Positions 1-64,000 of a DNA stretch of 64,000 nucleotides are shown here, piece after piece (within the stretch, counting starts at the first letter, position 1; each line of letters starts with the position of its first letter). The notes beneath the pieces were generated by a model. The model was given only the letters and a program-made list of their open reading frames with translations. It was not told where the DNA came from and did not search any database. Both the position numbers and the translations under genes were made by a program. Origin of the DNA: an uncultured Poribacteria bacterium (GTDB lineage Bacteria; Poribacteria; WGA-4E; WGA-3G); assembly GCA_958296135.2 (NCBI GenBank), contig CATQHZ020000001.1:2464001-2528000 (forward strand). The letters run 5' to 3'.

Positions 1-159
1 CACGACGACCGGTTCATCGGAACTGGTGGCCGCGGTCGCTGCCGGTTTCTCGGCGGTTTCTTCTGCATCGTCGCTTCCACAGCCGACAATGCCAACGCTC
101 ACGATGCCCATCGCAAACAGGGCAAGCAGGAGCGATGTGAACATGAATCGCAATTGCAT
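1..159 (-). CDS. Putative lipoprotein, N-terminus only (runs off window)
   Basis: Manual translation MQLRFMFTSLLLALFAMGIVSVGIVGC-GSDDAEE...; lipobox IVGC; AGGAGG RBS upstream. Confidence 0.7.
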   Translation of the reverse strand, partial: MQLRFMFTSLLLALFAMGIVSVGIVGCGSDDAEETAEKPAATAATSSDEPVVV

Positions 160-218
160 TTTTGCAATTCCTCCTATTAAATTCACTTAGCGCATCTAAA
201 AAGATGCAGTTTAAGACT

Positions 219-247
219 ATTATAATTTATTTCCAAAAAAATGTCAA
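219..247 (-). promoter_or_regulatory. Sigma-70 promoter TTGACA-N17-TATAAT
   Basis: Perfect consensus hexamers upstream of the lipoprotein gene. Confidence 0.75.
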
Positions 248-346
248 GTTAATTTTTATCCCCAACCCGTCAGGGGGGAGATTGCAGTGGGCGGATATAG
301 AAATCGGCCTTACAATGCGATGCGCGAAGGATACCGAAATCCACCG

Positions 347-1492
347 CTACAACGCAATTGCCTGAATCACATCCTCAACCTGAATCTCCGACATGCATCC
401 CTCCCCGCCGAAGCGACACGAGGTCCCGAGGCAAGGCGGACAGTCCCTTTTCCGGCGGAGTGTCTGACACTGCGCGCCGACCGGTCCAAACCGCCCCGGG
501 TCGCCGGGCCCGTAAAGTCCAATCGTAGGAATCCCAACAGCGGCGGCGAGGTGCATCGGCCCGCTATCGTTACCAATGAACAACTGACATACGTGCAAGA
601 TTGATGCCAGCTGCGTTAGGCTAGTCTCGCCCGCGATATTCGTTGACCTCCCTCGCATCAACGCTTGAATTTCCGCAATTATCGGCATTTCAGCGTGGAT
701 ACCGACGAAAATAATTTTTGCACGTTTTTGTGCAACTAACCAATCGGCGAGTTTCGCGTAGCGTTCGGGCCGCCACCTCTTAAGTGCAATCGGGGAGCCC
801 GGGTGGATAGCAACCAGCGATTGCACCGTAGAGCGAGAAGACTTTCCTTCACCTGGCCCTTGCCGTGCAGCGTTAATTCCTCGCGCCGCAAGGAAATCTG
901 CCGCCCATTTTTCATCATCCGCCGTTATCGGGAACATCGGCGTTTGCACCGGCGTTGGAATGCCCGCACGCCTGAGGACATCAAGGTTACGCACGGTTTC
1001 GTGTGTGCCGCTAAATCGGGGAAATCCCAACTTATTGGCAACCTGCAGGGATGCACGTCCGATCTGTTTCGGTGCAACTCTTAAGAACGCGAAGCAAACG
1101 ATTCGCCAATCGCCGCGGAGCTCCACCACCAACTCATACTTTTGGCGGTGCAAATGCCGATAAAGCCGAACAGCCTCTGACAGTCGCGTCGGTTGTTCTC
1201 CTGCGCGGCAAAAGAACGGCGAATTATATTCAATTACCTCATCTACCGCCGGTTGATTCTCCAAGACGACGCGGCTCCATCTGCCAGCGAGCGCGTGCAG
1301 TTCGGCATTCGGATACGCCTGACGCAAGTTAGCAAACACCGGTGTCGCGAGAAGCACATCTCCGACGTGGTCCAGTTTGACCACGAGGATGCGCTTAGGT
1401 GAGCTGTTTCTCGGCACACCCTGGCGATAGCAGAGCCACTGCACGGCGGCGGCGGCAATCAGTGTGAGGATTTCAAGCACATTCCGAAGCAT
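347..1492 (-). CDS. Glycosyltransferase family 9 (LPS heptosyltransferase RfaF/RfaQ-like)
   Basis: RILVVKLDHVGDVLLATP, HPGS, GNDSGPMHLAAA and C-terminal CxPC motifs. Confidence 0.9.
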   Translation of the reverse strand: MLRNVLEILTLIAAAAVQWLCYRQGVPRNSSPKRILVVKLDHVGDVLLATPVFANLRQAYPNAELHALAGRWSRVVLENQPAVDEVIEYNSPFFCRAGEQPTRLSEAVRLYRHLHRQKYELVVELRGDWRIVCFAFLRVAPKQIGRASLQVANKLGFPRFSGTHETVRNLDVLRRAGIPTPVQTPMFPITADDEKWAADFLAARGINAARQGPGEGKSSRSTVQSLVAIHPGSPIALKRWRPERYAKLADWLVAQKRAKIIFVGIHAEMPIIAEIQALMRGRSTNIAGETSLTQLASILHVCQLFIGNDSGPMHLAAAVGIPTIGLYGPGDPGRFGPVGAQCQTLRRKRDCPPCLGTSCRFGGEGCMSEIQVEDVIQAIAL

Positions 1493-1517
1493 CGTTTATT
1501 TTGGAGAGATGCCACTC

Positions 1518-2123
1518 TCATCCCTCCTGTTTCACCATGCCGGCAAGAATACCGAGGATTCTGTCGCACCGCTCCAGCGTGTAGATTCTCATATCAATGT
1601 GGAGCGTCTTCCCCGCCAATTTGAGGAACAGCCAATCAGTGCCGGACGTGATAGCACCATAGACACGGGCAATGCTATTCCCTTGTTCGGCGTTAAAGCA
1701 TTGGGCGGCTACCATCTCGGCAGCACACTGCGCGACTCCCAATTTCACGTCCGCATTTTTGGCCTCAACCAGCGCGATGACAGGTGCTTCCAACTCAAAT
1801 GCCTCTGGCGACAGGCTCACCAGAAAACCACACACGCCTGTCAATTCTTTTCTTGCATCAACGTTAAAATCAATGCCAGAAAAAAGGCTAACGCGATTGT
1901 CAAAGTGTAGGCAAAGTTCAACGAGAACTTCGGAGATAATCAGTTCGGATTTCGCCTTCTCCGTGCCCATCGCGAGAGCGAAAGGCATATTTCGCTCTAA
2001 CACCGCGGTGAGCAAGGCACTCGGTTCGACCGGTTCAATGTCAGCAAAGATGCCCCACTGCCGAACCGTTTCAAGTTCAAATGCTCTCCGAATTTTTCCT
2101 AAGGTAAAGTTGCTATATGCCAT
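1518..2123 (-). CDS. PD-(D/E)xK-like hypothetical protein (MAYSxFTL family, HsdR N-terminal-like)
   Basis: MAYSNFTL start, VEAK motif, YGAITSGTDWLFL; paralogue immediately upstream. Confidence 0.65.
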   Translation of the reverse strand: MAYSNFTLGKIRRAFELETVRQWGIFADIEPVEPSALLTAVLERNMPFALAMGTEKAKSELIISEVLVELCLHFDNRVSLFSGIDFNVDARKELTGVCGFLVSLSPEAFELEAPVIALVEAKNADVKLGVAQCAAEMVAAQCFNAEQGNSIARVYGAITSGTDWLFLKLAGKTLHIDMRIYTLERCDRILGILAGMVKQEG

Positions 2124-2228
2124 GATGAGAAACCCGCCTTTAACGCACACAGACACGTCAAGACAGTCTGGGAAGACAACGTCAATCGCACAGAAAGGCT
2201 AAACACCGCCTGGCGAAGACAAAAAACC

Positions 2229-2833
2229 TCACGCCCGCTGCGCCACCATACTCGCGAGAATGCCGAAGACTTTGTCGCACAGCTCAATTGAATAGGCAGT
2301 GATGTCAATAGAGAGTTTCCGCCCCTCCAACTTGAGGAACAGCCACTCTGTGCCGGATGTGGTGGCACCGTAAATGCGCGGAATGTCATTCCCGGCTTCC
2401 GCATTAAAGCGTTGGGCGGCCACCATCTCCGCAACACATTGCCCAAGCCCATCCGTGAGACTGTCCCTTTTTGCCTCAACAAGGATAATAACAGGTGCCT
2501 CCAAATCAAATCGCTCGGGTGACAGACTCACCAAAAAATCACACACTCCAACCAATTTCGCATCGGCATCAACGTTAAAGTCAATTCCCGAAAAAAGACT
2601 GACGCGGTTGTCAAAGTGGACGCAAAGTTCAATGAGAACGTCCGCGATAATCATTTCGGACTTCGCCTTTTCGGTGCCGATAGCGATGGCGAAGGGGAGA
2701 TTTCGCTCCACACAGAGGTAAGATGCTCACTCGGTGCCACCGGTTCAATATAGGCAAAGATACCTCGCTCCTCAACCGCTTCAAGTTGAAACGCTCTTCG
2801 GACTGTGCCAAGGGTAAAGTTGCTATATGCCAT
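2229..2833 (-). pseudogene. Frameshifted paralogue of the 1518-2123 protein
   Basis: N-terminal half (to HLTSV) and C-terminal half (ERNLPFA...) lie in different frames; one base missing near 2710 relative to the paralogue (AVLERNM). Confidence 0.7.
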
Positions 2834-2956
2834 GCTGAGAAACCCTCCTCTCATGTTCTTTCCTCTCTCAGTGCAGACGAGCGCGATTCTTCTCATACGT
2901 AATTATACCAGATTCGCGTTTGGAAATCAAGACATTTTTTGAATGCGAAAATCCAC

Positions 2957-2985
2957 TTGCATCCGCACCCAAAATCTGCTATACT
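2957..2985 (+). promoter_or_regulatory. Sigma-70 promoter TTGCAT-N17-TATACT
   Basis: Near-consensus hexamers 22 bp upstream of the ATG at 3007. Confidence 0.6.
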
Positions 2986-3006
2986 ATTTTCATGCGGAAA
3001 CGAAAT

Positions 3007-5610
3007 ATGCAGTTCATCAAACACTTTTCAGAAATCGAGGACGATGCCCTTCCCCAGGTCGGCGGAAAGGGGTTGAATCTCGGAAAATTGACGAGAGCGG
3101 GTTTTGCTATACCAAAAGGGTTCTGTGTGACAACGGATGCCTACCGGTTCTCCATGCAAGGCACCGGGAAGGCGCACCTACAAGACATCGTGTTAGCACC
3201 AGAACTCGTCGCCGCAATTCAGGAAGCGCGCGCGCGTTTGCAGACAGATACCGTCGCAGTACGTTCCAGTGCAACCGCCGAAGATTTGCCCGATGCAAGC
3301 TTCGCCGGGCAACAAGACACGTTCCTGAACGTCACCGCCGAGACGCTTTTAGATGCGGTGAAGGCGTGTTGGGCCTCCCTCTGGGCTTCACGTGCTATCG
3401 CCTATCGGCAGACGCAAGGCATCTCCGATGAAGACTTGGCAATGGCGGTTGTCGTGCAAGAAATGTGCCCCGCCGAGGTTTCCGGCGTGCTGTTTACGGT
3501 AAGTCCATTTGACGAAAATGTCTGCATCATCGAATCCAATTGGGGACTCGGCGAATCGGTTGTCTCCGGAGAAATCACGCCGGACAACTTTCAGGTATCG
3601 CGGGAAACGGGTGAGGTTGTCAAAAAGGCTATCGCCCAAAAAACGGAGATGGTCAGCGCGTTTGAAAAGCGAGCCCATGGCGAGACTCCCAACTTGGGAG
3701 GCGCGCATTGGAAGCGCGCACCAGTCCCTCTTGCGAAACAGAATATGCCCAGCCTCACAGACGCGCAACTGGAATCCCTCGCAAAACTGGGCACGCAGGT
3801 TGAGAAATTCTACGGACAACCTATGGATGTTGAGTGGGCCCTCGCTGACAGCGAATTTGTCTTGCTGCAGGCGAGACCTATCACCGGACAACTGCCTATT
3901 CAAACCGTAAGGACGGATGTCTCTATCCGCCCACCGATAGATACTGAAAAACTACGTCAAGAGGAAATCCATCGCCTCAAAAAGTGTGCAGATAAACACG
4001 GCACCGTTTGGTGTCATCACAACATCGCCGAAGTTTTGCCCGCGCCGTTACCGATGACATGGAAGCTCATCCAAGAATTTATGTCTGGTGCCGGTGGCTT
4101 AGGCACTGCGTATCGCAATTTAGGCTACTATCCGAGCGCGCGTGTCAATAAAATAGGCATCCTCGACCTGGTTTGTGGCCGCATCTATGTTAACCTAAAC
4201 CGCGAAACAGAGCTCTACTTTGATGGCTACCCGCTCGCGCACGATTTTGAGGCCCTGAAGCAAAAACCGCAAAAGGCGATGTATGCACAAGCCGCTCCGA
4301 ATATCAGCCATAGTTCTGCCTCGTTTTGGTTCAAACTCCCGCTGCACATCGCGCGGATGAGCAAAGCTGAATTACGCCTGCGTAAACACCGGCTCGATTT
4401 CGACCGGCAGTTGACAGAACAGGTGTTCCCACAGTTCCAAGCGATAACAAAAGCGGAGTGGGACATTTCTTATGCAACTCTATCAGATGCGGAAGTGGTG
4501 GCAAAATTTCAAGAATGGCGCGATAAAACCTTGCGCGAATTTGCACCTAAAGCACTGACAGCGACGCTCCTCGCCGGATTCTCTCTGCAGCGGCTGAAGG
4601 CAGGACTCGCAAAATGTCTCGATGAAGCAGAAGCAAAGGTTCTCACGCAACGACTCATCGGCGGCTTGTCGGGCAACCTCACCGTTGAAACCAACGAAAA
4701 GTTGGGGCAGGTAGCGGCGGGGCATCTCTCTCTCGACAATTTCTTGGCAGAAGCGGGGCATCGAGCCGTCGGCGAATTTGAGTTGGCACAACCGCGCTGG
4801 CGCGAGGATACCGCCTATCTTGAGCAGGTTATTGCCTCTTTTAAAGCCCGCTTGAAAAGCGCGCCTACGGCAGATGAGCAGGGAAGCGCACCTATCGAAA
4901 ACAGCACGCGACAACGCGAAGAAGCTGAAACCTATCTCGCAGAACTGCTGAAAAATAAGAAGCACTTGCGGAAACAGATAGCGGAAGAACTCGCGTTCAC
5001 GCGCCGCTATATGCCGTTCCGCGAAACGGCGAAATTTTATCTGATGCTCGGTTATGAACAGATTCGACGCGCTTTGACAGAACTCGACCGGCGGTATCAA
5101 CTCAACGGCGGCATCTTCTATTTACAACCCGATGAATTACCACGTTTCATCAACGGAGAAGCCGTCGGCACCACCATAGCAGAACGCAAGGCACGGCGAG
5201 AAGCATTGCTACAGATTGAGCTCCCTGATGTCCTCTTCAGCGATTCACTAGATAAGTTATCATCCGAGACGAAACTGCAAATCTCGCCTACCCATTCGGA
5301 CACCGGAGTGGGAGTCTCCGCGGGCGTGGCAACGGGGCCCGCGCGGGTGCTTTTACGTCCAACCGATGTACAACCGACAGACCAGGGCTATATCCTGGTG
5401 TGTCCCTCCACCGACCCGGCGTGGACACCGCTTTTTCTCCATGCAGCGGGGTTAGTGATGGAGCGCGGCGGCATGCTATCGCACGGCGCGGTAGTGGCAC
5501 GAGAATACGGCATTCCCGCAGTCGTCAACATCCCGAACGCAACCCGAAACATCACCGATGGACAAAAACTTCAGATTGATGGCAATCGCGGCACTGTTGC
5601 CACTGTTTAG
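3007..5610 (+). CDS. PEP-utilising phosphotransferase (PPDK-type ATP-grasp + C-terminal phospho-His swivel; rifampin phosphotransferase-like architecture)
   Basis: VGGKG, AVRSSATAEDLPDASFAGQQDT, DVEWA...LLQARPIT, TDPAWTP, GGMLSHGAVVAREYGIPAV. Confidence 0.88.
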   Translation: MQFIKHFSEIEDDALPQVGGKGLNLGKLTRAGFAIPKGFCVTTDAYRFSMQGTGKAHLQDIVLAPELVAAIQEARARLQTDTVAVRSSATAEDLPDASFAGQQDTFLNVTAETLLDAVKACWASLWASRAIAYRQTQGISDEDLAMAVVVQEMCPAEVSGVLFTVSPFDENVCIIESNWGLGESVVSGEITPDNFQVSRETGEVVKKAIAQKTEMVSAFEKRAHGETPNLGGAHWKRAPVPLAKQNMPSLTDAQLESLAKLGTQVEKFYGQPMDVEWALADSEFVLLQARPITGQLPIQTVRTDVSIRPPIDTEKLRQEEIHRLKKCADKHGTVWCHHNIAEVLPAPLPMTWKLIQEFMSGAGGLGTAYRNLGYYPSARVNKIGILDLVCGRIYVNLNRETELYFDGYPLAHDFEALKQKPQKAMYAQAAPNISHSSASFWFKLPLHIARMSKAELRLRKHRLDFDRQLTEQVFPQFQAITKAEWDISYATLSDAEVVAKFQEWRDKTLREFAPKALTATLLAGFSLQRLKAGLAKCLDEAEAKVLTQRLIGGLSGNLTVETNEKLGQVAAGHLSLDNFLAEAGHRAVGEFELAQPRWREDTAYLEQVIASFKARLKSAPTADEQGSAPIENSTRQREEAETYLAELLKNKKHLRKQIAEELAFTRRYMPFRETAKFYLMLGYEQIRRALTELDRRYQLNGGIFYLQPDELPRFINGEAVGTTIAERKARREALLQIELPDVLFSDSLDKLSSETKLQISPTHSDTGVGVSAGVATGPARVLLRPTDVQPTDQGYILVCPSTDPAWTPLFLHAAGLVMERGGMLSHGAVVAREYGIPAVVNIPNATRNITDGQKLQIDGNRGTVATV

Positions 5611-5617
5611 CATCTCC

Positions 5618-5710
5618 CGTAGCGCGAAGCCTATTCCTTGTAAACAAGGCATGGTGGGGGACAGGCCCCCACCCGACGGCGAACATAGCGCGAGAGCCTG
5701 TCCCTCGCAA
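5618..5710. repeat. Cluster of GTAG-type REP-like palindromes
   Basis: gtagcgcgaagcctattccttg, ggtgggggacaggcccccacc, tagcgcgagagcctgtccctcgc. Confidence 0.6.
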
Positions 5711-5730
5711 ACTGCCGACAGATAGAAATC

Positions 5731-6852
5731 ATGCACATAAAACACAGCGAATTTGTTGCAAACTGGAGCCGATATTCTCGTTATGCCGTTGAAACTTACA
5801 CCCACAAACGCCAAAGCATTCGGCAAAAGATGCGGAAATCGTTCCTTATCTCCCTGACTATCCATGCCCTCGCGCTCGGAATGCTGAGCCTCGGCTACAT
5901 CCGGTGGTATCAACCGGTGCCGCCTTCCGAACCGATTGTCTCCGAGGCAATCGCGGTGACCAATATCCCGCGTTTTCACGTTACGAATCGTCAGAAACGT
6001 TCACTGCCTGCGGCGAGGCGTTCCACGCCTACCTTACCGGCCGTGACTGCAGGCACGGATGCGCCTCTGCGGCCGACGCTCGCCGCGCGCAACACACAGA
6101 TGCTGATGCTAGGGACAGACGCGCGGTTACCGATGGCAGAAACATCGCTGAGCACACACGCGACAAAAACGCCGGAGTGGACATCGATTGGGACAACCCC
6201 CGCGCAAGTCCCTACCGTCCCACGCAACCCTGTCCATCGGCGCGGGCAACAGCGCGCAACCGCCACCGCCGAACCCACGAGCGCAGCAGAACCCGTTAAC
6301 CGGGATGCTCGGATGGGTGAGGCCCTGGAAGGCATCGCCGAAAGCGTGGCGGATGGCGACAGAGAACCTGTTTCCGTTGACATCGTTTTTTTGCTTGACA
6401 TTAGTGGCAGTATGATAGATAATATCCGTGCCGTCGGCAGACAACTCAGCCGGATGGTGGCAGTATTCGAGCAGAAAAAGGTCGATTTCACACTCGGCAT
6501 CGTGATTTTCAGATACCTTGAAGACGATACTATCATCCACCCGCAAACGCGGGATGTGGAGAGATACAAGCGGCTGTTGACTTCGCACGTCGTTGCGGCG
6601 GCGGGGGATGAACGCGCGCACAATGCCATCATCAAAACAATTCGCCGCGTGGATTTCCGCGAAGGCGCAAACCGCCGATTCGTCCTCGTCACCGATGAAG
6701 CAAGCAAAGGTTCTTACTCGCTATCCGAAGTGCTAGTGCAGTGCTTGCAACAGAAAATCGCCGTGGATGTCATCGGCATTAATCATACAACGCATAAGGC
6801 GTTAACCGTTAAAACTGGGGGACTCTGGTTCCCCATTCCAAAACAATTGTAG
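5731..6852 (+). CDS. Membrane-anchored von Willebrand factor A domain protein
   Basis: TM segment SLTIHALAL; MIDAS DIVFLLDISGSM; LVTDE. Start may be 5830. Confidence 0.8.
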   Translation: MHIKHSEFVANWSRYSRYAVETYTHKRQSIRQKMRKSFLISLTIHALALGMLSLGYIRWYQPVPPSEPIVSEAIAVTNIPRFHVTNRQKRSLPAARRSTPTLPAVTAGTDAPLRPTLAARNTQMLMLGTDARLPMAETSLSTHATKTPEWTSIGTTPAQVPTVPRNPVHRRGQQRATATAEPTSAAEPVNRDARMGEALEGIAESVADGDREPVSVDIVFLLDISGSMIDNIRAVGRQLSRMVAVFEQKKVDFTLGIVIFRYLEDDTIIHPQTRDVERYKRLLTSHVVAAAGDERAHNAIIKTIRRVDFREGANRRFVLVTDEASKGSYSLSEVLVQCLQQKIAVDVIGINHTTHKALTVKTGGLWFPIPKQL

Positions 6853-7011
6853 CCGGGCTCTCATGAAGTTTTCGTCTGAAATCGGATAATGTTCGGAACG
6901 CGTGCACGCGCGGTGACTGTAAGAGCAGATTTCTATATCCGCCCATCTCCTGCGAGAAAATTACCCGTTTATTTCTTGAATCTTCATCCAGCCCCAAAGA
7001 GGTACCATCAA

Positions 7012-7779
7012 ATGAAATGGGCATTGAATACGTATCAAACATGCCAAGATTGGGAACTTGAACGGATACTCGAAACCGCAGAAGCCACCGGTTATCATGG
7101 CGTTGAATTCTTAATGGATTACAAACAGAAACACTGCTTCGAGTGGCATACGCCGCGGGCAGAATGGGGTAGGTTGAAGGCACATGTCGATGCTAGCGGC
7201 GTGGTTATCTCATCGTTGACGAGCTGCCAGAATTTCCACGCAGACGAGGCGGAAGACCGGGCAGAGAGCGTCCGCCGCATCACGCGCGTGATTGATATGG
7301 CGGCATTTATGGGCTGTAACCACGTCCGCGTGCTCGGCGATAGGTATACCGATGAAACGAAAGAAGCCATCATCGGCTATGTTACCGAAGGCTTGAAGGA
7401 ACTCGGTAACTACGCAAAACCGAAGGACATTACCGTCTCCATGGAGATGCACGGCTCTTTCACCGACCCGGATTCGGCGATGCGTGTCATCGAAGCCGTA
7501 AATCTGCCGAACGTCGGCTTCGTCTTCAATTCGCAATTTGTCGGATGCGATGCAGGGAGTATTGAACCGCTGTTTTCGCGCGTCGCACCGCATATCACCG
7601 CCGTGCATACACACAGAGTGGAAGAACCAGAAACGTTTGAGCTCTATCGGCAGATGTTTGAATGGCTCAATCGCATCGGTTTTTCGGGTTATATTTCCAA
7701 TGAATGCGCGTATACGGGCCCAGATCCGGAGAAGGTGCTCGCGCTCTATGTCGGACTTTTTAAAGCGTTTGTTGAATAG
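7012..7779 (+). CDS. Sugar phosphate isomerase/epimerase (xylose isomerase-like TIM barrel)
   Basis: GYHGVE, SMEMHG, GYISNE motifs. Confidence 0.8.
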   Translation: MKWALNTYQTCQDWELERILETAEATGYHGVEFLMDYKQKHCFEWHTPRAEWGRLKAHVDASGVVISSLTSCQNFHADEAEDRAESVRRITRVIDMAAFMGCNHVRVLGDRYTDETKEAIIGYVTEGLKELGNYAKPKDITVSMEMHGSFTDPDSAMRVIEAVNLPNVGFVFNSQFVGCDAGSIEPLFSRVAPHITAVHTHRVEEPETFELYRQMFEWLNRIGFSGYISNECAYTGPDPEKVLALYVGLFKAFVE

Positions 7780-7787
7780 GGACTACC

Positions 7788-7855
7788 GGTAGGCGAGGAC
7801 CTGTCCCTCGCAAGCCTGTTATCGCACGGGAGCGCGAGGGAAAACCTGTCCCTTG
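7788..7855. repeat. REP-like palindrome pair
   Basis: gtaggcgaggacctgtccctcgc ... gcgagggaaaacctgtcccttgc. Confidence 0.6.
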
Positions 7856-7873
7856 CACACTCGCTATCTAACA

Positions 7874-9253
7874 ATGAAACATCCACAATCCGCATACCTC
7901 TATCAACGCGTCGCAATTCCAGAGGCGTTCCTGAACGAAACGTGGGGCGGCGATATCCGCATCGGCGATTTAACCGGCGATGGCAACGTCGATTTTCTCG
8001 TTTACAAATCACTCGGCGGCATCCATCCCTGTTTCCTCGGCGCGTTCACGCTGGAAGGGACACCACTCTGGGCCCGCGGCGATAAGCACCTTACTAGCCG
8101 AGAGGAAGCGGAGTTACAACCCCCACCTACGGAAGGGAATTTGGAAACGCTCCCACCCGACCGGCCGGGTCCCGTCGTAATTTACGATATTGATGCCGAC
8201 GGACACGCCGAGGTCATCTGTTTTTGGGTGGATGCTATAGGCCCGGCTGCCCGGTCGCGAGGAGTAAGCAAATGGAATCTGTCCGCCATCCGCCTGATGA
8301 TACTAGACGGCGCAACCGGCGAGGTGAAACGCACCGCCGCACCCGATGAACTCCGCCAGTGCGATGCCTACGCCGAAGGCGAACTGCACATTCCCAATTA
8401 CGTCCATCAGCGGTTGATGATTGCCAATCTCTCCGGAAACACGCAGCCGCAGGACTTCATCGTCAAAATCGGCGTGAATGTGCTTGCATTCAACCACAAA
8501 CTTGAACTGCTGTGGCAATATACCGACAGATGGTTCCGTTATCCCAAGCATTCGGCGTATATCCCCGCCATCGGTGACCTTAACGGTGATGGGCTCGATG
8601 AAGTCAACGGTGGCAACTTCGGACTCGCCGCCGATGGAACAGTCCTGTGGGACAAATACCTCGGCGATAACATGGACTCCGTTTTGGTAGAGGAATGGCA
8701 TGGCGAAAAAGCGGCCATCCTCTCCGGCGGAGGACAGGTGCTGGATAACACTGGCACGCCGATGCTCTCACTCGGCCTAGAAACGGTGCCGCATGGCCAA
8801 GAGATTCGGTGCGGCAACCTTCTCCCAGATTCACCGGGCCGAGAACTCGTCATCCGCTACAATGGCCATCAGCCAGACTTGATGGTGGTGGACAACAGCG
8901 GACAGATTCGGAGCCGGTTCCGCGTTGATGAATCGCCGAACAATACCGGGGTAGAGGTTATCCGCTGGCACGGCTTTGGTAACGCCGAACTGATTTATAG
9001 TCCCGCCGCGCTCTACGATGGGAACGGAAATAAGGTGGTGACGTTCCCTGAACTTCCGCCGCCAAGCGGCGGCAAGATGGGATGGTATCACTGCTTCCCA
9101 GCCGATGTCTGCGGCGATGAACGCGAAGAAGTCATCCTCTATGAGCCCTATAGCGATGCAGTTTATATTTACACGCCGGCACCCTTTGACCCGAGTCTAT
9201 TTCGCGGCTATACGCACACAGCACGGCAATACAACGCACGGCTAATGGATTAA
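7874..9253 (+). CDS. FG-GAP/rhamnogalacturonan lyase family 11-like beta-propeller protein
   Basis: Repeated Ca-binding GDLTGDG, DIDADG, GDLNGDG, ADVCGD.REEV motifs. Confidence 0.7.
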   Translation: MKHPQSAYLYQRVAIPEAFLNETWGGDIRIGDLTGDGNVDFLVYKSLGGIHPCFLGAFTLEGTPLWARGDKHLTSREEAELQPPPTEGNLETLPPDRPGPVVIYDIDADGHAEVICFWVDAIGPAARSRGVSKWNLSAIRLMILDGATGEVKRTAAPDELRQCDAYAEGELHIPNYVHQRLMIANLSGNTQPQDFIVKIGVNVLAFNHKLELLWQYTDRWFRYPKHSAYIPAIGDLNGDGLDEVNGGNFGLAADGTVLWDKYLGDNMDSVLVEEWHGEKAAILSGGGQVLDNTGTPMLSLGLETVPHGQEIRCGNLLPDSPGRELVIRYNGHQPDLMVVDNSGQIRSRFRVDESPNNTGVEVIRWHGFGNAELIYSPAALYDGNGNKVVTFPELPPPSGGKMGWYHCFPADVCGDEREEVILYEPYSDAVYIYTPAPFDPSLFRGYTHTARQYNARLMD

Positions 9254-9365
9254 AAGAGTCGTCTGGGAAGATCTTTGTATCCGCCTAATCGCGATTTGTA
9301 AATGCGGATTTCTATCGTTTCCGCCCGACTCCCTACAAACCCACTGAATCTGGAATAAAAACAGC

Positions 9366-10631
9366 ATGGAAACCTCAATCATCAATAAATTCCTACTCAT
9401 CTCAATCGATTGTTGGCGGTTTGACGCGCTCAGCCGCACCAATCCGTTCTTCAATACGCCCAAGTTCGATCTGCTGACGAAAGACTTCTCCCTCGCCGAA
9501 AAGTTCTTCGTCACCGCCCCCGCGACGCGCCCATCGCATACCTCTTACTTCACCGGGCTCTATCCGTTTGAGCACGGCGTTTACGGGCAAACTTACCTGA
9601 AGATGTTCAAAGGCATCCCGAACCTATTTCAACTGTTTGCCGATGCAGGGTATCAGATTACCGGGCGTTCGGAACGGCCGGAGGTGTTCCGCTTCCTCGA
9701 TTTTGAGCCGTTCATCACACCGCTCGACCCGGGCACCAAGGCGCAGCACCTCGGTTCGCTTGAGGATTGCATCCAGTGCCTCGCGCAGCCCGCGGATACA
9801 CCGCAGTTCTGTTTCCTCCATTTTTGGTATACGCACGGCGGCTACGGCATGTCAGGCATCCCGTCCGCACCGAACTTCAGGACGCTTGTGGAGAACGGCA
9901 GAACCGATGAAGCACTGCGCTTCTACTACGCCGCTGTGACGCACGTGCTGGAGTTCAAACTGGTTGAAATTCTGAAACACCTGCGACTTTCGGAGTGGGC
10001 AGTCTTCATCTTCGGCGACCACGGTGAAGGCATCTGTGAAGAAATCATCGCACACGGCGACACCCTCAATCAGAACGTGCTACACGTCCCGCTGTTGGCA
10101 CATATACCGGGCGTTGGAAAATTGGAATTTCCGAACGCGCCGCTGTCTTCCTTAGATATCTTTCCGACAATTATCAACCTCGCCGACACCAAGGTAGATT
10201 ACCACGGCTATGGACAAGATTTGCTAGCGCAAGAGGCACTTGACGAAAACCGATTGGTGCTATCGGAGTTAGACAGTCTATACGGCACCGGGTTTCTGAG
10301 TCGGAACAATTTAGAGATGCCGCATCACCGCGTAACTTCTCGGACATCGGTTGACAACGTAGAGATTAATCGGTATGCCGAAGGCGTTCGGCTCTGGTCC
10401 CTCGCCGATGGCGAGCATCTCTATCGCGAAGATGAGCAAACGGGTGAGTTTGTCTACCGAGAGGTGTTAAGCGGCAAAGATTTGCCGTGCGATGAACCGG
10501 AGCGTTTCCGCGCGGCTTATGACGACATCTTGATGAATTCCCACTACCAGCATCTCCAATTTCAAGAGACAACTGCGGAAGAGACAGAGATTCTGGAAGG
10601 GCGGTTGCGCGATTTGGGGTATGTGGAGTAG
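9366..10631 (+). CDS. Sulfatase-like hydrolase/transferase (alkaline phosphatase superfamily)
   Basis: LISIDCWRFD, TRPSHTSYFTG, GDHGE, C-terminal RLRDLGY. Confidence 0.85.
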   Translation: METSIINKFLLISIDCWRFDALSRTNPFFNTPKFDLLTKDFSLAEKFFVTAPATRPSHTSYFTGLYPFEHGVYGQTYLKMFKGIPNLFQLFADAGYQITGRSERPEVFRFLDFEPFITPLDPGTKAQHLGSLEDCIQCLAQPADTPQFCFLHFWYTHGGYGMSGIPSAPNFRTLVENGRTDEALRFYYAAVTHVLEFKLVEILKHLRLSEWAVFIFGDHGEGICEEIIAHGDTLNQNVLHVPLLAHIPGVGKLEFPNAPLSSLDIFPTIINLADTKVDYHGYGQDLLAQEALDENRLVLSELDSLYGTGFLSRNNLEMPHHRVTSRTSVDNVEINRYAEGVRLWSLADGEHLYREDEQTGEFVYREVLSGKDLPCDEPERFRAAYDDILMNSHYQHLQFQETTAEETEILEGRLRDLGYVE

Positions 10632-10641
10632 AGCTTTGCTG

Positions 10642-11769
10642 CTAATTCCTAAAGAGAGCCAGATACTTCTCCAGCACAAAAAGTCGATTGCGGGAAAACC
10701 CAGTAATTTCCTTTAACACCCCAAGTTCTGTCAAGGACTTCAGGAGGCGGTTCGCGCTTGCGAAACTCATCTCCAGTTCTCTCTCAACCTCGCTGACGCT
10801 CACAATCGGTTTGGCATACATAAAACGCAGCAATTTTTGCGCATTTTTCGCCGGACGAGAACCAAGTTTCGAGATGCTTTCGTCATACTCCTCGCGGAGC
10901 GAAATAATCGCTTTGAACGTCTTAATGCCATGCCACGCGGTTTCAGCGATGCCGTTTAAGAAAAACGCTATCCACTGCTCTAAGTCGTTCGATTCGCGAA
11001 CTGCAGAAAGCGAGTCATAGTATGAACTCCGATGCTTCTCAAAAAAGGAGGACATATAGAGCACCGGCTTTTTCAGCATCTGCGCGTCAATGAGTTGTAA
11101 AACAATCAAGAGCCTCCCACACCTACCGTTCCCATCCAAAAAAGGATGGATAGTTTCAAACTGATAATGCGTGATAGCAATTTTAATCAGCGTCGGAACT
11201 TGTAGCGTTCTGTTGTGCCAGAATTTTTCCAAGTCACTTAAAAGTTCCGGCACCTCCTCAGCGGAGGGCGGCACAAAAAGCGCGTCCGAAAGCGATGAAC
11301 CGCCAATCCAATTTTGACTCCTGCGAATCTCGCCAGGGGCCCGGTGTCTTCCGCGAACACCGGAGAGCAATATTTTATGCGCATCCCTCAGCAGTCGCGT
11401 AGAAAGCGGTAATTCCGGAAGCTTGGCTATTGCAAAATTCATCGCTCGAATATAATTCTGAACCTCATGCCAATCATCCCGACGTTCCGGAGCAACCTCA
11501 TCTTGCGACAGCACGGCTTCATCAAGCTCGGTTTTTGTGCCTTCAATCCGATTGGAATTCACGGCTTCTTTTGCTACACTCATCGGAATCGAGAAATCGA
11601 CATCTGGAACAAGGACCGCGTAGGCGTTGAACTCCCCCAAAAGTCTCGCTGTCTGTTCGATCTGGATATTTATCTGTGGGTTTTCCCAGGCAAAATGAGA
11701 GACAAAGGAAGGCGTGAAACTCCTATATCCGCGATGTTGTTTGTATTTGCCCGCTACGAACGTTTTCAT
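10642..11769 (-). CDS. Fic family protein with C-terminal wHTH
   Basis: HPFLDGNGRCGR catalytic motif; N-terminal SNRIEG inhibitory motif. Confidence 0.92.
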   Translation of the reverse strand: MKTFVAGKYKQHRGYRSFTPSFVSHFAWENPQINIQIEQTARLLGEFNAYAVLVPDVDFSIPMSVAKEAVNSNRIEGTKTELDEAVLSQDEVAPERRDDWHEVQNYIRAMNFAIAKLPELPLSTRLLRDAHKILLSGVRGRHRAPGEIRRSQNWIGGSSLSDALFVPPSAEEVPELLSDLEKFWHNRTLQVPTLIKIAITHYQFETIHPFLDGNGRCGRLLIVLQLIDAQMLKKPVLYMSSFFEKHRSSYYDSLSAVRESNDLEQWIAFFLNGIAETAWHGIKTFKAIISLREEYDESISKLGSRPAKNAQKLLRFMYAKPIVSVSEVERELEMSFASANRLLKSLTELGVLKEITGFSRNRLFVLEKYLALFRN

Positions 11770-11800
11770 GTAACGAACCACCCGATTTTGACAATATAGA

Positions 11801-11880
11801 ATTCCTTATTATCATTTTGCGCTATTTTTGATAACCATAAATTCCATATTATCATTTTGCGCTATTTTTGATAATCACAA
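11801..11880. repeat. Two 40-bp direct repeats, each with a TTATCA-N14-TGATAA inverted repeat
   Basis: attccWtattatcattttgcgctatttttgataaYcaYaa x2 directly upstream of fic. Confidence 0.85.
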
Positions 11881-11955
11881 AATTGCAAGGGCGGATATAG
11901 ACAGCCGCCCTTGCAATTAAGTGAGAAATGCGAATATCAAACAAAATTCGCCCCA

Positions 11956-12438
11956 CTACAATTCATGAATCGTCGCCTCTAGCGAATCCAACGCCACAAT
12001 CGCGACGGTGGATTTCCCAGTCGTCCAGCCACCTGTTTCGCCCGGATTGAGCAGGAGAGACTTCTCCTCCCGGATGTCAACCTTATGGGTGTGGCCGTAG
12101 ACGACGATGTCATATTCACCGCTTTTGGCGATGGGAATGGCGAGCTCTGGGTAGTGCATCACGGCGATGTTCCTACCGCCGACAGAAACGTTCGCCAAAT
12201 TCGGGTGAACCTCGCCGACAGCTTCAAACCGCTGCGCGAGGATAACGCGTTCGCCATCGTTGTTACCGAACACGCCAACAACCCGGCATTTCAAATCGGC
12301 AAGGGGTGCGATTGCAAACGGCGAGATAAAATCGCCCGCGTGGACTACCAACTCTACGCCGCTGTCGTTGAAAAGGGCGACAGCGCATTCAATCTGAGGA
12401 ATGTTATCGTGACTATCAGACATTACGCCAAGTTTCAT
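11956..12438 (-). CDS. YfcE/MJ0936-family metallophosphoesterase
   Basis: SDSHDN, HAGD, GNND, GHTH, NPGE motifs. Confidence 0.9.
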   Translation of the reverse strand: MKLGVMSDSHDNIPQIECAVALFNDSGVELVVHAGDFISPFAIAPLADLKCRVVGVFGNNDGERVILAQRFEAVGEVHPNLANVSVGGRNIAVMHYPELAIPIAKSGEYDIVVYGHTHKVDIREEKSLLLNPGETGGWTTGKSTVAIVALDSLEATIHEL

Positions 12439-12454
12439 GAACAGGCCTCCTTCT

Positions 12455-13330
12455 TCAGAATTCAGACAATTTGTCAAGCAATGCCACGTCGGGTTCCCCT
12501 TGATAGAGGACAACAAAATACCGCAGCCTCAACACATCATCGGGCGAGAGATGGAGCGGCTCATAATAAACAAGCGAGGGATGGATAAGGCAATAGTTCT
12601 CCCGATTGCGCACCCACCACGTCGTCGGATAGCGCGGATTCTTAACGTTATCGACGATAGCAGCACCGTAAACCTTGCTATCAGCAGGATGCCGAGACGT
12701 GAAACTGCACCACCGACTCTGCTTTCCAAAGATGTCCATCGCTTCCGTGCGGCCGTCTGCATCCAACAGATTACCCGGCGTGAGGACATTGGCAAATCGG
12801 ATAGCCAGGCCGCTGTAAAACCGGCCGTCTGCCCCGGGTTCGCCACGACGTAAATCTAAAACCACCTCGCGTTCATTGGGACGAAACTCAAGTTCTACGA
12901 GAATGCGTATCGCGTCTTTGAAGTTTTCTTTGCCCGTTTCCGGTGCGCCGAGGGTTAGCTGCCGACGCTCCGTGAGATGCGTTACGCCTTGCCAATCGCT
13001 CCACGCGTTTTCAGCGATGATTCGCGCCCATCCACTCCCCGCGGTTTGTTCAACGAGCTGCAGTGGGACGATTTTCCCAAAACCAGTGGCATCCTCTCCG
13101 GGCGAAGGCTGTTCCCAGAAATTAACACCGTTGACTTTCTTCCACGCCACCCACATCCCCTGATGATGCACGTGGTCGCCGGGTTCGTTCATCGTGAGCG
13201 GCGGCCCGCCGGGCAGGCGCAGCGGGTGACAATAAGGACGGTTACCATCCTCAGGAAAATGGTAACCTAAAACCTCTTGGCCGTCCCAATTGACGGTTAA
13301 ACTGTGTTGTGTTCGTGATATGGAAAACAT
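12455..13330 (-). CDS. PmoA-like/DUF6807 family protein
   Basis: RPYCHPL, PGDHVHHQGMW, VNFW motifs. Confidence 0.7.
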   Translation of the reverse strand: MFSISRTQHSLTVNWDGQEVLGYHFPEDGNRPYCHPLRLPGGPPLTMNEPGDHVHHQGMWVAWKKVNGVNFWEQPSPGEDATGFGKIVPLQLVEQTAGSGWARIIAENAWSDWQGVTHLTERRQLTLGAPETGKENFKDAIRILVELEFRPNEREVVLDLRRGEPGADGRFYSGLAIRFANVLTPGNLLDADGRTEAMDIFGKQSRWCSFTSRHPADSKVYGAAIVDNVKNPRYPTTWWVRNRENYCLIHPSLVYYEPLHLSPDDVLRLRYFVVLYQGEPDVALLDKLSEF

Positions 13331-13373
13331 TGTCCTCTCCGTTGCAGGAGCGATTTCGCTGCGGATTTCAGCC

Positions 13374-14198
13374 TTAGTTGAGATACGGATTCACAACTTC
13401 GCGCTCCAATGACAAACCTTCCCACTCATCGTCGCCGGGGCCGTCGTAGATAAGGGTGTGCGGCCCAGAAAAACCCACCGCTCGGGTGAGCTCTAGGCAG
13501 CGGACGTAATCGTCCCGCTCCATTTCGCGAGGGGCAGTGAAATGTGCTTTCGTATGACACGATTCTGCCCAAGAGGCGATTGCACCAAGGTCATCGTATT
13601 TCGTATCGCCGCGCCAATTGCCAAAGTCAAGACAGAGCCCGACTCTGCCATCTAACGCGCCTAAAATGGCCTTGACATTATCAGGCGTGGAGAAGACGGA
13701 GAACCAGTTCTCGCTCATCAAGCGGATGCCGGCGGTTTCCGCGCGTTCAGCGAGCTTGGCGAGGATGTTCCGGCTCTGCGCGAGGGCGGCCTCAGACGGG
13801 TTTGCTTTGCCGCCGATGACACGCGCACATTGCGCACCGAGCTCTCCCGCGATATCCATCCATTTTTCTATCCACGCGATATCGCGCTCCGCTTCGGACG
13901 GATGCGTGATATCGCCATCGTCAATTAGCAGAGAGAAAAGCTCAACGTCGGCAGCCGCGATGGCTGCGCGGAGCTCCGATAGGTATGCCTTCTCCACAGA
14001 AGGTAAATGAAAGTGGCAGAGCTCTAAGGTGTGGATACCAAATTCGGCGATGCGCCCTGGCAACTCCAGCAGGGAGATGGGGCCGTTATTATGCGTTTCA
14101 ACGGGGATGTGCATCCCATGCGCGGGACCGGTAAAGCCCGGTTTCCCAAGTTGCCGGTGCAAACTCCACGTTGAAACCGAAAGACGAGGGGATGACAT
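13374..14198 (-). CDS. Sugar phosphate isomerase/epimerase
   Basis: SVSTWSLH, ENW, CLDFGNW, HTKA. Confidence 0.8.
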   Translation of the reverse strand: MSSPRLSVSTWSLHRQLGKPGFTGPAHGMHIPVETHNNGPISLLELPGRIAEFGIHTLELCHFHLPSVEKAYLSELRAAIAAADVELFSLLIDDGDITHPSEAERDIAWIEKWMDIAGELGAQCARVIGGKANPSEAALAQSRNILAKLAERAETAGIRLMSENWFSVFSTPDNVKAILGALDGRVGLCLDFGNWRGDTKYDDLGAIASWAESCHTKAHFTAPREMERDDYVRCLELTRAVGFSGPHTLIYDGPGDDEWEGLSLEREVVNPYLN

Positions 14199-14526
14199 AG
14201 TTTTTAATCCTCCAAACAATAGAATGCGAGTTGTAATTCTGAACCAACCAAGCAATTAAGGAAATATCAGTGGCAATCGCAATCGCGAAGATGACTTTGA
14301 ACCAACCGATTTCTTCCTTGAGTTTATCACTTCTCCCGCGAGGCGTGCCCTACGGGGACGATGTTCCTTGTTCCATTCCGCAAGGGAACACCTCGATAAA
14401 TTAGACCCGAGAACACGAGTTCGCGCAAAAATCGCGTGATACCAAATCAACAGCCGTAGTTCGGAGAGTGGATCCGCGCAAGACACTACCTATCCCCCAA
14501 CACAGCAAAGTTCATCAAAACTCCCC

Positions 14527-15285
14527 TCATTCGTCCAATTCGTTCAGGTGCCGGTCCAACCACTTGACGACATCCGCTGCCATACGCAGGACAGATTCAC
14601 CTGAAAAAACGTGATCGGCATTCATGAGCTGAACGAGCTCTGCGCCTTCGTTGGCATGCCGCAGGATGTCAAGGCTATCCTGAAGCGGAACAACATCGTC
14701 TTCAGAGCCGTGAACTAATAGCCACGGCACGGTAAACTCACTCGCGTGTTGGACGACGCTGTCAATTCCCCCCAGGTCATCCATGTAGGCTTGGGAGAGC
14801 GGACAGTCAGGTTCGTCCCACATGAAGCCTTCGTCCGGTGTGACATCGCCGAATTCGCGTTGCGCGAACGCTTTCGTATGCACCATCCCTGCTAACGAGA
14901 CAAGGAACCGGATGCGTTCATCAGAGGCGGCGCGCAACACACCGACGGCACCACCCATGCTATGCCCAACATACGCGACGGTATACCCCTCAAGCGCATC
15001 AAGAACGCATCCCAAGTCCGCCACCTCTTTAGTGATAGTCGAGTCGGTGAATTTCCCTTCTGATTCTCCGTTGCCAGAGAAAGAGAAGCGCAGCACAGAG
15101 ATGCCTGCCTCGGCAAGACTCTCTGCTAAGTGAACGAGGAAAGGTCTGTCTTTATTCCCGGTAACGCCGTGCCCGATGACGACGATTTGGTTCCCTTCGG
15201 CTTCGTTGCCGGTATATTCCAGCTCGCCTTCGTGGAAGGAATAGTCAAGGCGTTCCCCGTGTTCGTTTCTAATTTCGCCAAACAT
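14527..15285 (-). CDS. Alpha/beta hydrolase
   Basis: GHSMGG nucleophile elbow, HGSEDDVV, ADH. Confidence 0.9.
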   Translation of the reverse strand: MFGEIRNEHGERLDYSFHEGELEYTGNEAEGNQIVVIGHGVTGNKDRPFLVHLAESLAEAGISVLRFSFSGNGESEGKFTDSTITKEVADLGCVLDALEGYTVAYVGHSMGGAVGVLRAASDERIRFLVSLAGMVHTKAFAQREFGDVTPDEGFMWDEPDCPLSQAYMDDLGGIDSVVQHASEFTVPWLLVHGSEDDVVPLQDSLDILRHANEGAELVQLMNADHVFSGESVLRMAADVVKWLDRHLNELDE

Positions 15286-15366
15286 AATTTTATTTTCCAA
15301 ATGAGACAGATGGAACAGCCCAAGGGCCGTCCCATCCATTGGTAGGAGCGGTTCGCGAGCGAGAAA

Positions 15367-17664
15367 CTAATGTCCGTTGCGCTGCAGCGCAGTCACAACC
15401 TTTTCCGGTTTGATCGGCAGCTCGTTAATCCGAATGCCGACAGCATCTCGGACAGCGTTTGCCATCGTCGCCAACGTCGGCGTAATCGGCGGCTCCCCGA
15501 CACCCTTGGCACCATAGGGGCCATTCGGCGCGGGCACCTCAACAATGACAGACTCCACCGTCGGCAGATCGGCGGAGGTGGGGACACGGTAATCGACAAA
15601 GCCGGGGTTGACGTTGCCGCTCTCGTTATACTGCATCTCCTCCATCATTGCCCAAGCATAGCCTTGCACCACGCCGCCCTCAATCTGCCCCTCAACCGTC
15701 ATCGGATTAATCGCGAACCCGACATCTTGAGAAGCAATCAGTTTCAGAACTCGCGTGCGGCCAGTTTCCGGATCTACCTCAACTTTCGCAATCTGGGCAG
15801 CAAGTGCAGGAGTACTCGGTTGCCGTGCAAAGGAACCCTTCCCAACAATCGGACCGCCGGTGGTGGACAGACTGTAGGCTGCCAACTCGCCCAACGAAAT
15901 GGACTTCGGCGGATCGGCGGTGATAATATGCACAGCCCCTTCACGAAGTTCCAAGTTATCCACGTTGGTATTGAGCCGCTCCGAGGCGAGTTCCAGAATC
16001 CGCCGATGCGTATCTTCCGCCGCCAATTTCGCAGTGTTGCCCATCGTGAACGTCACGACGCTCCCGCCGGAACCGGTGGAATACGGCGCGGAGTCAGTAT
16101 CGCCGCGCGTAATCGTCACATTCTCGTAAGGCACCGTCAAAATCTCGGCGATAATCTGCGAGATCGAGGTATCCGTACCCGTGATATCCATAGAACCATG
16201 GAAAATTCGGACGCTGCCATCTTCGTGGACAGAGATGTATACACCGCCGGGGCCGCAACCGTTCGTCCAATCGCCGACAGCGACACCCCAGCCTTGGTTT
16301 TCGTCAGTTTCGCGTTCCCACCAGCCGGCGGCATCCGCGACAGCCTGCAAAGTCTCCTTGTAACCCACTTTCGGTTCACTGCCGCCGGCGGGAACTGCGT
16401 CGCCTTCTTCGCGCATGTTCATGAGCCGAAATTCAACCGCATCCATGCCGATGCGTTCCGCAATCTCGTCAAGTTGAGATTCGCCGGCGAAGATGGCTTG
16501 CGGCGCACCCGGTGCCCGATAAGCAGCCGTCCCAGATTTGTTCGTGTGAACGCCGTAAGCATCTACCTTGAGGTTCGGAATCTTATAGACACCGCGCACC
16601 CGAATCGTGCTACCGATGGAAGCACCAGAGACAGAACCTGAATCCCAGAAGGCAAGAGCCTGCCGCGCAAGAATGCGGCCGTCCTTCGTCGCACCCGTTT
16701 TCAACTTGATAACGCAACCGGGAGCCGGTCTGCCATCGAGGAATTCCTCTTCGCGTGTCATCTGAACCCGCACCGGACGGCCCGTCTTCTGCGAGAGCAA
16801 CACGGCCGGAACATGCGTAATGATGACACCAAAACGTCCCCCGAAACCGCCCCCCATCGTGGTGCCGATAACGTTCACCTGTGTGAGCGGAATGCCGAGG
16901 GTACCGGCAATACCGGAACGGATAGCGAACGGTCCTTGCGTAGATGCCCACACCGTCACCTTCCCAGATGAATCCGCACTCGCCACAGAGACATGCGGCT
17001 CCATGTAGGTTTGATGGACACGCGGGATGACGTAAGTATCCTCAACGACTACGTCGGAATCGGCGAATCCCTGCTCAACATCGCCCGCCTCGGTGTGGCT
17101 TTCCGCAGAAATGTTGTAGTAGACCTCATCGGGATACTTCTCTAATTCCGCCTCCAGCGAGCGGATTTCATCCCCGTGGTCATTCTCTTTATCACGAGCG
17201 AGTTTCCGAAGCTGCGTGCTAATGCCGCGGCGATTCGGTCCGTCCTTCGTCGCATCGCCATGCAAACGCGGTGCTGACGGCTTAATCGCTTCCATGACAT
17301 CCTGCACGACCGGCAGGACTTCGTATTCAATGTGAACGAGCTCGGCGGCCTCTTCAGCGATATCCGGATCGGTGGCGGCGACAGCGGCAAGCGGTTCACC
17401 CAGGTAAAGCACCTTATCCGTCGCGAAGACGCGGCGGCCGCTCAGCACGTCTGCCTGTGTGATGATTGCCCTGACACCGGAAAGTTTCTCCGCCTCGCTG
17501 GTATCAATACGAATGATATTGGCGTGGGCATGCTTACTACGGATAATCTTGCCGTAGAGCATCCCCGCGGGGTGGACATCCGCGCCGTAGTGAGCGGCAC
17601 CTGTCACCTTCTCAATAGCATCGACCCGAGGCACTTTTTGGCCGACAACAGTATAATCTGACAT
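15367..17664 (-). CDS. Xanthine dehydrogenase/aldehyde oxidoreductase family molybdopterin-binding large subunit
   Basis: GGGFGG, AYRAPG, GQIEGG, AKGVGEP. Confidence 0.92.
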   Translation of the reverse strand: MSDYTVVGQKVPRVDAIEKVTGAAHYGADVHPAGMLYGKIIRSKHAHANIIRIDTSEAEKLSGVRAIITQADVLSGRRVFATDKVLYLGEPLAAVAATDPDIAEEAAELVHIEYEVLPVVQDVMEAIKPSAPRLHGDATKDGPNRRGISTQLRKLARDKENDHGDEIRSLEAELEKYPDEVYYNISAESHTEAGDVEQGFADSDVVVEDTYVIPRVHQTYMEPHVSVASADSSGKVTVWASTQGPFAIRSGIAGTLGIPLTQVNVIGTTMGGGFGGRFGVIITHVPAVLLSQKTGRPVRVQMTREEEFLDGRPAPGCVIKLKTGATKDGRILARQALAFWDSGSVSGASIGSTIRVRGVYKIPNLKVDAYGVHTNKSGTAAYRAPGAPQAIFAGESQLDEIAERIGMDAVEFRLMNMREEGDAVPAGGSEPKVGYKETLQAVADAAGWWERETDENQGWGVAVGDWTNGCGPGGVYISVHEDGSVRIFHGSMDITGTDTSISQIIAEILTVPYENVTITRGDTDSAPYSTGSGGSVVTFTMGNTAKLAAEDTHRRILELASERLNTNVDNLELREGAVHIITADPPKSISLGELAAYSLSTTGGPIVGKGSFARQPSTPALAAQIAKVEVDPETGRTRVLKLIASQDVGFAINPMTVEGQIEGGVVQGYAWAMMEEMQYNESGNVNPGFVDYRVPTSADLPTVESVIVEVPAPNGPYGAKGVGEPPITPTLATMANAVRDAVGIRINELPIKPEKVVTALQRNGH

Positions 17665-17778
17665 GCATTTCTCCTATCAACCGCAGTCTGTCAGACTGCG
17701 GGAAGTGCACCAGTAGGAGAGACCTCTAGGCCCGAGGCGCGCAAGCATCGCGACCGGGAGGTCCCGCCTACCCACAAC

Positions 17779-18009
17779 CTATGTGCTTGCGACGAGGTGA
17801 TGGAGTTTACCGCGCCCGATAGCCGTGTTGCATCGTTTGCAAACGTTCACGGTATCTTCACCAACTTCTCGGCTATAAAGCACTTTCACGCCGGTGCGCC
17901 CACAGACAGGGCAAGTCCCCCGGCCGTTGTTATATTGGCCGGCGTGGATGTTGCCGTTCAAATCGACGTAGAGATGCTTTATGCCTTTTCCACGATGTGT
18001 TTTCGCCAT
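17779..18009 (-). CDS. Small basic zinc-ribbon protein
   Basis: MAKTHRGKG...CPVC...CKRC, 76 aa. Confidence 0.75.
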   Translation of the reverse strand: MAKTHRGKGIKHLYVDLNGNIHAGQYNNGRGTCPVCGRTGVKVLYSREVGEDTVNVCKRCNTAIGRGKLHHLVAST

Positions 18010-18234
18010 TTTTGTTGTTCCTAACAGTTGTTCGGCTGCGTCTAGGCAAGCCGAGATTGACTGAGCAGCCTGTCTTGACGTTTTCAAGACTTGCTGTTCT
18101 GAGTTATAACTTGTAGAACCGACGCGAACATCTCCCATAGGCGCGGTTACAAACCTCGCTTGTGGGGGCCTGCCGTTTTTTTCCGTCTGTCCTATTTATG
18201 AAGCGGCGTAGCGAGGGACAGGTTTTCCCTTCTC

Positions 18235-18714
18235 CTACGCAGTCGTCCGGATTTCTTCGGCGGCTTGCATCACCGCTTCCAGAATCTTGGTATAGCCAGT
18301 GCATCGGCAGATGTTCCCACCAAGGGCGTGACGGAACTCCTCCTCGGTCCGAGCCGGATTTTCATCAAGCAACGCCTTCGATGCCATGATGAAACCGGGT
18401 GTGCAGAACCCGCACTGGTAGCCACCGGTATCAATAAACGCTTGCTGCACCGGATGAAGTTCGCCATCGGCGGCAAGCCCTTCAATCGTCATAATCGCTT
18501 TGTCCGCGGCAGTGACACCGAGCACCATGCAGGACGTGACAGCTCTGCCATCAACGATGACGGTGCATGCACCGCAGTCACCCGTGCTACACCCCTCCTT
18601 GGTGCCTGTCAAACCGATCGTATCGCGAAGCACAGCAAGCAGCGTTTTGCGCGGTTCAATAAGTAAATCGTACCCGTCGCCGTTGACGGTGAGCGTGACA
18701 GGAAGTTTTGCCAT
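18235..18714 (-). CDS. (2Fe-2S)-binding small subunit, CoxS/XdhC-like
   Basis: GCSTGDCGACT, QCGFCTPG, NICRCTGY. Confidence 0.95.
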   Translation of the reverse strand: MAKLPVTLTVNGDGYDLLIEPRKTLLAVLRDTIGLTGTKEGCSTGDCGACTVIVDGRAVTSCMVLGVTAADKAIMTIEGLAADGELHPVQQAFIDTGGYQCGFCTPGFIMASKALLDENPARTEEEFRHALGGNICRCTGYTKILEAVMQAAEEIRTTA

Positions 18715-18796
18715 ATTTTTCTCCTATAAAAAACGTTTTTAGGCGTGTCCCGGTTAAAGAAGCACCGCTGAGACACAAGGTTTTGCCCTACAGTGC

Positions 18797-19651
18797 CTAG
18801 GCGTGTGCTCTAGCGACAGCCTCTCGCACCGTGCGTCTCGTGAGGACATCAACCATCTCTCTGCGGTGTTCCGCGGAGCAGCGTAAATCGGATATCGGAC
18901 TGCAGGCGGCAGCGGCGGCTTCACCCGCCTCGGCGAGAATCGCGTCAGTGAGTGACTTGCCCGCCAACAATTCCTCCGCCTCCGTCGCGCGAATCGGTGT
19001 CGGTGCAACAGCGGCAAGGCCAATCCGCGCCCCGGTAATCGTGCCGTTATCCATATCCACAGCTGCGGCAACGCCGATGAACGCCAAATCCATCACTTCC
19101 CGGATCTTATGCTTAATGTAGTGCGAACCAGAAGCCGGACTCGGCAACCGAAACCGCGTCATAATCTCACCCGCCGTTAAGATAGTCTGCCCCGGTCCCG
19201 TGAAAAGGGCATGAATCGGCACGGAACGTTCACCGTCGGCACTGGCGATATCCACTTGTGCGTCAAGCGCGAGCAGGGCTGCCACCGTGTCAGCGGCGGG
19301 AGAAGCGTGCGCGATGTTCCCGCCGAGAGTCGCCAAATTGCGAATCTGGATAGAACCGATTTCGGCGGCACCTTCCGCCAGCGCAGTGTAACCGTTCCGA
19401 ATTTCCTCGGACAATTCAACATCCCGCACCCTCGTCATCACACCGATGGATACACCGCCATCAGCATCAGTAGTGATACCGGCCAGCCCCGCAATCTTTT
19501 GTAAACTGATGACAGATTGCGGCGTTTCGGTTAGTGCCTTCATGCCGATAACCAGGTCTGTCCCACCGGCGAGCAGTTGTGCATGCTCCTGCGCGAACAG
19601 GCGCGATGCCTCCGCAAGCGTGGTGGGTTCAAAAAACTCAAAACTTCTCAC
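18797..19651 (-). CDS. FAD-binding medium subunit, CoxM/XdhB-like
   Basis: LAGGTDL, QIRNLATLGGN, SPAAD. Confidence 0.93.
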   Translation of the reverse strand: MRSFEFFEPTTLAEASRLFAQEHAQLLAGGTDLVIGMKALTETPQSVISLQKIAGLAGITTDADGGVSIGVMTRVRDVELSEEIRNGYTALAEGAAEIGSIQIRNLATLGGNIAHASPAADTVAALLALDAQVDIASADGERSVPIHALFTGPGQTILTAGEIMTRFRLPSPASGSHYIKHKIREVMDLAFIGVAAAVDMDNGTITGARIGLAAVAPTPIRATEAEELLAGKSLTDAILAEAGEAAAAACSPISDLRCSAEHRREMVDVLTRRTVREAVARAHA

Positions 19652-19845
19652 ATTTAATCCTCCGTTTCATTTAATTCGGCGAAGCCCGCCGGGCTGCGCG
19701 GCTTTCCCGCCCAATAAAAGGATACCCTATTCGCGGGTGTTTGTCAACCTTAATTGAGAGCCACGGCGTTTCTCAATGACTCTGCCGCATACCGGCGCAT
19801 CGGGACAAGGATGTCCCTTCTACCGCTACAAGGCGATTATCTACA

Positions 19846-21090
19846 TTACGGAATCGGCCATCCCGGTGTCGGTTCCGCGCGGAGTGCCTCAAGTTCATAC
19901 AACTCATCGACGGTAATTTCGCGGCCGAGTTTTGCGGACAATAGCGCGCCGCTCATAATCTCCGTGACTTTCAAACCGACATCGCCGTTGCTGACAGGTT
20001 GCGCCTCGCTGTTACAAGCATTGAGGAAATCGAGGAACTTGTCCGGAAAATCCTTATCCGGCAGTTCCAACGGCGTTTCCACGAGTTCGCCCTGATAACG
20101 GCGGCGATTCCCCTGCGCATTAGTACCCCACGTCCCCTTTTCAAGGAAGAGGGCATCGTTGCTGAACGCACCCTTGGAACCGAAGATAAAGATACCTTGC
20201 GGCTGCCCGCTCATATTGCTAGCCCAGCCGTTTTCATACGTAAACGACATGCCGTTGGTAAAACGGACAAACACCGAGGCGTGCTCCTCAACATCGTTAA
20301 TCTCCTCACCGGTGTACTCTGGTAACATGCCGCGATAGGCGACACCGCTAATCGTGGCAGGCTGCGGCGAACCGAGCAGATAAATGGAACGGTTGATGAG
20401 GTAGACACCCGTGTCATAGATGGTGCCGCCGCCGCTGTAAACCGAATTGAGAAACCATCTGCCGAACCCAAACATATCTACATTTGGGCGGCCGCGCGTG
20501 CGGTAACTAGTCAGTCTGCCGTAGTAGACATCGCCAAGTTTGCCGCTAGTAATGTAGTCCCTGATAGCGTAACTCCCCGGGTCGAGGCAGGTACCACCGC
20601 TCTGGTAAGCAAGTTTCACGCCTGCCTTATCGCACGCGTCGCGCATGTTCCTCGCCTCTGTCGCCGTGCGCGCCATCGGTTTCTCGCAGAAAACATGCTT
20701 ACCGGCATTTGCCGCCGCTACAGTGGCAGGTTCGTGGACAAACGGCGGCGCGGCGATGCTGATAGCATCAAGCTCACAGTCCCGCAACATCTCGTTGTAG
20801 TCACTGAAGATTTTGACACCGTTGTCCTGATATTCAGCCAAGCGCGCACTTCGTGCAGTGAGCTGCGCACGTGCTTCGGCGGTATCCGCCTTTTCTACCG
20901 CCTCTTTTGCGGATGCAGCGCGTGCCGCCGCACTAGAAAGCACCTCTGCATGCCGGCGTTGCGCGTTCGCATCCACCGTATCACAGACAGCGACGATTTC
21001 CGCGTGCTCAGGATGCGCGAGGTAGCCGTTGATATGTGAACCGGATATCATGCCGCACCCAATCAGTCCGATCTTGATGCGTTTCGCCAT
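19846..21090 (-). CDS. Gfo/Idh/MocA family oxidoreductase
   Basis: GLIGCGMI, HVFCEKP, GGGTIYD. Confidence 0.9.
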   Translation of the reverse strand: MAKRIKIGLIGCGMISGSHINGYLAHPEHAEIVAVCDTVDANAQRRHAEVLSSAAARAASAKEAVEKADTAEARAQLTARSARLAEYQDNGVKIFSDYNEMLRDCELDAISIAAPPFVHEPATVAAANAGKHVFCEKPMARTATEARNMRDACDKAGVKLAYQSGGTCLDPGSYAIRDYITSGKLGDVYYGRLTSYRTRGRPNVDMFGFGRWFLNSVYSGGGTIYDTGVYLINRSIYLLGSPQPATISGVAYRGMLPEYTGEEINDVEEHASVFVRFTNGMSFTYENGWASNMSGQPQGIFIFGSKGAFSNDALFLEKGTWGTNAQGNRRRYQGELVETPLELPDKDFPDKFLDFLNACNSEAQPVSNGDVGLKVTEIMSGALLSAKLGREITVDELYELEALRAEPTPGWPIP

Positions 21091-21146
21091 GGTAATGCTC
21101 CTATTGTCATTGAACTCCGATGGAGTTCAGATGATTCGCCCCCGTT

Positions 21147-21812
21147 TTACAGATGCCCGGTTGGGGTACGTCCCACCCCCACTTTAACGTGGGTATCTGC
21201 CAACTGCGCTTGAACGTGTTCAATGCACTCCTGGAGATTCTTGAACGGCGAGCGCGGATAGGACTCGATGCTGAAACCCAGGTCATTCTCGCCGAAGGTT
21301 ACCATATCCACGCCCGGTTTTGCCAACTTGCGAACGTTAATGACAGCATCCACCGACTCGATTTGCAAAATGAGGATACCGTTATTGTTCCACCACTCGG
21401 CGTATTCCAAGCGGCCCATGCCGCGCTGAATGCCACAGCCGTTGCTCGGCCCCCAACTTCGTTTGCCGATTTGCGGATAGTAGAAAGCATCGACTGCCTC
21501 ATCCACCGTTTCCACTCTCTCCACTTGCGGAACGACAATCGCGAGCGGCCCTAAATCCAGCAGATTGCCGATGAGATACGCGTGGCGCGTATGTTTAATC
21601 CGGAGCTGCACGCCAACACCGAGGGCCGCCGCCATCTTGCAGTACTCCACGAGCTGCACCTCGTCCGCGGCCGCATGCTGATGGTCTGCCCCGATAAGCG
21701 CGTAGTCATCTCCGCTGAGAACGGCCGCCATCTCGTCTTGAGTGCAACCGAACGGAACACCGCCGGCGATTTTGATTGCCTCTTTATTGCGAATTCGCTG
21801 TTTCAAAGACAT
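21147..21812 (-). CDS. HpcH/HpaI aldolase family protein
   Basis: YPQIGKRSWG, QIES, GENDL. Confidence 0.8.
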   Translation of the reverse strand: MSLKQRIRNKEAIKIAGGVPFGCTQDEMAAVLSGDDYALIGADHQHAAADEVQLVEYCKMAAALGVGVQLRIKHTRHAYLIGNLLDLGPLAIVVPQVERVETVDEAVDAFYYPQIGKRSWGPSNGCGIQRGMGRLEYAEWWNNNGILILQIESVDAVINVRKLAKPGVDMVTFGENDLGFSIESYPRSPFKNLQECIEHVQAQLADTHVKVGVGRTPTGHL

Positions 21813-21843
21813 CGGGCTCTCCTCCAGAATTGATATGACATTT

Positions 21844-21871
21844 ATTATAGCGATTTTTGGTTTTTTGTCAA
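21844..21871 (-). promoter_or_regulatory. Sigma-70 promoter TTGACA-N16-TATAAT
   Basis: Consensus hexamers upstream of the aldolase gene. Confidence 0.65.
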
Positions 21872-21913
21872 GTTTTTTAACTATTCGCATATTTTGCACC
21901 AAAGGAGGCACCC

Positions 21914-22098
21914 CTCTCCCCGGTAGGAAAGCCCTCCCGGTCTCGATGCAGGAGAAACTCTCCCCGGTAGGAAAGCCCTCCCGCGTCTCGATGCAGGAGA
22001 AACTCTCCCCGGTAGGAAAGCCCTCCCGCGTCTCGATGCAGGAAAGCCCTCCCAGTCTCAATGCCCCCCGTATCGGGACAAGGATGTCCCTCCTACCG
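21914..22098. repeat. Tandem array of 44-45 bp REP units (3 plus a partial unit) and one inverted REP
   Basis: ctctccccggtaggaaagccctcccg(c)gtctcgatgcaggagaaa repeated; atcgggacaaggatgtccctcctac at the end. Confidence 0.9.
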
Positions 22099-22211
22099 AC
22101 GGATCCCAAAAGGGACAACTAAATCGTCCTGAAAAACCAACCCAACGCTTGAAAATTTTCCGAAATTTTGATATACTATATAACAATCACGACGGTAGGG
22201 GAAAAGAACGC

Positions 22212-23039
22212 ATGCACACTATCCATTCCACTTTGACAGAGGAGGAAAAGTGGTATTTCGATTTACACGGCTTTCTCGTCTTGCGGGCTGTCATTCCGAA
22301 AGACGAAGTCGCGGAGATGTTAAAAGTGCTTCGGCACTGGCTAACAATTGACGAGGCAGTCCTCCCGCCGCCGTTAAAACGGAGCCGACAGGAGCCGTGT
22401 AAAACACACATCGATCACGTCCAATACGGACATCCATTGTTTGAAAAACTCGCGATGCATCCTGACATCATGCGGGTTGTGGCGGGGTTAACGATGAACG
22501 CGCCGCGCTTATTCCACTGCAATTTCACGATGATGACGAAGCACGATTCACCGCAGCACTTCCATCGCGATGACAGCGGGTTTAAATTCCCACCGGGCTT
22601 CCGCAATCCGCACAACGATTATCAGGCCGCCGCGGGGCATATCTACTGTAGCCACATCGCAACGTGGGTTGCACTCGTAGATGTGCCGCCGGGCACCGGC
22701 TTTTGTCTTGTCCCCGGCAGTCATAAATCCCAGTTTCCGACACCGGCGGACTTGCCCGTGAAACACGCGCCGCCGACATCCATAACGCTGCCGATGAACG
22801 CAGGCGATGTCGCAATCTTCTCAACGAACCTGCTCCACGATGCAAGCCCGTGGACAGAAAACTCCCCGCGCATGAATATCTTTCAACGCTACCAACTGAG
22901 TGCCTATTTCAATGAGACAGGCAAGAGCGGCTATCCGCTTGACGAGCATCGCGATAAAATCTCGGCGGCACAATATGAGTTGGAATCGCTCTCGAAAGAG
23001 GTGAAAGTAGCGGTAAAACGCATTTTGCCAGAACCGTAA
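22212..23039 (+). CDS. Phytanoyl-CoA dioxygenase (PhyH) family protein
   Basis: GFLVLR, HRD, VPGSHK, distal H. Confidence 0.88.
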   Translation: MHTIHSTLTEEEKWYFDLHGFLVLRAVIPKDEVAEMLKVLRHWLTIDEAVLPPPLKRSRQEPCKTHIDHVQYGHPLFEKLAMHPDIMRVVAGLTMNAPRLFHCNFTMMTKHDSPQHFHRDDSGFKFPPGFRNPHNDYQAAAGHIYCSHIATWVALVDVPPGTGFCLVPGSHKSQFPTPADLPVKHAPPTSITLPMNAGDVAIFSTNLLHDASPWTENSPRMNIFQRYQLSAYFNETGKSGYPLDEHRDKISAAQYELESLSKEVKVAVKRILPEP

Positions 23040-23054
23040 AAACCGGAGGTAGAC

Positions 23055-23819
23055 ATGAGCTTAAACGAACACGTATGTATTATCACAGGCGGCGGCAGCG
23101 GCATCGGCCGCGGTGCCGCCATCAGACTGGCACAAGACGGTGCCACCGTTGCCATTGCAGGCAGAACAGCAGCGAAGTTAGATGCTGTCACAGCTGAAAT
23201 CGAGGCAGCAGGCGGCACCGCCGCAGCCTATACCCTCGATGTGGCAGACCACGCCGCTGTGCAAAAAATGGTAAACGATGTGCTTGAGAAATTCGGCCGC
23301 ATCGATGTATTGGTAAACAACGCCGGGCACAGTTCGCTGCATCGGCGGCTCCTCAATACCACACCCGAAGAGGTACGCTCGGTCATCGATTCAAACCTCA
23401 TCGGCACATTTTTCTGCACACAGGCAGTCGTGCCAGCGATGCTGAAAGCGAAAGCGGGAACAATCATCAACATCTCATCGCTCGCGGCGGTTACGCCGGG
23501 GCCGTTTAGCGGGTTTCCGTATGGCGCAGCGAAGGCGGCGGTTATCAACTTCACAGAATATCTCAACACCGATTTGAGAAACACCGGCATCCGCGCGAGC
23601 GTCATCATCCCGGGCGAAGTAGCCACGCCGATTCTGGACAATCGCCCAGTCCCGCCGGGTGCGGAAGCACGCAAACTGATGGTAGATGTCGACGAAACAT
23701 CCGCGGCGATTCACCTCATCGCGTCGCTACCGCAGCGGAGCAACATCCCCGAACTGGTTATTCGTCCGACGATGCACCGGAGCACGGAAGGCGAACTCGT
23801 TCAGTCTAATGAACCTTAG
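23055..23819 (+). CDS. SDR family oxidoreductase
   Basis: TGGGSGIG, NNAG, YGAAK. Confidence 0.95.
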   Translation: MSLNEHVCIITGGGSGIGRGAAIRLAQDGATVAIAGRTAAKLDAVTAEIEAAGGTAAAYTLDVADHAAVQKMVNDVLEKFGRIDVLVNNAGHSSLHRRLLNTTPEEVRSVIDSNLIGTFFCTQAVVPAMLKAKAGTIINISSLAAVTPGPFSGFPYGAAKAAVINFTEYLNTDLRNTGIRASVIIPGEVATPILDNRPVPPGAEARKLMVDVDETSAAIHLIASLPQRSNIPELVIRPTMHRSTEGELVQSNEP

Positions 23820-23879
23820 GGCATCGCCATCAGGATAGCGTATCATGCCCAGAACGTCGCGCCTACTGAGACATCGCGC

Positions 23880-24884
23880 CTATCGGTAAATCGACGTTTC
23901 AGGGTGATACCTTGCCCAAGCAAACCAATAAATATTGACAGCGGGCAAACGCCCCAAACGCTCGCCGCTGCGTTTGCCCACCATCGCTTCACCGGTGATG
24001 AGATTCCATTGCGCCCCGGAGCCATCTTGGGCAAAATAACCGTTTTCATCCGCACCTTTTTGCATCTCAAAGGTTAGGACAGCATCGCCCACGCTCCGCG
24101 CGAAGACAGCCGTCGCAAATGAGGTTTTGTCGTGAAAGATGAGGAGCGGCACACCGCCAACGTTGTCGTTGATTAACGAGGTGTCCGCGAACAGCGTGAG
24201 AGGATAGGCGCGATAATGTTTATCCGCGACCTGAACGCCGATGACGAGTGACTTGTTGGGAAGCCTATCATCGGTGTAGGCCATGCCGCTCACGCCCGCG
24301 CGTTGACTCGCGTGGTAGTCTGCGTACACATCTCGAATTTTCCCTTCCTTTGAGCGGACAGAAAGTACGCGCGTTTCCGGATAGTTTGTCTTCCATGTCT
24401 TCCACGCAATCTGTGGCATGGAGGCGAGCATCTTTAACCGCTTGCCTTTGAGAGGCCCCCGAATCGCCTCCCCCGTAATGTGCGACCAGAGGGAACGGGT
24501 GCCGTGGTCATACATTAAGAGCGCGTCTCGCCACAACTTGCCGCTAACCCCGAAAATGTAGGTTTTTCCATCAAGTTCTCGACTATACACGATAGCCGTT
24601 TTGCAAAGCGGTCACCATGTCGTAGCAATTTTCTTTCCACCGACAACATCGTTGACAATTTCGTGCCCGTTGAGCAGATAGAGCGAATAGGCGCGGCTTT
24701 CGCCGTTAACTGCCACACCGATGACAGGTGCATCGGATGCCAACTTCGCTTCATCGGCAGACACAAATTGCGGCTCGGTGATGGCGGGAATGGCATCGAA
24801 GGGGAGCAGCGTCCGAACCGGGTCTTCGGCATCAGCAACGGCCGCAAAAAGTAGCAATGAGAGGATAAGAAGGTAATTTTTCAT
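23880..24884 (-). CDS. DUF3179 domain selenoprotein (in-frame TGA = Sec, UPLC motif)
   Basis: ORFs 24612-24884 and 23880-24590 are in the same frame, joined by ACA TGG TGA CCG CTT TGC (TW-U-PLC); DAIPAI, HEIVND, GVSGKL, YWFAW; signal peptide. Confidence 0.85.
24580..24598 (-). promoter_or_regulatory. Candidate bacterial SECIS hairpin
   Basis: CGGCTAT-CGTGT-ATAGTCG stem-loop starting 13 nt after the UGA. Confidence 0.6.
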
Positions 24885-24966
24885 GATTAGACGAATGCCA
24901 ACTGTAGGCTATCTCCTTTATCTATCTGTTTTGCTGCAGCGGGTGGCGGCTCGAAATTAGTGACGA

Positions 24967-25209
24967 GTGCCTCTAACATCGGCTTTCTATTCAATTTATG
25001 AGCAGGACGGCAACACCCAAATGCTAGCAGACTCCATGCAAAATGTGGTAGAAGCGCAAGGCAATATCGGAGAACTTGCAAAGCAGGCCCTGGATGTCCT
25101 CTCAGAACTAGGCGGGCATCCCCGCTTGGTGCCCTCCGTTGCCGATGACTACATCAACTCATACACGGCTGACATGCTTTCGATAGAACTTGTGAAGAGC
25201 GCGGTTTAA
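24967..25209 (+). pseudogene. Remnant of an addiction-module antidote protein (HI1420-like)
   Basis: EQDGNTQML...VVEAQGNIGELAK resembles the family, but the HTH appears truncated. Confidence 0.35.
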
Positions 25210-27836
25210 ACCTCATCCGCCGAGGCCACGACGCGATAATCCACGTCAAGCGCATCGCGGAAATGGCGTTCGCCACATCGGATTTTTCGCGACTCATCGA
25301 GACGGAGTTGCGATGCATCTGCTGTCCCCTTCGTCTCGCGCACCAAGTAAAGCTTCTCACCGCTGGGAACACCGAACGCATCGCGCTCCTCCTTCACGAT
25401 AGCCCAATCCGGATTGTAGTCCCCGATGGGTGTCGGTACAATGAAAAAAGCGGGCAACTTGAGATAGCACCTGATGTCCTCGCGCTGCTCTAAGCCTTCA
25501 ACGAATACCCGTTCAACCTCCGAATCGTATATCACCGCATCATAGACGGAACGCGAAGCAGGCACCATGCAGTCCTTCCAACTCTCCAACTCGCAGTCTA
25601 ATTGGCGCATTTCATACACTTCGCCAATTTGCTCGTATGTTATGCCATCAATGAGCTGCTGCGTAATCTTCTCCCTGATAAACCCAACCGCAACTTTGGC
25701 AAATTCGGAAGGGGTGTCTATTGCTGCCTGCTGATTTCGGGTGCGTTTCAGAATCTGCAGCAGGGTGCGCCGCGTCAATCTCATCGCCGGAGTCGTATGC
25801 GTCAACCGATGCTCCATGTAACCGACGACGTTTGCACCCCCAGGCACCCGATACGTAAAACTTCCCTCCCCAGTGTGCTGAACAGAGAAGCTATCCTCTT
25901 CATCTGCGACTACGCGGCCCCTGCCGATGCTGATCTGCGGCAGTTCGATCTTGGCATTATCCAACGCCGCCACAACCTCGGAGATGAGTGCCTCTGTGTC
26001 AACCTCCACCTTATATCGCGTCTTGTGTTTGATCCGTTCCCAGAGTTCCTTGAACGCCGGCGTGAGCAGCATCTCCTTGTTCGGCCGCACAACACCGCGT
26101 TCGCGGGCATTCTGCGGTTTCAGCGCATTAACTGCACTCCCGAATTCCTCCGCGACCTCGGTTTGCAACTGCCTGACGTAACTGGCGTAACTATCGTTGG
26201 CAACGACGGTGAGCAAATTAAGCTGCCCATCATGCACCCGTTTTCCATCCTGATTAACAGCAAGGCGCACGCCCCGGCCAATCTCCTGCCGTTTCTTCAT
26301 CTCCGAAGCAGTCTGGTTGAGCGTGCAGAGCTGGAAAACGTTCGGACTATCCCACCCCTCGCGAAGCGCAGAATGCGAGAAGATAAAGCACGTCGGTTCG
26401 TCAAAGGACAACAGCCGCTCCTTGTCTTTCATGATCAGTTGATACGCCTCCGCGTCGCGCTGCGCCTCCCCCGTTTTGCTATCCTCGTAGACAGCCTTGC
26501 CACCCTTCTTGCTTTGGGCGAAGTAGGCGGCTTGCACATCCGCCGAGCGTTTGTCCCGCCACGCCGCATAGCGCGCCTCCTGCTTCAACTCGTTGAAACA
26601 TTTGTCAAACAACACGCGGATAACCCCATCTTCATCGGCGTAGTTGCTGACTTTATCAATGAAAAAGAGAGATAACACCTTGATACCGTGCGGCTTGAGG
26701 CGCGCCTGTTTCCGAAAATGTTCCTCTATCGTATAGCGGATTTGCGCCTCAAACATCGCGGTTTTGTCGGCACCGCGCGATTCTCCCTCCTTTATTTCCA
26801 CGCCGTTTTCAAAAGTGACAACGCCCCAACCCAGTTCAATCTCCCTGACGCGGTAGCCTTCATACGCCAGCAGATTGGTTTTCACAGACAAATCGTCACC
26901 CGGCTTGACGGTAAGCGTGGTGGGCTTTACCGTGCCGCTCTTCTGCAGCTTATGCACGGCGAGTCTCGCTGTCACGCTGCTTTTTCGGCTTTGGAGGCTT
27001 TTCACCTCAACGAAAGCGCGACTCGCCTCCGCGCTCGCCTCAAAACCAGCCACCTCTATCTGTTTTACCAATCCCTGCCGATATGCATCGTAAGGCGTTA
27101 AACGGTAAACGCGGTTGTAAGCCTTCCGATGCGTGGCACTATACCGCAAGGCGAATAGGGGTGATAAGGACGAGAGAGACTCAACACTCAAATCGCTTTC
27201 CATCCGCTGCGGTTCGTCTAAGATGAGAATCGGGCGCGCCGCTTGGATAAGGTGAATCGGCGTCTCCCCTTGCAACCGGTCGGTGCTTTGACGAATGACG
27301 TTGGATGCCTTGTTGAACGAGGCAAGCGTCATCACCATAATCTCCACGCTGCCAGACAAGGCAAATTGCCGGACCTGGGAGAGATTTGCGGAATCGTAAA
27401 CGCAATAGCGGTAGGGCAAATTCTGATACAAGTTCCTGAAATGCGCCTCCGTCATCTGGAGGGTTTTCAGCACACCTTCCCGAATCGCCACTGACGGCAC
27501 AACAACGATGAACTTCCGCATCCCATACTGCTGAAAGAGCTCCAGCACGGTGCGCAGATAGATGTAGGTTTTCCCAGTGCCGGTTTCCATCTCTACAGAA
27601 AAGTTTAGAAACCCAGTAGGCGCGACCTCCCGGTCGCGATTATCTACTACAACCTGTGCAAGGTTACGGTAAATCTGTTCATCGCCCAGGTCCAGCCGAT
27701 TGGGAATAGCAGCGAAGTTGGTATCGCCGCTGAATTGGAGGTTCGCCTGCACGCGGCTTTGTCCTTCAAACAGTTTGACAACGGCATCGATCGCATCGCG
27801 TTGATATGCCTGATTCGCATCAAATTCAAATCGCAT
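25206..27836 (-). CDS. res: Type III restriction-modification endonuclease subunit
   Basis: VEMETGTGKT, DEPQ, YSATH, HSALREGWD, QEIGRG, NPDWA...ETKG. Confidence 0.95.
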   Translation of the reverse strand: MRFEFDANQAYQRDAIDAVVKLFEGQSRVQANLQFSGDTNFAAIPNRLDLGDEQIYRNLAQVVVDNRDREVAPTGFLNFSVEMETGTGKTYIYLRTVLELFQQYGMRKFIVVVPSVAIREGVLKTLQMTEAHFRNLYQNLPYRYCVYDSANLSQVRQFALSGSVEIMVMTLASFNKASNVIRQSTDRLQGETPIHLIQAARPILILDEPQRMESDLSVESLSSLSPLFALRYSATHRKAYNRVYRLTPYDAYRQGLVKQIEVAGFEASAEASRAFVEVKSLQSRKSSVTARLAVHKLQKSGTVKPTTLTVKPGDDLSVKTNLLAYEGYRVREIELGWGVVTFENGVEIKEGESRGADKTAMFEAQIRYTIEEHFRKQARLKPHGIKVLSLFFIDKVSNYADEDGVIRVLFDKCFNELKQEARYAAWRDKRSADVQAAYFAQSKKGGKAVYEDSKTGEAQRDAEAYQLIMKDKERLLSFDEPTCFIFSHSALREGWDSPNVFQLCTLNQTASEMKKRQEIGRGVRLAVNQDGKRVHDGQLNLLTVVANDSYASYVRQLQTEVAEEFGSAVNALKPQNARERGVVRPNKEMLLTPAFKELWERIKHKTRYKVEVDTEALISEVVAALDNAKIELPQISIGRGRVVADEEDSFSVQHTGEGSFTYRVPGGANVVGYMEHRLTHTTPAMRLTRRTLLQILKRTRNQQAAIDTPSEFAKVAVGFIREKITQQLIDGITYEQIGEVYEMRQLDCELESWKDCMVPASRSVYDAVIYDSEVERVFVEGLEQREDIRCYLKLPAFFIVPTPIGDYNPDWAIVKEERDAFGVPSGEKLYLVRETKGTADASQLRLDESRKIRCGERHFRDALDVDYRVVASADEV

Positions 27837-27928
27837 TGGTTTTCCTTTGCTGACGCGCCCTTGGAACGTAGCGCGGGGGCCTGTCCCCCGCGATTGTGGC
27901 ACGACGAGGGACAGCCCCTCGCGCGCCC

Positions 27929-29763
27929 TCAAATCGTTTTGAGTCTGCATTGCAACGCAAGGTTCGCCGCAAGCGTATCGGTTAACGCAATATCCCGACA
28001 GATAAACACAGAATCCTTCGACAGCCCGAGGCACTCTACATCCCCCGGCACAAGTTCCGCATCCAAACAGACATAGAACATCTGCGAACCATCGGGCGCA
28101 GCGATGCGAAAAACCGTATTCGTCGCAAGGCCCGCAACGCGCGCAATTGTGCTATCAAGCGGGTATCCCTCTTTAAGCGCAACTTCATAAAGGACATCCT
28201 CTTCGCACCAACCCTCTCGGAGCGGATCGACGGTGCTTTCCAAGTGTGTGATATACGTTTGCGCGTCTTCGGCGAGGACATTGTCTTCTGTCCGATAGTT
28301 GGACTCGGCAAGTTTGAAGACGCGGAAGCCAGCGTTTTCCCGCTGACACACGCGACGGATTCGCTCCTTACCAATCTCGGCAATCGTCTCAAATCCCGCT
28401 TTGCGCGCATCCGACTTTTCCGGAGTAGGCTCTGGCAATTGCACCATGATAAATTGCCGCTCGCCTGAATCCTCCCGATTGAGTTCCAACACTGCCTCTG
28501 CTGTCGTGCAAGAGCCCGCGAAGAAATCCAAAATAATGGAATCTGCGGCAGTGCTGAACTGCAGGAGGTGTTTAATTAAACCCACCGGTTTGGGAAAATC
28601 AAAGATAAAAACATCGTCTCTCTCAAAAAGTTTACGAAGTTGTGCTGTGCCGTGGCTTGTTTGTTCCATATCCGTTAGCAAACTTCGCATCACTCTCGCA
28701 GAAGAATTCAGATAGTGCTTGTATTCTACCTGCCACTCTCCGTTGGAATTCCGCTTGAAAACAATCTTATTTTCCGCTTTCCATTGCCGAAAACGCGCCT
28801 CCGACCAGGCCCAGTATTTCACAACCTTCGACCCGTCCGGACACTCAATCTCATACCGACGACTTTCACGCTGATGCCGGAGCGGTGCCTCAAGACGGAA
28901 TGTTTTGTAGGGACCCAGCGTCGTGTAATACGCATCTCTCCCTTTGTATGCCGCCTGCTCTTTTTCCGTTAGTGGCCGCCTAAGTCTGCCCACTTCGTCT
29001 CGGCTTTTGGCATACATGAGGATATACTCATGATTCGTCGCGAGGTGCTTCATGTTATTCCCGCCGCCGCTATTCCTTTTCCAAATCAACTGTTGCATGA
29101 AATTCTCTTCGCCGAAAATCTCGTTCATCAGGAAGCGAAGATTATGCACCTCGCGGTCATCGATACTGACGAAGATCATGCCATCATCGGTAAGCAGCTG
29201 CCGCGCGAGGAAGAGACGCGGATACATCATGGATAACCACGCCGAGTGGTAGCGGCCACTACTCTCCGGATTGCTCGTCTGCAGATTGCCCTCGGCATCG
29301 ATCTGGCCCGACAATTGAAGGTAGGCATCCAACGGTTTCGCGTAGTCATCGGGGTAGACAAAGTCGCTGCCGGTGTTGTAAGGCGGATCGATGTAAACCG
29401 CCTTCACCCTACCGAAATAGGGTTTGTAAAGGAGTTTCAGCACCTCAAGGTTATCACCTTCAATGAAGAGGTTCGAGGGGCTGTCAAAACGGAGCGACTC
29501 GTCCCAGCACGGCTTGAGAGTAGCATCGGTGGGAACGCTGAGCAGGCGGATGGCATCGCGCTTGCCTGCCCAGTTGAAGTGGTACCTATCATTCGCGTTT
29601 ACCCCCCCCCTTCACCATCACAAATGTATAGTATATTCGCAAGTTTCCCCAGGTCCACTTCGCCTTCGGTGAGGCATTCTGGAAAGAGTTGCTTAAGTTT
29701 TCGGAGCCGCTCCTCGTTTGGAGAGGGTGTCGTTTTCGGAGTTTTATTAGTTTTCATTGGCAT
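27929..29763 (-). CDS. mod: Type III R-M methyltransferase subunit; out of frame at a G9 tract (phase-variable or pseudogene)
   Basis: N-terminus MPMK...LKQLFPECLTEGEVD stops at GGG GGG GGG TAA; the other frame continues RYHFNWAGK...IEGDNLEVLK...DPPY...DFFAGS. Confidence 0.9.
29602..29610 (-). repeat. G9 homopolymer at the mod frameshift
   Basis: Nine C on the + strand; G10 or G7 restores the frame. Confidence 0.85.
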
Positions 29764-30275
29764 TCTTCTCCAAGCCAACTTTCGTGTGCTTCGTCAAGCG
29801 AAGCGTTCAGTTCGCGCAATTTCGCGATAACCGGGGTCATTACGCCGTGCGGATCGGATTTGTTCCACGCCAGATAGGTGACGAGTGCATCAAGGCATAT
29901 CTGGGTTAACGGACACCCGACATTCGGATCCGGCTCGGTGAAACTTAAATCCGGCACATAACAGTCCCCGTTCTGGATGAGATGATGCCCCCGGATATCC
30001 TGCCATTCACTTGATGGACACAGCAGTTCCTTCGTTTTGTGTTCCATTTCCCGGAGCATCTCTAATTTTGAAAGAATCTCAACGACTGTTCCGACTTCTC
30101 CGCGCCTCAGATTATATTCAGGGATGTCCCGCGTCAGCGCGACGATATCAAGGAGTTCGATTTTCTTTTCGACACTTTCTCGTCCCGGACTGTATTGAGG
30201 CAATCCGTCCAGACACGCAACGTCACCGAAAAATTCGATGGGAGCAAGAGCTGGCTTGCAAGATGCTGCTTTCAC
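29754..30275 (-). CDS. Chimeric hypothetical ORF containing a DUF4926-like fragment
   Basis: IELLDIVALTRDIPEYNLRRGEVGTVVEIL fused to unrelated sequence. Confidence 0.4.
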   Translation of the reverse strand: MKAASCKPALAPIEFFGDVACLDGLPQYSPGRESVEKKIELLDIVALTRDIPEYNLRRGEVGTVVEILSKLEMLREMEHKTKELLCPSSEWQDIRGHHLIQNGDCYVPDLSFTEPDPNVGCPLTQICLDALVTYLAWNKSDPHGVMTPVIAKLRELNASLDEAHESWLGEECQ

Positions 30276-30287
30276 AACCTATTTCCT

Positions 30288-30665
30288 TTATATCTGAACC
30301 CAGTTGCCCCCGCGGCCCTTCGCGTCACGGGGCATTGAAACGTTGACATCTAAGCCACTGCGCCCGATGTACAAACTGGGGCCTTTGACAACGTAGTCAG
30401 TCACGTGCCCGCGGAGTCCAGCTGCCTCAGATTCATTCCACGATTTGGGCCGGGCGAAGGGCAAAATTTTGCGTAAAAACGGTTCAATCCGGGTGAGCAA
30501 CAAAATGTAGGCAACTCCGGAAAAAAGCACCGTAGTGAGGGTTGCTACCGTAGCGGAACATCCAAGGAAGTAGAGTATCGGATAACACGCCATCACCGGG
30601 ATGAGACACAGTAACAACCCAATTAGACGGAGCGTTTTCCGTTTAAGGATTTCTATCATGTTCAT
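30288..30665 (-). CDS. Hypothetical 2-TM membrane protein
   Basis: Two hydrophobic segments; overlaps the upstream ORF; RBS present. Confidence 0.6.
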   Translation of the reverse strand: MNMIEILKRKTLRLIGLLLCLIPVMACYPILYFLGCSATVATLTTVLFSGVAYILLLTRIEPFLRKILPFARPKSWNESEAAGLRGHVTDYVVKGPSLYIGRSGLDVNVSMPRDAKGRGGNWVQI

Positions 30666-30918
30666 CTTTTAACTCCTTTTTCACTTTTTGGTAAGTCCGC
30701 GCTGCTATTGTTATGACAAATTGGAGTGTTCCAAGCGCGCCAACCCCAAGCAAAGCACCGTGTCTAATGGTCTCCGCAATGCCGGTCCATTTTTCGCCGA
30801 TAGTATGCTTGACAAGAAGCGACAGGCCGTAAGCGCAAACAACGAAAGCAGCAACGTAAATCGCCTCAAGAATGAGATCGACTAACGAATCAAGGAAAAG
30901 TAAAAACTTCTGTTTCAA
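30643..30918 (-). CDS. Hypothetical 2-TM membrane protein
   Basis: TTG start with GAGGAG RBS; two hydrophobic helices. Confidence 0.6.
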   Translation of the reverse strand: MKQKFLLFLDSLVDLILEAIYVAAFVVCAYGLSLLVKHTIGEKWTGIAETIRHGALLGVGALGTLQFVITIAARTYQKVKKELKDEHDRNP

Positions 30919-31001
30919 AATGCTCCTCGGCTGCGGATGAGTTCGCGGCTAAAAGGGAGAAACTTGCGGTTTATCCCCAAAAGCGAGCCGACAAAACTCT
31001 A

Positions 31002-31472
31002 CTAGTGGTTTTCTCGGCTTAACGTGGCTATACGAGAGCCGGTTAATTCCGGAACCGTCAAGGTTTCTCCGTCTTGGAGGCGCAAAACAACGAACGCTAT
31101 GCTTTTCAGAATCTGCTCATTGACGGCCTTGTTGTCCTTGTTGATTCCCAATGCCTTCGCCATGGGAAGAACAAACCGTTGCCGTATCTCTGGAAAGATA
31201 GGATGTGTGCTGCGAGTCAAGAGCTGCAGCAGCAACGCAGCTCTATCAATCAATGTTTTGGTATCATCCGGATGGATAGGTGGTTTTTCCTCAAGGCCCC
31301 GTTGAATGACGTATCCAACGCTCCACCACATTGGTGCCATAAATTTAACGGAGTCCTCAGCGGAAACAACATCAAAATGGGGTTCGCATTGTTCCGTGAG
31401 GTATCGTTCAAAATCGGCGATGTGCTCTGTGGCCCATTCGTAGTTCGCATCCTGCATGTCTGCTTGTGCCAT
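31002..31472 (-). CDS. Hypothetical protein
   Basis: ATG with GAGGAG RBS downstream of a consensus promoter. Confidence 0.7.
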   Translation of the reverse strand: MAQADMQDANYEWATEHIADFERYLTEQCEPHFDVVSAEDSVKFMAPMWWSVGYVIQRGLEEKPPIHPDDTKTLIDRAALLLQLLTRSTHPIFPEIRQRFVLPMAKALGINKDNKAVNEQILKSIAFVVLRLQDGETLTVPELTGSRIATLSRENH

Positions 31473-31514
31473 GAGTTCTCCTCCTCAGATCCCAATTTTA
31501 ATGAGGTTTAATTT

Positions 31515-31543
31515 ATTATACCCTATCTTCCGGTATTTGTCAA
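31515..31543 (-). promoter_or_regulatory. Sigma-70 promoter TTGACA-N17-TATAAT
   Basis: Perfect consensus; heads the run of minus-strand genes that includes mod-res. Confidence 0.8.
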
Positions 31544-31562
31544 TTTTTTTTCGCCGAAAAAT

Positions 31563-31591
31563 TTGACACAAAATAGCATCCGTGCTACAAT
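31563..31591 (+). promoter_or_regulatory. Sigma-70 promoter TTGACA-N17-TACAAT with extended -10 TG
   Basis: Divergent partner of the previous promoter. Confidence 0.75.
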
Positions 31592-31634
31592 ACTCCTAAA
31601 TGATAACACACTTGCCGCAAGGAATACAAAACAG

Positions 31635-32711
31635 ATGACGCAAAAATCGATAGAACTCCTCACATCGCTGACGCAAGCCGATGGAGTCCCCGGCCACGAA
31701 GCCGAAGTCCGAGAGATTTTTCGCGCGGAATTGAAAGGCATCGGCACCATCGGGACAGATAGACTCGGCAGCATCTTCTGCACGCACGTCGGCAGCGCGG
31801 CATCCCCACGCATCCTGCTCGATTCGCACCTGGACGAAGTTGGGTTCATCGTGCAACGCGTGACCGAGGCAGGATATGTCAAGTTTTTACCGCTCGGCGG
31901 GTGGTGGGCACATACCCTCTTGGCGCAGCGCGTGACGATTTCAACGAAAATCGGCAAGGTGCCAGGCATCATCGGCTCGGTCCCACCACATCTGCTCGGC
32001 ACAGGAGCGCGCGACAAAGTAGTAGACATGAAAGAGCTCTTCATTGACATCGGCGCGGAAAGCAGCGAACAGGCAACGGAGGAATTCAGCGTGCTGCCGG
32101 GATGCCCCATCGCTCCCTACGGGCCCTTCCAACCGATGAAAAACAGCAAACTGTTCGCCGCTAAAGCGTTTGATAACCGCGTCGGGGTCGCGCTGGTAAT
32201 CGAAACGCTTTTAAGCATCCCAGAAGAACATCCGAACACCGTTATCGGCACCGGAAGCGTGCAGGAAGAAATCGGATTACGTGGTGCCAAAACGGTAACC
32301 GCAAGCGTGCAACCCGACATCGCAATCGTGCTTGAGGGACCGCCTGCAGACGATACCCCCGGATTGGATAGCGAGGCCGTGCAGGGAAAACTTGGCGGCG
32401 GTGTGCAAATTCGACTCTACGACCCTTCCATGGTAGTCAATCCGAAATTGGGAGAATTTGTCATCGAAACAGCGAAACGGCACCAGATTCCGTATCAAAT
32501 CGCCGTGCGCCAATCCGGCGGCACCGACGGCGGTTCGATTCATCAAATCGGAGCGGGCGTGCCATCAATCGTGCTCGGCGTGCCAGCGCGCTACGTGCAT
32601 AGCCACGTCTCTATCATCAACATTGACGACTATGCCGCGACGTTGCAACTGCTTGCGCACCTCGTCCGAGAAATAGATACCTCGGTTGTGGAGGGATTTT
32701 TGTTCGCGTAG
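31635..32711 (+). CDS. M42 family metallopeptidase
   Basis: SHLDEVG, KAFDNR, QEEIGLRGA, GGTDG, RYVHS. Confidence 0.93.
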   Translation: MTQKSIELLTSLTQADGVPGHEAEVREIFRAELKGIGTIGTDRLGSIFCTHVGSAASPRILLDSHLDEVGFIVQRVTEAGYVKFLPLGGWWAHTLLAQRVTISTKIGKVPGIIGSVPPHLLGTGARDKVVDMKELFIDIGAESSEQATEEFSVLPGCPIAPYGPFQPMKNSKLFAAKAFDNRVGVALVIETLLSIPEEHPNTVIGTGSVQEEIGLRGAKTVTASVQPDIAIVLEGPPADDTPGLDSEAVQGKLGGGVQIRLYDPSMVVNPKLGEFVIETAKRHQIPYQIAVRQSGGTDGGSIHQIGAGVPSIVLGVPARYVHSHVSIINIDDYAATLQLLAHLVREIDTSVVEGFLFA

Positions 32712-32730
32712 CCGCCACGGAGGATAAACA

Positions 32731-33561
32731 ATGACTTTACCGAAAATCTCGTTCTGTCATCACCAGATCAGCAAGCTGCTCATTGGCGATAACCCGATTT
32801 ACGGCTATTCGCACTTTAACCAACTGCTATCGCAGCATCAGCAGGAATATCACACGCCGGCGCGCGTCGTCGCAACGCTCAAGCGAGCCGAAGAAGTCGG
32901 CATTAACGGCTGGCAGAACAGCCTCACCGAACGCTCACTAGCTGACCTGACGCGCTACCGCGAGGAAGGCGGCACGATGAACTGGTTCTGCCTCAGCAGG
33001 AGCTCGGACTGGTACCACGAACCCGAACTGGTTTTTGAGGCAGCGAAGCACAACCCACTCGGCATGGCACCACACGGCGGCGGCGTGGGACAGCGATGCC
33101 TCCGAGAAAATAGACTCGAGCTGCTGCAGGATATCCTCAAACGGATTCGCGACACCGGATGCCTCGTCGGCTTGTCAGTGCATGACCCGAGACTCTTGCA
33201 CATCGCCGAAGACGAAGCGTGGGACCTTGACTACTACATGACCGGGCTCTATAACCTCCACGGCGGACAAGAAAAGTTCACGGAGAAGTTCGGATACGCA
33301 CCCCTCGGCGAAATCTATGCACGCGAAGACCGGGATGCAATGTGTGAAGCGATACAGCGAACCGATAAACCGTGCATCGTTTTCAAGGTGCTTGCCGCCG
33401 GACGGACGATCGGCAGTCCCGAGCAAATCCGCACCGAAATCAAATTCGCGATCGACCATATCAAACCGACCGATCCGCTTTTACTCGGCATGTACCAGCA
33501 ATTCGGCGACCAGGTCGGCGAAAACGCGGCGTTGATTACGGAACTTTGCCAGGAGATATGA
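32731..33561 (+). CDS. Hypothetical protein (aldo/keto reductase-like TIM barrel)
   Basis: ISKLLIGDNP, GLSVH, FKVLAAGR. Confidence 0.6.
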   Translation: MTLPKISFCHHQISKLLIGDNPIYGYSHFNQLLSQHQQEYHTPARVVATLKRAEEVGINGWQNSLTERSLADLTRYREEGGTMNWFCLSRSSDWYHEPELVFEAAKHNPLGMAPHGGGVGQRCLRENRLELLQDILKRIRDTGCLVGLSVHDPRLLHIAEDEAWDLDYYMTGLYNLHGGQEKFTEKFGYAPLGEIYAREDRDAMCEAIQRTDKPCIVFKVLAAGRTIGSPEQIRTEIKFAIDHIKPTDPLLLGMYQQFGDQVGENAALITELCQEI

Positions 33562-33574
33562 TGGAGGACGAAAA

Positions 33575-34558
33575 ATGGAAAGACGCACTTGTGGGGAATC
33601 CGGAATCGAAATCTCACCGATGGGCATCGGATGCTGGGCATACGGCGGCGGTGACTACTGGGGGCCGCAAGCACAATCCGATGTCACCGAAGTAGCGCAC
33701 GCGGCACTGGACGCAGGCATCAATTTCTTTGATACGGCGGAAGGCTATAACGACGGCAGAAGCGAAGAAGCACTCGCAATCGCGCTCAAAGGGAGACGAC
33801 ACGAGGCAGTCATCGGCACGAAGGTGAGCACGCCTAACCCGGCCACCATCCGAGAGCACTGCGAAGCCAGCCTCCGCCGACTGCAGACAGACTACGTCGA
33901 CATCTATATGATTCACTGGCCGCACGAAGAATTCGCCATTGAAAAAAGCATGGAGGTGTTAACGCGCCTCCGGGAAGATGGGCTTATCCGAGCCATCGGC
34001 GTAAGCAACTTCGGCGTGGGACAGCTGAAAGACACCATCGACACCGGCGCATCCATCGCCGTGAATCAACTTTGCTATAACCTTTTGTCGCGCGCAATAG
34101 AACCCGAACTCCTTCCGCTCTGCAAGCAATACAACATCGGTATCTTAGGATACATGCCGTTGTTGCAAGGAATTTTGACCGGCAAATATAGGAACGTCGA
34201 TGAGATTCCGCCGGTGCACTCGCGGTTTCGCCATTTTGGCGCAGACCGGCCGAACGCCTCACACGGCGAGAAAGGCGCGGAGGAAGAGATGTTCGAGACG
34301 CTAGAACGCATCCGAAGCATCGCTGAAGCGGAACAGGTGCCGATGAGCAAGCTCGCGATCGCCTGGGCGATGGCGAAACCGGGAATTACGTGCATGCTCG
34401 TTGGCACACGGAATGTCGGCGAACTAGAACAGAACCTGCACGCCGTTGAATACTCGCCTGCCGCCGAGGTGATTGAAAGCCTGGACAAGGTGACTGAACC
34501 GCTCTTGGAGAAAATGGGCGCGAACCCGGACTATTTCACCGGTGGGAAAATCCGATAA
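33575..34558 (+). CDS. Aldo/keto reductase
   Basis: FFDTAEGY, SLRRLQTDYVDIYMIHWP, IGVSNF. Confidence 0.95.
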   Translation: MERRTCGESGIEISPMGIGCWAYGGGDYWGPQAQSDVTEVAHAALDAGINFFDTAEGYNDGRSEEALAIALKGRRHEAVIGTKVSTPNPATIREHCEASLRRLQTDYVDIYMIHWPHEEFAIEKSMEVLTRLREDGLIRAIGVSNFGVGQLKDTIDTGASIAVNQLCYNLLSRAIEPELLPLCKQYNIGILGYMPLLQGILTGKYRNVDEIPPVHSRFRHFGADRPNASHGEKGAEEEMFETLERIRSIAEAEQVPMSKLAIAWAMAKPGITCMLVGTRNVGELEQNLHAVEYSPAAEVIESLDKVTEPLLEKMGANPDYFTGGKIR

Positions 34559-34574
34559 ACGGAGGACCTGATGC

Positions 34575-35453
34575 ATGACACTCAAATTTAACAAAGACCT
34601 CGGGAGCCCGTTGGCAACGTCAGCGGCAGACCTCACGCAAACCAACGCCGATGGCGCGCCGGTCGTACCACTGACGCAAGAGCAGAAATACCTGTTTGAT
34701 AAAAACGGGTGGCTCTTAATCCCAGGCGTGCTGACAGATTCCGAGGTTGAAGAGATGCGCGACTTTTGCTATCGGCTGCAGCGCGCCCCGGAGACAATCC
34801 CACAACATCACCGCTCCACCTACGGCGGCCCACTGGAGAAACTCACCGATCATCCGGTCGTTGTCGCATTCGGCAACGAATTCCTCGCATCGCCCTATCT
34901 AGCCTCTGAGACATGCTACGGGTTCCGCATGGAGATGAGTTTTCTGGCACTCCGCTCCACATCCGACGAAACGCCTTTCAAATTCCACGCGCACAACGGC
35001 AACGGAATGCTGCGGATGCCGGGCGACTGCCACGAATACCACTGCCTCCCCGGGCAAGCCTATAGCGGGTTGACGCGCGTGGTGTGGGAGCTCAACCCGG
35101 TTAAAAAAGGCGATGGCGGGACAATGTTCATCACCGGAAGCCACAAAGCCGCCTATACCGCACCTGAGGGCGCGCATACGCAAGACTGGGAGTTCTGGGA
35201 TACCTACTCCTGTCCCCCCGGGTCTGTCATTATCTTCACGGAGGCGACTACGCACAGCGGCCAGCCGTGGCGCAACCCGAACACCGATAGAGTCGCGGTT
35301 TTCAACGCCTATAACTCCGTCGATAAACGGTGGAGCTTATCAAAACCGCCGAAGGCACTGTTGGAATCGATGCCGCCAAAACGGCAGACGCTTTTCCGAG
35401 ACGCTTATGTGAAAGGCAACGTGACCGGCACAAAGTTTAATATGGCTCTGTAG
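34575..35453 (+). CDS. PhyH-family Fe/2-oxoglutarate oxygenase (HxG variant)
   Basis: QKYLFDKNGW, GSHK, TEATTH. Confidence 0.8.
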   Translation: MTLKFNKDLGSPLATSAADLTQTNADGAPVVPLTQEQKYLFDKNGWLLIPGVLTDSEVEEMRDFCYRLQRAPETIPQHHRSTYGGPLEKLTDHPVVVAFGNEFLASPYLASETCYGFRMEMSFLALRSTSDETPFKFHAHNGNGMLRMPGDCHEYHCLPGQAYSGLTRVVWELNPVKKGDGGTMFITGSHKAAYTAPEGAHTQDWEFWDTYSCPPGSVIIFTEATTHSGQPWRNPNTDRVAVFNAYNSVDKRWSLSKPPKALLESMPPKRQTLFRDAYVKGNVTGTKFNMAL

Positions 35454-35464
35454 ATTCGGAACCA

Positions 35465-35582
35465 GTAGGCGAGCCCTCCCGGTCTCGATGGCTTGTAGGA
35501 GAAACCTCCCGCGTCTCGATGGCCTTGTAGGAGAGCCCTCCCGGTCTCGATGGCTTGTAGGAGAAATCTCCCGCGTCTCGAT
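35465..35582. repeat. Tandem array of four 30-32 bp GTAG REP units
   Basis: Units like gtaggagagccctcccggtctcgatggctt start at 35465, 35495, 35527 and 35557. Confidence 0.9.
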
Positions 35583-35645
35583 CCGAAGTGTCAGGAAAAG
35601 CCCCATTCCGATTAAGGAACGGTCTATAGCAGGAGAATCAAAATC

Positions 35646-36470
35646 ATGACACCGAAACAACGATATCTATTTGACGTAACCGGCTACCTCCACTTAGAAA
35701 ACGTCATTACCGGCGATGCCTTAGCCGAGGCAACCGAAGCGGTGGATAGATATATCACGACACCACCCGATCAACTGCCACCGGGATTTGAAGTGAAGGG
35801 GCTACATCAGCACGGGTTCGCCTTTGACAAATCGCTGGAGGGCTTAACCATGCATGCCGCGACCTGGCCGATTATTAAGGAATTCACGGCGAATCAACCG
35901 CGGTTCGCGCGCGGCTCACTGAAACACGATAAGCACGCCCTGTGGGAACCAGGCGAACACGCACGGGTAAATCCGGGCGGATTGCACTGCGCACGCGATG
36001 ACTACGGATGGTATAGCACCCGCTACGAGGTAGACAATGGGCGCATCTATTGCGACAACTTCGTCTGCTTCACCTATTTCACCGACGTGCAACCGGGCGA
36101 CGGCGGGCTTATCGTGATCCCCGGTTCGCATAAAAGCGAGTTCACCCGGCCCGAAACTTTGCTCACGCTTGATGAAGAGGACGGCATCGATCCTGTCGAT
36201 AACCCGGTTTTCACCAACATCACGCCGAAGGCAGGGGATATTGTGATTATTTCAGAACTGCTCACGCACGGCGTGCTGCGATGGAAGCCGAAGGACAGAG
36301 ACCGGCGGTTCCTCGTGCTGCGTTATTATCCGCAATACGCTGGCAGACACAACCTCCCGCAACCCATTCTGGACCGGCTTTCGCCAGAGACGTTGGAATT
36401 AGTTGAATCCGCGCCGTATGGGCATATCAAGGAGATTGTGAAAAGCGATGAGGTGACGTTGACGGTGTAA
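35646..36470 (+). CDS. PhyH-family Fe/2-oxoglutarate oxygenase (HxA variant)
   Basis: QRYLFDVTGY, IPGSHK, ELLTHG. Confidence 0.82.
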   Translation: MTPKQRYLFDVTGYLHLENVITGDALAEATEAVDRYITTPPDQLPPGFEVKGLHQHGFAFDKSLEGLTMHAATWPIIKEFTANQPRFARGSLKHDKHALWEPGEHARVNPGGLHCARDDYGWYSTRYEVDNGRIYCDNFVCFTYFTDVQPGDGGLIVIPGSHKSEFTRPETLLTLDEEDGIDPVDNPVFTNITPKAGDIVIISELLTHGVLRWKPKDRDRRFLVLRYYPQYAGRHNLPQPILDRLSPETLELVESAPYGHIKEIVKSDEVTLTV

Positions 36471-36507
36471 GGTGTATGCGCGGACCGCCCCGCGCACACC
36501 TTTTCAT
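36469..36507. repeat. Palindromic element (second copy at 38397-38435)
   Basis: aaggtgtatgcgcggRccgcYccgcgcacaccttttcat. Confidence 0.75.
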
Positions 36508-36579
36508 CTACCGCCGCCCCGGCACAGAGACTTGTGCGGGAGTGCATCTTGTATCGCGAATACAACAGTTAATAGGGTA

Positions 36580-37629
36580 TTACTCCTCGCGCTTCAACTC
36601 GCCCCACTGTGCAGGAAACTGGCCCGCAGCAGAAACTGGTAGATACAGCGGCACCCAATCCGGCGAAAACTCTCTATAAGGCGTATCGGTGAGCTGCACA
36701 ATCTTGCCACTCGCACGATGATACCGATAAATATCAAAATTCTGAATCGGTAACTGGTCTAACAACCTATCTTCCGCCGCAACGAAAAGAATCTGTGTGC
36801 CCCCTGCCGCCCAACACGCATCACTGACTAGCCATGTCTCTGGAATCTTCAGAACGTTTGGATGTCTGCCGTGCTTGTCCACCACAATGAGTTTATTGGA
36901 GACGCGCAGCGGTTTCGCCGGATCGAACTGATATTCAATTTCAGCATACATCAAGTGTTGCCCATCCGGTGACCAGCACTGTGTGTAACGCGAAATCAGA
37001 TGTTCGCCAACAAGATGCGGCTGGGGGCCTTTGAGAAAAGGCCGCGGGCGGTTCCCTTCAATATCAACGATGTAGATATGGCGGCCGTTTGCACCGACAT
37101 GTTGATAAGCGATATGATGCCCATCCGGTGACCAATTCGGCGCGGAGGAGAACCCTGCTGCCCGCGCCGTTTTCGTGAGTTGTCTCAGCTCCCCACTTGC
37201 AACCTCCAGAATGTAAATCTCGAAATTGCCACCGCGGTTGCTTGTAAAGGCAATGTGTCGCCCATCGGGGGCCCAGGTGGGAGACCCGTCCAACTTTGGA
37301 TGGTGCGTGAGGCGCCGTTCATTGCTGCCATCAGCATCCATGAGGAAGATGTCAAATTGTTGGCCTTGTGCAGAGCGTAAGTCGCGCTCAAAAACGATGC
37401 GGCTGCCATCCGGAGACCAACGGGGGAGATACTCCCTCAGCGGCGTGTTGGTAAGTGGTGTGACAGTGCTGCCATCATCATTCATCACGTAGATGTCGCA
37501 GTTGCCATCGCGCGTGGAGTAGAAGACAATCGCGGCGAAGGCATGCGCCGCAGGAAGCAGCATGAAAACGAGCACGAGGCACGCCGCTGCACAGCCGGAT
37601 GCTGTCCTGTCTCTGTAAGTTAACATCAC
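36580..37629 (-). CDS. Secreted TolB-like (PD40) beta-propeller with C-terminal VSAAGQFPAQWGELK tail
   Basis: Signal peptide; repeated WSPDG motifs. Confidence 0.88.
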   Translation of the reverse strand: MMLTYRDRTASGCAAACLVLVFMLLPAAHAFAAIVFYSTRDGNCDIYVMNDDGSTVTPLTNTPLREYLPRWSPDGSRIVFERDLRSAQGQQFDIFLMDADGSNERRLTHHPKLDGSPTWAPDGRHIAFTSNRGGNFEIYILEVASGELRQLTKTARAAGFSSAPNWSPDGHHIAYQHVGANGRHIYIVDIEGNRPRPFLKGPQPHLVGEHLISRYTQCWSPDGQHLMYAEIEYQFDPAKPLRVSNKLIVVDKHGRHPNVLKIPETWLVSDACWAAGGTQILFVAAEDRLLDQLPIQNFDIYRYHRASGKIVQLTDTPYREFSPDWVPLYLPVSAAGQFPAQWGELKREE

Positions 37630-37651
37630 AATTTTCCTCCTGACTTAAGAG

Positions 37652-37684
37652 GCTGTCTAGGGAGGGGCGGCCCCCCTAGACAGC
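37652..37684. terminator. Stable hairpin between cargo and TolB gene (module C)
   Basis: gctgtctagggagg-ggcgg-cccccctagacagc. Confidence 0.55.
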
Positions 37685-37688
37685 GGTT

Positions 37689-37956
37689 TTAGTCTCGGCG
37701 GATCATAAATTCCCAGGTATCGTGCACCTCAACGGCAAACACCTCGCGATCATGAAACCGGAGCGCGGTATACGCGTCAATGAGATATCCCCCCGGGTCG
37801 AGCCCGCGACAGCTTGCGCCTTGCAAACCATCAAGATAGAGCGATAGGGGTGGCAAACAGACTCACCAAAACCAGCAAACCGATTCCCGCAAGGCACACT
37901 GTCCATGCGCCGCTTCTCGTCCCCGTGCGCGGGGAATTCAACAATGTCCTAAACAT
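37689..37956 (-). pseudogene. Internally deleted homologue of the 42181-42687 secreted protein
   Basis: Similar signal peptide (MFRT..PRTGT..GAWTV), then out-of-frame LDPGGYLIDAYT matching LDPGDEFTLSAYT. Confidence 0.75.
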
Positions 37957-38112
37957 CTTTCTCCTCCTTATGAGAAAGGGCAGAAGGTGATACCCCATTT
38001 CAGATATCCAAACCACTTGGACTTTCAAGGCACCATACCTCCCACGCGCGCTTAACTCTAATTATACCCTCCGAGGCATAAAAATTAAGGCCCTTTGCCA
38101 CTTTTTTTCACA
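37957..38112 (-). promoter_or_regulatory. Conserved promoter plus structured 5' leader, copy C
   Basis: AAAAAAGTG-N9-CTTAAT-N17-TATAAT, then leader with TCCAAG-TGG-TTTGGA hairpin and AGGAGG RBS. Confidence 0.8.
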
Positions 38113-38300
38113 ATATTCGCGGTTTTTCCTCGAAAAAAGCGCAAATCGGGCAAAATCTGATAGAAAAGTTGAACTTCTCCGGAAATTCTTCCGAAAAATC
38201 ATCGCATTCCTGAAAGGCGCGTACAGAAACTCGCGTAGACTGGGAAGCGGGCAGCCGCCGCGCCAACAAGCACTCCAGCTGCCCGGTATATCTTTACGCC

Positions 38301-38389
38301 TCAGTCCTGAAACGGAGACAACTGCGCCTTTAATATCCCCAACACCTCATGGTAGATTTGGGTCACGCGCGGCGCAGAGATATCCAACT
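38301..38389 (-). pseudogene. 3' remnant (region 4.2) of the sigma factor gene
   Basis: 89-bp near-identical copy (2 mismatches) of 39900-39988. Confidence 0.85.
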
Positions 38390-38433
38390 CCTTGGAAGGT
38401 GTATGCGCGGGCCGCTCCGCGCACACCTTTTCA

Positions 38434-39075
38434 TCAGTGAGAAAATGCCCTCGCACGCGAGGCGGCTGCCTTATCAGCCTGTGCACTCTTAAGAGATTTG
38501 AGCGTCTCTTCATGGGGCCACAGGGAGTAAGTTGCCTCATAGAGGGCTATCTCTTCGTCAAGAGTGATGACCTCCCCCAATTGCAATTTCAGACTTATGT
38601 CCACATTCGTGTGCACTGCCGGGATATCGCCAAACTGCTTGATGAGTTGTGCGCGACGAGCCTCTGCCCGCTCATACGGATCGGCAATCTCAAACCACAC
38701 TTTTGGCGGTGGGCCTTCTGCCTCTTCGGATTCGTGTGAGTGGATTTGAGGCCACGGCTCCACTTCATGGGTATGGGAGTGCTGTGTATCGTCTCGCCAA
38801 TCAACGTCAACATCAGCATCGTCCTCATGAGTGTGCGGATGCACGGAGGTATCAGCAGCTGCAGCCGCCCCTTCCGCCACTCCCGTCTCTTTGGAGGACT
38901 CTTCCGCGTCCTCCACGTCCAGAGGTTTGGAACGCGCAGACTCATTCTGCTGTTCAACCGGCTCTGGCACTTGAGGCAGGCTCTTATCAAAATCCTTTTT
39001 CGCCACCTCAAAGTAAATCTGAAATCCGGCTATCAGCAGCACGAGGACGATGGCCGGTAAAATGAGGTTACGCAT
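38434..39075 (-). CDS. Membrane-anchored acidic, His-rich hypothetical protein
   Basis: N-terminal TM; HPHTH and HSHTH motifs; GAAGGAG RBS. Confidence 0.75.
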   Translation of the reverse strand: MRNLILPAIVLVLLIAGFQIYFEVAKKDFDKSLPQVPEPVEQQNESARSKPLDVEDAEESSKETGVAEGAAAAADTSVHPHTHEDDADVDVDWRDDTQHSHTHEVEPWPQIHSHESEEAEGPPPKVWFEIADPYERAEARRAQLIKQFGDIPAVHTNVDISLKLQLGEVITLDEEIALYEATYSLWPHEETLKSLKSAQADKAAASRARAFSH

Positions 39076-39114
39076 TTTTTGACTCCTTCTCAAGATTGTG
39101 CCCAGTAGCAGAGA

Positions 39115-39155
39115 GCAGTGGGCCCTGGTTGTCCAGGGCCCACTTGCCTACACTT
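39115..39155. repeat. GC-rich hairpin, duplicated at 39292-39333
   Basis: gcagtgggccct...gggccc(ac)ttgcctacactt in both copies. Confidence 0.7.
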
Positions 39156-39344
39156 TTAAGACCAAATTAATTTGCTGGTTTGAGATGTCCAGCCCTCAAC
39201 CTAGGCGAGAATTGGAAGTCTCGCACTACAGGGTGAGAGCAACGCGCAGCTCACACATTAATTTGGTATCAGGTTGTGTCCAATAGCGGAGGCAGTGGGC
39301 CCTCCGTTTGCCAAGGGGCCCTTGCCTACACTTACGCGCCGAAA

Positions 39345-39638
39345 CTAACTGTCGCAGCTGTCACAATCGCCTGCAACGGTTTCTCGGATCGACTGATAGT
39401 CCAGTCTGCGCGTAACATCATGAACAACCGGATGCGCGCTTCCCGTTTTGTCATCCGGCGTGCTGGTCGAAGTCCAGCGGCGGAAAAACGAGACGCACTC
39501 GGTCCCACTCGCAGTTGTACATGTGTAACTCCGAGAGTGCAGTACAACTTCGTAGGGATTGGACTCGGATGGACTGCTGAAAATAGCCAGCATGGCAAAA
39601 GCCACCAGCAGCCCTAGCGTCAAAACTCGGATTCTCAT
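39345..39638 (-). CDS. Small secreted Cys-containing protein (97 aa)
   Basis: Signal peptide MRIRVLTLGLLVAFAMLAIFSSPSES; C..C and CDSC. Confidence 0.7.
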   Translation of the reverse strand: MRIRVLTLGLLVAFAMLAIFSSPSESNPYEVVLHSRSYTCTTASGTECVSFFRRWTSTSTPDDKTGSAHPVVHDVTRRLDYQSIRETVAGDCDSCDS

Positions 39639-39830
39639 TTTTCTTCTCCGCAACAGTTCCTTCAAGGAGTATTCTATAGATTCTCCCCAAAGGGAAGGGT
39701 GGAGGTTAATTCCCCATCTCGGATATCCAAACCGCTTGGACTTTCGAGGCACCATACCTCCCACGCGCGCTTAACTCCAATTATACCCTCCGAGGCATAA
39801 AAATTAAGGCCCTTTTTCACTTTTTTCACA
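39639..39830 (-). promoter_or_regulatory. Conserved promoter plus structured 5' leader, copy B
   Basis: Same promoter boxes and leader core as copies A and C, with a different 3' part. Confidence 0.8.
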
Positions 39831-39899
39831 ATAGGTGCGTTTTTTCACGAAAAAACGCATATCGGGCAAAAAATGGAAGAAACCTGCCCGGCACCCACC

Positions 39900-40721
39900 T
39901 CACTCCTGAAACGGAGACAACTGCGCCTTTAATCTCCCCAACACCTCATGGTAGATTTGGGTCACGCGCGGCGCAGAGATATCCAACTGAGCTGCAATCT
40001 CTGTCCCTTTCACCGCTTCAATCGTTTTTGAGACCACTATCCTTTGCTGCCGCTCGGTAAGCGACGACAGTCCCTCCCGAACCTGCTGCCTCACTTCCGC
40101 ACGAACCACATCCGCTTCTACGTCCACAGACGCATCTGCAACGAAGTCACCAACAGACATGTCGCTGTCTTCATCCCCAACCGGTGCCTCCAGCGAAATC
40201 GTTCCTTCCCGGAACAGCAGAATTTCTTCTATTTGTTTGACGGTTAACTCCACGGCTTCGGCGACTTCGGCGTGCGTCGGTTCGCGCAACAGCGTCTGAC
40301 ACAGCGTCGCCCAAGCGGCGGAGACTTTGCCACACTGCCGGAGATGACCGGGAAGCGCGGTAAATCCAGAGTCGCGGCGAACCGCCACCTGAATCGCCTT
40401 CTCAATGCCGCGCGTTGCATAGGTGCTGAGTTTACACCCCTTCCGGTAATCGAATTTATCCACCGCCTTTACCAATCCCATATTTCCCTCTTGAATCAGG
40501 TCTTCAAGGGGCACCCCGTTGTTTTGGTATTTCCGTGCGATAGAAATGACCAGGCGCAAGTTCGCCTCGACCAGCTCATCGCGTGCGTCGGCATCGCCGG
40601 CTTCCATTTGCTTGGCTAATGCTACTTCCTCCTCCCGCGATAACGGGCCGTGCGTCTCGGCACACTGCAGACAGCACGTTAACGCATCCGGCGCACTGAG
40701 TGTAGGAGTGAACTGTTTCAT
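39900..40721 (-). CDS. Atypical sigma-70 family sigma factor (RpoD-like region 2, FliA-like region 4)
   Basis: NLRLVISIARKY, DLIQEGNMGL, STYATRGIEKAI, SAPRVTQI. Confidence 0.9.
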   Translation of the reverse strand: MKQFTPTLSAPDALTCCLQCAETHGPLSREEEVALAKQMEAGDADARDELVEANLRLVISIARKYQNNGVPLEDLIQEGNMGLVKAVDKFDYRKGCKLSTYATRGIEKAIQVAVRRDSGFTALPGHLRQCGKVSAAWATLCQTLLREPTHAEVAEAVELTVKQIEEILLFREGTISLEAPVGDEDSDMSVGDFVADASVDVEADVVRAEVRQQVREGLSSLTERQQRIVVSKTIEAVKGTEIAAQLDISAPRVTQIYHEVLGRLKAQLSPFQE

Positions 40722-40780
40722 TGTGAAACCTCCTTGCGTAAAAATTGGAACCGTTCAACGGTATTTCAATCTCTATATAT

Positions 40781-40827
40781 AGTATAGGAATTAAATGGCA
40801 AAAGTTTAGGGTAAAATGCACTTTTTT
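40781..40827 (-). promoter_or_regulatory. Promoter of the sigma gene, same architecture as the module promoters
   Basis: AAAAAAGTG-N9-CTAAAC-N17-TATACT. Confidence 0.6.
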
Positions 40828-41002
40828 TGCGGTTTTTTTTACTTAATTCTCAAAAAAACGCAAAATGGCGATGTTCACGCGTGCATGTTACCGGTGCCAC
40901 TCTTAATAGGTGCGCATTTTTCGGAAATGTCAACTTTTTCTGCAAAGAAGTAAACCGTAACAAAAAATCCGCGGACGTGGAAAACACGCCCGCGGCAGAA
41001 AC

Positions 41003-42115
41003 CTAGTGACGCAGGCGAGGGCCGTCTTGGGACTCCCGCACGCGCGAAAAAGGTGCATCCGGTGCATTCTTCGCCTTTATCCGCCCCCACTGCGTCGTTA
41101 ATTTACCTGCCGAGGAGACCGACAAAGGATGCGATGTCCAATCGGCCGCCCAGTCATCAGCCGGGTGCTGCGTCAGGTTGGTTATCTGCCGGGTGGACAA
41201 CTCATAGCGATAAATCTCATAGTTGCCGCCCGCCCGATTCACCAACCCATTTTCTATCCCATCGAAAAGCACCGCTGTGCCATCCGCCGCCCAGCAGACC
41301 CCGCCTACCCACCATGTCGCAGGAACCGCCAACACCCGCGGATGGGAACCATCCCGCCGACGGATAATCAGACGATTGGCGACCCGCTTAAACATGTCGG
41401 GACCGACATCAAACTCCCTCTCATTATACAGCAGGTAGTCACCATCCGGAGACCACCGCGGGTGATGACTCATGAAAGTCTTCCCTAGAATCGCCGGGAC
41501 TAATGCCTTGACAAGGGGCCGGTTGCGCTTTCCGGTAGCATCCATCAGATAGATGTGCCGCCCTTGCCCCGGCAGCGACATTTGATAAGCAATCTGCCGC
41601 CCATCCGGAGACCAGGCGGGACCCGTGGCGTAACCGCCGACCGCGGCACTGTCTGTCAGTTGTCTCACGGCACCGGTGGCGATATCCATCACGTGAATTT
41701 CAAAGGCACCGCTTCGATCACTCAGAAAAGCAAGGCTGCGTCCATCGGGAGCCCAACCACCATTCCCATCTAATGCCGGGTGTTGTGTCAGGTTTCGCTG
41801 TCTTGTCCCATCTGCATTCATAAGGAATACGTCTATATCTTGCCCCTGTTCTGGGACCTCCGAATTGAGATCCGCAGAAAAAATAATCTGTGCGCCATCC
41901 GGAGACCAGCGCGGGCGACTCTTATAGAGCAAATCGCTCGTGATCCGGCGGACATAGCTGCCCTCATCGTCCATGACGTAGATGTCGCTTTCATAGATGT
42001 CAATGCTGCCCTCGCGATCCGAGATGAAGACAATGTCGGCCGAGGCAACCGCCGCCATCAACACAAAGAGCAGACTGACCACTATCAGTTCAGATGAAAG
42101 GTTGTGAATGCGCAT
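41003..42115 (-). CDS. Secreted TolB-like (PD40) beta-propeller with VSSAGKLTTQWGRIK tail
   Basis: Signal peptide; WSPDG repeats; paralogue of 36580-37629. Confidence 0.88.
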   Translation of the reverse strand: MRIHNLSSELIVVSLLFVLMAAVASADIVFISDREGSIDIYESDIYVMDDEGSYVRRITSDLLYKSRPRWSPDGAQIIFSADLNSEVPEQGQDIDVFLMNADGTRQRNLTQHPALDGNGGWAPDGRSLAFLSDRSGAFEIHVMDIATGAVRQLTDSAAVGGYATGPAWSPDGRQIAYQMSLPGQGRHIYLMDATGKRNRPLVKALVPAILGKTFMSHHPRWSPDGDYLLYNEREFDVGPDMFKRVANRLIIRRRDGSHPRVLAVPATWWVGGVCWAADGTAVLFDGIENGLVNRAGGNYEIYRYELSTRQITNLTQHPADDWAADWTSHPLSVSSAGKLTTQWGRIKAKNAPDAPFSRVRESQDGPRLRH

Positions 42116-42180
42116 GGTGATTCTCCTCCCAAGAAGAAAGCGTGTGCTGCGCGCCACCTGACGCGCAGCACCTGGGACGG

Positions 42181-42687
42181 TTATTTCTGATAACGACGCT
42201 TAATTTCCACTTTCCAGCCATCGCGCGCCCCTCGCGCCCGAATCGCAACGCGGGTATACGCTGACAGCGTAAACTCATCGCCTGGGTCTAACTCAGGGAT
42301 GTCGTTGAGATCGAGGCGCCGCCCGTAAATCGGCTCCATATATACCGCACCCGCAGGAAGCCGGCGGTCCGATCTGACTTTCTTGTTCTCGGTGCCCGTT
42401 TCCAGGATGGCGTGCTGGAACTCGTAGTCAAACCGGGCAGGGAACCCACTCTCGTTGGATACCGTGAGATAATGCGAACTCCGCGTATACGGCCGGCTGT
42501 AGCCAATGCCCCACAACTCCACAGAACCGTAGACACCGCCTACCCATCGGGAATCCGATATGGCTGACGCATCGGGTGGCACAGTGAAGAGACACATCAG
42601 TGCCAGCAAGCCGATTACCGATAGACGCACTGTCCATGCGCCGCGCTTAGTCCCCGTGCGAGGGAAACTGAAAAATGTCCTAAACAT
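42181..42687 (-). CDS. Secreted hypothetical protein (168 aa), module A cargo
   Basis: Long signal peptide ending ASA; AGGAGG RBS. Confidence 0.75.
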   Translation of the reverse strand: MFRTFFSFPRTGTKRGAWTVRLSVIGLLALMCLFTVPPDASAISDSRWVGGVYGSVELWGIGYSRPYTRSSHYLTVSNESGFPARFDYEFQHAILETGTENKKVRSDRRLPAGAVYMEPIYGRRLDLNDIPELDPGDEFTLSAYTRVAIRARGARDGWKVEIKRRYQK

Positions 42688-42842
42688 CTTTCTCCTCCTT
42701 TGAGGAAGCACGGAAGGTGATACCCCTCTCTTGGATATCCAAACCGCTTGGACTTTTGAGGAACCAGACCTCCCACCTTCGCTTAACTCTAATTATACCC
42801 TCGGCGGCCAGAAAATTAAGGCCCTTTTTCACTTTTTTCACG
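42688..42842 (-). promoter_or_regulatory. Conserved promoter plus structured 5' leader, copy A
   Basis: AAAAAAGTG-N9-CTTAAT-N17-TATAAT; leader hairpin core; TTGGATATCCAA palindrome. Confidence 0.8.
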
Positions 42843-42948
42843 AAAAAAACGCCATTCGGGCAAAATGTTGGGAAAAATGGGAAATTGCAAAAAAAAGCCG
42901 CCGTTGTGAAAACACAACAGCGGCGAAAAGAAAATAAAGATTCCGGCA

Positions 42949-43536
42949 TTAACCAGATGCCTTATCAGAAAACTCAACGAAACGATAGATGTGCCGCAAA
43001 GGCAACTCGCAGTCAATCGAAACAACACGTAGCACATCCGTGAGTTCCCGCAATTCCTCAAAAATCCACTTTTCCCCCTGGCGAAGATAGTGCTCAACGC
43101 GAACATCGTCTTGTGAAATCAAGATGTATTCCTGCACAGATTCCACCCGCCGATAGTAGGCGAATTTCTCACCCCGGTCTCTCGATTCTGTTGATGGCGA
43201 AAGCACCTCTACCAAAACAAGCGGATTGATGAGGGTATCAAAGACATCATCCTCAAAACGTGGCTCATCACAGACAACGGTGACATCCGGATAAAGGTAA
43301 GACGTTACGGGGCTCGTTCCCACGCGCATATCGCTACCGTAAACCCGGCACCCCCGTTCTACCACTTGGTTGTAAATCCCATTGATAGTATTCACGGTAA
43401 TGAGATTATGCGCGTTACTTGCTCCGGGCATTTCAATAATTTCTCCATTGAAGTATTCGCTTTTAAATTCTGATTTGCGCTCAAAAGCAAGGTATTCCTC
43501 TGGCGTTAAGAGGGTTTGCACTGCAACAGATGCCAT
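42949..43536 (-). CDS. Uma2 family endonuclease
   Basis: TPEEYLAFER, YPDV, VEVLSPST..DRGEK. Confidence 0.92.
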   Translation of the reverse strand: MASVAVQTLLTPEEYLAFERKSEFKSEYFNGEIIEMPGASNAHNLITVNTINGIYNQVVERGCRVYGSDMRVGTSPVTSYLYPDVTVVCDEPRFEDDVFDTLINPLVLVEVLSPSTESRDRGEKFAYYRRVESVQEYILISQDDVRVEHYLRQGEKWIFEELRELTDVLRVVSIDCELPLRHIYRFVEFSDKASG

Positions 43537-43607
43537 AGGTGCCTCCGCTAAAATATACCCCGGTAGGCGTGCTGTGTCCGCGCGCCTACCGGGGAACTCT
43601 GACGATG

Positions 43608-44015
43608 CTATAGATTGCTCGCAACCTTAACCCGGTTCTGCGCGCGGGCACGGGCCGCCTCCGCACGCTGAACGTTCAAATCCAGCGCATTTGCGGCGAG
43701 ATGCGCCTGCGCGCGTTCTAACGCAGTCGCCGCACGCTGAACATCAATCTCCGATGCCCACTCGGCTGTCTCAACTAACGCTGTAACGCCGGTGCGGAGC
43801 ACCTCAAACACGCCACCGCTCGTCGCTAGCAACTGCGGCGTATCTCCCTCACGGATACGGAGCTCGCCGACTTCCAAAGCCGTCAGGAAGGGGATGTGCC
43901 CAGCGAGGATCTCAAAGTTACCCTCAACACCCGGTGCACGGACACTCGTAACCTCCCCTTCATAAATCAACTTTTCTGGCGTGCGAATTTCAAGGTGAAA
44001 ACTTCGACTTAACAT
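43608..44015 (-). CDS. atpC: ATP synthase F1 epsilon subunit
   Basis: EIRTPE, ILAGH, EID..RA. Confidence 0.95.
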   Translation of the reverse strand: MLSRSFHLEIRTPEKLIYEGEVTSVRAPGVEGNFEILAGHIPFLTALEVGELRIREGDTPQLLATSGGVFEVLRTGVTALVETAEWASEIDVQRAATALERAQAHLAANALDLNVQRAEAARARAQNRVKVASNL

Positions 44016-44023
44016 AGTGTTTT

Positions 44024-45741
<1,718 letters not shown>

Positions 45742-45744
45742 GTC

Positions 45745-46071
45745 TCATCTCCTTTTGCGTCGCCGACGCGTAAACGGAGGAAATTCCCACTGATTTTCAT
45801 CAGGAATGTAAGCCGTCACAAATTCAATATAAACAAGATCGGCATATTCACAGACGACGTGCAGGTAAACTGTGACGTTTTCCACGAGTGTTGAACGTCC
45901 ACAAATTAATACCCGCTGTTCTTGGCGATACTCTTCAATGATGACTCCATTGAGAACCGCCTCTACGATATGTTTTCGTTCAAAACCTTCCTTTGCAGCG
46001 TGCTGAATTGCATGCCCTTTAACAAGGTAGTTGCCAACCTGAATTCTCTCACGAATAGTTTGCAAATCCAC
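45745..46071 (-). CDS. DUF4258 domain protein (putative toxin)
   Basis: HA...IIEEY...LICG...LHVV...VTAYIPD..W. Confidence 0.85.
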   Translation of the reverse strand: MDLQTIRERIQVGNYLVKGHAIQHAAKEGFERKHIVEAVLNGVIIEEYRQEQRVLICGRSTLVENVTVYLHVVCEYADLVYIEFVTAYIPDENQWEFPPFTRRRRKRR

Positions 46072-46102
46072 TTGTTGGGCTCTCAATTCCAATTTGTGCT
46101 CG

Positions 46103-46576
46103 TTACAGTTGAGGGCATGCCTCGTGAAACCGAGCCAGGGCCTCAGCGGCATTCACCAACGCCCACTGCCGATTTCGGGCTGGCATCATGAGATTCAGAC
46201 GCTGGATTTTACGGTTCACGCTCTCAAACTTGGCGCGATACTCCGCAAGTCCGCGAGCGCGCTCATGCTCAAAACTCCGTATGACAGCTGCCCCTCGGCT
46301 CGGCTGTTGCCGCACGATGGCAGCCAGGCGTTCGCGGCGCGCGGTGAGATTCGCGAGCAGCTTGTCCAACTGCGCCTTGTCCCGCTGAATCTCCTTCTCC
46401 AATTCAATCCACCGTGGCGCGAACCCGTTCTCTTTCAGCAGCCGATTCGCCATCCGAACTTGAGGCGTAATGAACGGATTCGTATCCAAGTTGAGCGGCT
46501 TGCCTTTGCCCGGCAAGTTAGTAAACTCGCCGCGTTGCATCGCCTTTTCAATCTGTTCGTCAACATTGATAGGCAT
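46103..46576 (-). CDS. DUF1992 domain protein (DNAJC28-like)
   Basis: EQIEKAMQRGEFTNLPGKGKPL, NGFAPRWIEL. Confidence 0.88.
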   Translation of the reverse strand: MPINVDEQIEKAMQRGEFTNLPGKGKPLNLDTNPFITPQVRMANRLLKENGFAPRWIELEKEIQRDKAQLDKLLANLTARRERLAAIVRQQPSRGAAVIRSFEHERARGLAEYRAKFESVNRKIQRLNLMMPARNRQWALVNAAEALARFHEACPQL

Positions 46577-46724
46577 TTGAAACCTCCTCTGCGAGGTAGG
46601 CGCGCCTGATGAAGATTAAAAAATAAACGGCTTATGTTTCCCCGATGGAAACGGGCAGATATAGAAAGCAGTTTTTCGCCCCGGTTCATCAACAATATAT
46701 TTAGGATTGACAGTGAGCAGCACT

Positions 46725-47591
46725 TTATCCCTCCAGGGCCGCCGCGCCACTGACAATCTCGGAGATTTCGGTTGTGATTTGCGTTTGGCGTGCCCGATTC
46801 CGCTGAAGAATGAGCTCGTCGATGAGCTCGTTCGCCTTCTGCGTCGCATTCTCCATGGCAGCCATCCGCGCCGCTTGCTCCGCAGCGTTGGAGTCCAAAA
46901 GCACCTTCCACATCTGCATGTTCAAGTCCTTGCTGAGCAGCATCTCAAAGAGTGCCTCCTGCCCCGGTTCATAGACATAATCTAGGAAGAGCTCATCGCC
47001 TTCAGGGACTTCGGGCTCCAACGGGAGAAGCTGCTCAACCAGCACCGTTTGCAAAATCGCCGACTTGAAGTTGTTGTAGATAACCTCAACCCTATCGATC
47101 TGTTTGTCAACGTAGAGCTGCTCAAACTCGTGGACGACATCCACAGCCGTCTGGAATTCCAGCTGGCGGAAGATATTGACATACGCGTCCGTAATATCGT
47201 AGCCGCGCCGCGAAAAATGTTCGTGCGTCCGTCTGCCGATGCAGATGAGCGTCACATCCGCACCGTTCGCCTGATAGTGCTGCGAACGCTGCGTCGTCGT
47301 GCGGATAACGTTGCTATTGAAACTGCCGCACAACCCCCTATCTCCCGAAACTGAAATGAGACAGACGTGTTTCACTTCTCGGCGTTCCAGCAAGGGATGC
47401 GTCGGGTTCTCGATTTGCGAGATAAGATGCCCCAAAATGGTGTCCAATTTCTCGGCATAGGGACGTGTCGCGGTGATGTTCTCCTGCGCGCGGCGGAGGC
47501 GCGCCGCGGCAACAACGCGCATCGCATCCGTAACCTGCGCGATGTTCGTAATACTCGCGATGCGCCGCCGAATTTCACGTAGTGTTGCCAT
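46725..47591 (-). CDS. atpG: ATP synthase F1 gamma subunit
   Basis: DRGLCGSFN, RMAAMENAT, RQTQITTEISEIVSGA. Confidence 0.97.
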   Translation of the reverse strand: MATLREIRRRIASITNIAQVTDAMRVVAAARLRRAQENITATRPYAEKLDTILGHLISQIENPTHPLLERREVKHVCLISVSGDRGLCGSFNSNVIRTTTQRSQHYQANGADVTLICIGRRTHEHFSRRGYDITDAYVNIFRQLEFQTAVDVVHEFEQLYVDKQIDRVEVIYNNFKSAILQTVLVEQLLPLEPEVPEGDELFLDYVYEPGQEALFEMLLSKDLNMQMWKVLLDSNAAEQAARMAAMENATQKANELIDELILQRNRARQTQITTEISEIVSGAAALEG

Positions 47592-47629
47592 TTTTTCGTA
47601 CTTCCTACCGGGTGTTTAGCTGCTCTTGG

Positions 47630-47666
47630 GCAGATAACGCAGATAACGCAGATAACGCAGATAACG
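47630..47666. repeat. 9-bp tandem repeat (gcagataac)x4
   Basis: Directly visible in the atpA-atpG spacer. Confidence 0.9.
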
Positions 47667-47903
47667 TTGTCGCATCATGCCAAAAAACGTTGTCTTTTCT
47701 TGCATGGTGTAGGACAGGTTTCCATCGCCCTACGAGACGATGAAGAAGGCACTCCCCGCGTAAGCAGAGACGCAGTGAAGCGTAGGAGAGACCTCCCGGT
47801 CTCGATTTTCCCTATAGCTCCCCGCGTAAGCAGAGACACAGCGGAGCCTAACCCTGCCAAACTTGGTTTATCAAACGCTTGGCACCAATACGAAAACCCC
47901 TGA

Positions 47904-49433
47904 TTATGCAGCCGCTGTCGCTCGGTTATCCTTGAACGTCTTGACCGCGGCGTGCAAATCCTCAAGCACTTCATCGCTCAGTAAGCCGGTCTCGGAGATC
48001 TCCGTGAGCATCTCGGCGTGATGCCGGTCTAGATACTGCAGGAATTCGGTTTCAAACCCCGCAACTTCGTCTTCCGGTACATCGTCCAAATAGCCGTTCG
48101 TGCCACAGAAAATGGAGGCAACCTCACGTTGGACCGGCATCGGGGCATATTGCGGCTGCTTAAGCAACTCAACCAGCCGTGAACCGCGCCGAAGCAAGGA
48201 CTGCGTAGACGCATCCAAATCTGAACCGAATTGCGCAAACGCGGCGACCTCGCGGAAACTAGCAAGATCGAGTTTCAGGGTGCCAGCGACTTCATCCGAT
48301 TTCATCGCCTTCACTTGCGCATCGCCGCCGACACGGGAAACGGACGTGCCAACATCAATGGCAGGCCTCACGCCCTGGTTAAAGAGATCCGTGGTGAGGT
48401 AAATCTGTCCATCGGTGATAGAAATGACATTCGTCGGGATGTAAGTCGTCAAATCGCCTTCAAAGATTTCAATAATCGGCAGCGCGGTGAGGGAGCCGCC
48501 GCCCAAGGCATCGCTCAACTTCGCCGCGCGCTCCAGCAATCGTGAATGCAGATAAAACACATCACCGGGGTACGCCTCGCGGCCGGGGGGACGGCGAGAG
48601 AGCAGCGACATCTGGCGGTATGCCCACGCATGCTTCGTCAAGTCATCGTAGATGATTAAGGCGTGTTTGCCGTTATCCATGAAGTACTCGCCCATCGCAG
48701 TGCCGGAATAGGGCGCGAGATACTGAAGCGGTGACGGCGCGCTCGCTGGCGCAGAGACGATGGTGGTATATTCCATCGCGTTATGCTCACGGAGCGTGTT
48801 GGCAACCTGCGCCAACGTAGAGCCTTTCTGCCCAACGGCGACATAGATGCAATAGACATCTGTCTCTTTCTGGCTCAGAATCGTGTCTAACGCGATGGCG
48901 GTTTTGCCTGTCCGCCGGTCGCCGATGATGAGCTCGCGCTGTCCCCTACCGATCGGTGTCAAACTATCTACCGCCTTTAAGCCGGTGTAGAGCGGTTCGC
49001 TGACAGGCTGCCGTTGGACGATGCCGTAGCCTTTCCGTTCAACCGGAAGCGTCTGGTCTGTCTGAATCTCTCCCAGGCCATCAATCGGCTGACCGAGGGC
49101 ATCGACAATCCGTCCGAGGAGTGCTTCGCCGACAGGGACTTCCGGCAGCCGTCCTGTGCGCTTGGCGACATCACCCTCGTGGATGAGCTGGTCTTCGCCA
49201 AACAGGACACATCCGACGTTGTCTTCTTCAAGATTAAACGCGATGCCGTAAATGTCGTTTGGAAATTCGATCATCTCACTCGCCATGGCATTCGCGAGGC
49301 CATGCACGCGCGCGATGCCATCGCCAACCTCTAATACCGTGCCAGCATCGTAGACATCTACGTCCTGTTCAAATTGGACGAGCTGCTGTTTGAGGATATT
49401 TGATATTTCGTCCGGTCTGACTTCTCGTGCCAT
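47904..49433 (-). CDS. atpA: ATP synthase F1 alpha subunit
   Basis: [30 protein letters not shown]. Confidence 0.98.
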
Positions 49434-49503
49434 ATTTGCAATTCTCCCCTATAGACATTAAGGACCTAACGTTCCTTTATGGAAATGGGGTCTTTTCCTT
49501 TTG

Positions 49504-50043
49504 TTATCCCTTTGCAAGCTGCTGCTTCAACCGGCGGAGTTGCGCCGCGACGCTTGCATCAAAAACAGTATCCCTTAGCTGCACAATGAAACCGCCCTGA
49601 ATCGCCGAGTCAACTGTCATTTCTAGCCGAACCTCTTTGCCCGAATACGCGCGCAATTGCTGCGTGAGCAACGTCTGCTGCGCCGCTGTCATCGGGACAG
49701 CAGTTGTTACCTTCGCGACAAGCCGGCCGGCGGCTTCATCGAGAATTTGCAAGAAGACATCCGCTATCGCAACAAGGTAGCGTTCCCGCTGTTTGAGCGC
49801 GAGGAGGCGCAGGAAATTCAGCGTCAGCGGATGCACGGTTTCCGCGAAAAGGGTTTGGAATGTCTCACCCTTCATCTGCGGCGACAGCATAGGGCTGCTG
49901 AGGAATTGCGCGAATTCTTCAGACTGTTCAACTGTCTGTTTCAGCGCGTTTACATCCGTAACGATAGGGTTCAAGGCGTTTTGCTCGACGGCGGCATCGT
50001 ATAGCGCGCGCGCGTAAGGTTTCGCAACCCGAACGTCTCTCAT
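49504..50043 (-). CDS. atpH: ATP synthase F1 delta subunit
   Basis: VAKPYARAL, IQGG, DASV. Confidence 0.93.
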   Translation of the reverse strand: MRDVRVAKPYARALYDAAVEQNALNPIVTDVNALKQTVEQSEEFAQFLSSPMLSPQMKGETFQTLFAETVHPLTLNFLRLLALKQRERYLVAIADVFLQILDEAAGRLVAKVTTAVPMTAAQQTLLTQQLRAYSGKEVRLEMTVDSAIQGGFIVQLRDTVFDASVAAQLRRLKQQLAKG

Positions 50044-50197
50044 AATATGTCTCTCAGCAATAGGCGCGGTTTTCAACCGCGCCTACCGAATCAGATTTCA
50101 GATTTCGGAGTGGCGCAAAGCGTTTGAGAAGCGTTTTTCAGCTAATGACGCTATCTAGCCAGTCCTGCTTGCGGCTTTGTCGCAAGCTTGCATCACT

Positions 50198-50848
50198 TCA
50201 CACCCGCCTATTCGTATCTCGCTCGGGCAACCGACGAATAGAAGCATCAATAATCTGCTGGTGTCTCTCCGCATTGAGTTCCGCGCTGATAATTTTGCCG
50301 GCGGCATCAATGGCGAGTTCGGCGACAACACCACGCAATTCTAAAATCGCCTCGTCCTTTTCCCGCTGGATTTCGGCGCGGGCTCTTTCGACTTCATCAG
50401 CCGCCTCTTGCCGGGCTTGTGCCAGAATCTGCTGACGTTCAACGTTGCCCTGCTCAATGGCGGCTTGGATTTTCGCCTGCGCCTCCGTCTCAATATCACT
50501 TAAACGCTGGCGCGTCTCGGCTGTGAGCCGGTCCAATTCTTCCCGGTCTGCCTGCAACTGTGCCGATTGCTCCGCGACCTCGTTGCGGCGTTCATCCAGA
50601 AGCCCGCCGACTTTGCCGAACACAAACTTCCAAAGCACCAAGAGCACGACGAGGAAACCGATAACTTGGATGATAATCGTCTGCGGATCGATCCCGAGGA
50701 GGGCCAAGAGCCCTCCTCCACCTTCAGCATGCGGTTCATCAGCGGCGAACGCGTTCCCCGCAGCAGCAAACCCTAGCAGTATCAGAAACACCGCGAGTCG
50801 AAGCGGAGCGCACCAGCGGCGCATAGTTTGGTAGATTTTTTTTACCAT
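50198..50848 (-). CDS. atpF: ATP synthase Fo b subunit (N-terminal extension)
   Basis: TM helix followed by a long coiled coil; operon position. Confidence 0.9.
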   Translation of the reverse strand: MVKKIYQTMRRWCAPLRLAVFLILLGFAAAGNAFAADEPHAEGGGGLLALLGIDPQTIIIQVIGFLVVLLVLWKFVFGKVGGLLDERRNEVAEQSAQLQADREELDRLTAETRQRLSDIETEAQAKIQAAIEQGNVERQQILAQARQEAADEVERARAEIQREKDEAILELRGVVAELAIDAAGKIISAELNAERHQQIIDASIRRLPERDTNRRV

Positions 50849-50872
50849 CTTTCGTATCCCGTTGCCGTTAAC

Positions 50873-51169
50873 TTACCGCTGTTGCGTCGTGACACGTTTG
50901 GCATCAGATTCGATCATCTGCTTTACCATGTCGCCTTCAGGGAGTTTCCCTTGCAGGACGAAGAACATCAACAGCGCGTAGATAACGAGCGATTCAATGA
51001 GTGCCAAACCGATGATCATCGCGGTCTGGATTTGGGGAGCGGATTCAGGTTGACGAGCGATTCCCTCAAGCGCAGTGCTGGTAGCTCTGCCTTGAGCAGT
51101 CGATGCGAAAATCACGGCAATTGGCAGGCCAAGCGTCACGCCAAATGCCAAAACAGCTAGATAAATCAT
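50873..51169 (-). CDS. atpE: ATP synthase Fo c subunit
   Basis: ARQPE loop; IESLVIY. Confidence 0.95.
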   Translation of the reverse strand: MIYLAVLAFGVTLGLPIAVIFASTAQGRATSTALEGIARQPESAPQIQTAMIIGLALIESLVIYALLMFFVLQGKLPEGDMVKQMIESDAKRVTTQQR

Positions 51170-51218
51170 TATCAAAAAGCCTCCTTAAACTTTCGGGACG
51201 AAGCCCCCTTATCAACAA

Positions 51219-52046
51219 TCAATGATGCGCTTCAGCACCGTGTGCATCCGCGCCGTGCTCTACAAACAGCACAATGTAAATTGAGGTTAAAATGGTGAAG
51301 ACGAACGCCTGCAGAAAACCGCCGAACAATCCGAAGAAAAGCATCGGGACTTGAACGGGTAAAAAGGGAATCGAGGCAATCGTCACGATGAGCCCCAGTT
51401 TGGTGAGCTCAATAATAACCGATTCTTCCCCGAAAATATTCCCGAAGAGCCGAATAGCAAGCGAGCCCGCGCGTGAGAGCTGCGCAATCACTTCTAGCGG
51501 GAACATCAGAACACCCAGCCACGGCGGAGACCCGATGAGATGCTTCAGATAGCCGCCGAGCCCGTTTTCTTTAATGGCGATGATTTGAACGCCAAGCACG
51601 GCTGTAATGCCGAGGGCGAGCGTGGTATTCAGATCGGCTGTCGGAGACTGAAAACCGGGTATCAATCCTAGGTAATTCAGTGTGATAATGAAAATGAAAT
51701 AGGAACCTACGAACGGCACATACTTTTTCCCATGTTCACCGAGGATGCCCCCGAAGAAATCCATTATCCCACCGACAAACAGCTCCAACAGGGTTTGTCC
51801 TTTGCCTTCCGGAATCCGTTTCAGCCGCCGCGTCGCGAAGATGAAAAGCACAACGAGCAGCGCGACCGCGAAGTAGGTATTCGCAATCAGGTCTGGTTGA
51901 TGCCAGCGTCCTGGTTCCGGAATAATATGATTCGGCAGCACATCCGAAAGCGGCTTGAGCCAAGAACGGTGCGCGTCTTCCGCCGCCCATCCGAGACTTG
52001 CAACGCTAATTCCGAAAACTAAAAAGATACACAAGCGTTTTGTCAT
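51219..52046 (-). CDS. atpB: ATP synthase Fo a subunit
   Basis: SLAIRLFGNI, LQAFVF..L. Confidence 0.96.
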   Translation of the reverse strand: MTKRLCIFLVFGISVASLGWAAEDAHRSWLKPLSDVLPNHIIPEPGRWHQPDLIANTYFAVALLVVLFIFATRRLKRIPEGKGQTLLELFVGGIMDFFGGILGEHGKKYVPFVGSYFIFIITLNYLGLIPGFQSPTADLNTTLALGITAVLGVQIIAIKENGLGGYLKHLIGSPPWLGVLMFPLEVIAQLSRAGSLAIRLFGNIFGEESVIIELTKLGLIVTIASIPFLPVQVPMLFFGLFGGFLQAFVFTILTSIYIVLFVEHGADAHGAEAHH

Positions 52047-52136
52047 TTTTCGTTTTCCAAGACAGATGCAGAACTTATCCGGTAGGCGTGCTTACAAAGC
52101 GCGCCCCCGGGGAGAATTAGGGAATTTGCGTCCATC

Positions 52137-52532
52137 CTATTTCGTGTTTGAGAAGTGTGATACGATGAGCCCCATCGCTTTAAAGATGATTGCAATTTGC
52201 GTTAAGGCAATCCCGCCGGCGAGGGCATAGTCGTTACGCCACTCCATTTTAAAGAGCAGGTAGAGGCACCCGCCAAGCACCGCATACTTGCCGAACGCGA
52301 TTGCACCGAGCAGGTATTTCGTCTTCTTCGAGCTCCCTGGGCGGACAAGCCTGCGGACAACGAACTCTACAGACCAGAGCATGCTCAGGCTGATAGCACT
52401 GCCGATGAGAAAACTCGGCACCGCGCTCCGGTGGAGCCAGAAAAGTAGCCCGGCAATCAGCACCGTGAAGGTGATGCTCAAAATATAGATGTGGCGGATA
52501 AACCGGTCATCCACTTCAAAAGCAGAATTCAT
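52137..52532 (-). CDS. atpI: ATP synthase protein I-like membrane protein
   Basis: 4 TM segments; upstream of atpB. Confidence 0.7.
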   Translation of the reverse strand: MNSAFEVDDRFIRHIYILSITFTVLIAGLLFWLHRSAVPSFLIGSAISLSMLWSVEFVVRRLVRPGSSKKTKYLLGAIAFGKYAVLGGCLYLLFKMEWRNDYALAGGIALTQIAIIFKAMGLIVSHFSNTK

Positions 52533-52822
52533 TCAGGCGGGTCCTTCTGTTCCCGACGTTTTTCCGCACGCCGCTGTTTTTCTAGCCGTTCAAGTTGTCG
52601 GTTCCATCGCGCTACGGCGCGGAACATTTCCATGAACCCCGCTGTAACGCCCATGCCGAAACCGATGAACAAGCCAACCGTTTCGTTGCCTAATTTTCCG
52701 CCCAGCCACTTGCCGCCGAACGTACCGATGCCGATCGCCAACGCAAGCGTCAGCCCTATCGAGGCAAGGTCGAACATGCCGATATTCTCGTGTTTGAGTT
52801 GTTTCAGCCGACGCTTAAACAT
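52529..52822 (-). CDS. AtpZ/AtpI family protein
   Basis: Gly-rich 2-TM protein at the head of the atp operon. Confidence 0.75.
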   Translation of the reverse strand: MFKRRLKQLKHENIGMFDLASIGLTLALAIGIGTFGGKWLGGKLGNETVGLFIGFGMGVTAGFMEMFRAVARWNRQLERLEKQRRAEKRREQKDPPE

Positions 52823-53051
52823 GGCACACCCTCTCTCAAAGAAAACTCCTCGGTAGGCTCGCTTTCTAATCGCGCCTCGCGGACTGGCCTGTAAGGGCGG
52901 ATGTCCATATCCGCCAATCAAATAGAGAAAATGGAACCCTGAACAGCCCTATTCCGTTCCACATTAGACGACGCTATATATTATACCACAAGAATTAAGA
53001 AAATGCAAAAAAATCTTGCAAGATTTTTCCGAAACGCGCATTTATCAGCAC

Positions 53052-56000
53052 TTATATCGGAAATTGCCCAATTTCCGCCATCAACCGGAGCGTCTCTGCG
53101 ACTGCAACTAAAAGCTGCTGATACTGCCGAATCTCCGAGAGACTGAGCGGTGTATGCTTCCGCTCCTTCAACCACCTGTCACAGACCTGATACGCGCCAA
53201 TCTCAAATTCCCAAACATCCGCCGGTACATCCGCAAAGTGCTGTATCTGATTAATCCAAACCTTTCCATCGCGGTAACCATACTTTGCAACAACGCTGTC
53301 CCCCTCCCCTTCAAACCGATGCCGCGCTGTTTGAGTCGGCACATTGCGCAACAGATGCATGTCAATCAACGCACAGCCGAGTGCCGACAACTTCCGGAAC
53401 ACGTCGACAGTTGTCGGCATCGGAATGCGCGGGAAGTCGTATTTCAGAAAATCGTAATAGCGTTTGCGATAGACAGGACTGTGCAAAACGGCGTAGAGGT
53501 AACCGAGGATAGCCTCCGGTGAAACCCCTGTCGGTGTGCCAAAAGGCGCAGCCTGTGGAAGCCCCAGTTTCACCGAAAACGCCTCAAGAAATGCCGGTTT
53601 GAAGTTGAGAGAACGTTCCGAAGCGAGCTCCAACTCCTCTCGCACTGGATAGAGATAAAGTGGGAACACGTGAGCACCTTCGTTACCGCGAGTTGAGAGA
53701 CAACTATTCACGGTAACCTGAGCTGTCACGAGAACATGCTTCCATGCCGGACTCGGCACACCAAAACAGACGCAAAGCGCAAGGTTCTCCAACAACAGAT
53801 GTCTCATCGTCTTATAGGATGGCGTATTGTGAAATCCCTTTGACTTGCCTGTGTAATAAGTAAACCGCGTATCAAACGGACGGTAGCGGATAGGCACAAT
53901 GTGATTTTCGGTATCTGGGTGATTACGAAGATCGGCTTGGGCAGCGGCAATTTGCCACGAAGTGGTATCCCGGCGCAATTGATACCTACCCCGTGCTTCT
54001 TCCTCAGAGAGTGACACAAAATCGGTAACGACATCGCGCACCGCTTCCGGCGTGTGATGAATCGTGAATTTATCCCGCGCCGTGATAACACCGGCTGAAT
54101 GCACTTGAAAAATATCGGTAACCTTCAAGCCCTCCTCGTACTCTGCGCGCCGCGCCGTATCTTGTGGAACAAACAGATACAGCGATGAGGTGGGGTGGAG
54201 TTCTGTCCACTGAGTGTTTTGGACATCACTATCCGACAGCGTTTGGTATTTTTCTGCGCGGCTACCCCATAAATCAGCATAAAAGACCTTCGCCAAATCG
54301 GCGTTATCACGCTCCTTGACACACAGCAGAATCGATACCCCCTGTTGGATGTTAAAGACATTCTCGTCCTTTTTTTCTGTCGGGATAGCCTCTTTTATGA
54401 TGCTACTTCCGTGAAGATTGAAAAGATAGAGAGCATTGAAACTGTTCAACAAACTCTGCCGCATGCCGCTAAAGTCAGTGCCATCAAGGAAGCCGTTGTT
54501 GACGATATAGCCGATAACGCCTTCCCCGGTTTGCTCAACGCGCCACTGTGCCCAGCGGATAAACTTCACGTAATCCGCCTGAAGCGCGCCCCGAGTCTTC
54601 AACCGCTCGCCATCTACTTTTTTGTAATCCTCAATAAGCCTTCCGATAAAGGTTAACTTACCCTTAACACGGCTTGGGTTGGTAGAAGCCTCAGTATAAG
54701 GAGGATTACCAATAATCGCGAGAACAGGCGCGTCCTTTTTCACCGAAACTGCCGCGTTCGCCTCATCCGAAATGAAGCCCGCAAACGCAAACCGCTCCTT
54801 CTCTATCGGTGCCGCTAGCGTGTTCGTCAGGTAGATGCTGAGACGTTCGTCTCCCGTTGGAGCCCAACCGTTCGCCTGCAGAAAGAGACTCAACGTGAGA
54901 TGCGCAATCGTGTACGGTGCCACCAAGATTTCAAAACCGCAGACCTGTTGGACGAGGTGCTCTCGGATATAGTGCCCCCAGACACCGCTGCCATATTTAT
55001 CGGTAACGTGTTGCCGGATGTGGTTCAGCACGGCCAACAGGAAGCCCCCCGTGCCTGTCGCCGGATCGAGGATGAGCGCGTCTGTATCGGCAAGCCCATC
55101 GGGTTTCTGCAGTTTCGTCTTAAGTAGCGCATCCACGGATCGGACGATGTAAGAGATGACCGGCGGTGGTGTGTAGTAGACACCGCGGGCGGTGCGTCGG
55201 TGCGCATCATACGCCGCGAGGAAGGTTTCATAGAAATGAATAACCGGGTCTGCGTCTAGTAAAAGGCTCCGTTCCGATGAAGGTGGGTTAGCCCCTTCAT
55301 AGCTAGCGTGCGTCTGCACGTCAAACGCCGTGCGAAGCATCTCTGTCGAAACGTTACCGAGGAGGCGCGCGATGTCGTCCAATATCCACGTGATATTGTT
55401 ATGGAGGCGCGGCTGCGCGACTTGATGAAAAAGGCTTTGCAGAAACGGGTTCGATTTGGGGAGTGCCGCTGCGGCCGTTATGCGTGAGAAGTGCGTCGCC
55501 GTTGGCAGCGTGCATCGTGCGGCGAAGAGGCCATAAGCGAGTGTCTGTGCAGACATATCGGCGAAATCGGCCGGTGTTAGCGTGGCGAGGAGCAATTTCT
55601 GAAAGGCGGAAAAGATTTGATAGATGTCGCTAGCTTCGTCCTTCAAAGCGGCGGCGATTTGGGTTTGGAGTTCGCGCGTGCGGCGCGCGAGGTAGTTTGC
55701 AAGTGCCGCTGGCGTTGCGAGTGGCACCGGGGTTGCGCTGAAGAAGCGATTCAACAGCGTCTCACATTCAGCCTCGGGGCCTGAGAGGCTTGCTTTTGCG
55801 CGCAGCGTGCCATCGGTATACAGCCGAAATTCGACGAAGTTGGTAAGGATAAAGTTGTCGAGGTTCTCAATGAAGCGTTGATTCTGCGCTTTGGCGTGGC
55901 CGGTGAGTGCATCCAGGGCTGTGCCATAAGCCTCCGCTTCAATGTAACCGATAGGGAATTCGCCTCTGCGCGCGATGAAATCCGGTCTGCCGATTTCACC

Positions 56001-56159
56001 GAGTTTCCGCGGTTCTTGGGTAATCGTCATGTCAGGCGAGAGATTTTCCAAGAACGTCTTCAGGTGCGGCAGCAGCGAGAGCTCTGGTGTGGCATACACG
56101 CTTTCACGCGTGCTGTTGATAGTTTGCAAATAGGTGTGGCAGAGACGTTGAAAATCCAT
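53052..56159 (-). CDS. Single-chain N6-adenine methyltransferase/restriction enzyme (type IIG/ISP-like, no helicase)
   Basis: GVYYTP, LDPATGTGGF, GNPPY, YRPFD, DFPRIP, FEIGAYQV..WLKER. Confidence 0.9.
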   Translation of the reverse strand: MDFQRLCHTYLQTINSTRESVYATPELSLLPHLKTFLENLSPDMTITQEPRKLGEIGRPDFIARRGEFPIGYIEAEAYGTALDALTGHAKAQNQRFIENLDNFILTNFVEFRLYTDGTLRAKASLSGPEAECETLLNRFFSATPVPLATPAALANYLARRTRELQTQIAAALKDEASDIYQIFSAFQKLLLATLTPADFADMSAQTLAYGLFAARCTLPTATHFSRITAAAALPKSNPFLQSLFHQVAQPRLHNNITWILDDIARLLGNVSTEMLRTAFDVQTHASYEGANPPSSERSLLLDADPVIHFYETFLAAYDAHRRTARGVYYTPPPVISYIVRSVDALLKTKLQKPDGLADTDALILDPATGTGGFLLAVLNHIRQHVTDKYGSGVWGHYIREHLVQQVCGFEILVAPYTIAHLTLSLFLQANGWAPTGDERLSIYLTNTLAAPIEKERFAFAGFISDEANAAVSVKKDAPVLAIIGNPPYTEASTNPSRVKGKLTFIGRLIEDYKKVDGERLKTRGALQADYVKFIRWAQWRVEQTGEGVIGYIVNNGFLDGTDFSGMRQSLLNSFNALYLFNLHGSSIIKEAIPTEKKDENVFNIQQGVSILLCVKERDNADLAKVFYADLWGSRAEKYQTLSDSDVQNTQWTELHPTSSLYLFVPQDTARRAEYEEGLKVTDIFQVHSAGVITARDKFTIHHTPEAVRDVVTDFVSLSEEEARGRYQLRRDTTSWQIAAAQADLRNHPDTENHIVPIRYRPFDTRFTYYTGKSKGFHNTPSYKTMRHLLLENLALCVCFGVPSPAWKHVLVTAQVTVNSCLSTRGNEGAHVFPLYLYPVREELELASERSLNFKPAFLEAFSVKLGLPQAAPFGTPTGVSPEAILGYLYAVLHSPVYRKRYYDFLKYDFPRIPMPTTVDVFRKLSALGCALIDMHLLRNVPTQTARHRFEGEGDSVVAKYGYRDGKVWINQIQHFADVPADVWEFEIGAYQVCDRWLKERKHTPLSLSEIRQYQQLLVAVAETLRLMAEIGQFPI

Positions 56160-56317
56160 ATTATCATGCATTATAGCCGCAAACGTTTTTAATTGTCAAC
56201 GTTGTTTTCTTTATTATGCGATGCCATTTTATGTTATCATAGTTACCAAGGCTTCTCAACGTAGGGCGGGGGCCTGTCCCGCGCCATGCCAAGCAAAACC
56301 TTCCATCTGGGAGCAAG

Positions 56318-56431
56318 ATGCGTCCAGCACTTGTTGTGCAGGCAGACGCATGGAACCGCGCACTTTTCCATACTATTCTTGCTCCCATCACGAGTAGCCC
56401 CCGACAGATGGTTGGAGTTCCGACAATGTTA
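56318..56431 (+). pseudogene. PemK/MazF toxin fragment
   Basis: RPALVVQADAWN...ILAPITS. Confidence 0.55.
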
Positions 56432-56761
56432 TCAAAATCCGGGTTCGCCGTGCCGATGAGCCGGAGTTGCGAGGTGAAGCGCGACGTAGACAGCTGTGTC
56501 CGTATAAACGAACCAGACGGCAGACTGACTCTTCGCCAGTTTTTCGGTGCGCTCATCGGTGAAACCGACACCTTGCGGCGCATCTTGCCAGCAGGTATTG
56601 TTGAGGGCCCCATCTATCGTCGGTGGATGTTCGGTTTTGCGCGCCGGGAGTGCTTTCCGAACCGTTTGTTGGCTACCAAGACCGGAGGCCCCGCCTACAG
56701 CTGCAATCGCGTGAATAGGGAACAGAGACAGCGCGATGAGCAGCGTGAATGCGAATCTCAT
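56432..56761 (-). pseudogene. Truncated secreted CBM9/DOMON-like protein
   Basis: Signal peptide, PPTIDG.L...W..A, VYTDTAVYVA, then an abrupt end. Confidence 0.55.
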
Positions 56762-57567
56762 TCTTCTCCCTCCTCGCCCAGATATTGCAGCGGATTCTCC
56801 ACAATGTAGTCCCCAGAATCTACCAGAAATTGCTGCACGAGATACACGTGGCCCGCGCCGATAATCAGCAAAATCCGGTCATCGGCAGACTCCGTGATGC
56901 GCGTCAGATTGACGAAGATTTTGAGATTTCTATCATACCAAGAATGCGACACCCAATTCGCCCGCGGATATTGCGTGCCTACCCCAATACGCGCCTCCCT
57001 CAAGTATTGATGATGGTCCGCGAGCAGGGCCTCCGATTGGTTCAGCCGCCGATACATCTCAAGCAGCGATTCGTATTTGTCGGGTTCAATCCACGTCGTC
57101 CCATCGGCATCCTGAACCATTTTGCCTTCGGTAGCCGGTGGACTATAGAGGAGATGCACCTGATTGTTGGCTTTGGCGATTGCCTCAAGGTCTCGCCCGA
57201 AAGCCTCCCTAAGTTCCCCAAGGAGTGCCCAAAAAGGATCATCGCTGGGGAAATAATCAACGCAGTAAACCTTCGGATGCCCGAACAGTTTTGCGAGGCG
57301 GAAGCCGATCTGCTCGTCTTCACCCCGCTTGAGTTCGTATGTCCCATTCAGATATCCCTGATAGTTCGCTTGCACCTCTGCGTCAAACCGCGCTTCATCT
57401 ACTTCCAAAGCGATCTTCGTCGGATTGAACGTCTTGAGGCGTTGCACGAGATGCTCAATTTCAGCTTGGCGTTTCGGCGCAAGGACATCATCCATTTTCA
57501 GGTTGAATACGTCCGCTCCCGGGTTTGCCAGATGCGCACTGCCAAGAATCATGACTGTCGGTTTCAT
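56758..57567 (-). CDS. DUF5694 family protein
   Basis: VMILGSAHL, QIGFRLAK, WYDRNLKIF, IIGAGH. Confidence 0.75.
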   Translation of the reverse strand: MKPTVMILGSAHLANPGADVFNLKMDDVLAPKRQAEIEHLVQRLKTFNPTKIALEVDEARFDAEVQANYQGYLNGTYELKRGEDEQIGFRLAKLFGHPKVYCVDYFPSDDPFWALLGELREAFGRDLEAIAKANNQVHLLYSPPATEGKMVQDADGTTWIEPDKYESLLEMYRRLNQSEALLADHHQYLREARIGVGTQYPRANWVSHSWYDRNLKIFVNLTRITESADDRILLIIGAGHVYLVQQFLVDSGDYIVENPLQYLGEEGEE

Positions 57568-57706
57568 CGATAAAATATCTCCTTCAGACATTAAGGTTCA
57601 GGTTTTTGTCAACTTATTTTTCATTGCTCAGTCCCACAACCGTCAGAAAACCGTCAGCGAAAGTAGACCGTGGGACAGTCTCGGCATCGTGTCGCTCATT
57701 TGCTGC

Positions 57707-57930
57707 TTATGCCTTCTGCGCCACCATGCTCGCGAGGATACCGAGGATTTTGGCGCACTGCCGGATAGGGTAGCCCTCCAGATCGATGTGCAGATGCCTT
57801 TCCGCCAATTTGAGGAATTGCCACTCCCTGCCTGTAGTCGTAACACCATAAATGCAAGGGATGTCATTCCCTCTTTGAGCGTTAAAGCGTTGTGCGGCGA
57901 TCATTTCGGCGGCACACTGCCCGCGCCCGA
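57707..57930 (-). pseudogene. C-terminal remnant of a third MAYSxFTL-family paralogue
   Basis: GQCAAEMIAAQRFN...IYGVTTTGREWQFLKL...ILGILASMVAQKA. Confidence 0.75.
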
Positions 57931-58250
57931 TTTTAATTATGCCACGTTTATGCCGCAATTGCAAGTCGCTTGTATCGGGACCGGGAGTTCCCTCCTACCG
58001 CCCACCGGGGACATCGCGACTAGGCAAATGGCCCGATGCAATTCTGAAACTTCATTCGATTTGAATCTACAGAGATGAGACGATTCAAATGCGGTTGATA
58101 TTAGTAACGAATAGCATTGCTGCAGTCGGTGGAAACCCCTTGTCCTCGCGTTCCTGCAAGCAATGATAAGTGTCTATCAAATTGCCAAAACGGTATCTTT
58201 TGTTGCCAAAAGGCTCCTCGGATCCCACTGCGAAAAACAAGCCCCTTGGA

Positions 58251-59549
58251 TTAATCCGAGCGTAAGGCTTCAATTGGGGCGAGCGACGCGGCTTTTATTG
58301 CGGGATACAGCCCAAACGAGAGCCCGATAACCGCCGAAAAGGAGACCGGAATCAAAATCCATGCCGTCGAGAGAACTGCCGGCCATTCCGGGACAATTTT
58401 GACGATTTTGACAGCAAGGAGTGCCATGCCTTCGCCCGCAAGGATGCCTAACAGCACACCGAGCGCGCCCCCAACACTACACAGCACAACAGCTTCCATG
58501 AGAAACTGTAGCAGAATGTCCCGACGCTTTGCACCGAGGGCCCTTCGGAGCCCGATTTCGCGCGTCCGTTCATTCACAGCGACTAACATCATGTTCATAA
58601 TGCCTATGCCGCCAACAAGCAATGAAAAGCCGGCGATGCTACCGAGTGCAATCTTTATCACCTGACTGATTTTTCCCAACTGCGCGATGCCCGCACGCAT
58701 ATTAATGATTTGGACGAAGTCATCTTGGTTTCTGTGCCGCCTCCGGAGGACGGCTTTTACCTCCTCAATCGCCTTCGGAACATCGTCGACAGTATGCGCG
58801 TAGACGATGATTTCCTGAAGCCGACGACTGCCAGTGAAACGTTCTTGCACCGTGGAGAGAGGAATAAAAACAAGGTTATCCAGACTCCATCCGAACCGTA
58901 GGCTTCTCCCTCTCGGCATCATTGTGCCAACAACAGTGAAACGTCGCATAGAGCGCTTCAGCCATTTTCGGTTTTTAATCGTGTAGTCACTGTGTCGTGC
59001 AATTTTAATTTCTTGTCCCAGAGGGGATTTGTCTCCAAAGAGCGTCGTCGCCACCTCATCCCCAAGTACGCAAACTTTCGTTGCGTGCTCCTCATCTTCA
59101 TCGGAGATGAAACGGCCCTCTTTAACGTCCCAATCCATTGCGGTTTGATACGTAGCATCTACGCCATTCCAACCAGCACGGGCTTCCGCACCGCCCGCGG
59201 CTTGGATTAACACGCCTATCCAATTCCCAATCCTCGGGGTGACAGCACTCACAGAGGGACACGCTTCCCATATAGCCAACACATCTCCGTATTCCAAGTA
59301 CTCGTTGCTGCGGTTTCTGACCCACTTGTTCCCTTTCCACTTAGACGCCGAGCGGAACAGGCGAAATTGGTTGGCACCGCCCAATTTCTGCACGTCTTGT
59401 CTCACGATTTCCTTCGCACCATCACCAATCGCTATCATGGCTAACACCGCGGCGACACCGATGACAATGCCAAGCATAGTGAGTAACGAGCGCAACTTGT
59501 TTGCACGGATAGCGGAGAGCCCAATGGAGAACCCATCAATGAAACGCAT
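58251..59549 (-). CDS. ABC transporter permease (MacB/FtsX family)
   Basis: RSLLTMLGIVIGV, GGIGIMNMML..V.ERTREIGLRRALGA. Confidence 0.93.
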   Translation of the reverse strand: MRFIDGFSIGLSAIRANKLRSLLTMLGIVIGVAAVLAMIAIGDGAKEIVRQDVQKLGGANQFRLFRSASKWKGNKWVRNRSNEYLEYGDVLAIWEACPSVSAVTPRIGNWIGVLIQAAGGAEARAGWNGVDATYQTAMDWDVKEGRFISDEDEEHATKVCVLGDEVATTLFGDKSPLGQEIKIARHSDYTIKNRKWLKRSMRRFTVVGTMMPRGRSLRFGWSLDNLVFIPLSTVQERFTGSRRLQEIIVYAHTVDDVPKAIEEVKAVLRRRHRNQDDFVQIINMRAGIAQLGKISQVIKIALGSIAGFSLLVGGIGIMNMMLVAVNERTREIGLRRALGAKRRDILLQFLMEAVVLCSVGGALGVLLGILAGEGMALLAVKIVKIVPEWPAVLSTAWILIPVSFSAVIGLSFGLYPAIKAASLAPIEALRSD

Positions 59550-59695
59550 TATGATGCCTCCAAAGTTTCCTTTAAGATTCAATATTTAATAGCAATTTCC
59601 GTGCCACATCGAAAACCTGCACGGTTACGGGATAGTTCCCACGCCGGTTCCGTAAAATTTTTATCAATGTGGAAAGAAACTTTCCACTTCCCCAA

Positions 59696-59741
59696 CAAAA
59701 AAAGCCCCTACCATCGTAGCAGCGTTACGATGGTAGGGGCT
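59696..59741 (-). terminator. Rho-independent terminator
   Basis: agcccctaccatcgta...tacgatggtaggggct followed by a T run. Confidence 0.85.
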
Positions 59742-59750
59742 CCGTGGCTT

Positions 59751-60362
59751 TCAATCTTCCTCATCCGGAGCCTCCTCTTCAGACGAAGCCTCTTTCTTTT
59801 TCTCTTCCTCCAGAGCCATGTCAATCTCTACAACAGGCCCTAAATTCGCAAGCAGCTCCCCGATGCGTTCTGCATCGATGTTGCCCACGATGTTGACGAA
59901 AGTTACCTGTGCAGGTTCAGGTGCCATAACGGCGACAAAGATACCCGAGACAACCTCTTCGTCATAGAGTAGACGGATCTGGATTTTCTCTTTTTCGTTG
60001 TTGAACTTGGCGAGAAGCTCCCACTTCTCCACCTCAAGTCTCTTCTCGTAGTAGGCAATCAAGGCACCCGCATCCACGTCAGCACTCTCGTAGGTGCGCA
60101 CATAGATGCCGGAGAGCATCTCAATTAACTCCGCGGCTTGGGGCTTCGCGCTCACGGACTTCGTGACAAGCGCGATTAATTTTTCAGTCAGGTTGATCTC
60201 AACCATCGGCTCGGGGGCATCGGGACAGTCAAAGAGAATCTGCCCCTGCTGCTTTTCTGCACCCTGTTTTTCGTCATCGGCGATTGCCCCACTTATCGCG
60301 ACGAACGACGCGGTGACGACAACCACCGCGAACATCAAGGACCACGGCTTCATCGGTTTCAT
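59751..60362 (-). CDS. DUF4252-like secreted protein
   Basis: Signal peptide; FVNIVGNID; paralogue upstream; ECF operon context. Confidence 0.7.
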   Translation of the reverse strand: MKPMKPWSLMFAVVVVTASFVAISGAIADDEKQGAEKQQGQILFDCPDAPEPMVEINLTEKLIALVTKSVSAKPQAAELIEMLSGIYVRTYESADVDAGALIAYYEKRLEVEKWELLAKFNNEKEKIQIRLLYDEEVVSGIFVAVMAPEPAQVTFVNIVGNIDAERIGELLANLGPVVEIDMALEEEKKKEASSEEEAPDEED

Positions 60363-60589
60363 AGATTATTCCTCCACATAATAGACAGAGCCACTTAGTT
60401 TTCGGTTTTGACTACCGAGATGAAAAATGGGCAGCCACCCCGGCCCGCATAGGGAAACCGGTTCTCCCGAGTTTGTCCTGTTTGAGCTCAGGCGAGCACA
60501 AACGACAGAAGGGGAGAACTGAATCGCTCTGACATGATGGAAACCCTGTGGGGCGCGCTTGCAAAGCGTGCCTACAAGGGTTTATTCTC

Positions 60590-61186
60590 TCAATCCTGTG
60601 TGGAATCTGGCTTATCGTCCGCATCCTGTTCGGTTTCAGCATCTGAATCAGGAGAATCGTAGACGATTTCCCGCGTGTCATACAGGACTTTTTCCAAGAA
60701 ATCGGACTCCATCAGTTTCCCGAATAGGGTGCCCAGTTTCTGGAAATCGATGGTCCCGTAGATATTCGCGAAACCTACGTCGTCCTCATCGGTGAAAGCA
60801 ATGAAGATACCGTTCACTACCCCGGGTTCATCCGCGAAGAGCATGCTGACGTGAAGCATATCCCGGATTTTGACGAGGCTTTGCCATTTCTCCGCCTTGA
60901 GGCGGTTTTGGTGGTGGCTTCTCACCGCGTCCAGGTTCTCCGCTTTATCGTAAACGCGGATGAAGACTCCCTCTATCATCTCGGCGTATGCCGCGTAGTC
61001 GGGCAGATTTACCGCGAAATTGACAAAGAGCGCGAAGAATGTCTTATCCAAGTTGATTTCATCTCGGGCGGCGGGGGCATGCAGCAGGTCCAACTCGATT
61101 TTGCCGCGCGTCGCCGCTGTCTCTGCACCACCGCTCGCGACGATGCAGAAAACGAATAACAGTGCCGTAAGGCTCAAGCGTTTCAT
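60590..61186 (-). CDS. DUF4252-like secreted protein
   Basis: Signal peptide; FANIYGTID. Confidence 0.7.
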   Translation of the reverse strand: MKRLSLTALLFVFCIVASGGAETAATRGKIELDLLHAPAARDEINLDKTFFALFVNFAVNLPDYAAYAEMIEGVFIRVYDKAENLDAVRSHHQNRLKAEKWQSLVKIRDMLHVSMLFADEPGVVNGIFIAFTDEDDVGFANIYGTIDFQKLGTLFGKLMESDFLEKVLYDTREIVYDSPDSDAETEQDADDKPDSTQD

Positions 61187-61833
61187 GGTGTGTCTCCTTC
61201 GGGATGCACCGTTGCCGGAACAGTCCCAGTTAACTTGTCAAGTATCCCGATACTCTGTTGAATGGCGGATGAGACATGCGCCATTCGTTTTAGGGCACCG
61301 CGCGATGCAGCGTCCAGTTGAACAGCAGAAACCAGACTCGCGTTGACAACAATGCCGGTCCGCTCTACCGCGTAGTGCACCGTGCTGAACGCGTAATTGA
61401 AGTCGCGGGAGGCTTGCGCCATCTGCGCCTGACGCTGTTGATGCTGATAGGCACCAAACAGGAGTGCCCCAACTAAGCATGTCACCGCGCCAACGCGAAC
61501 TAACGGACGCCCGTAGGTAGTCCCTAAGCCGCCGAAGATGGCTCTAAACCGATAGAACCATCCCCCGCTGTCTGGATGCGCGCGGACATACGCCGCAACC
61601 GTGCTGAAAATCTCCGGTGGCGGCTCAGGCTTCGGCAGCGCGTCCAACACCTCATCAAGTGTGTGCGCGATGCGAACCTCCTCCTGACAAGTCGGGCAGG
61701 CCGCGAGATGCGCGGCTACCAGTGCATCGGTGCTCGCATCCAATTCATCGGCGAGATACGCCGCTAAAATGTCCTGAACCGCCGCGCAGGAGAGGGAATA
61801 AGGGCGATTTCGGTTCATTCGTTCATTCTCCAA
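61183..61833 (-). CDS. Zinc-finger (zf-HC2) membrane anti-sigma factor
   Basis: HLAACPTC motif, TM segment, follows the ECF sigma gene. Confidence 0.88.
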   Translation of the reverse strand: MENERMNRNRPYSLSCAAVQDILAAYLADELDASTDALVAAHLAACPTCQEEVRIAHTLDEVLDALPKPEPPPEIFSTVAAYVRAHPDSGGWFYRFRAIFGGLGTTYGRPLVRVGAVTCLVGALLFGAYQHQQRQAQMAQASRDFNYAFSTVHYAVERTGIVVNASLVSAVQLDAASRGALKRMAHVSSAIQQSIGILDKLTGTVPATVHPEGDTP

Positions 61834-62348
61834 TAAGGACTTAACAATTCCCGTAATTTTTTGCGGGCGCGAAACACCGTCGATTTCACGGTTCCCTCGG
61901 GCCGCCGTAATACCGCCGCGATGTCCTTAAAACTCATACCTTCCAATTCGCGCATGATTACCATCCGTTGCATCTCCGGCGGCAGTTGTTGGATAGCCTG
62001 CCGCACTACCTGCTTGAGCTCCTGTTTGAGGAGCAGCTCTTCCGGCGACGGCGACACCTCAGCCGAATGCGTGTGCATCAGCGTCTCCAATTCCTCGTCA
62101 TTTCCTTCTGTCAAAGGCACCTGAAATTTGCGCCGCTTTAGCAAATTGTAACAGAGATTCTGGGCGCATTTGAGCAGCCACGAGTGAACGGTTTCCTCCC
62201 GCAATGTCGCGCGATGTTCCCACGCTCTGATGAAGGTGTCCTGCGTTATATCCTTAGCATCTTCCGGATTGCCAACCAGGTAGAGAGCATGCCGATAGAC
62301 CTGAGCTTGATGCTTCCGGACTAACCCTAGGAATTGTTCTTCTGTCAT
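61815..62348 (-). CDS. ECF RNA polymerase sigma factor
   Basis: DAKDITQDTF, SWL, EGTVKSTVFRAR. Confidence 0.93.
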   Translation of the reverse strand: MTEEQFLGLVRKHQAQVYRHALYLVGNPEDAKDITQDTFIRAWEHRATLREETVHSWLLKCAQNLCYNLLKRRKFQVPLTEGNDEELETLMHTHSAEVSPSPEELLLKQELKQVVRQAIQQLPPEMQRMVIMRELEGMSFKDIAAVLRRPEGTVKSTVFRARKKLRELLSPYWRMNE

Positions 62349-62465
62349 GTTGCAACTCCGCGCGTTTTGTGGTTACTGAGACTACAAACGAGTTGCAAAA
62401 AAGTTGCACTCTTTTTTAGAATATTGGAAAAAAAGAGGAAAATAGTGACAAGGTGGCAAAAATAA

Positions 62466-62491
62466 GCGGAACTGAAGTGCTTCAGTTCCGC
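62466..62491. repeat. Perfect 12-bp-arm palindrome
   Basis: gcggaactgaag-tg-cttcagttccgc. Confidence 0.7.
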
Positions 62492-62576
62492 GACGATGCC
62501 GTTTTCGTCAGGTAATCGCCGCCTGATGAAAACGACACCGAGGCGAGGACAAGAAAAATTGCGGACGCGGCCGCGC

Positions 62577-62895
62577 TCATTGCGAAGCGCGGCCGTTTTT
62601 TGCCTCAGCTTCTTCGGCGCGCTGTTCTGCCTGCTCGGCGCGCTGTTTATATTGTTCGGCGCGCTGCTGTTCTTGTTCGGCGCGCTGTTCTGCCAGGTTG
62701 GCGCGCTGCCGCTCCGCTTTCAAGACCTGTTCAACTTCTTCAGCGCGCTTCTCAGCCGCTTCGGCGCGCCGCTCCAGCTGGTCTGCCCGTTTCTTAGCTT
62801 GTAAATAATACATGACACGCTCCAATATCTTGCTACCGCCAATAATCGCAATTGTTAATATGAAAGCGAAATTAGAGAGATGTGCCCAAATAACT
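62577..62895 (-). pseudogene. Duplicated C-terminal cassette (TM + coiled coil) of the upstream gene
   Basis: VIWAHLSNFAFILTIAIIGGSKILERVMYY... near-identical to 62928-63180, with 21 extra residues of repeats. Confidence 0.7.
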
Positions 62896-62927
62896 TCGGA
62901 CGAGTCAGACTGCGAACGCGGCCGCGC

Positions 62928-63401
62928 TCATTGCGAAGCGCGGCCGTTTTTTGCCTCAGCTTCTTCAGCGCGCTGTTTATATTCCTCGGCGCGCTGTTCT
63001 GCCTGCTCGGCGCGCTGTTCAGCTTCTTCGGCGCGTTTTTCAGCCGCTTCGGCGCGCCGCTCCAGCTGGTCTGCCCGTTTCTTAGCTTGTAAATAATACA
63101 TGACACGCTCCAATATCTTGCTACCGCCAATAATCGCAATTGTTAATATGAAAGCGAAATTAGAGAGATGCGACCAGATGACTCCCATCGTTTTCCGCAG
63201 CGGGACACCTGTTTTTCTCCCATCGAGAATCTCGCCAACGCCAACCCATAAGGCATACGCCCCCAAGATAATGAGGAAGAGGTAAATCGCTGGATTTAAC
63301 CACCTTCTCGGGATGCCCCCCGGAAAAGCAGCATATCCCTCTTCTTCCCCCGGGTCTTGGACAGGATGTTCCTCTCCATTATCATGTTCTGTTTCCTGCA
63401 T
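62928..63401 (-). CDS. 2-TM protein with an AEQRAEQ heptad coiled-coil tail
   Basis: Two hydrophobic helices; 21-bp repeat units; start uncertain. Confidence 0.7.
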   Translation of the reverse strand: MQETEHDNGEEHPVQDPGEEEGYAAFPGGIPRRWLNPAIYLFLIILGAYALWVGVGEILDGRKTGVPLRKTMGVIWSHLSNFAFILTIAIIGGSKILERVMYYLQAKKRADQLERRAEAAEKRAEEAEQRAEQAEQRAEEYKQRAEEAEAKNGRASQ

Positions 63402-63586
63402 CAATTGATACCAAATCATTGTGCGCGGTTGCAAACCGTGCCTACAAAAACTGTTATGTTTTCGTGCTGTCCTTTCAACGGTGCTCTGATATGATACCCG
63501 ATTTGAGCGGCAAATTCAAAGGTTTCAGAGAAGAGAACCGGTAGGCGCGCTTTGCAAGCGCGCCAAGGAAAATACAGCTGCCTTCT

Positions 63587-64000
63587 TTACAGCCCCGAAT
63601 TCTGCGCAGCATCAAACACAAGCGATGGCAGAATCCCAATCAACAACACGCCAATTGCGGCGAGGACGAGCCCCACCACCAGCGTCCGCGGATACGGAGA
63701 GACATCTACCTCTCCTGCCGGCTCACGCATATACATTGTGACGACAACTCGCAGGTAGTAAAACGCTGAAATCGCCGTGTTGACAGCACCGATGGCGACG
63801 AGCCAGATATGTCCTGCCTGCACCGCCGATTTGAAGACGTAGAATTTCCCGACAAACCCCGCTGTCGGCGGAAAGCCTGCTAGCGATAACAGCATCACGG
63901 TGAGAAAGAGTGCCAGTAGCGGCTTCCGGAACCCAAGCCCAGCGTAATCCGAAAGCGTCAAACGTTCGCCCGCCGATGTTTTCGCCAGAATAACCGCGGC
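63587..64000 (-). CDS. nuoN: NADH-quinone oxidoreductase subunit N (3' end)
   Basis: SLAGFPPTAGFVGKF, ISAFYYLRV. Confidence 0.92.
   Translation of the reverse strand, partial: AAVILAKTSAGERLTLSDYAGLGFRKPLLALFLTVMLLSLAGFPPTAGFVGKFYVFKSAVQAGHIWLVAIGAVNTAISAFYYLRVVVTMYMREPAGEVDVSPYPRTLVVGLVLAAIGVLLIGILPSLVFDAAQNSGL

Follow-up and report, generated by a model that had tools for sequence, protein, structure and literature searches.

We describe a locus in which copied promoter segments form an array around a fast-evolving sigma factor gene, in a Candidatus Poribacteria MAG of 5.19 Mb. The locus gives the impression of a local gene switch of recent origin, not of a new kind of system. Our best explanation, to which we give about even chances, is a two-tier cascade: a promoter class of the sister genus would serve the sigma gene, and the sigma would serve the genus-specific cassettes.

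In the window (the whole stretch of 64,000 nucleotides analyzed here), the array reads on the minus strand as module A (41003-42842), the sigma gene, module B, a remnant of the sigma gene, and module C; all features below are given for this strand. Its syntenic setting, atpDC-Uma2...PhyH, is the same in all three species of the genus. The initial annotation had described a modular locus of three promoter-leader copies with downstream genes, in which the promoter-leader is conserved and the cargo differs, and our analysis agrees with both points. It had also not recognized a described system, and we found no description of the locus in the portions of the literature searched, including PMC3909097.

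At the assembly level, contigs of four DNA runs holding the stretch tiled the locus, with breaks only at the repeat copies and no alternative joint inside it. These runs represent one sample, probably the source, and are not independent. The sigma remnant presented about 2x depth in the run contigs.

The cassette promoter and leader

The repeated element is a promoter plus leader of about 185 nt. Cassette A (42688-42866) contains A/T tracts, AAAAAAGTG, GGGCCTTAA (42824-42816), and GGGTATAAT (42800-42792); cassette B (39639-39872) contains GGGCCTTAA (39812-39804) and GGGTATAAT (39788-39780), and cassette C (37957-38160) contains the same motifs at 38093-38085 and 38069-38061. The repeat search retrieved a 132-nt family (D1) at 37976-38107, 39695-39826 (90%), and 42707-42838 (74%), with D8 and D13 extending the element upstream. 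When the 185-nt element was searched with blastn against the whole 5.19-Mb genome, E<1e-30 was reached at these three places only, whereas the nine other matches (E<=10) were all of at most 26 nt, one of them adjoining cassette A. Thus, the three minus-strand copies of the initial annotation were confirmed at their places, and the repeat is far beyond chance.

Extending the search to related genomes, as the initial annotation had proposed, gave a mixed outcome. The element is confined to one syntenic locus of one genus, with three copies in this genome and one or two per congener. However, its presence in three species, at least two duplication events, and its constraint set it apart from a single recent duplication. 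Co-occurrence of element and sigma held in 3/3 genomes, but these form one clade and thus count as a single evolutionary event.

The cassette promoter can be written as GGGCCTTAA-N15-GGGTATAAT. Its -10 is the housekeeping type of this genome, GGGTATAAT, and the position of TTGACA is taken by GGGCCTTAA, which is invariant in the alignment of the six element copies over three species. Among 45 GGGTATAAT sites, 27 have a TTGACA match of at least 5/6 at a 16-18 nt spacer (22 of them perfect), whereas the three cassettes reach 3/6. In a genome scan, GGGCCTTAA followed by a -10 occurred in the three cassettes only. Judged by these motifs, the cassette promoter is not of the housekeeping type. Between species, K was 0.09-0.16 for the core promoter and 0.17-0.26 for the leader of intact copies (0.40-0.51 for the REP-disrupted leader of G002_2, a copy in congener G002), against a dS of 0.27-0.61 in neighboring genes.

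The leader of cassette A has about 105 nt, and its predicted fold contains a stem sequestering the Shine-Dalgarno sequence, which may damp translation. Nothing in the window reached the gathering score of any Rfam family, and the matches within the locus were at chance level (E >=1.8). Five of six leaders displayed fold z-scores between -0.2 and -2.7, and G002_2, with an inserted GC hairpin, -4.7; no covariation support was found for the folds across the six leaders.

The sigma factor and its own promoter

The intact sigma gene reported between modules A and B is present at 39900-40721 and encodes 273 aa of the sigma-70 family. All its Pfam regions passed their cut-offs: PF04542 (69.6 vs. 24), PF04539 (62.4 vs. 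25.3), PF04545 (29.3 vs. 24.1), and PF00140 (24.7 vs. 22). In groups 1 and 2, the residues WW and RQ..T of region 2.3/2.4 and R-E-R-I-R of region 4.2 take part in promoter reading. The sigma described here lacks them: all three orthologs of the genus present RG-IEK..QV and SAPRVTQ, where other sigmas have WW-IRQ..TR and TRERIRQ, and the RpoD-like and 337-aa sigma paralogs of the same genome keep the canonical residues. What it has lost are the residues for reading TTGACA and the -12 position.

Of 112 family genomes, the three genus members alone had orthologs. A search of 5.8 billion proteins gave six clusters at >=82% identity and no further one above 52%. The nearest relatives are Poribacteria sigmas of about 320-337 aa. 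In the tree, the branch of this sigma has 3-4.6 substitutions per site, and its relatives have at most 0.2. Its dN/dS of 0.14-0.25 indicates purifying selection. Altogether, these comparisons identify it as a young, divergent sigma-70 paralog, restricted to the genus and placed on a long branch. A 91-nt remnant of its 3' end lies between modules B and C (38299-38389), 98% identical to 39898-39988 (D4); the initial annotation had noticed this remnant and had measured it as 89 nt. Its view of the sigma as atypical and as part of the repeat architecture holds. No anti-sigma or other regulator was conserved in the locus, which counts against the cascade.

The sigma gene has a promoter, P2, and perhaps a second one, P1. 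P1, putatively of the housekeeping type, has its TTGACA at 40928-40933, and TTGACR is kept in three species. P2 (40781-40826) consists of AAAAAGTG..ACCCTAAAC (40812-40804), N17, and TATACT (40786-40781). It belongs to a tight promoter class of the sister genus, ACCCTWAAC-N17-TATAAT, which was defined in this analysis by a matrix built from 22 sister-genus sites. With this matrix, P2 reached 50.7 bits and is the only strong site of the genome, no other chromosomal position exceeding 12.4; the congener P2 promoters scored 34.4 and 48.4 bits. The cassettes scored 2.6-14.3 bits, far below P2, and would rank 2-19 among about 10 million positions of this chromosome; they appear to be kin to the class in register rather than members of it.

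The class is present in 52 of 65 sister-genus genomes, and no ortholog of the local sigma was found in those searched at E<=1e-40. There it precedes modules of a small exported protein and a propeller like module A, other propellers, and STAS genes; 8 of the 27 small-protein/propeller units examined lie behind it. Since P2 falls in a class used by a sister genus without a detected sigma ortholog, the sigma is probably controlled from outside the locus. This goes against the system being self-contained, as had been suggested.

In the two-tier cascade, a presumed factor reading the family-level class would switch the sigma on, the altered region 4.2 of the sigma would let it read the cassette promoters, and exported envelope proteins would be expressed in a coordinated manner. 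The link between sigma and cassettes is inferred from circumstantial evidence. A different, less probable reading assigns the cassettes to the housekeeping sigma, with help from an UP-like A-tract or an activator at GGGCCTTAA, or to the family-level factor, and makes the local sigma one more cargo of the array, with targets elsewhere or none. Together with its GGG context, the -10 of the cassettes is the same as the housekeeping context GGGTATAATTA, whereas the changed region 2.4 of the sigma would predict a changed -12 base; this combination would fit RpoD with an activator, or a promoter driven by an UP element. The cassettes also resemble the family-level class weakly, with matching register, and this class is used in genomes without a detected sigma ortholog; both points fit as well. 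However, the cassette -35 departs from TTGACA as well as from the tightly conserved ACCCTWAAC, yet it is invariant in all six copies over three species. Moreover, with no other cassette-type site in the genome, a general factor would have this locus as its sole target, and the sigma is under purifying selection with no alternative target motif found. On the other side, the related short sigma of genome G111 has no motif similar to the cassette promoter nearby, which counts against the cascade.

Cargo genes and the history of the array

The typical module consists of a promoter, a leader of about 100 nt, a small exported protein, a stem-loop, and an exported PD40 propeller. In module A, smallA (42181-42687) encodes a predicted exported, beta-rich protein of 168 aa with no match in Pfam, NCBIfam, or PADLOC. 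A large protein index holds eight proteins at 76-100% identity, and the family is present in 18 of 112 genomes. It is followed by a GC-rich, 12-bp intercistronic stem-loop (42144-42171, z=-3.9) and by propeller A (41003-42115), a predicted exported, TolB-like PD40 beta-propeller (PF07676, 4e-27) with dN/dS of 0.18-0.24. The stem-loop probably favors the small protein over the propeller, and 17 of 25 intergenic regions of the module family have z<=-2. Module C holds a decayed smallA homologue (37689-37956; D3, 82% over 114 nt), a stem-loop (37642-37694, I6, z=-4.7), and propeller C (36580-37629), an old paralog of propeller A with 45% amino acid identity. Both propellers passed the PF07676 cut-off of 20.9 (93.9 for A and 126.8 for C). 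Across Poribacteria, a propeller lies directly 3' of the smallA ORF in 25 of 27 loci, which points to an old, phylum-wide two-gene unit; many propeller paralogs exist per genome.

Module B differs. Its first ORF, smallB (39345-39638, 97 codons), has a signal-like N-terminus and belongs to no known family; it had no match in the 111 other family genomes, both congeners included, and is absent from the counterpart of cassette B in G002. We consider it doubtful as a real gene. Alignment and the repeat search placed two copies of a locus-specific GGGCCC-stem repeat after it (39090-39335); in G002, a copy of this repeat also serves as 5'UTR for the HisB gene. HisB itself (38434-39075, 213 aa) is predicted to be membrane-anchored; it has an acidic stretch containing His and, at its C-terminus, a 'FGDIPAVH' domain, which occurs twice in a 283-aa protein of G002. 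No known family was found for it in Pfam or NCBIfam, it has paralogs in the genome, and its dN/dS is 0.43.

Regarding the cargo, the initial annotation was right about the partners, PD40 propellers in A and C and a membrane-anchored protein in B. A small secreted protein after each element holds for smallA, but B has the orphan ORF and C has a stub. Cargo C, described as a deleted homologue of A, amounts to no more than a 41-codon smallA-like stub (37956-37831) and a 3' fragment of weak similarity (E=0.007). The GC-rich hairpin claimed per module is found as stem-loops in A and C, and in B its place is held by the two repeat copies.

The interpretation offered with these observations, a self-contained sigma-driven system for variable secreted host-interaction effectors or effector/immunity pairs, is very unlikely in our view. 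The exported small proteins paired with a partner gene, the different cargo behind one promoter, and a sponge symbiont as the organism would all suit it. Nevertheless, searches of the locus components against Pfam, NCBIfam, and PADLOC yielded no domain typical of toxins, immunity proteins, or secretion systems, and the cargo of A and C is a single conserved, propeller-paired family with smallA at dN/dS 0.27, which indicates purifying selection without diversification. Signal peptides are predicted on both partners, the decaying member is the small gene, smallB is an orphan ORF, and the sigma promoter points to outside control.

The locus also has several hairpins. The terminator hairpin of the upstream Uma2 gene (42897-42924), located by a terminator scan and the alignment of six copies, was duplicated with the element in G002. 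The one after propeller A (40969-40995) is conserved in all three species. The hairpin 3' of HisB (38393-38435) is a 93% copy of the one closing module C (36466-36508), which is common to the convergent PhyH gene; this D11 pair represents the only two copies in the genome. Duplication boundaries differ: in this genome, the unit took along the 3' end of the sigma gene together with the D11 hairpin, and in G002 the Uma2 terminator hairpin. In our best explanation, the array was built by repeated segmental duplication of the module. Unequal recombination between conserved promoter and terminator flanks could explain array growth, cargo swaps such as HisB-type membrane proteins, and decay.

Taken further, the array could be mostly a by-product of such recombination in a hotspot, with decaying copies and no coordinated regulation. 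Remnants are many (the 3' stub of the sigma, the stub of smallC, and pieces of the leader and of smallA in both congeners), no two of the three species share the same gene content, and intergenic regions carry genome-wide REP elements. We consider this reading unlikely as a whole, because conservation of the core promoter exceeds that of synonymous sites about fourfold and all intact genes present dN/dS of 0.14-0.43. Still, smallA copies decay repeatedly and propellers persist, so drift rather than function may account for part of the array.

Comparison with known systems

A relation to anti-phage defense of the MZA type, which includes a sigma-like protein, was considered and is extremely improbable. 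The sigma resembles MzaA in the C-terminal part of the latter (101 bits in PADLOC, 153 bits in NCBIfam), its nearest tree neighbor in our analysis, the G111 short sigma, adjoins an MzaB-like gene and DruA, and the neighboring Uma2 gene matches the defense candidate PDC-S03 in PADLOC. However, the MzaA match is no better than those to RpoD or RpoS and covers generic sigma domains only, at 428-656 of 683 positions of a protein of about 700 aa. PADLOC found no MzaB-E partner or other defense family in the locus, and the cargo genes encode exported propellers.

Like TolB of Tol-Pal, propeller A is a predicted periplasmic PD40 beta-propeller with a signal peptide. As a TolB equivalog it was rejected (TIGR02800, 141.5 vs. 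343.15), with the alignment covering 257-386 of 418, the propeller part only. Unlike TolB, it has no Tol-Pal neighbors and many paralogs per genome, and it always follows a small orphan exported protein.

The sigma shares regions 1.2, 2, 3, and 4 with group 2 (RpoS-like) factors, and its best profiles are RpoD and RpoS. Neither assignment passed: NF004208 for RpoD/SigA (group 1) scored 183.1 against 555, over 392-617 of 631 only, and TIGR02394 for RpoS scored 182.5 against 378.7. It also differs from group 2 factors in lacking the conserved WW, RQ..T, and RERIR residues, which the relatives keep, and in being shorter N-terminally and within region 4.1. The consensus of SigB/F is GTTTAA-N12-15-GGGTAT, and the cassette CCTTAA-N15-GGGTAT resembles it. 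Compared to SigB/F/G, however, the backbone of the local sigma is RpoD/RpoS-like (TIGR02980, 128.5 vs. 234.35), and the locus has no anti-sigma, STAS, or kinase gene, the eight STAS hits of the genome lying elsewhere.

A close parallel is with alternative sigma regulons of the general-stress SigB/SigF and ECF types, where the sigma gene sits among the operons it targets. There too, a non-essential sigma-70 member lies beside operons with a non-housekeeping promoter motif, and most of what these encode is exported or belongs to the envelope. The locus described here differs in that the promoter class of the sigma is not that of its presumed targets and also works without this sigma, and in that the presumed regulon is a single locus.

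Layout of the locus and its variation within the genus

The locus spans window positions 36466-42924 on the minus strand, and repeat, gene and contig evidence confirmed, with corrections, the three modules described in the initial annotation. In gene order, a Uma2-family gene contributes the first feature, its terminator. Cassette A follows, with a promoter and leader, a gene for a 168-aa exported protein (smallA), a 12-bp GC stem-loop, a gene for an exported PD40 propeller, and a terminator. Next comes a 273-aa sigma-70 family gene and then cassette B, which comprises promoter-leader, a 97-codon ORF (smallB), two GGGCCC-stem repeats, and a gene for a 213-aa membrane-anchored protein (HisB). 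A hairpin and 91 nt repeated from the sigma 3′ end at 98% identity separate it from cassette C. There, the promoter-leader precedes what is left of a smallA homologue (a 41-codon stub and a weak 3′ fragment), then a stem-loop and another PD40 propeller gene. A second copy of the hairpin comes last.

Over 132 nt, identity among the three promoter-leader copies is 74-90%, with the likeness reaching further upstream, and a search of the whole 5.19-Mb genome (G000) found this element of about 185 nt in these three places and no others. The listed holders of the stretch are four DNA-type runs –with no RNA run among them– from one sample, thus not independent; their contigs tile the locus and break at repeats only.

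The Uma2-family gene at window 42949-43536 (minus strand), which directly adjoins the array in 3/3 species, encodes a putative endonuclease (PF05685, 7e-34) with a PADLOC match to the defence candidate PDC-S03 (5e-26).

The initial annotation had proposed looking for the element elsewhere. It proved confined to one locus in one genus, where it is present in three species and does not represent one single copying. By blastn, 3/61 related genomes carried it, namely G000 and both other members of its genus (G001 and G002, with one and two copies), and it was absent from the other 58. An exact scan for the promoter core, using one genome per species for ~185,000 species, returned the two congeners solely. 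Two metagenome pattern matches were set aside as chance, being AT-rich, unrelated 1-kb contigs.

In all three species, the locus is flanked by atpD-atpC-Uma2 on one side and PhyH on the other, and its content differs. G002 has, besides cassette A, another element joined straight to HisB and a third propeller preceded by a smallA 3′ remnant. It also has the sigma, propeller C, and a 283-aa protein that contains the HisB-type domain twice and has a leader fragment upstream. In G001, propeller A is fused straight to an element, and the sigma stop codon is followed by a leader remnant that lacks a promoter. The duplication unit took in the sigma 3′ end and closing hairpin in G000 and the Uma2 terminator in G002; since these boundaries differ between species, the element was copied at least twice independently.

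Two REP-like repeats fill intergenic regions in the loci of the congeners. On the main contig of G000, GTAGGAGARMCCTCCCG... has 220 copies –genome-wide and at window 35465-35582– and CGGGGGCCTGTCCCCCG has 118.

The small-protein/propeller module and other cargo

SmallA belongs to no Pfam, NCBIfam or PADLOC family and has only eight close relatives in a large index. Its profile matched 18/112 genomes of the family, with up to 13 matches in one genome. In 25 of 27 further smallA-family loci, a PD40 propeller gene lies directly downstream on the same strand, and the other two reach contig ends. A stem-loop between both genes was found at z<=-2 in 17/25 intergenic regions (>=30 nt), with unrelated stem sequences. 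The pair occurs twice elsewhere in G000, within a 3.5-kb inverted segmental duplication (main contig C1:707176-710723 and 4359131-4362775, 97-98% identical); one copy has an intact smallA and the other a truncated one. Whatever the sigma does, a conserved Poribacteria pair is defined: a small orphan exported protein, then a PD40 propeller, usually with a stem-loop.

The propeller is not TolB: it scored 141.5 against a TolB model with a cut-off of 343, and the propeller part alone matched. Propellers A and C share 45% identity with saturated dS and are old paralogs, yet the promoters and smallA 5′ ends of their cassettes are 74-85% identical; thus, the modules are mosaics.

No match to smallB was found in 111 other genomes of the family. 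HisB could not be assigned to a family, and paralogs do exist in G000. At two sites in this genome (C1:4080510-4086511 and 1083503-1087799), HisB-like paralogs have other sigma-70 family ORFs within a few kb.

The AlphaFold2 model of smallA was too poor for a fold search (mean pLDDT 38.9), and the best scores in a language-model atlas, 0.76 for smallA and 0.81 for HisB, were under the useful range. Complex prediction of mature smallA with mature propeller A scored 0.00, which speaks neither for nor against binding.

The initial annotation had interpreted the variable secreted cargo as possible effectors or effector/immunity pairs. This was not borne out, since no component of the locus resembles a toxin, an immunity protein or part of a secretion apparatus; the idea fits the evidence less well than the regulatory readings below, and we consider it very improbable.

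The cassette promoter and a promoter class of the sister genus

The element consists of A/T tracts, AAAAAAGTG, N5, GGGCCTTAA, N15, GGGTATAAT, a leader of ~100 nt, SD, and ATG. Between species, the core promoter diverges at K=0.09-0.16 and the 5′ leader at K=0.17-0.26 in intact copies and 0.40-0.51 in the REP-disrupted second copy of G002, compared with a synonymous divergence of 0.27-0.61 in neighbouring genes. The element is a constrained promoter and 5′UTR, not a known RNA. The leader had no match in Rfam, folded no better than shuffles in single-sequence predictions (z -0.2 to -2.7) except for one copy with an inserted GC hairpin, and had no covariation support for a structure. We therefore treated it as a plain 5′UTR with a possible anti-SD stem; this short stem, in which an upstream CUUCCU pairs with the SD, is predicted for the majority of copies and was given little weight.

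The usual strong -10 of G000 is GGGTATAAT, with 45 sites on the main contig. TTGACA accompanies it perfectly at 22/45 sites and with 5/6 matches at five more (16-18 nt spacer); the three cassettes match TTGACA at 3/6. Their -35 position is occupied by GGGCCTTAA, invariant in 6/6 copies. It occurs four times in the chromosome, with a -10 behind the three cassette occurrences only, and all three occurrences of CCT[AT]AA[CT]-N17-TATAAT are cassettes. Judged from these motif counts, the cassette promoter is not of the housekeeping type. The unchanged -10 nevertheless favours the main rival to a reading by the local sigma: the housekeeping sigma, given help, may read the cassettes, or the reader of a family-level promoter class may do so. 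We regard this as possible, though on balance unlikely.

A SigB/F reading of the promoter was rejected. The cassettes resemble the SigB/F consensus, but the sigma falls outside that subfamily, and the use of other promoters by the STAS genes of G000 weakens this reading too.

The family-level class was found in the sister genus (g5). The motif ACYMTWAAC-N15-19-TATA lies upstream of 8/27 smallA-propeller modules, all from g5, when shuffles average 0.73. Five g5 genomes have 2-9 class sites each vs 0-2 for a reversed-pattern control, and the consensus is tight: AAAATATGACATTTACCCTWAAC-N17-TATAATTAA. Sixteen ORFs downstream of class sites included three STAS proteins, three PD40 propellers, one WD40 propeller, one sigma-54 activator, two matching Laminin_G_3 and, weakly, a DUF3108-like family, and six without family; five more sites precede smallA modules. 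The strict pattern was present in 52/65 g5 genomes and, among other genera of the family, in 1/1 of g3, 0/2 of g4, 0/1 of g6, and 7/40 of g2, where the control was about equally frequent. A tight non-TTGACA promoter class is thereby defined in an uncultivated sponge-symbiont phylum, and propeller modules and STAS genes are among those sampled downstream of it.

In three fetched g5 loci (L091, L097, and L105), ACCCTWAAC-N17-TATAAT promoters of this class precede solitary genes for STAS-domain proteins of 115-122 aa; no kinase or sigma gene adjoined them in the stretches fetched. The STAS genes of G000 have promoters other than this class.

We ran a weight matrix from 22 g5 sites on both strands of the G000 chromosome (~10 million positions). 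Its top match was P2, the promoter before the local sigma gene, with 50.7 bits (next best, 12.4), and P2 reached 34.4 and 48.4 bits in the congeners. With the same matrix, the cassettes scored 2.6-14.3 bits and would rank 2-19 in the G000 scan. They are in register with the class (AAAAAGTG, CCTTAA, TTTT, a 17-nt spacer, TATAAT-TA-AG), related to it and not members. A search at E<=1e-40 found no ortholog of the local sigma in any g5 genome.

The small-protein/propeller module is old, and in the sister genus the family-level class drives such modules. In this genus, the class is retained solely before the genus-specific sigma, and the modules are preceded by a derived promoter, strongly conserved and confined to the vicinity of that sigma.

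The local sigma and what it may control

The best profile matches of the sigma were RpoD (183.1 bits) and RpoS (182.5 bits), far under every curated cut-off, and the SigB/F/G model gave 128.5 vs a cut-off of 234. We aligned it with solved SigA chains and the paralogs of G000. All three orthologs present R-G/S-I-E-K..Q-V vs W-W-I-R/K-Q..T/M-R in the others, and S-x-P-R-V-T/A-Q vs T-R-E-R-I-R-Q, at positions that we take to contact the -12 base and the -35 hexamer. Thus, the local sigma has changed -35 and -12 reading residues.

We infer that the sigma could read the cassettes, which would create a two-tier cascade, and that the array would grow and swap cargo when its conserved promoter and terminator flanks recombine; to this reading we give about even credence. 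Should the sigma indeed read the cassettes, the locus would show a new sigma/promoter specificity and a regulatory tier arising within one genus, with the ancestral state still visible in the sister genus. This would be relevant to the evolution of transcription networks and the design of orthogonal sigma/promoter pairs.

Orthologs of the sigma (83-85% identity) were found within the genus only. Matches in 109 other genomes of the family reach at most about 52% identity and represent a ~337-aa paralog that G000 has too. Among 5.8 billion proteins, six clusters were at >=82% identity and none of the next above 52%. The sigma dN/dS of 0.14-0.25 indicates that the protein is maintained. That the array is pure decay, for which the stub and remnants could speak, is improbable and fits the evidence less well than the cascade or its main rival.

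In the tree, the sigma branch has ~3 substitutions per site vs <=0.2 for the family paralogs. It groups with a 266-aa sigma of another family genome, G111 (support 97/96), and a region-4 motif is common to both; the grouping may reflect long-branch attraction. The G111 gene adjoins an MzaB-like ATPase (PADLOC 8e-12) and a full DruA (9e-147) in what looks like a defence island (L048:6671-11454, G111:C204), with no cassette-like motif near it. A PhyH gene ~2 kb upstream is 55% identical to the window PhyH; positional homology of both sigmas is only hinted at, and weakly, because PhyH is a large family here. For the locus itself, a defence system is highly improbable and again fits the evidence less well than the cascade or the main rival.

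Sigma70_r2 matches number 96-106 in each of three g5 genomes (G115, G134, and G087), 34 in a fourth (G020), and 19 in G000. Many of those in the first three lie inside ~1000-aa open frames, suggesting fusions of sigma domains with large C-terminal parts. A second contig of G000 (C2, 143,886 bases), with 36.8% GC vs 54.4% in the main contig, carries a sigma-like ORF and could be a plasmid, a phage or contamination from binning.

More tentatively, the cascade may be seen soon after the birth of its sigma and promoter, through steps of duplication, remodelling and spread. A duplicated or acquired sigma would have lost the canonical -35 and -12 reading residues, and the ancestral module promoter ACCCTWAAC would have been remodelled at the same locus into GGGCCTTAA, read by this sigma alone. 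The new sigma would thereby have become an additional tier, interposed between an older regulatory signal and the targets that this signal once controlled directly. Local duplication would then have spread the new promoter, capturing further cargo. If true, this would be a natural orthogonal sigma/promoter pair and a regulatory cascade arising in place.

In the literature on Poribacteria sigma factors and propeller proteins, we found no paper on the locus, the pair or the promoter class. WD40 proteins are abundant according to PMC3909097, whose main text does not contain the terms sigma, TolB, PD40 or propeller.

The gene pair and the promoter class are testable leads to envelope regulation in symbionts, and neither is a new kind of system. 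The locus, likewise, fits a known type, in which an alternative sigma has its presumed targets nearby; it arose by segmental duplication.
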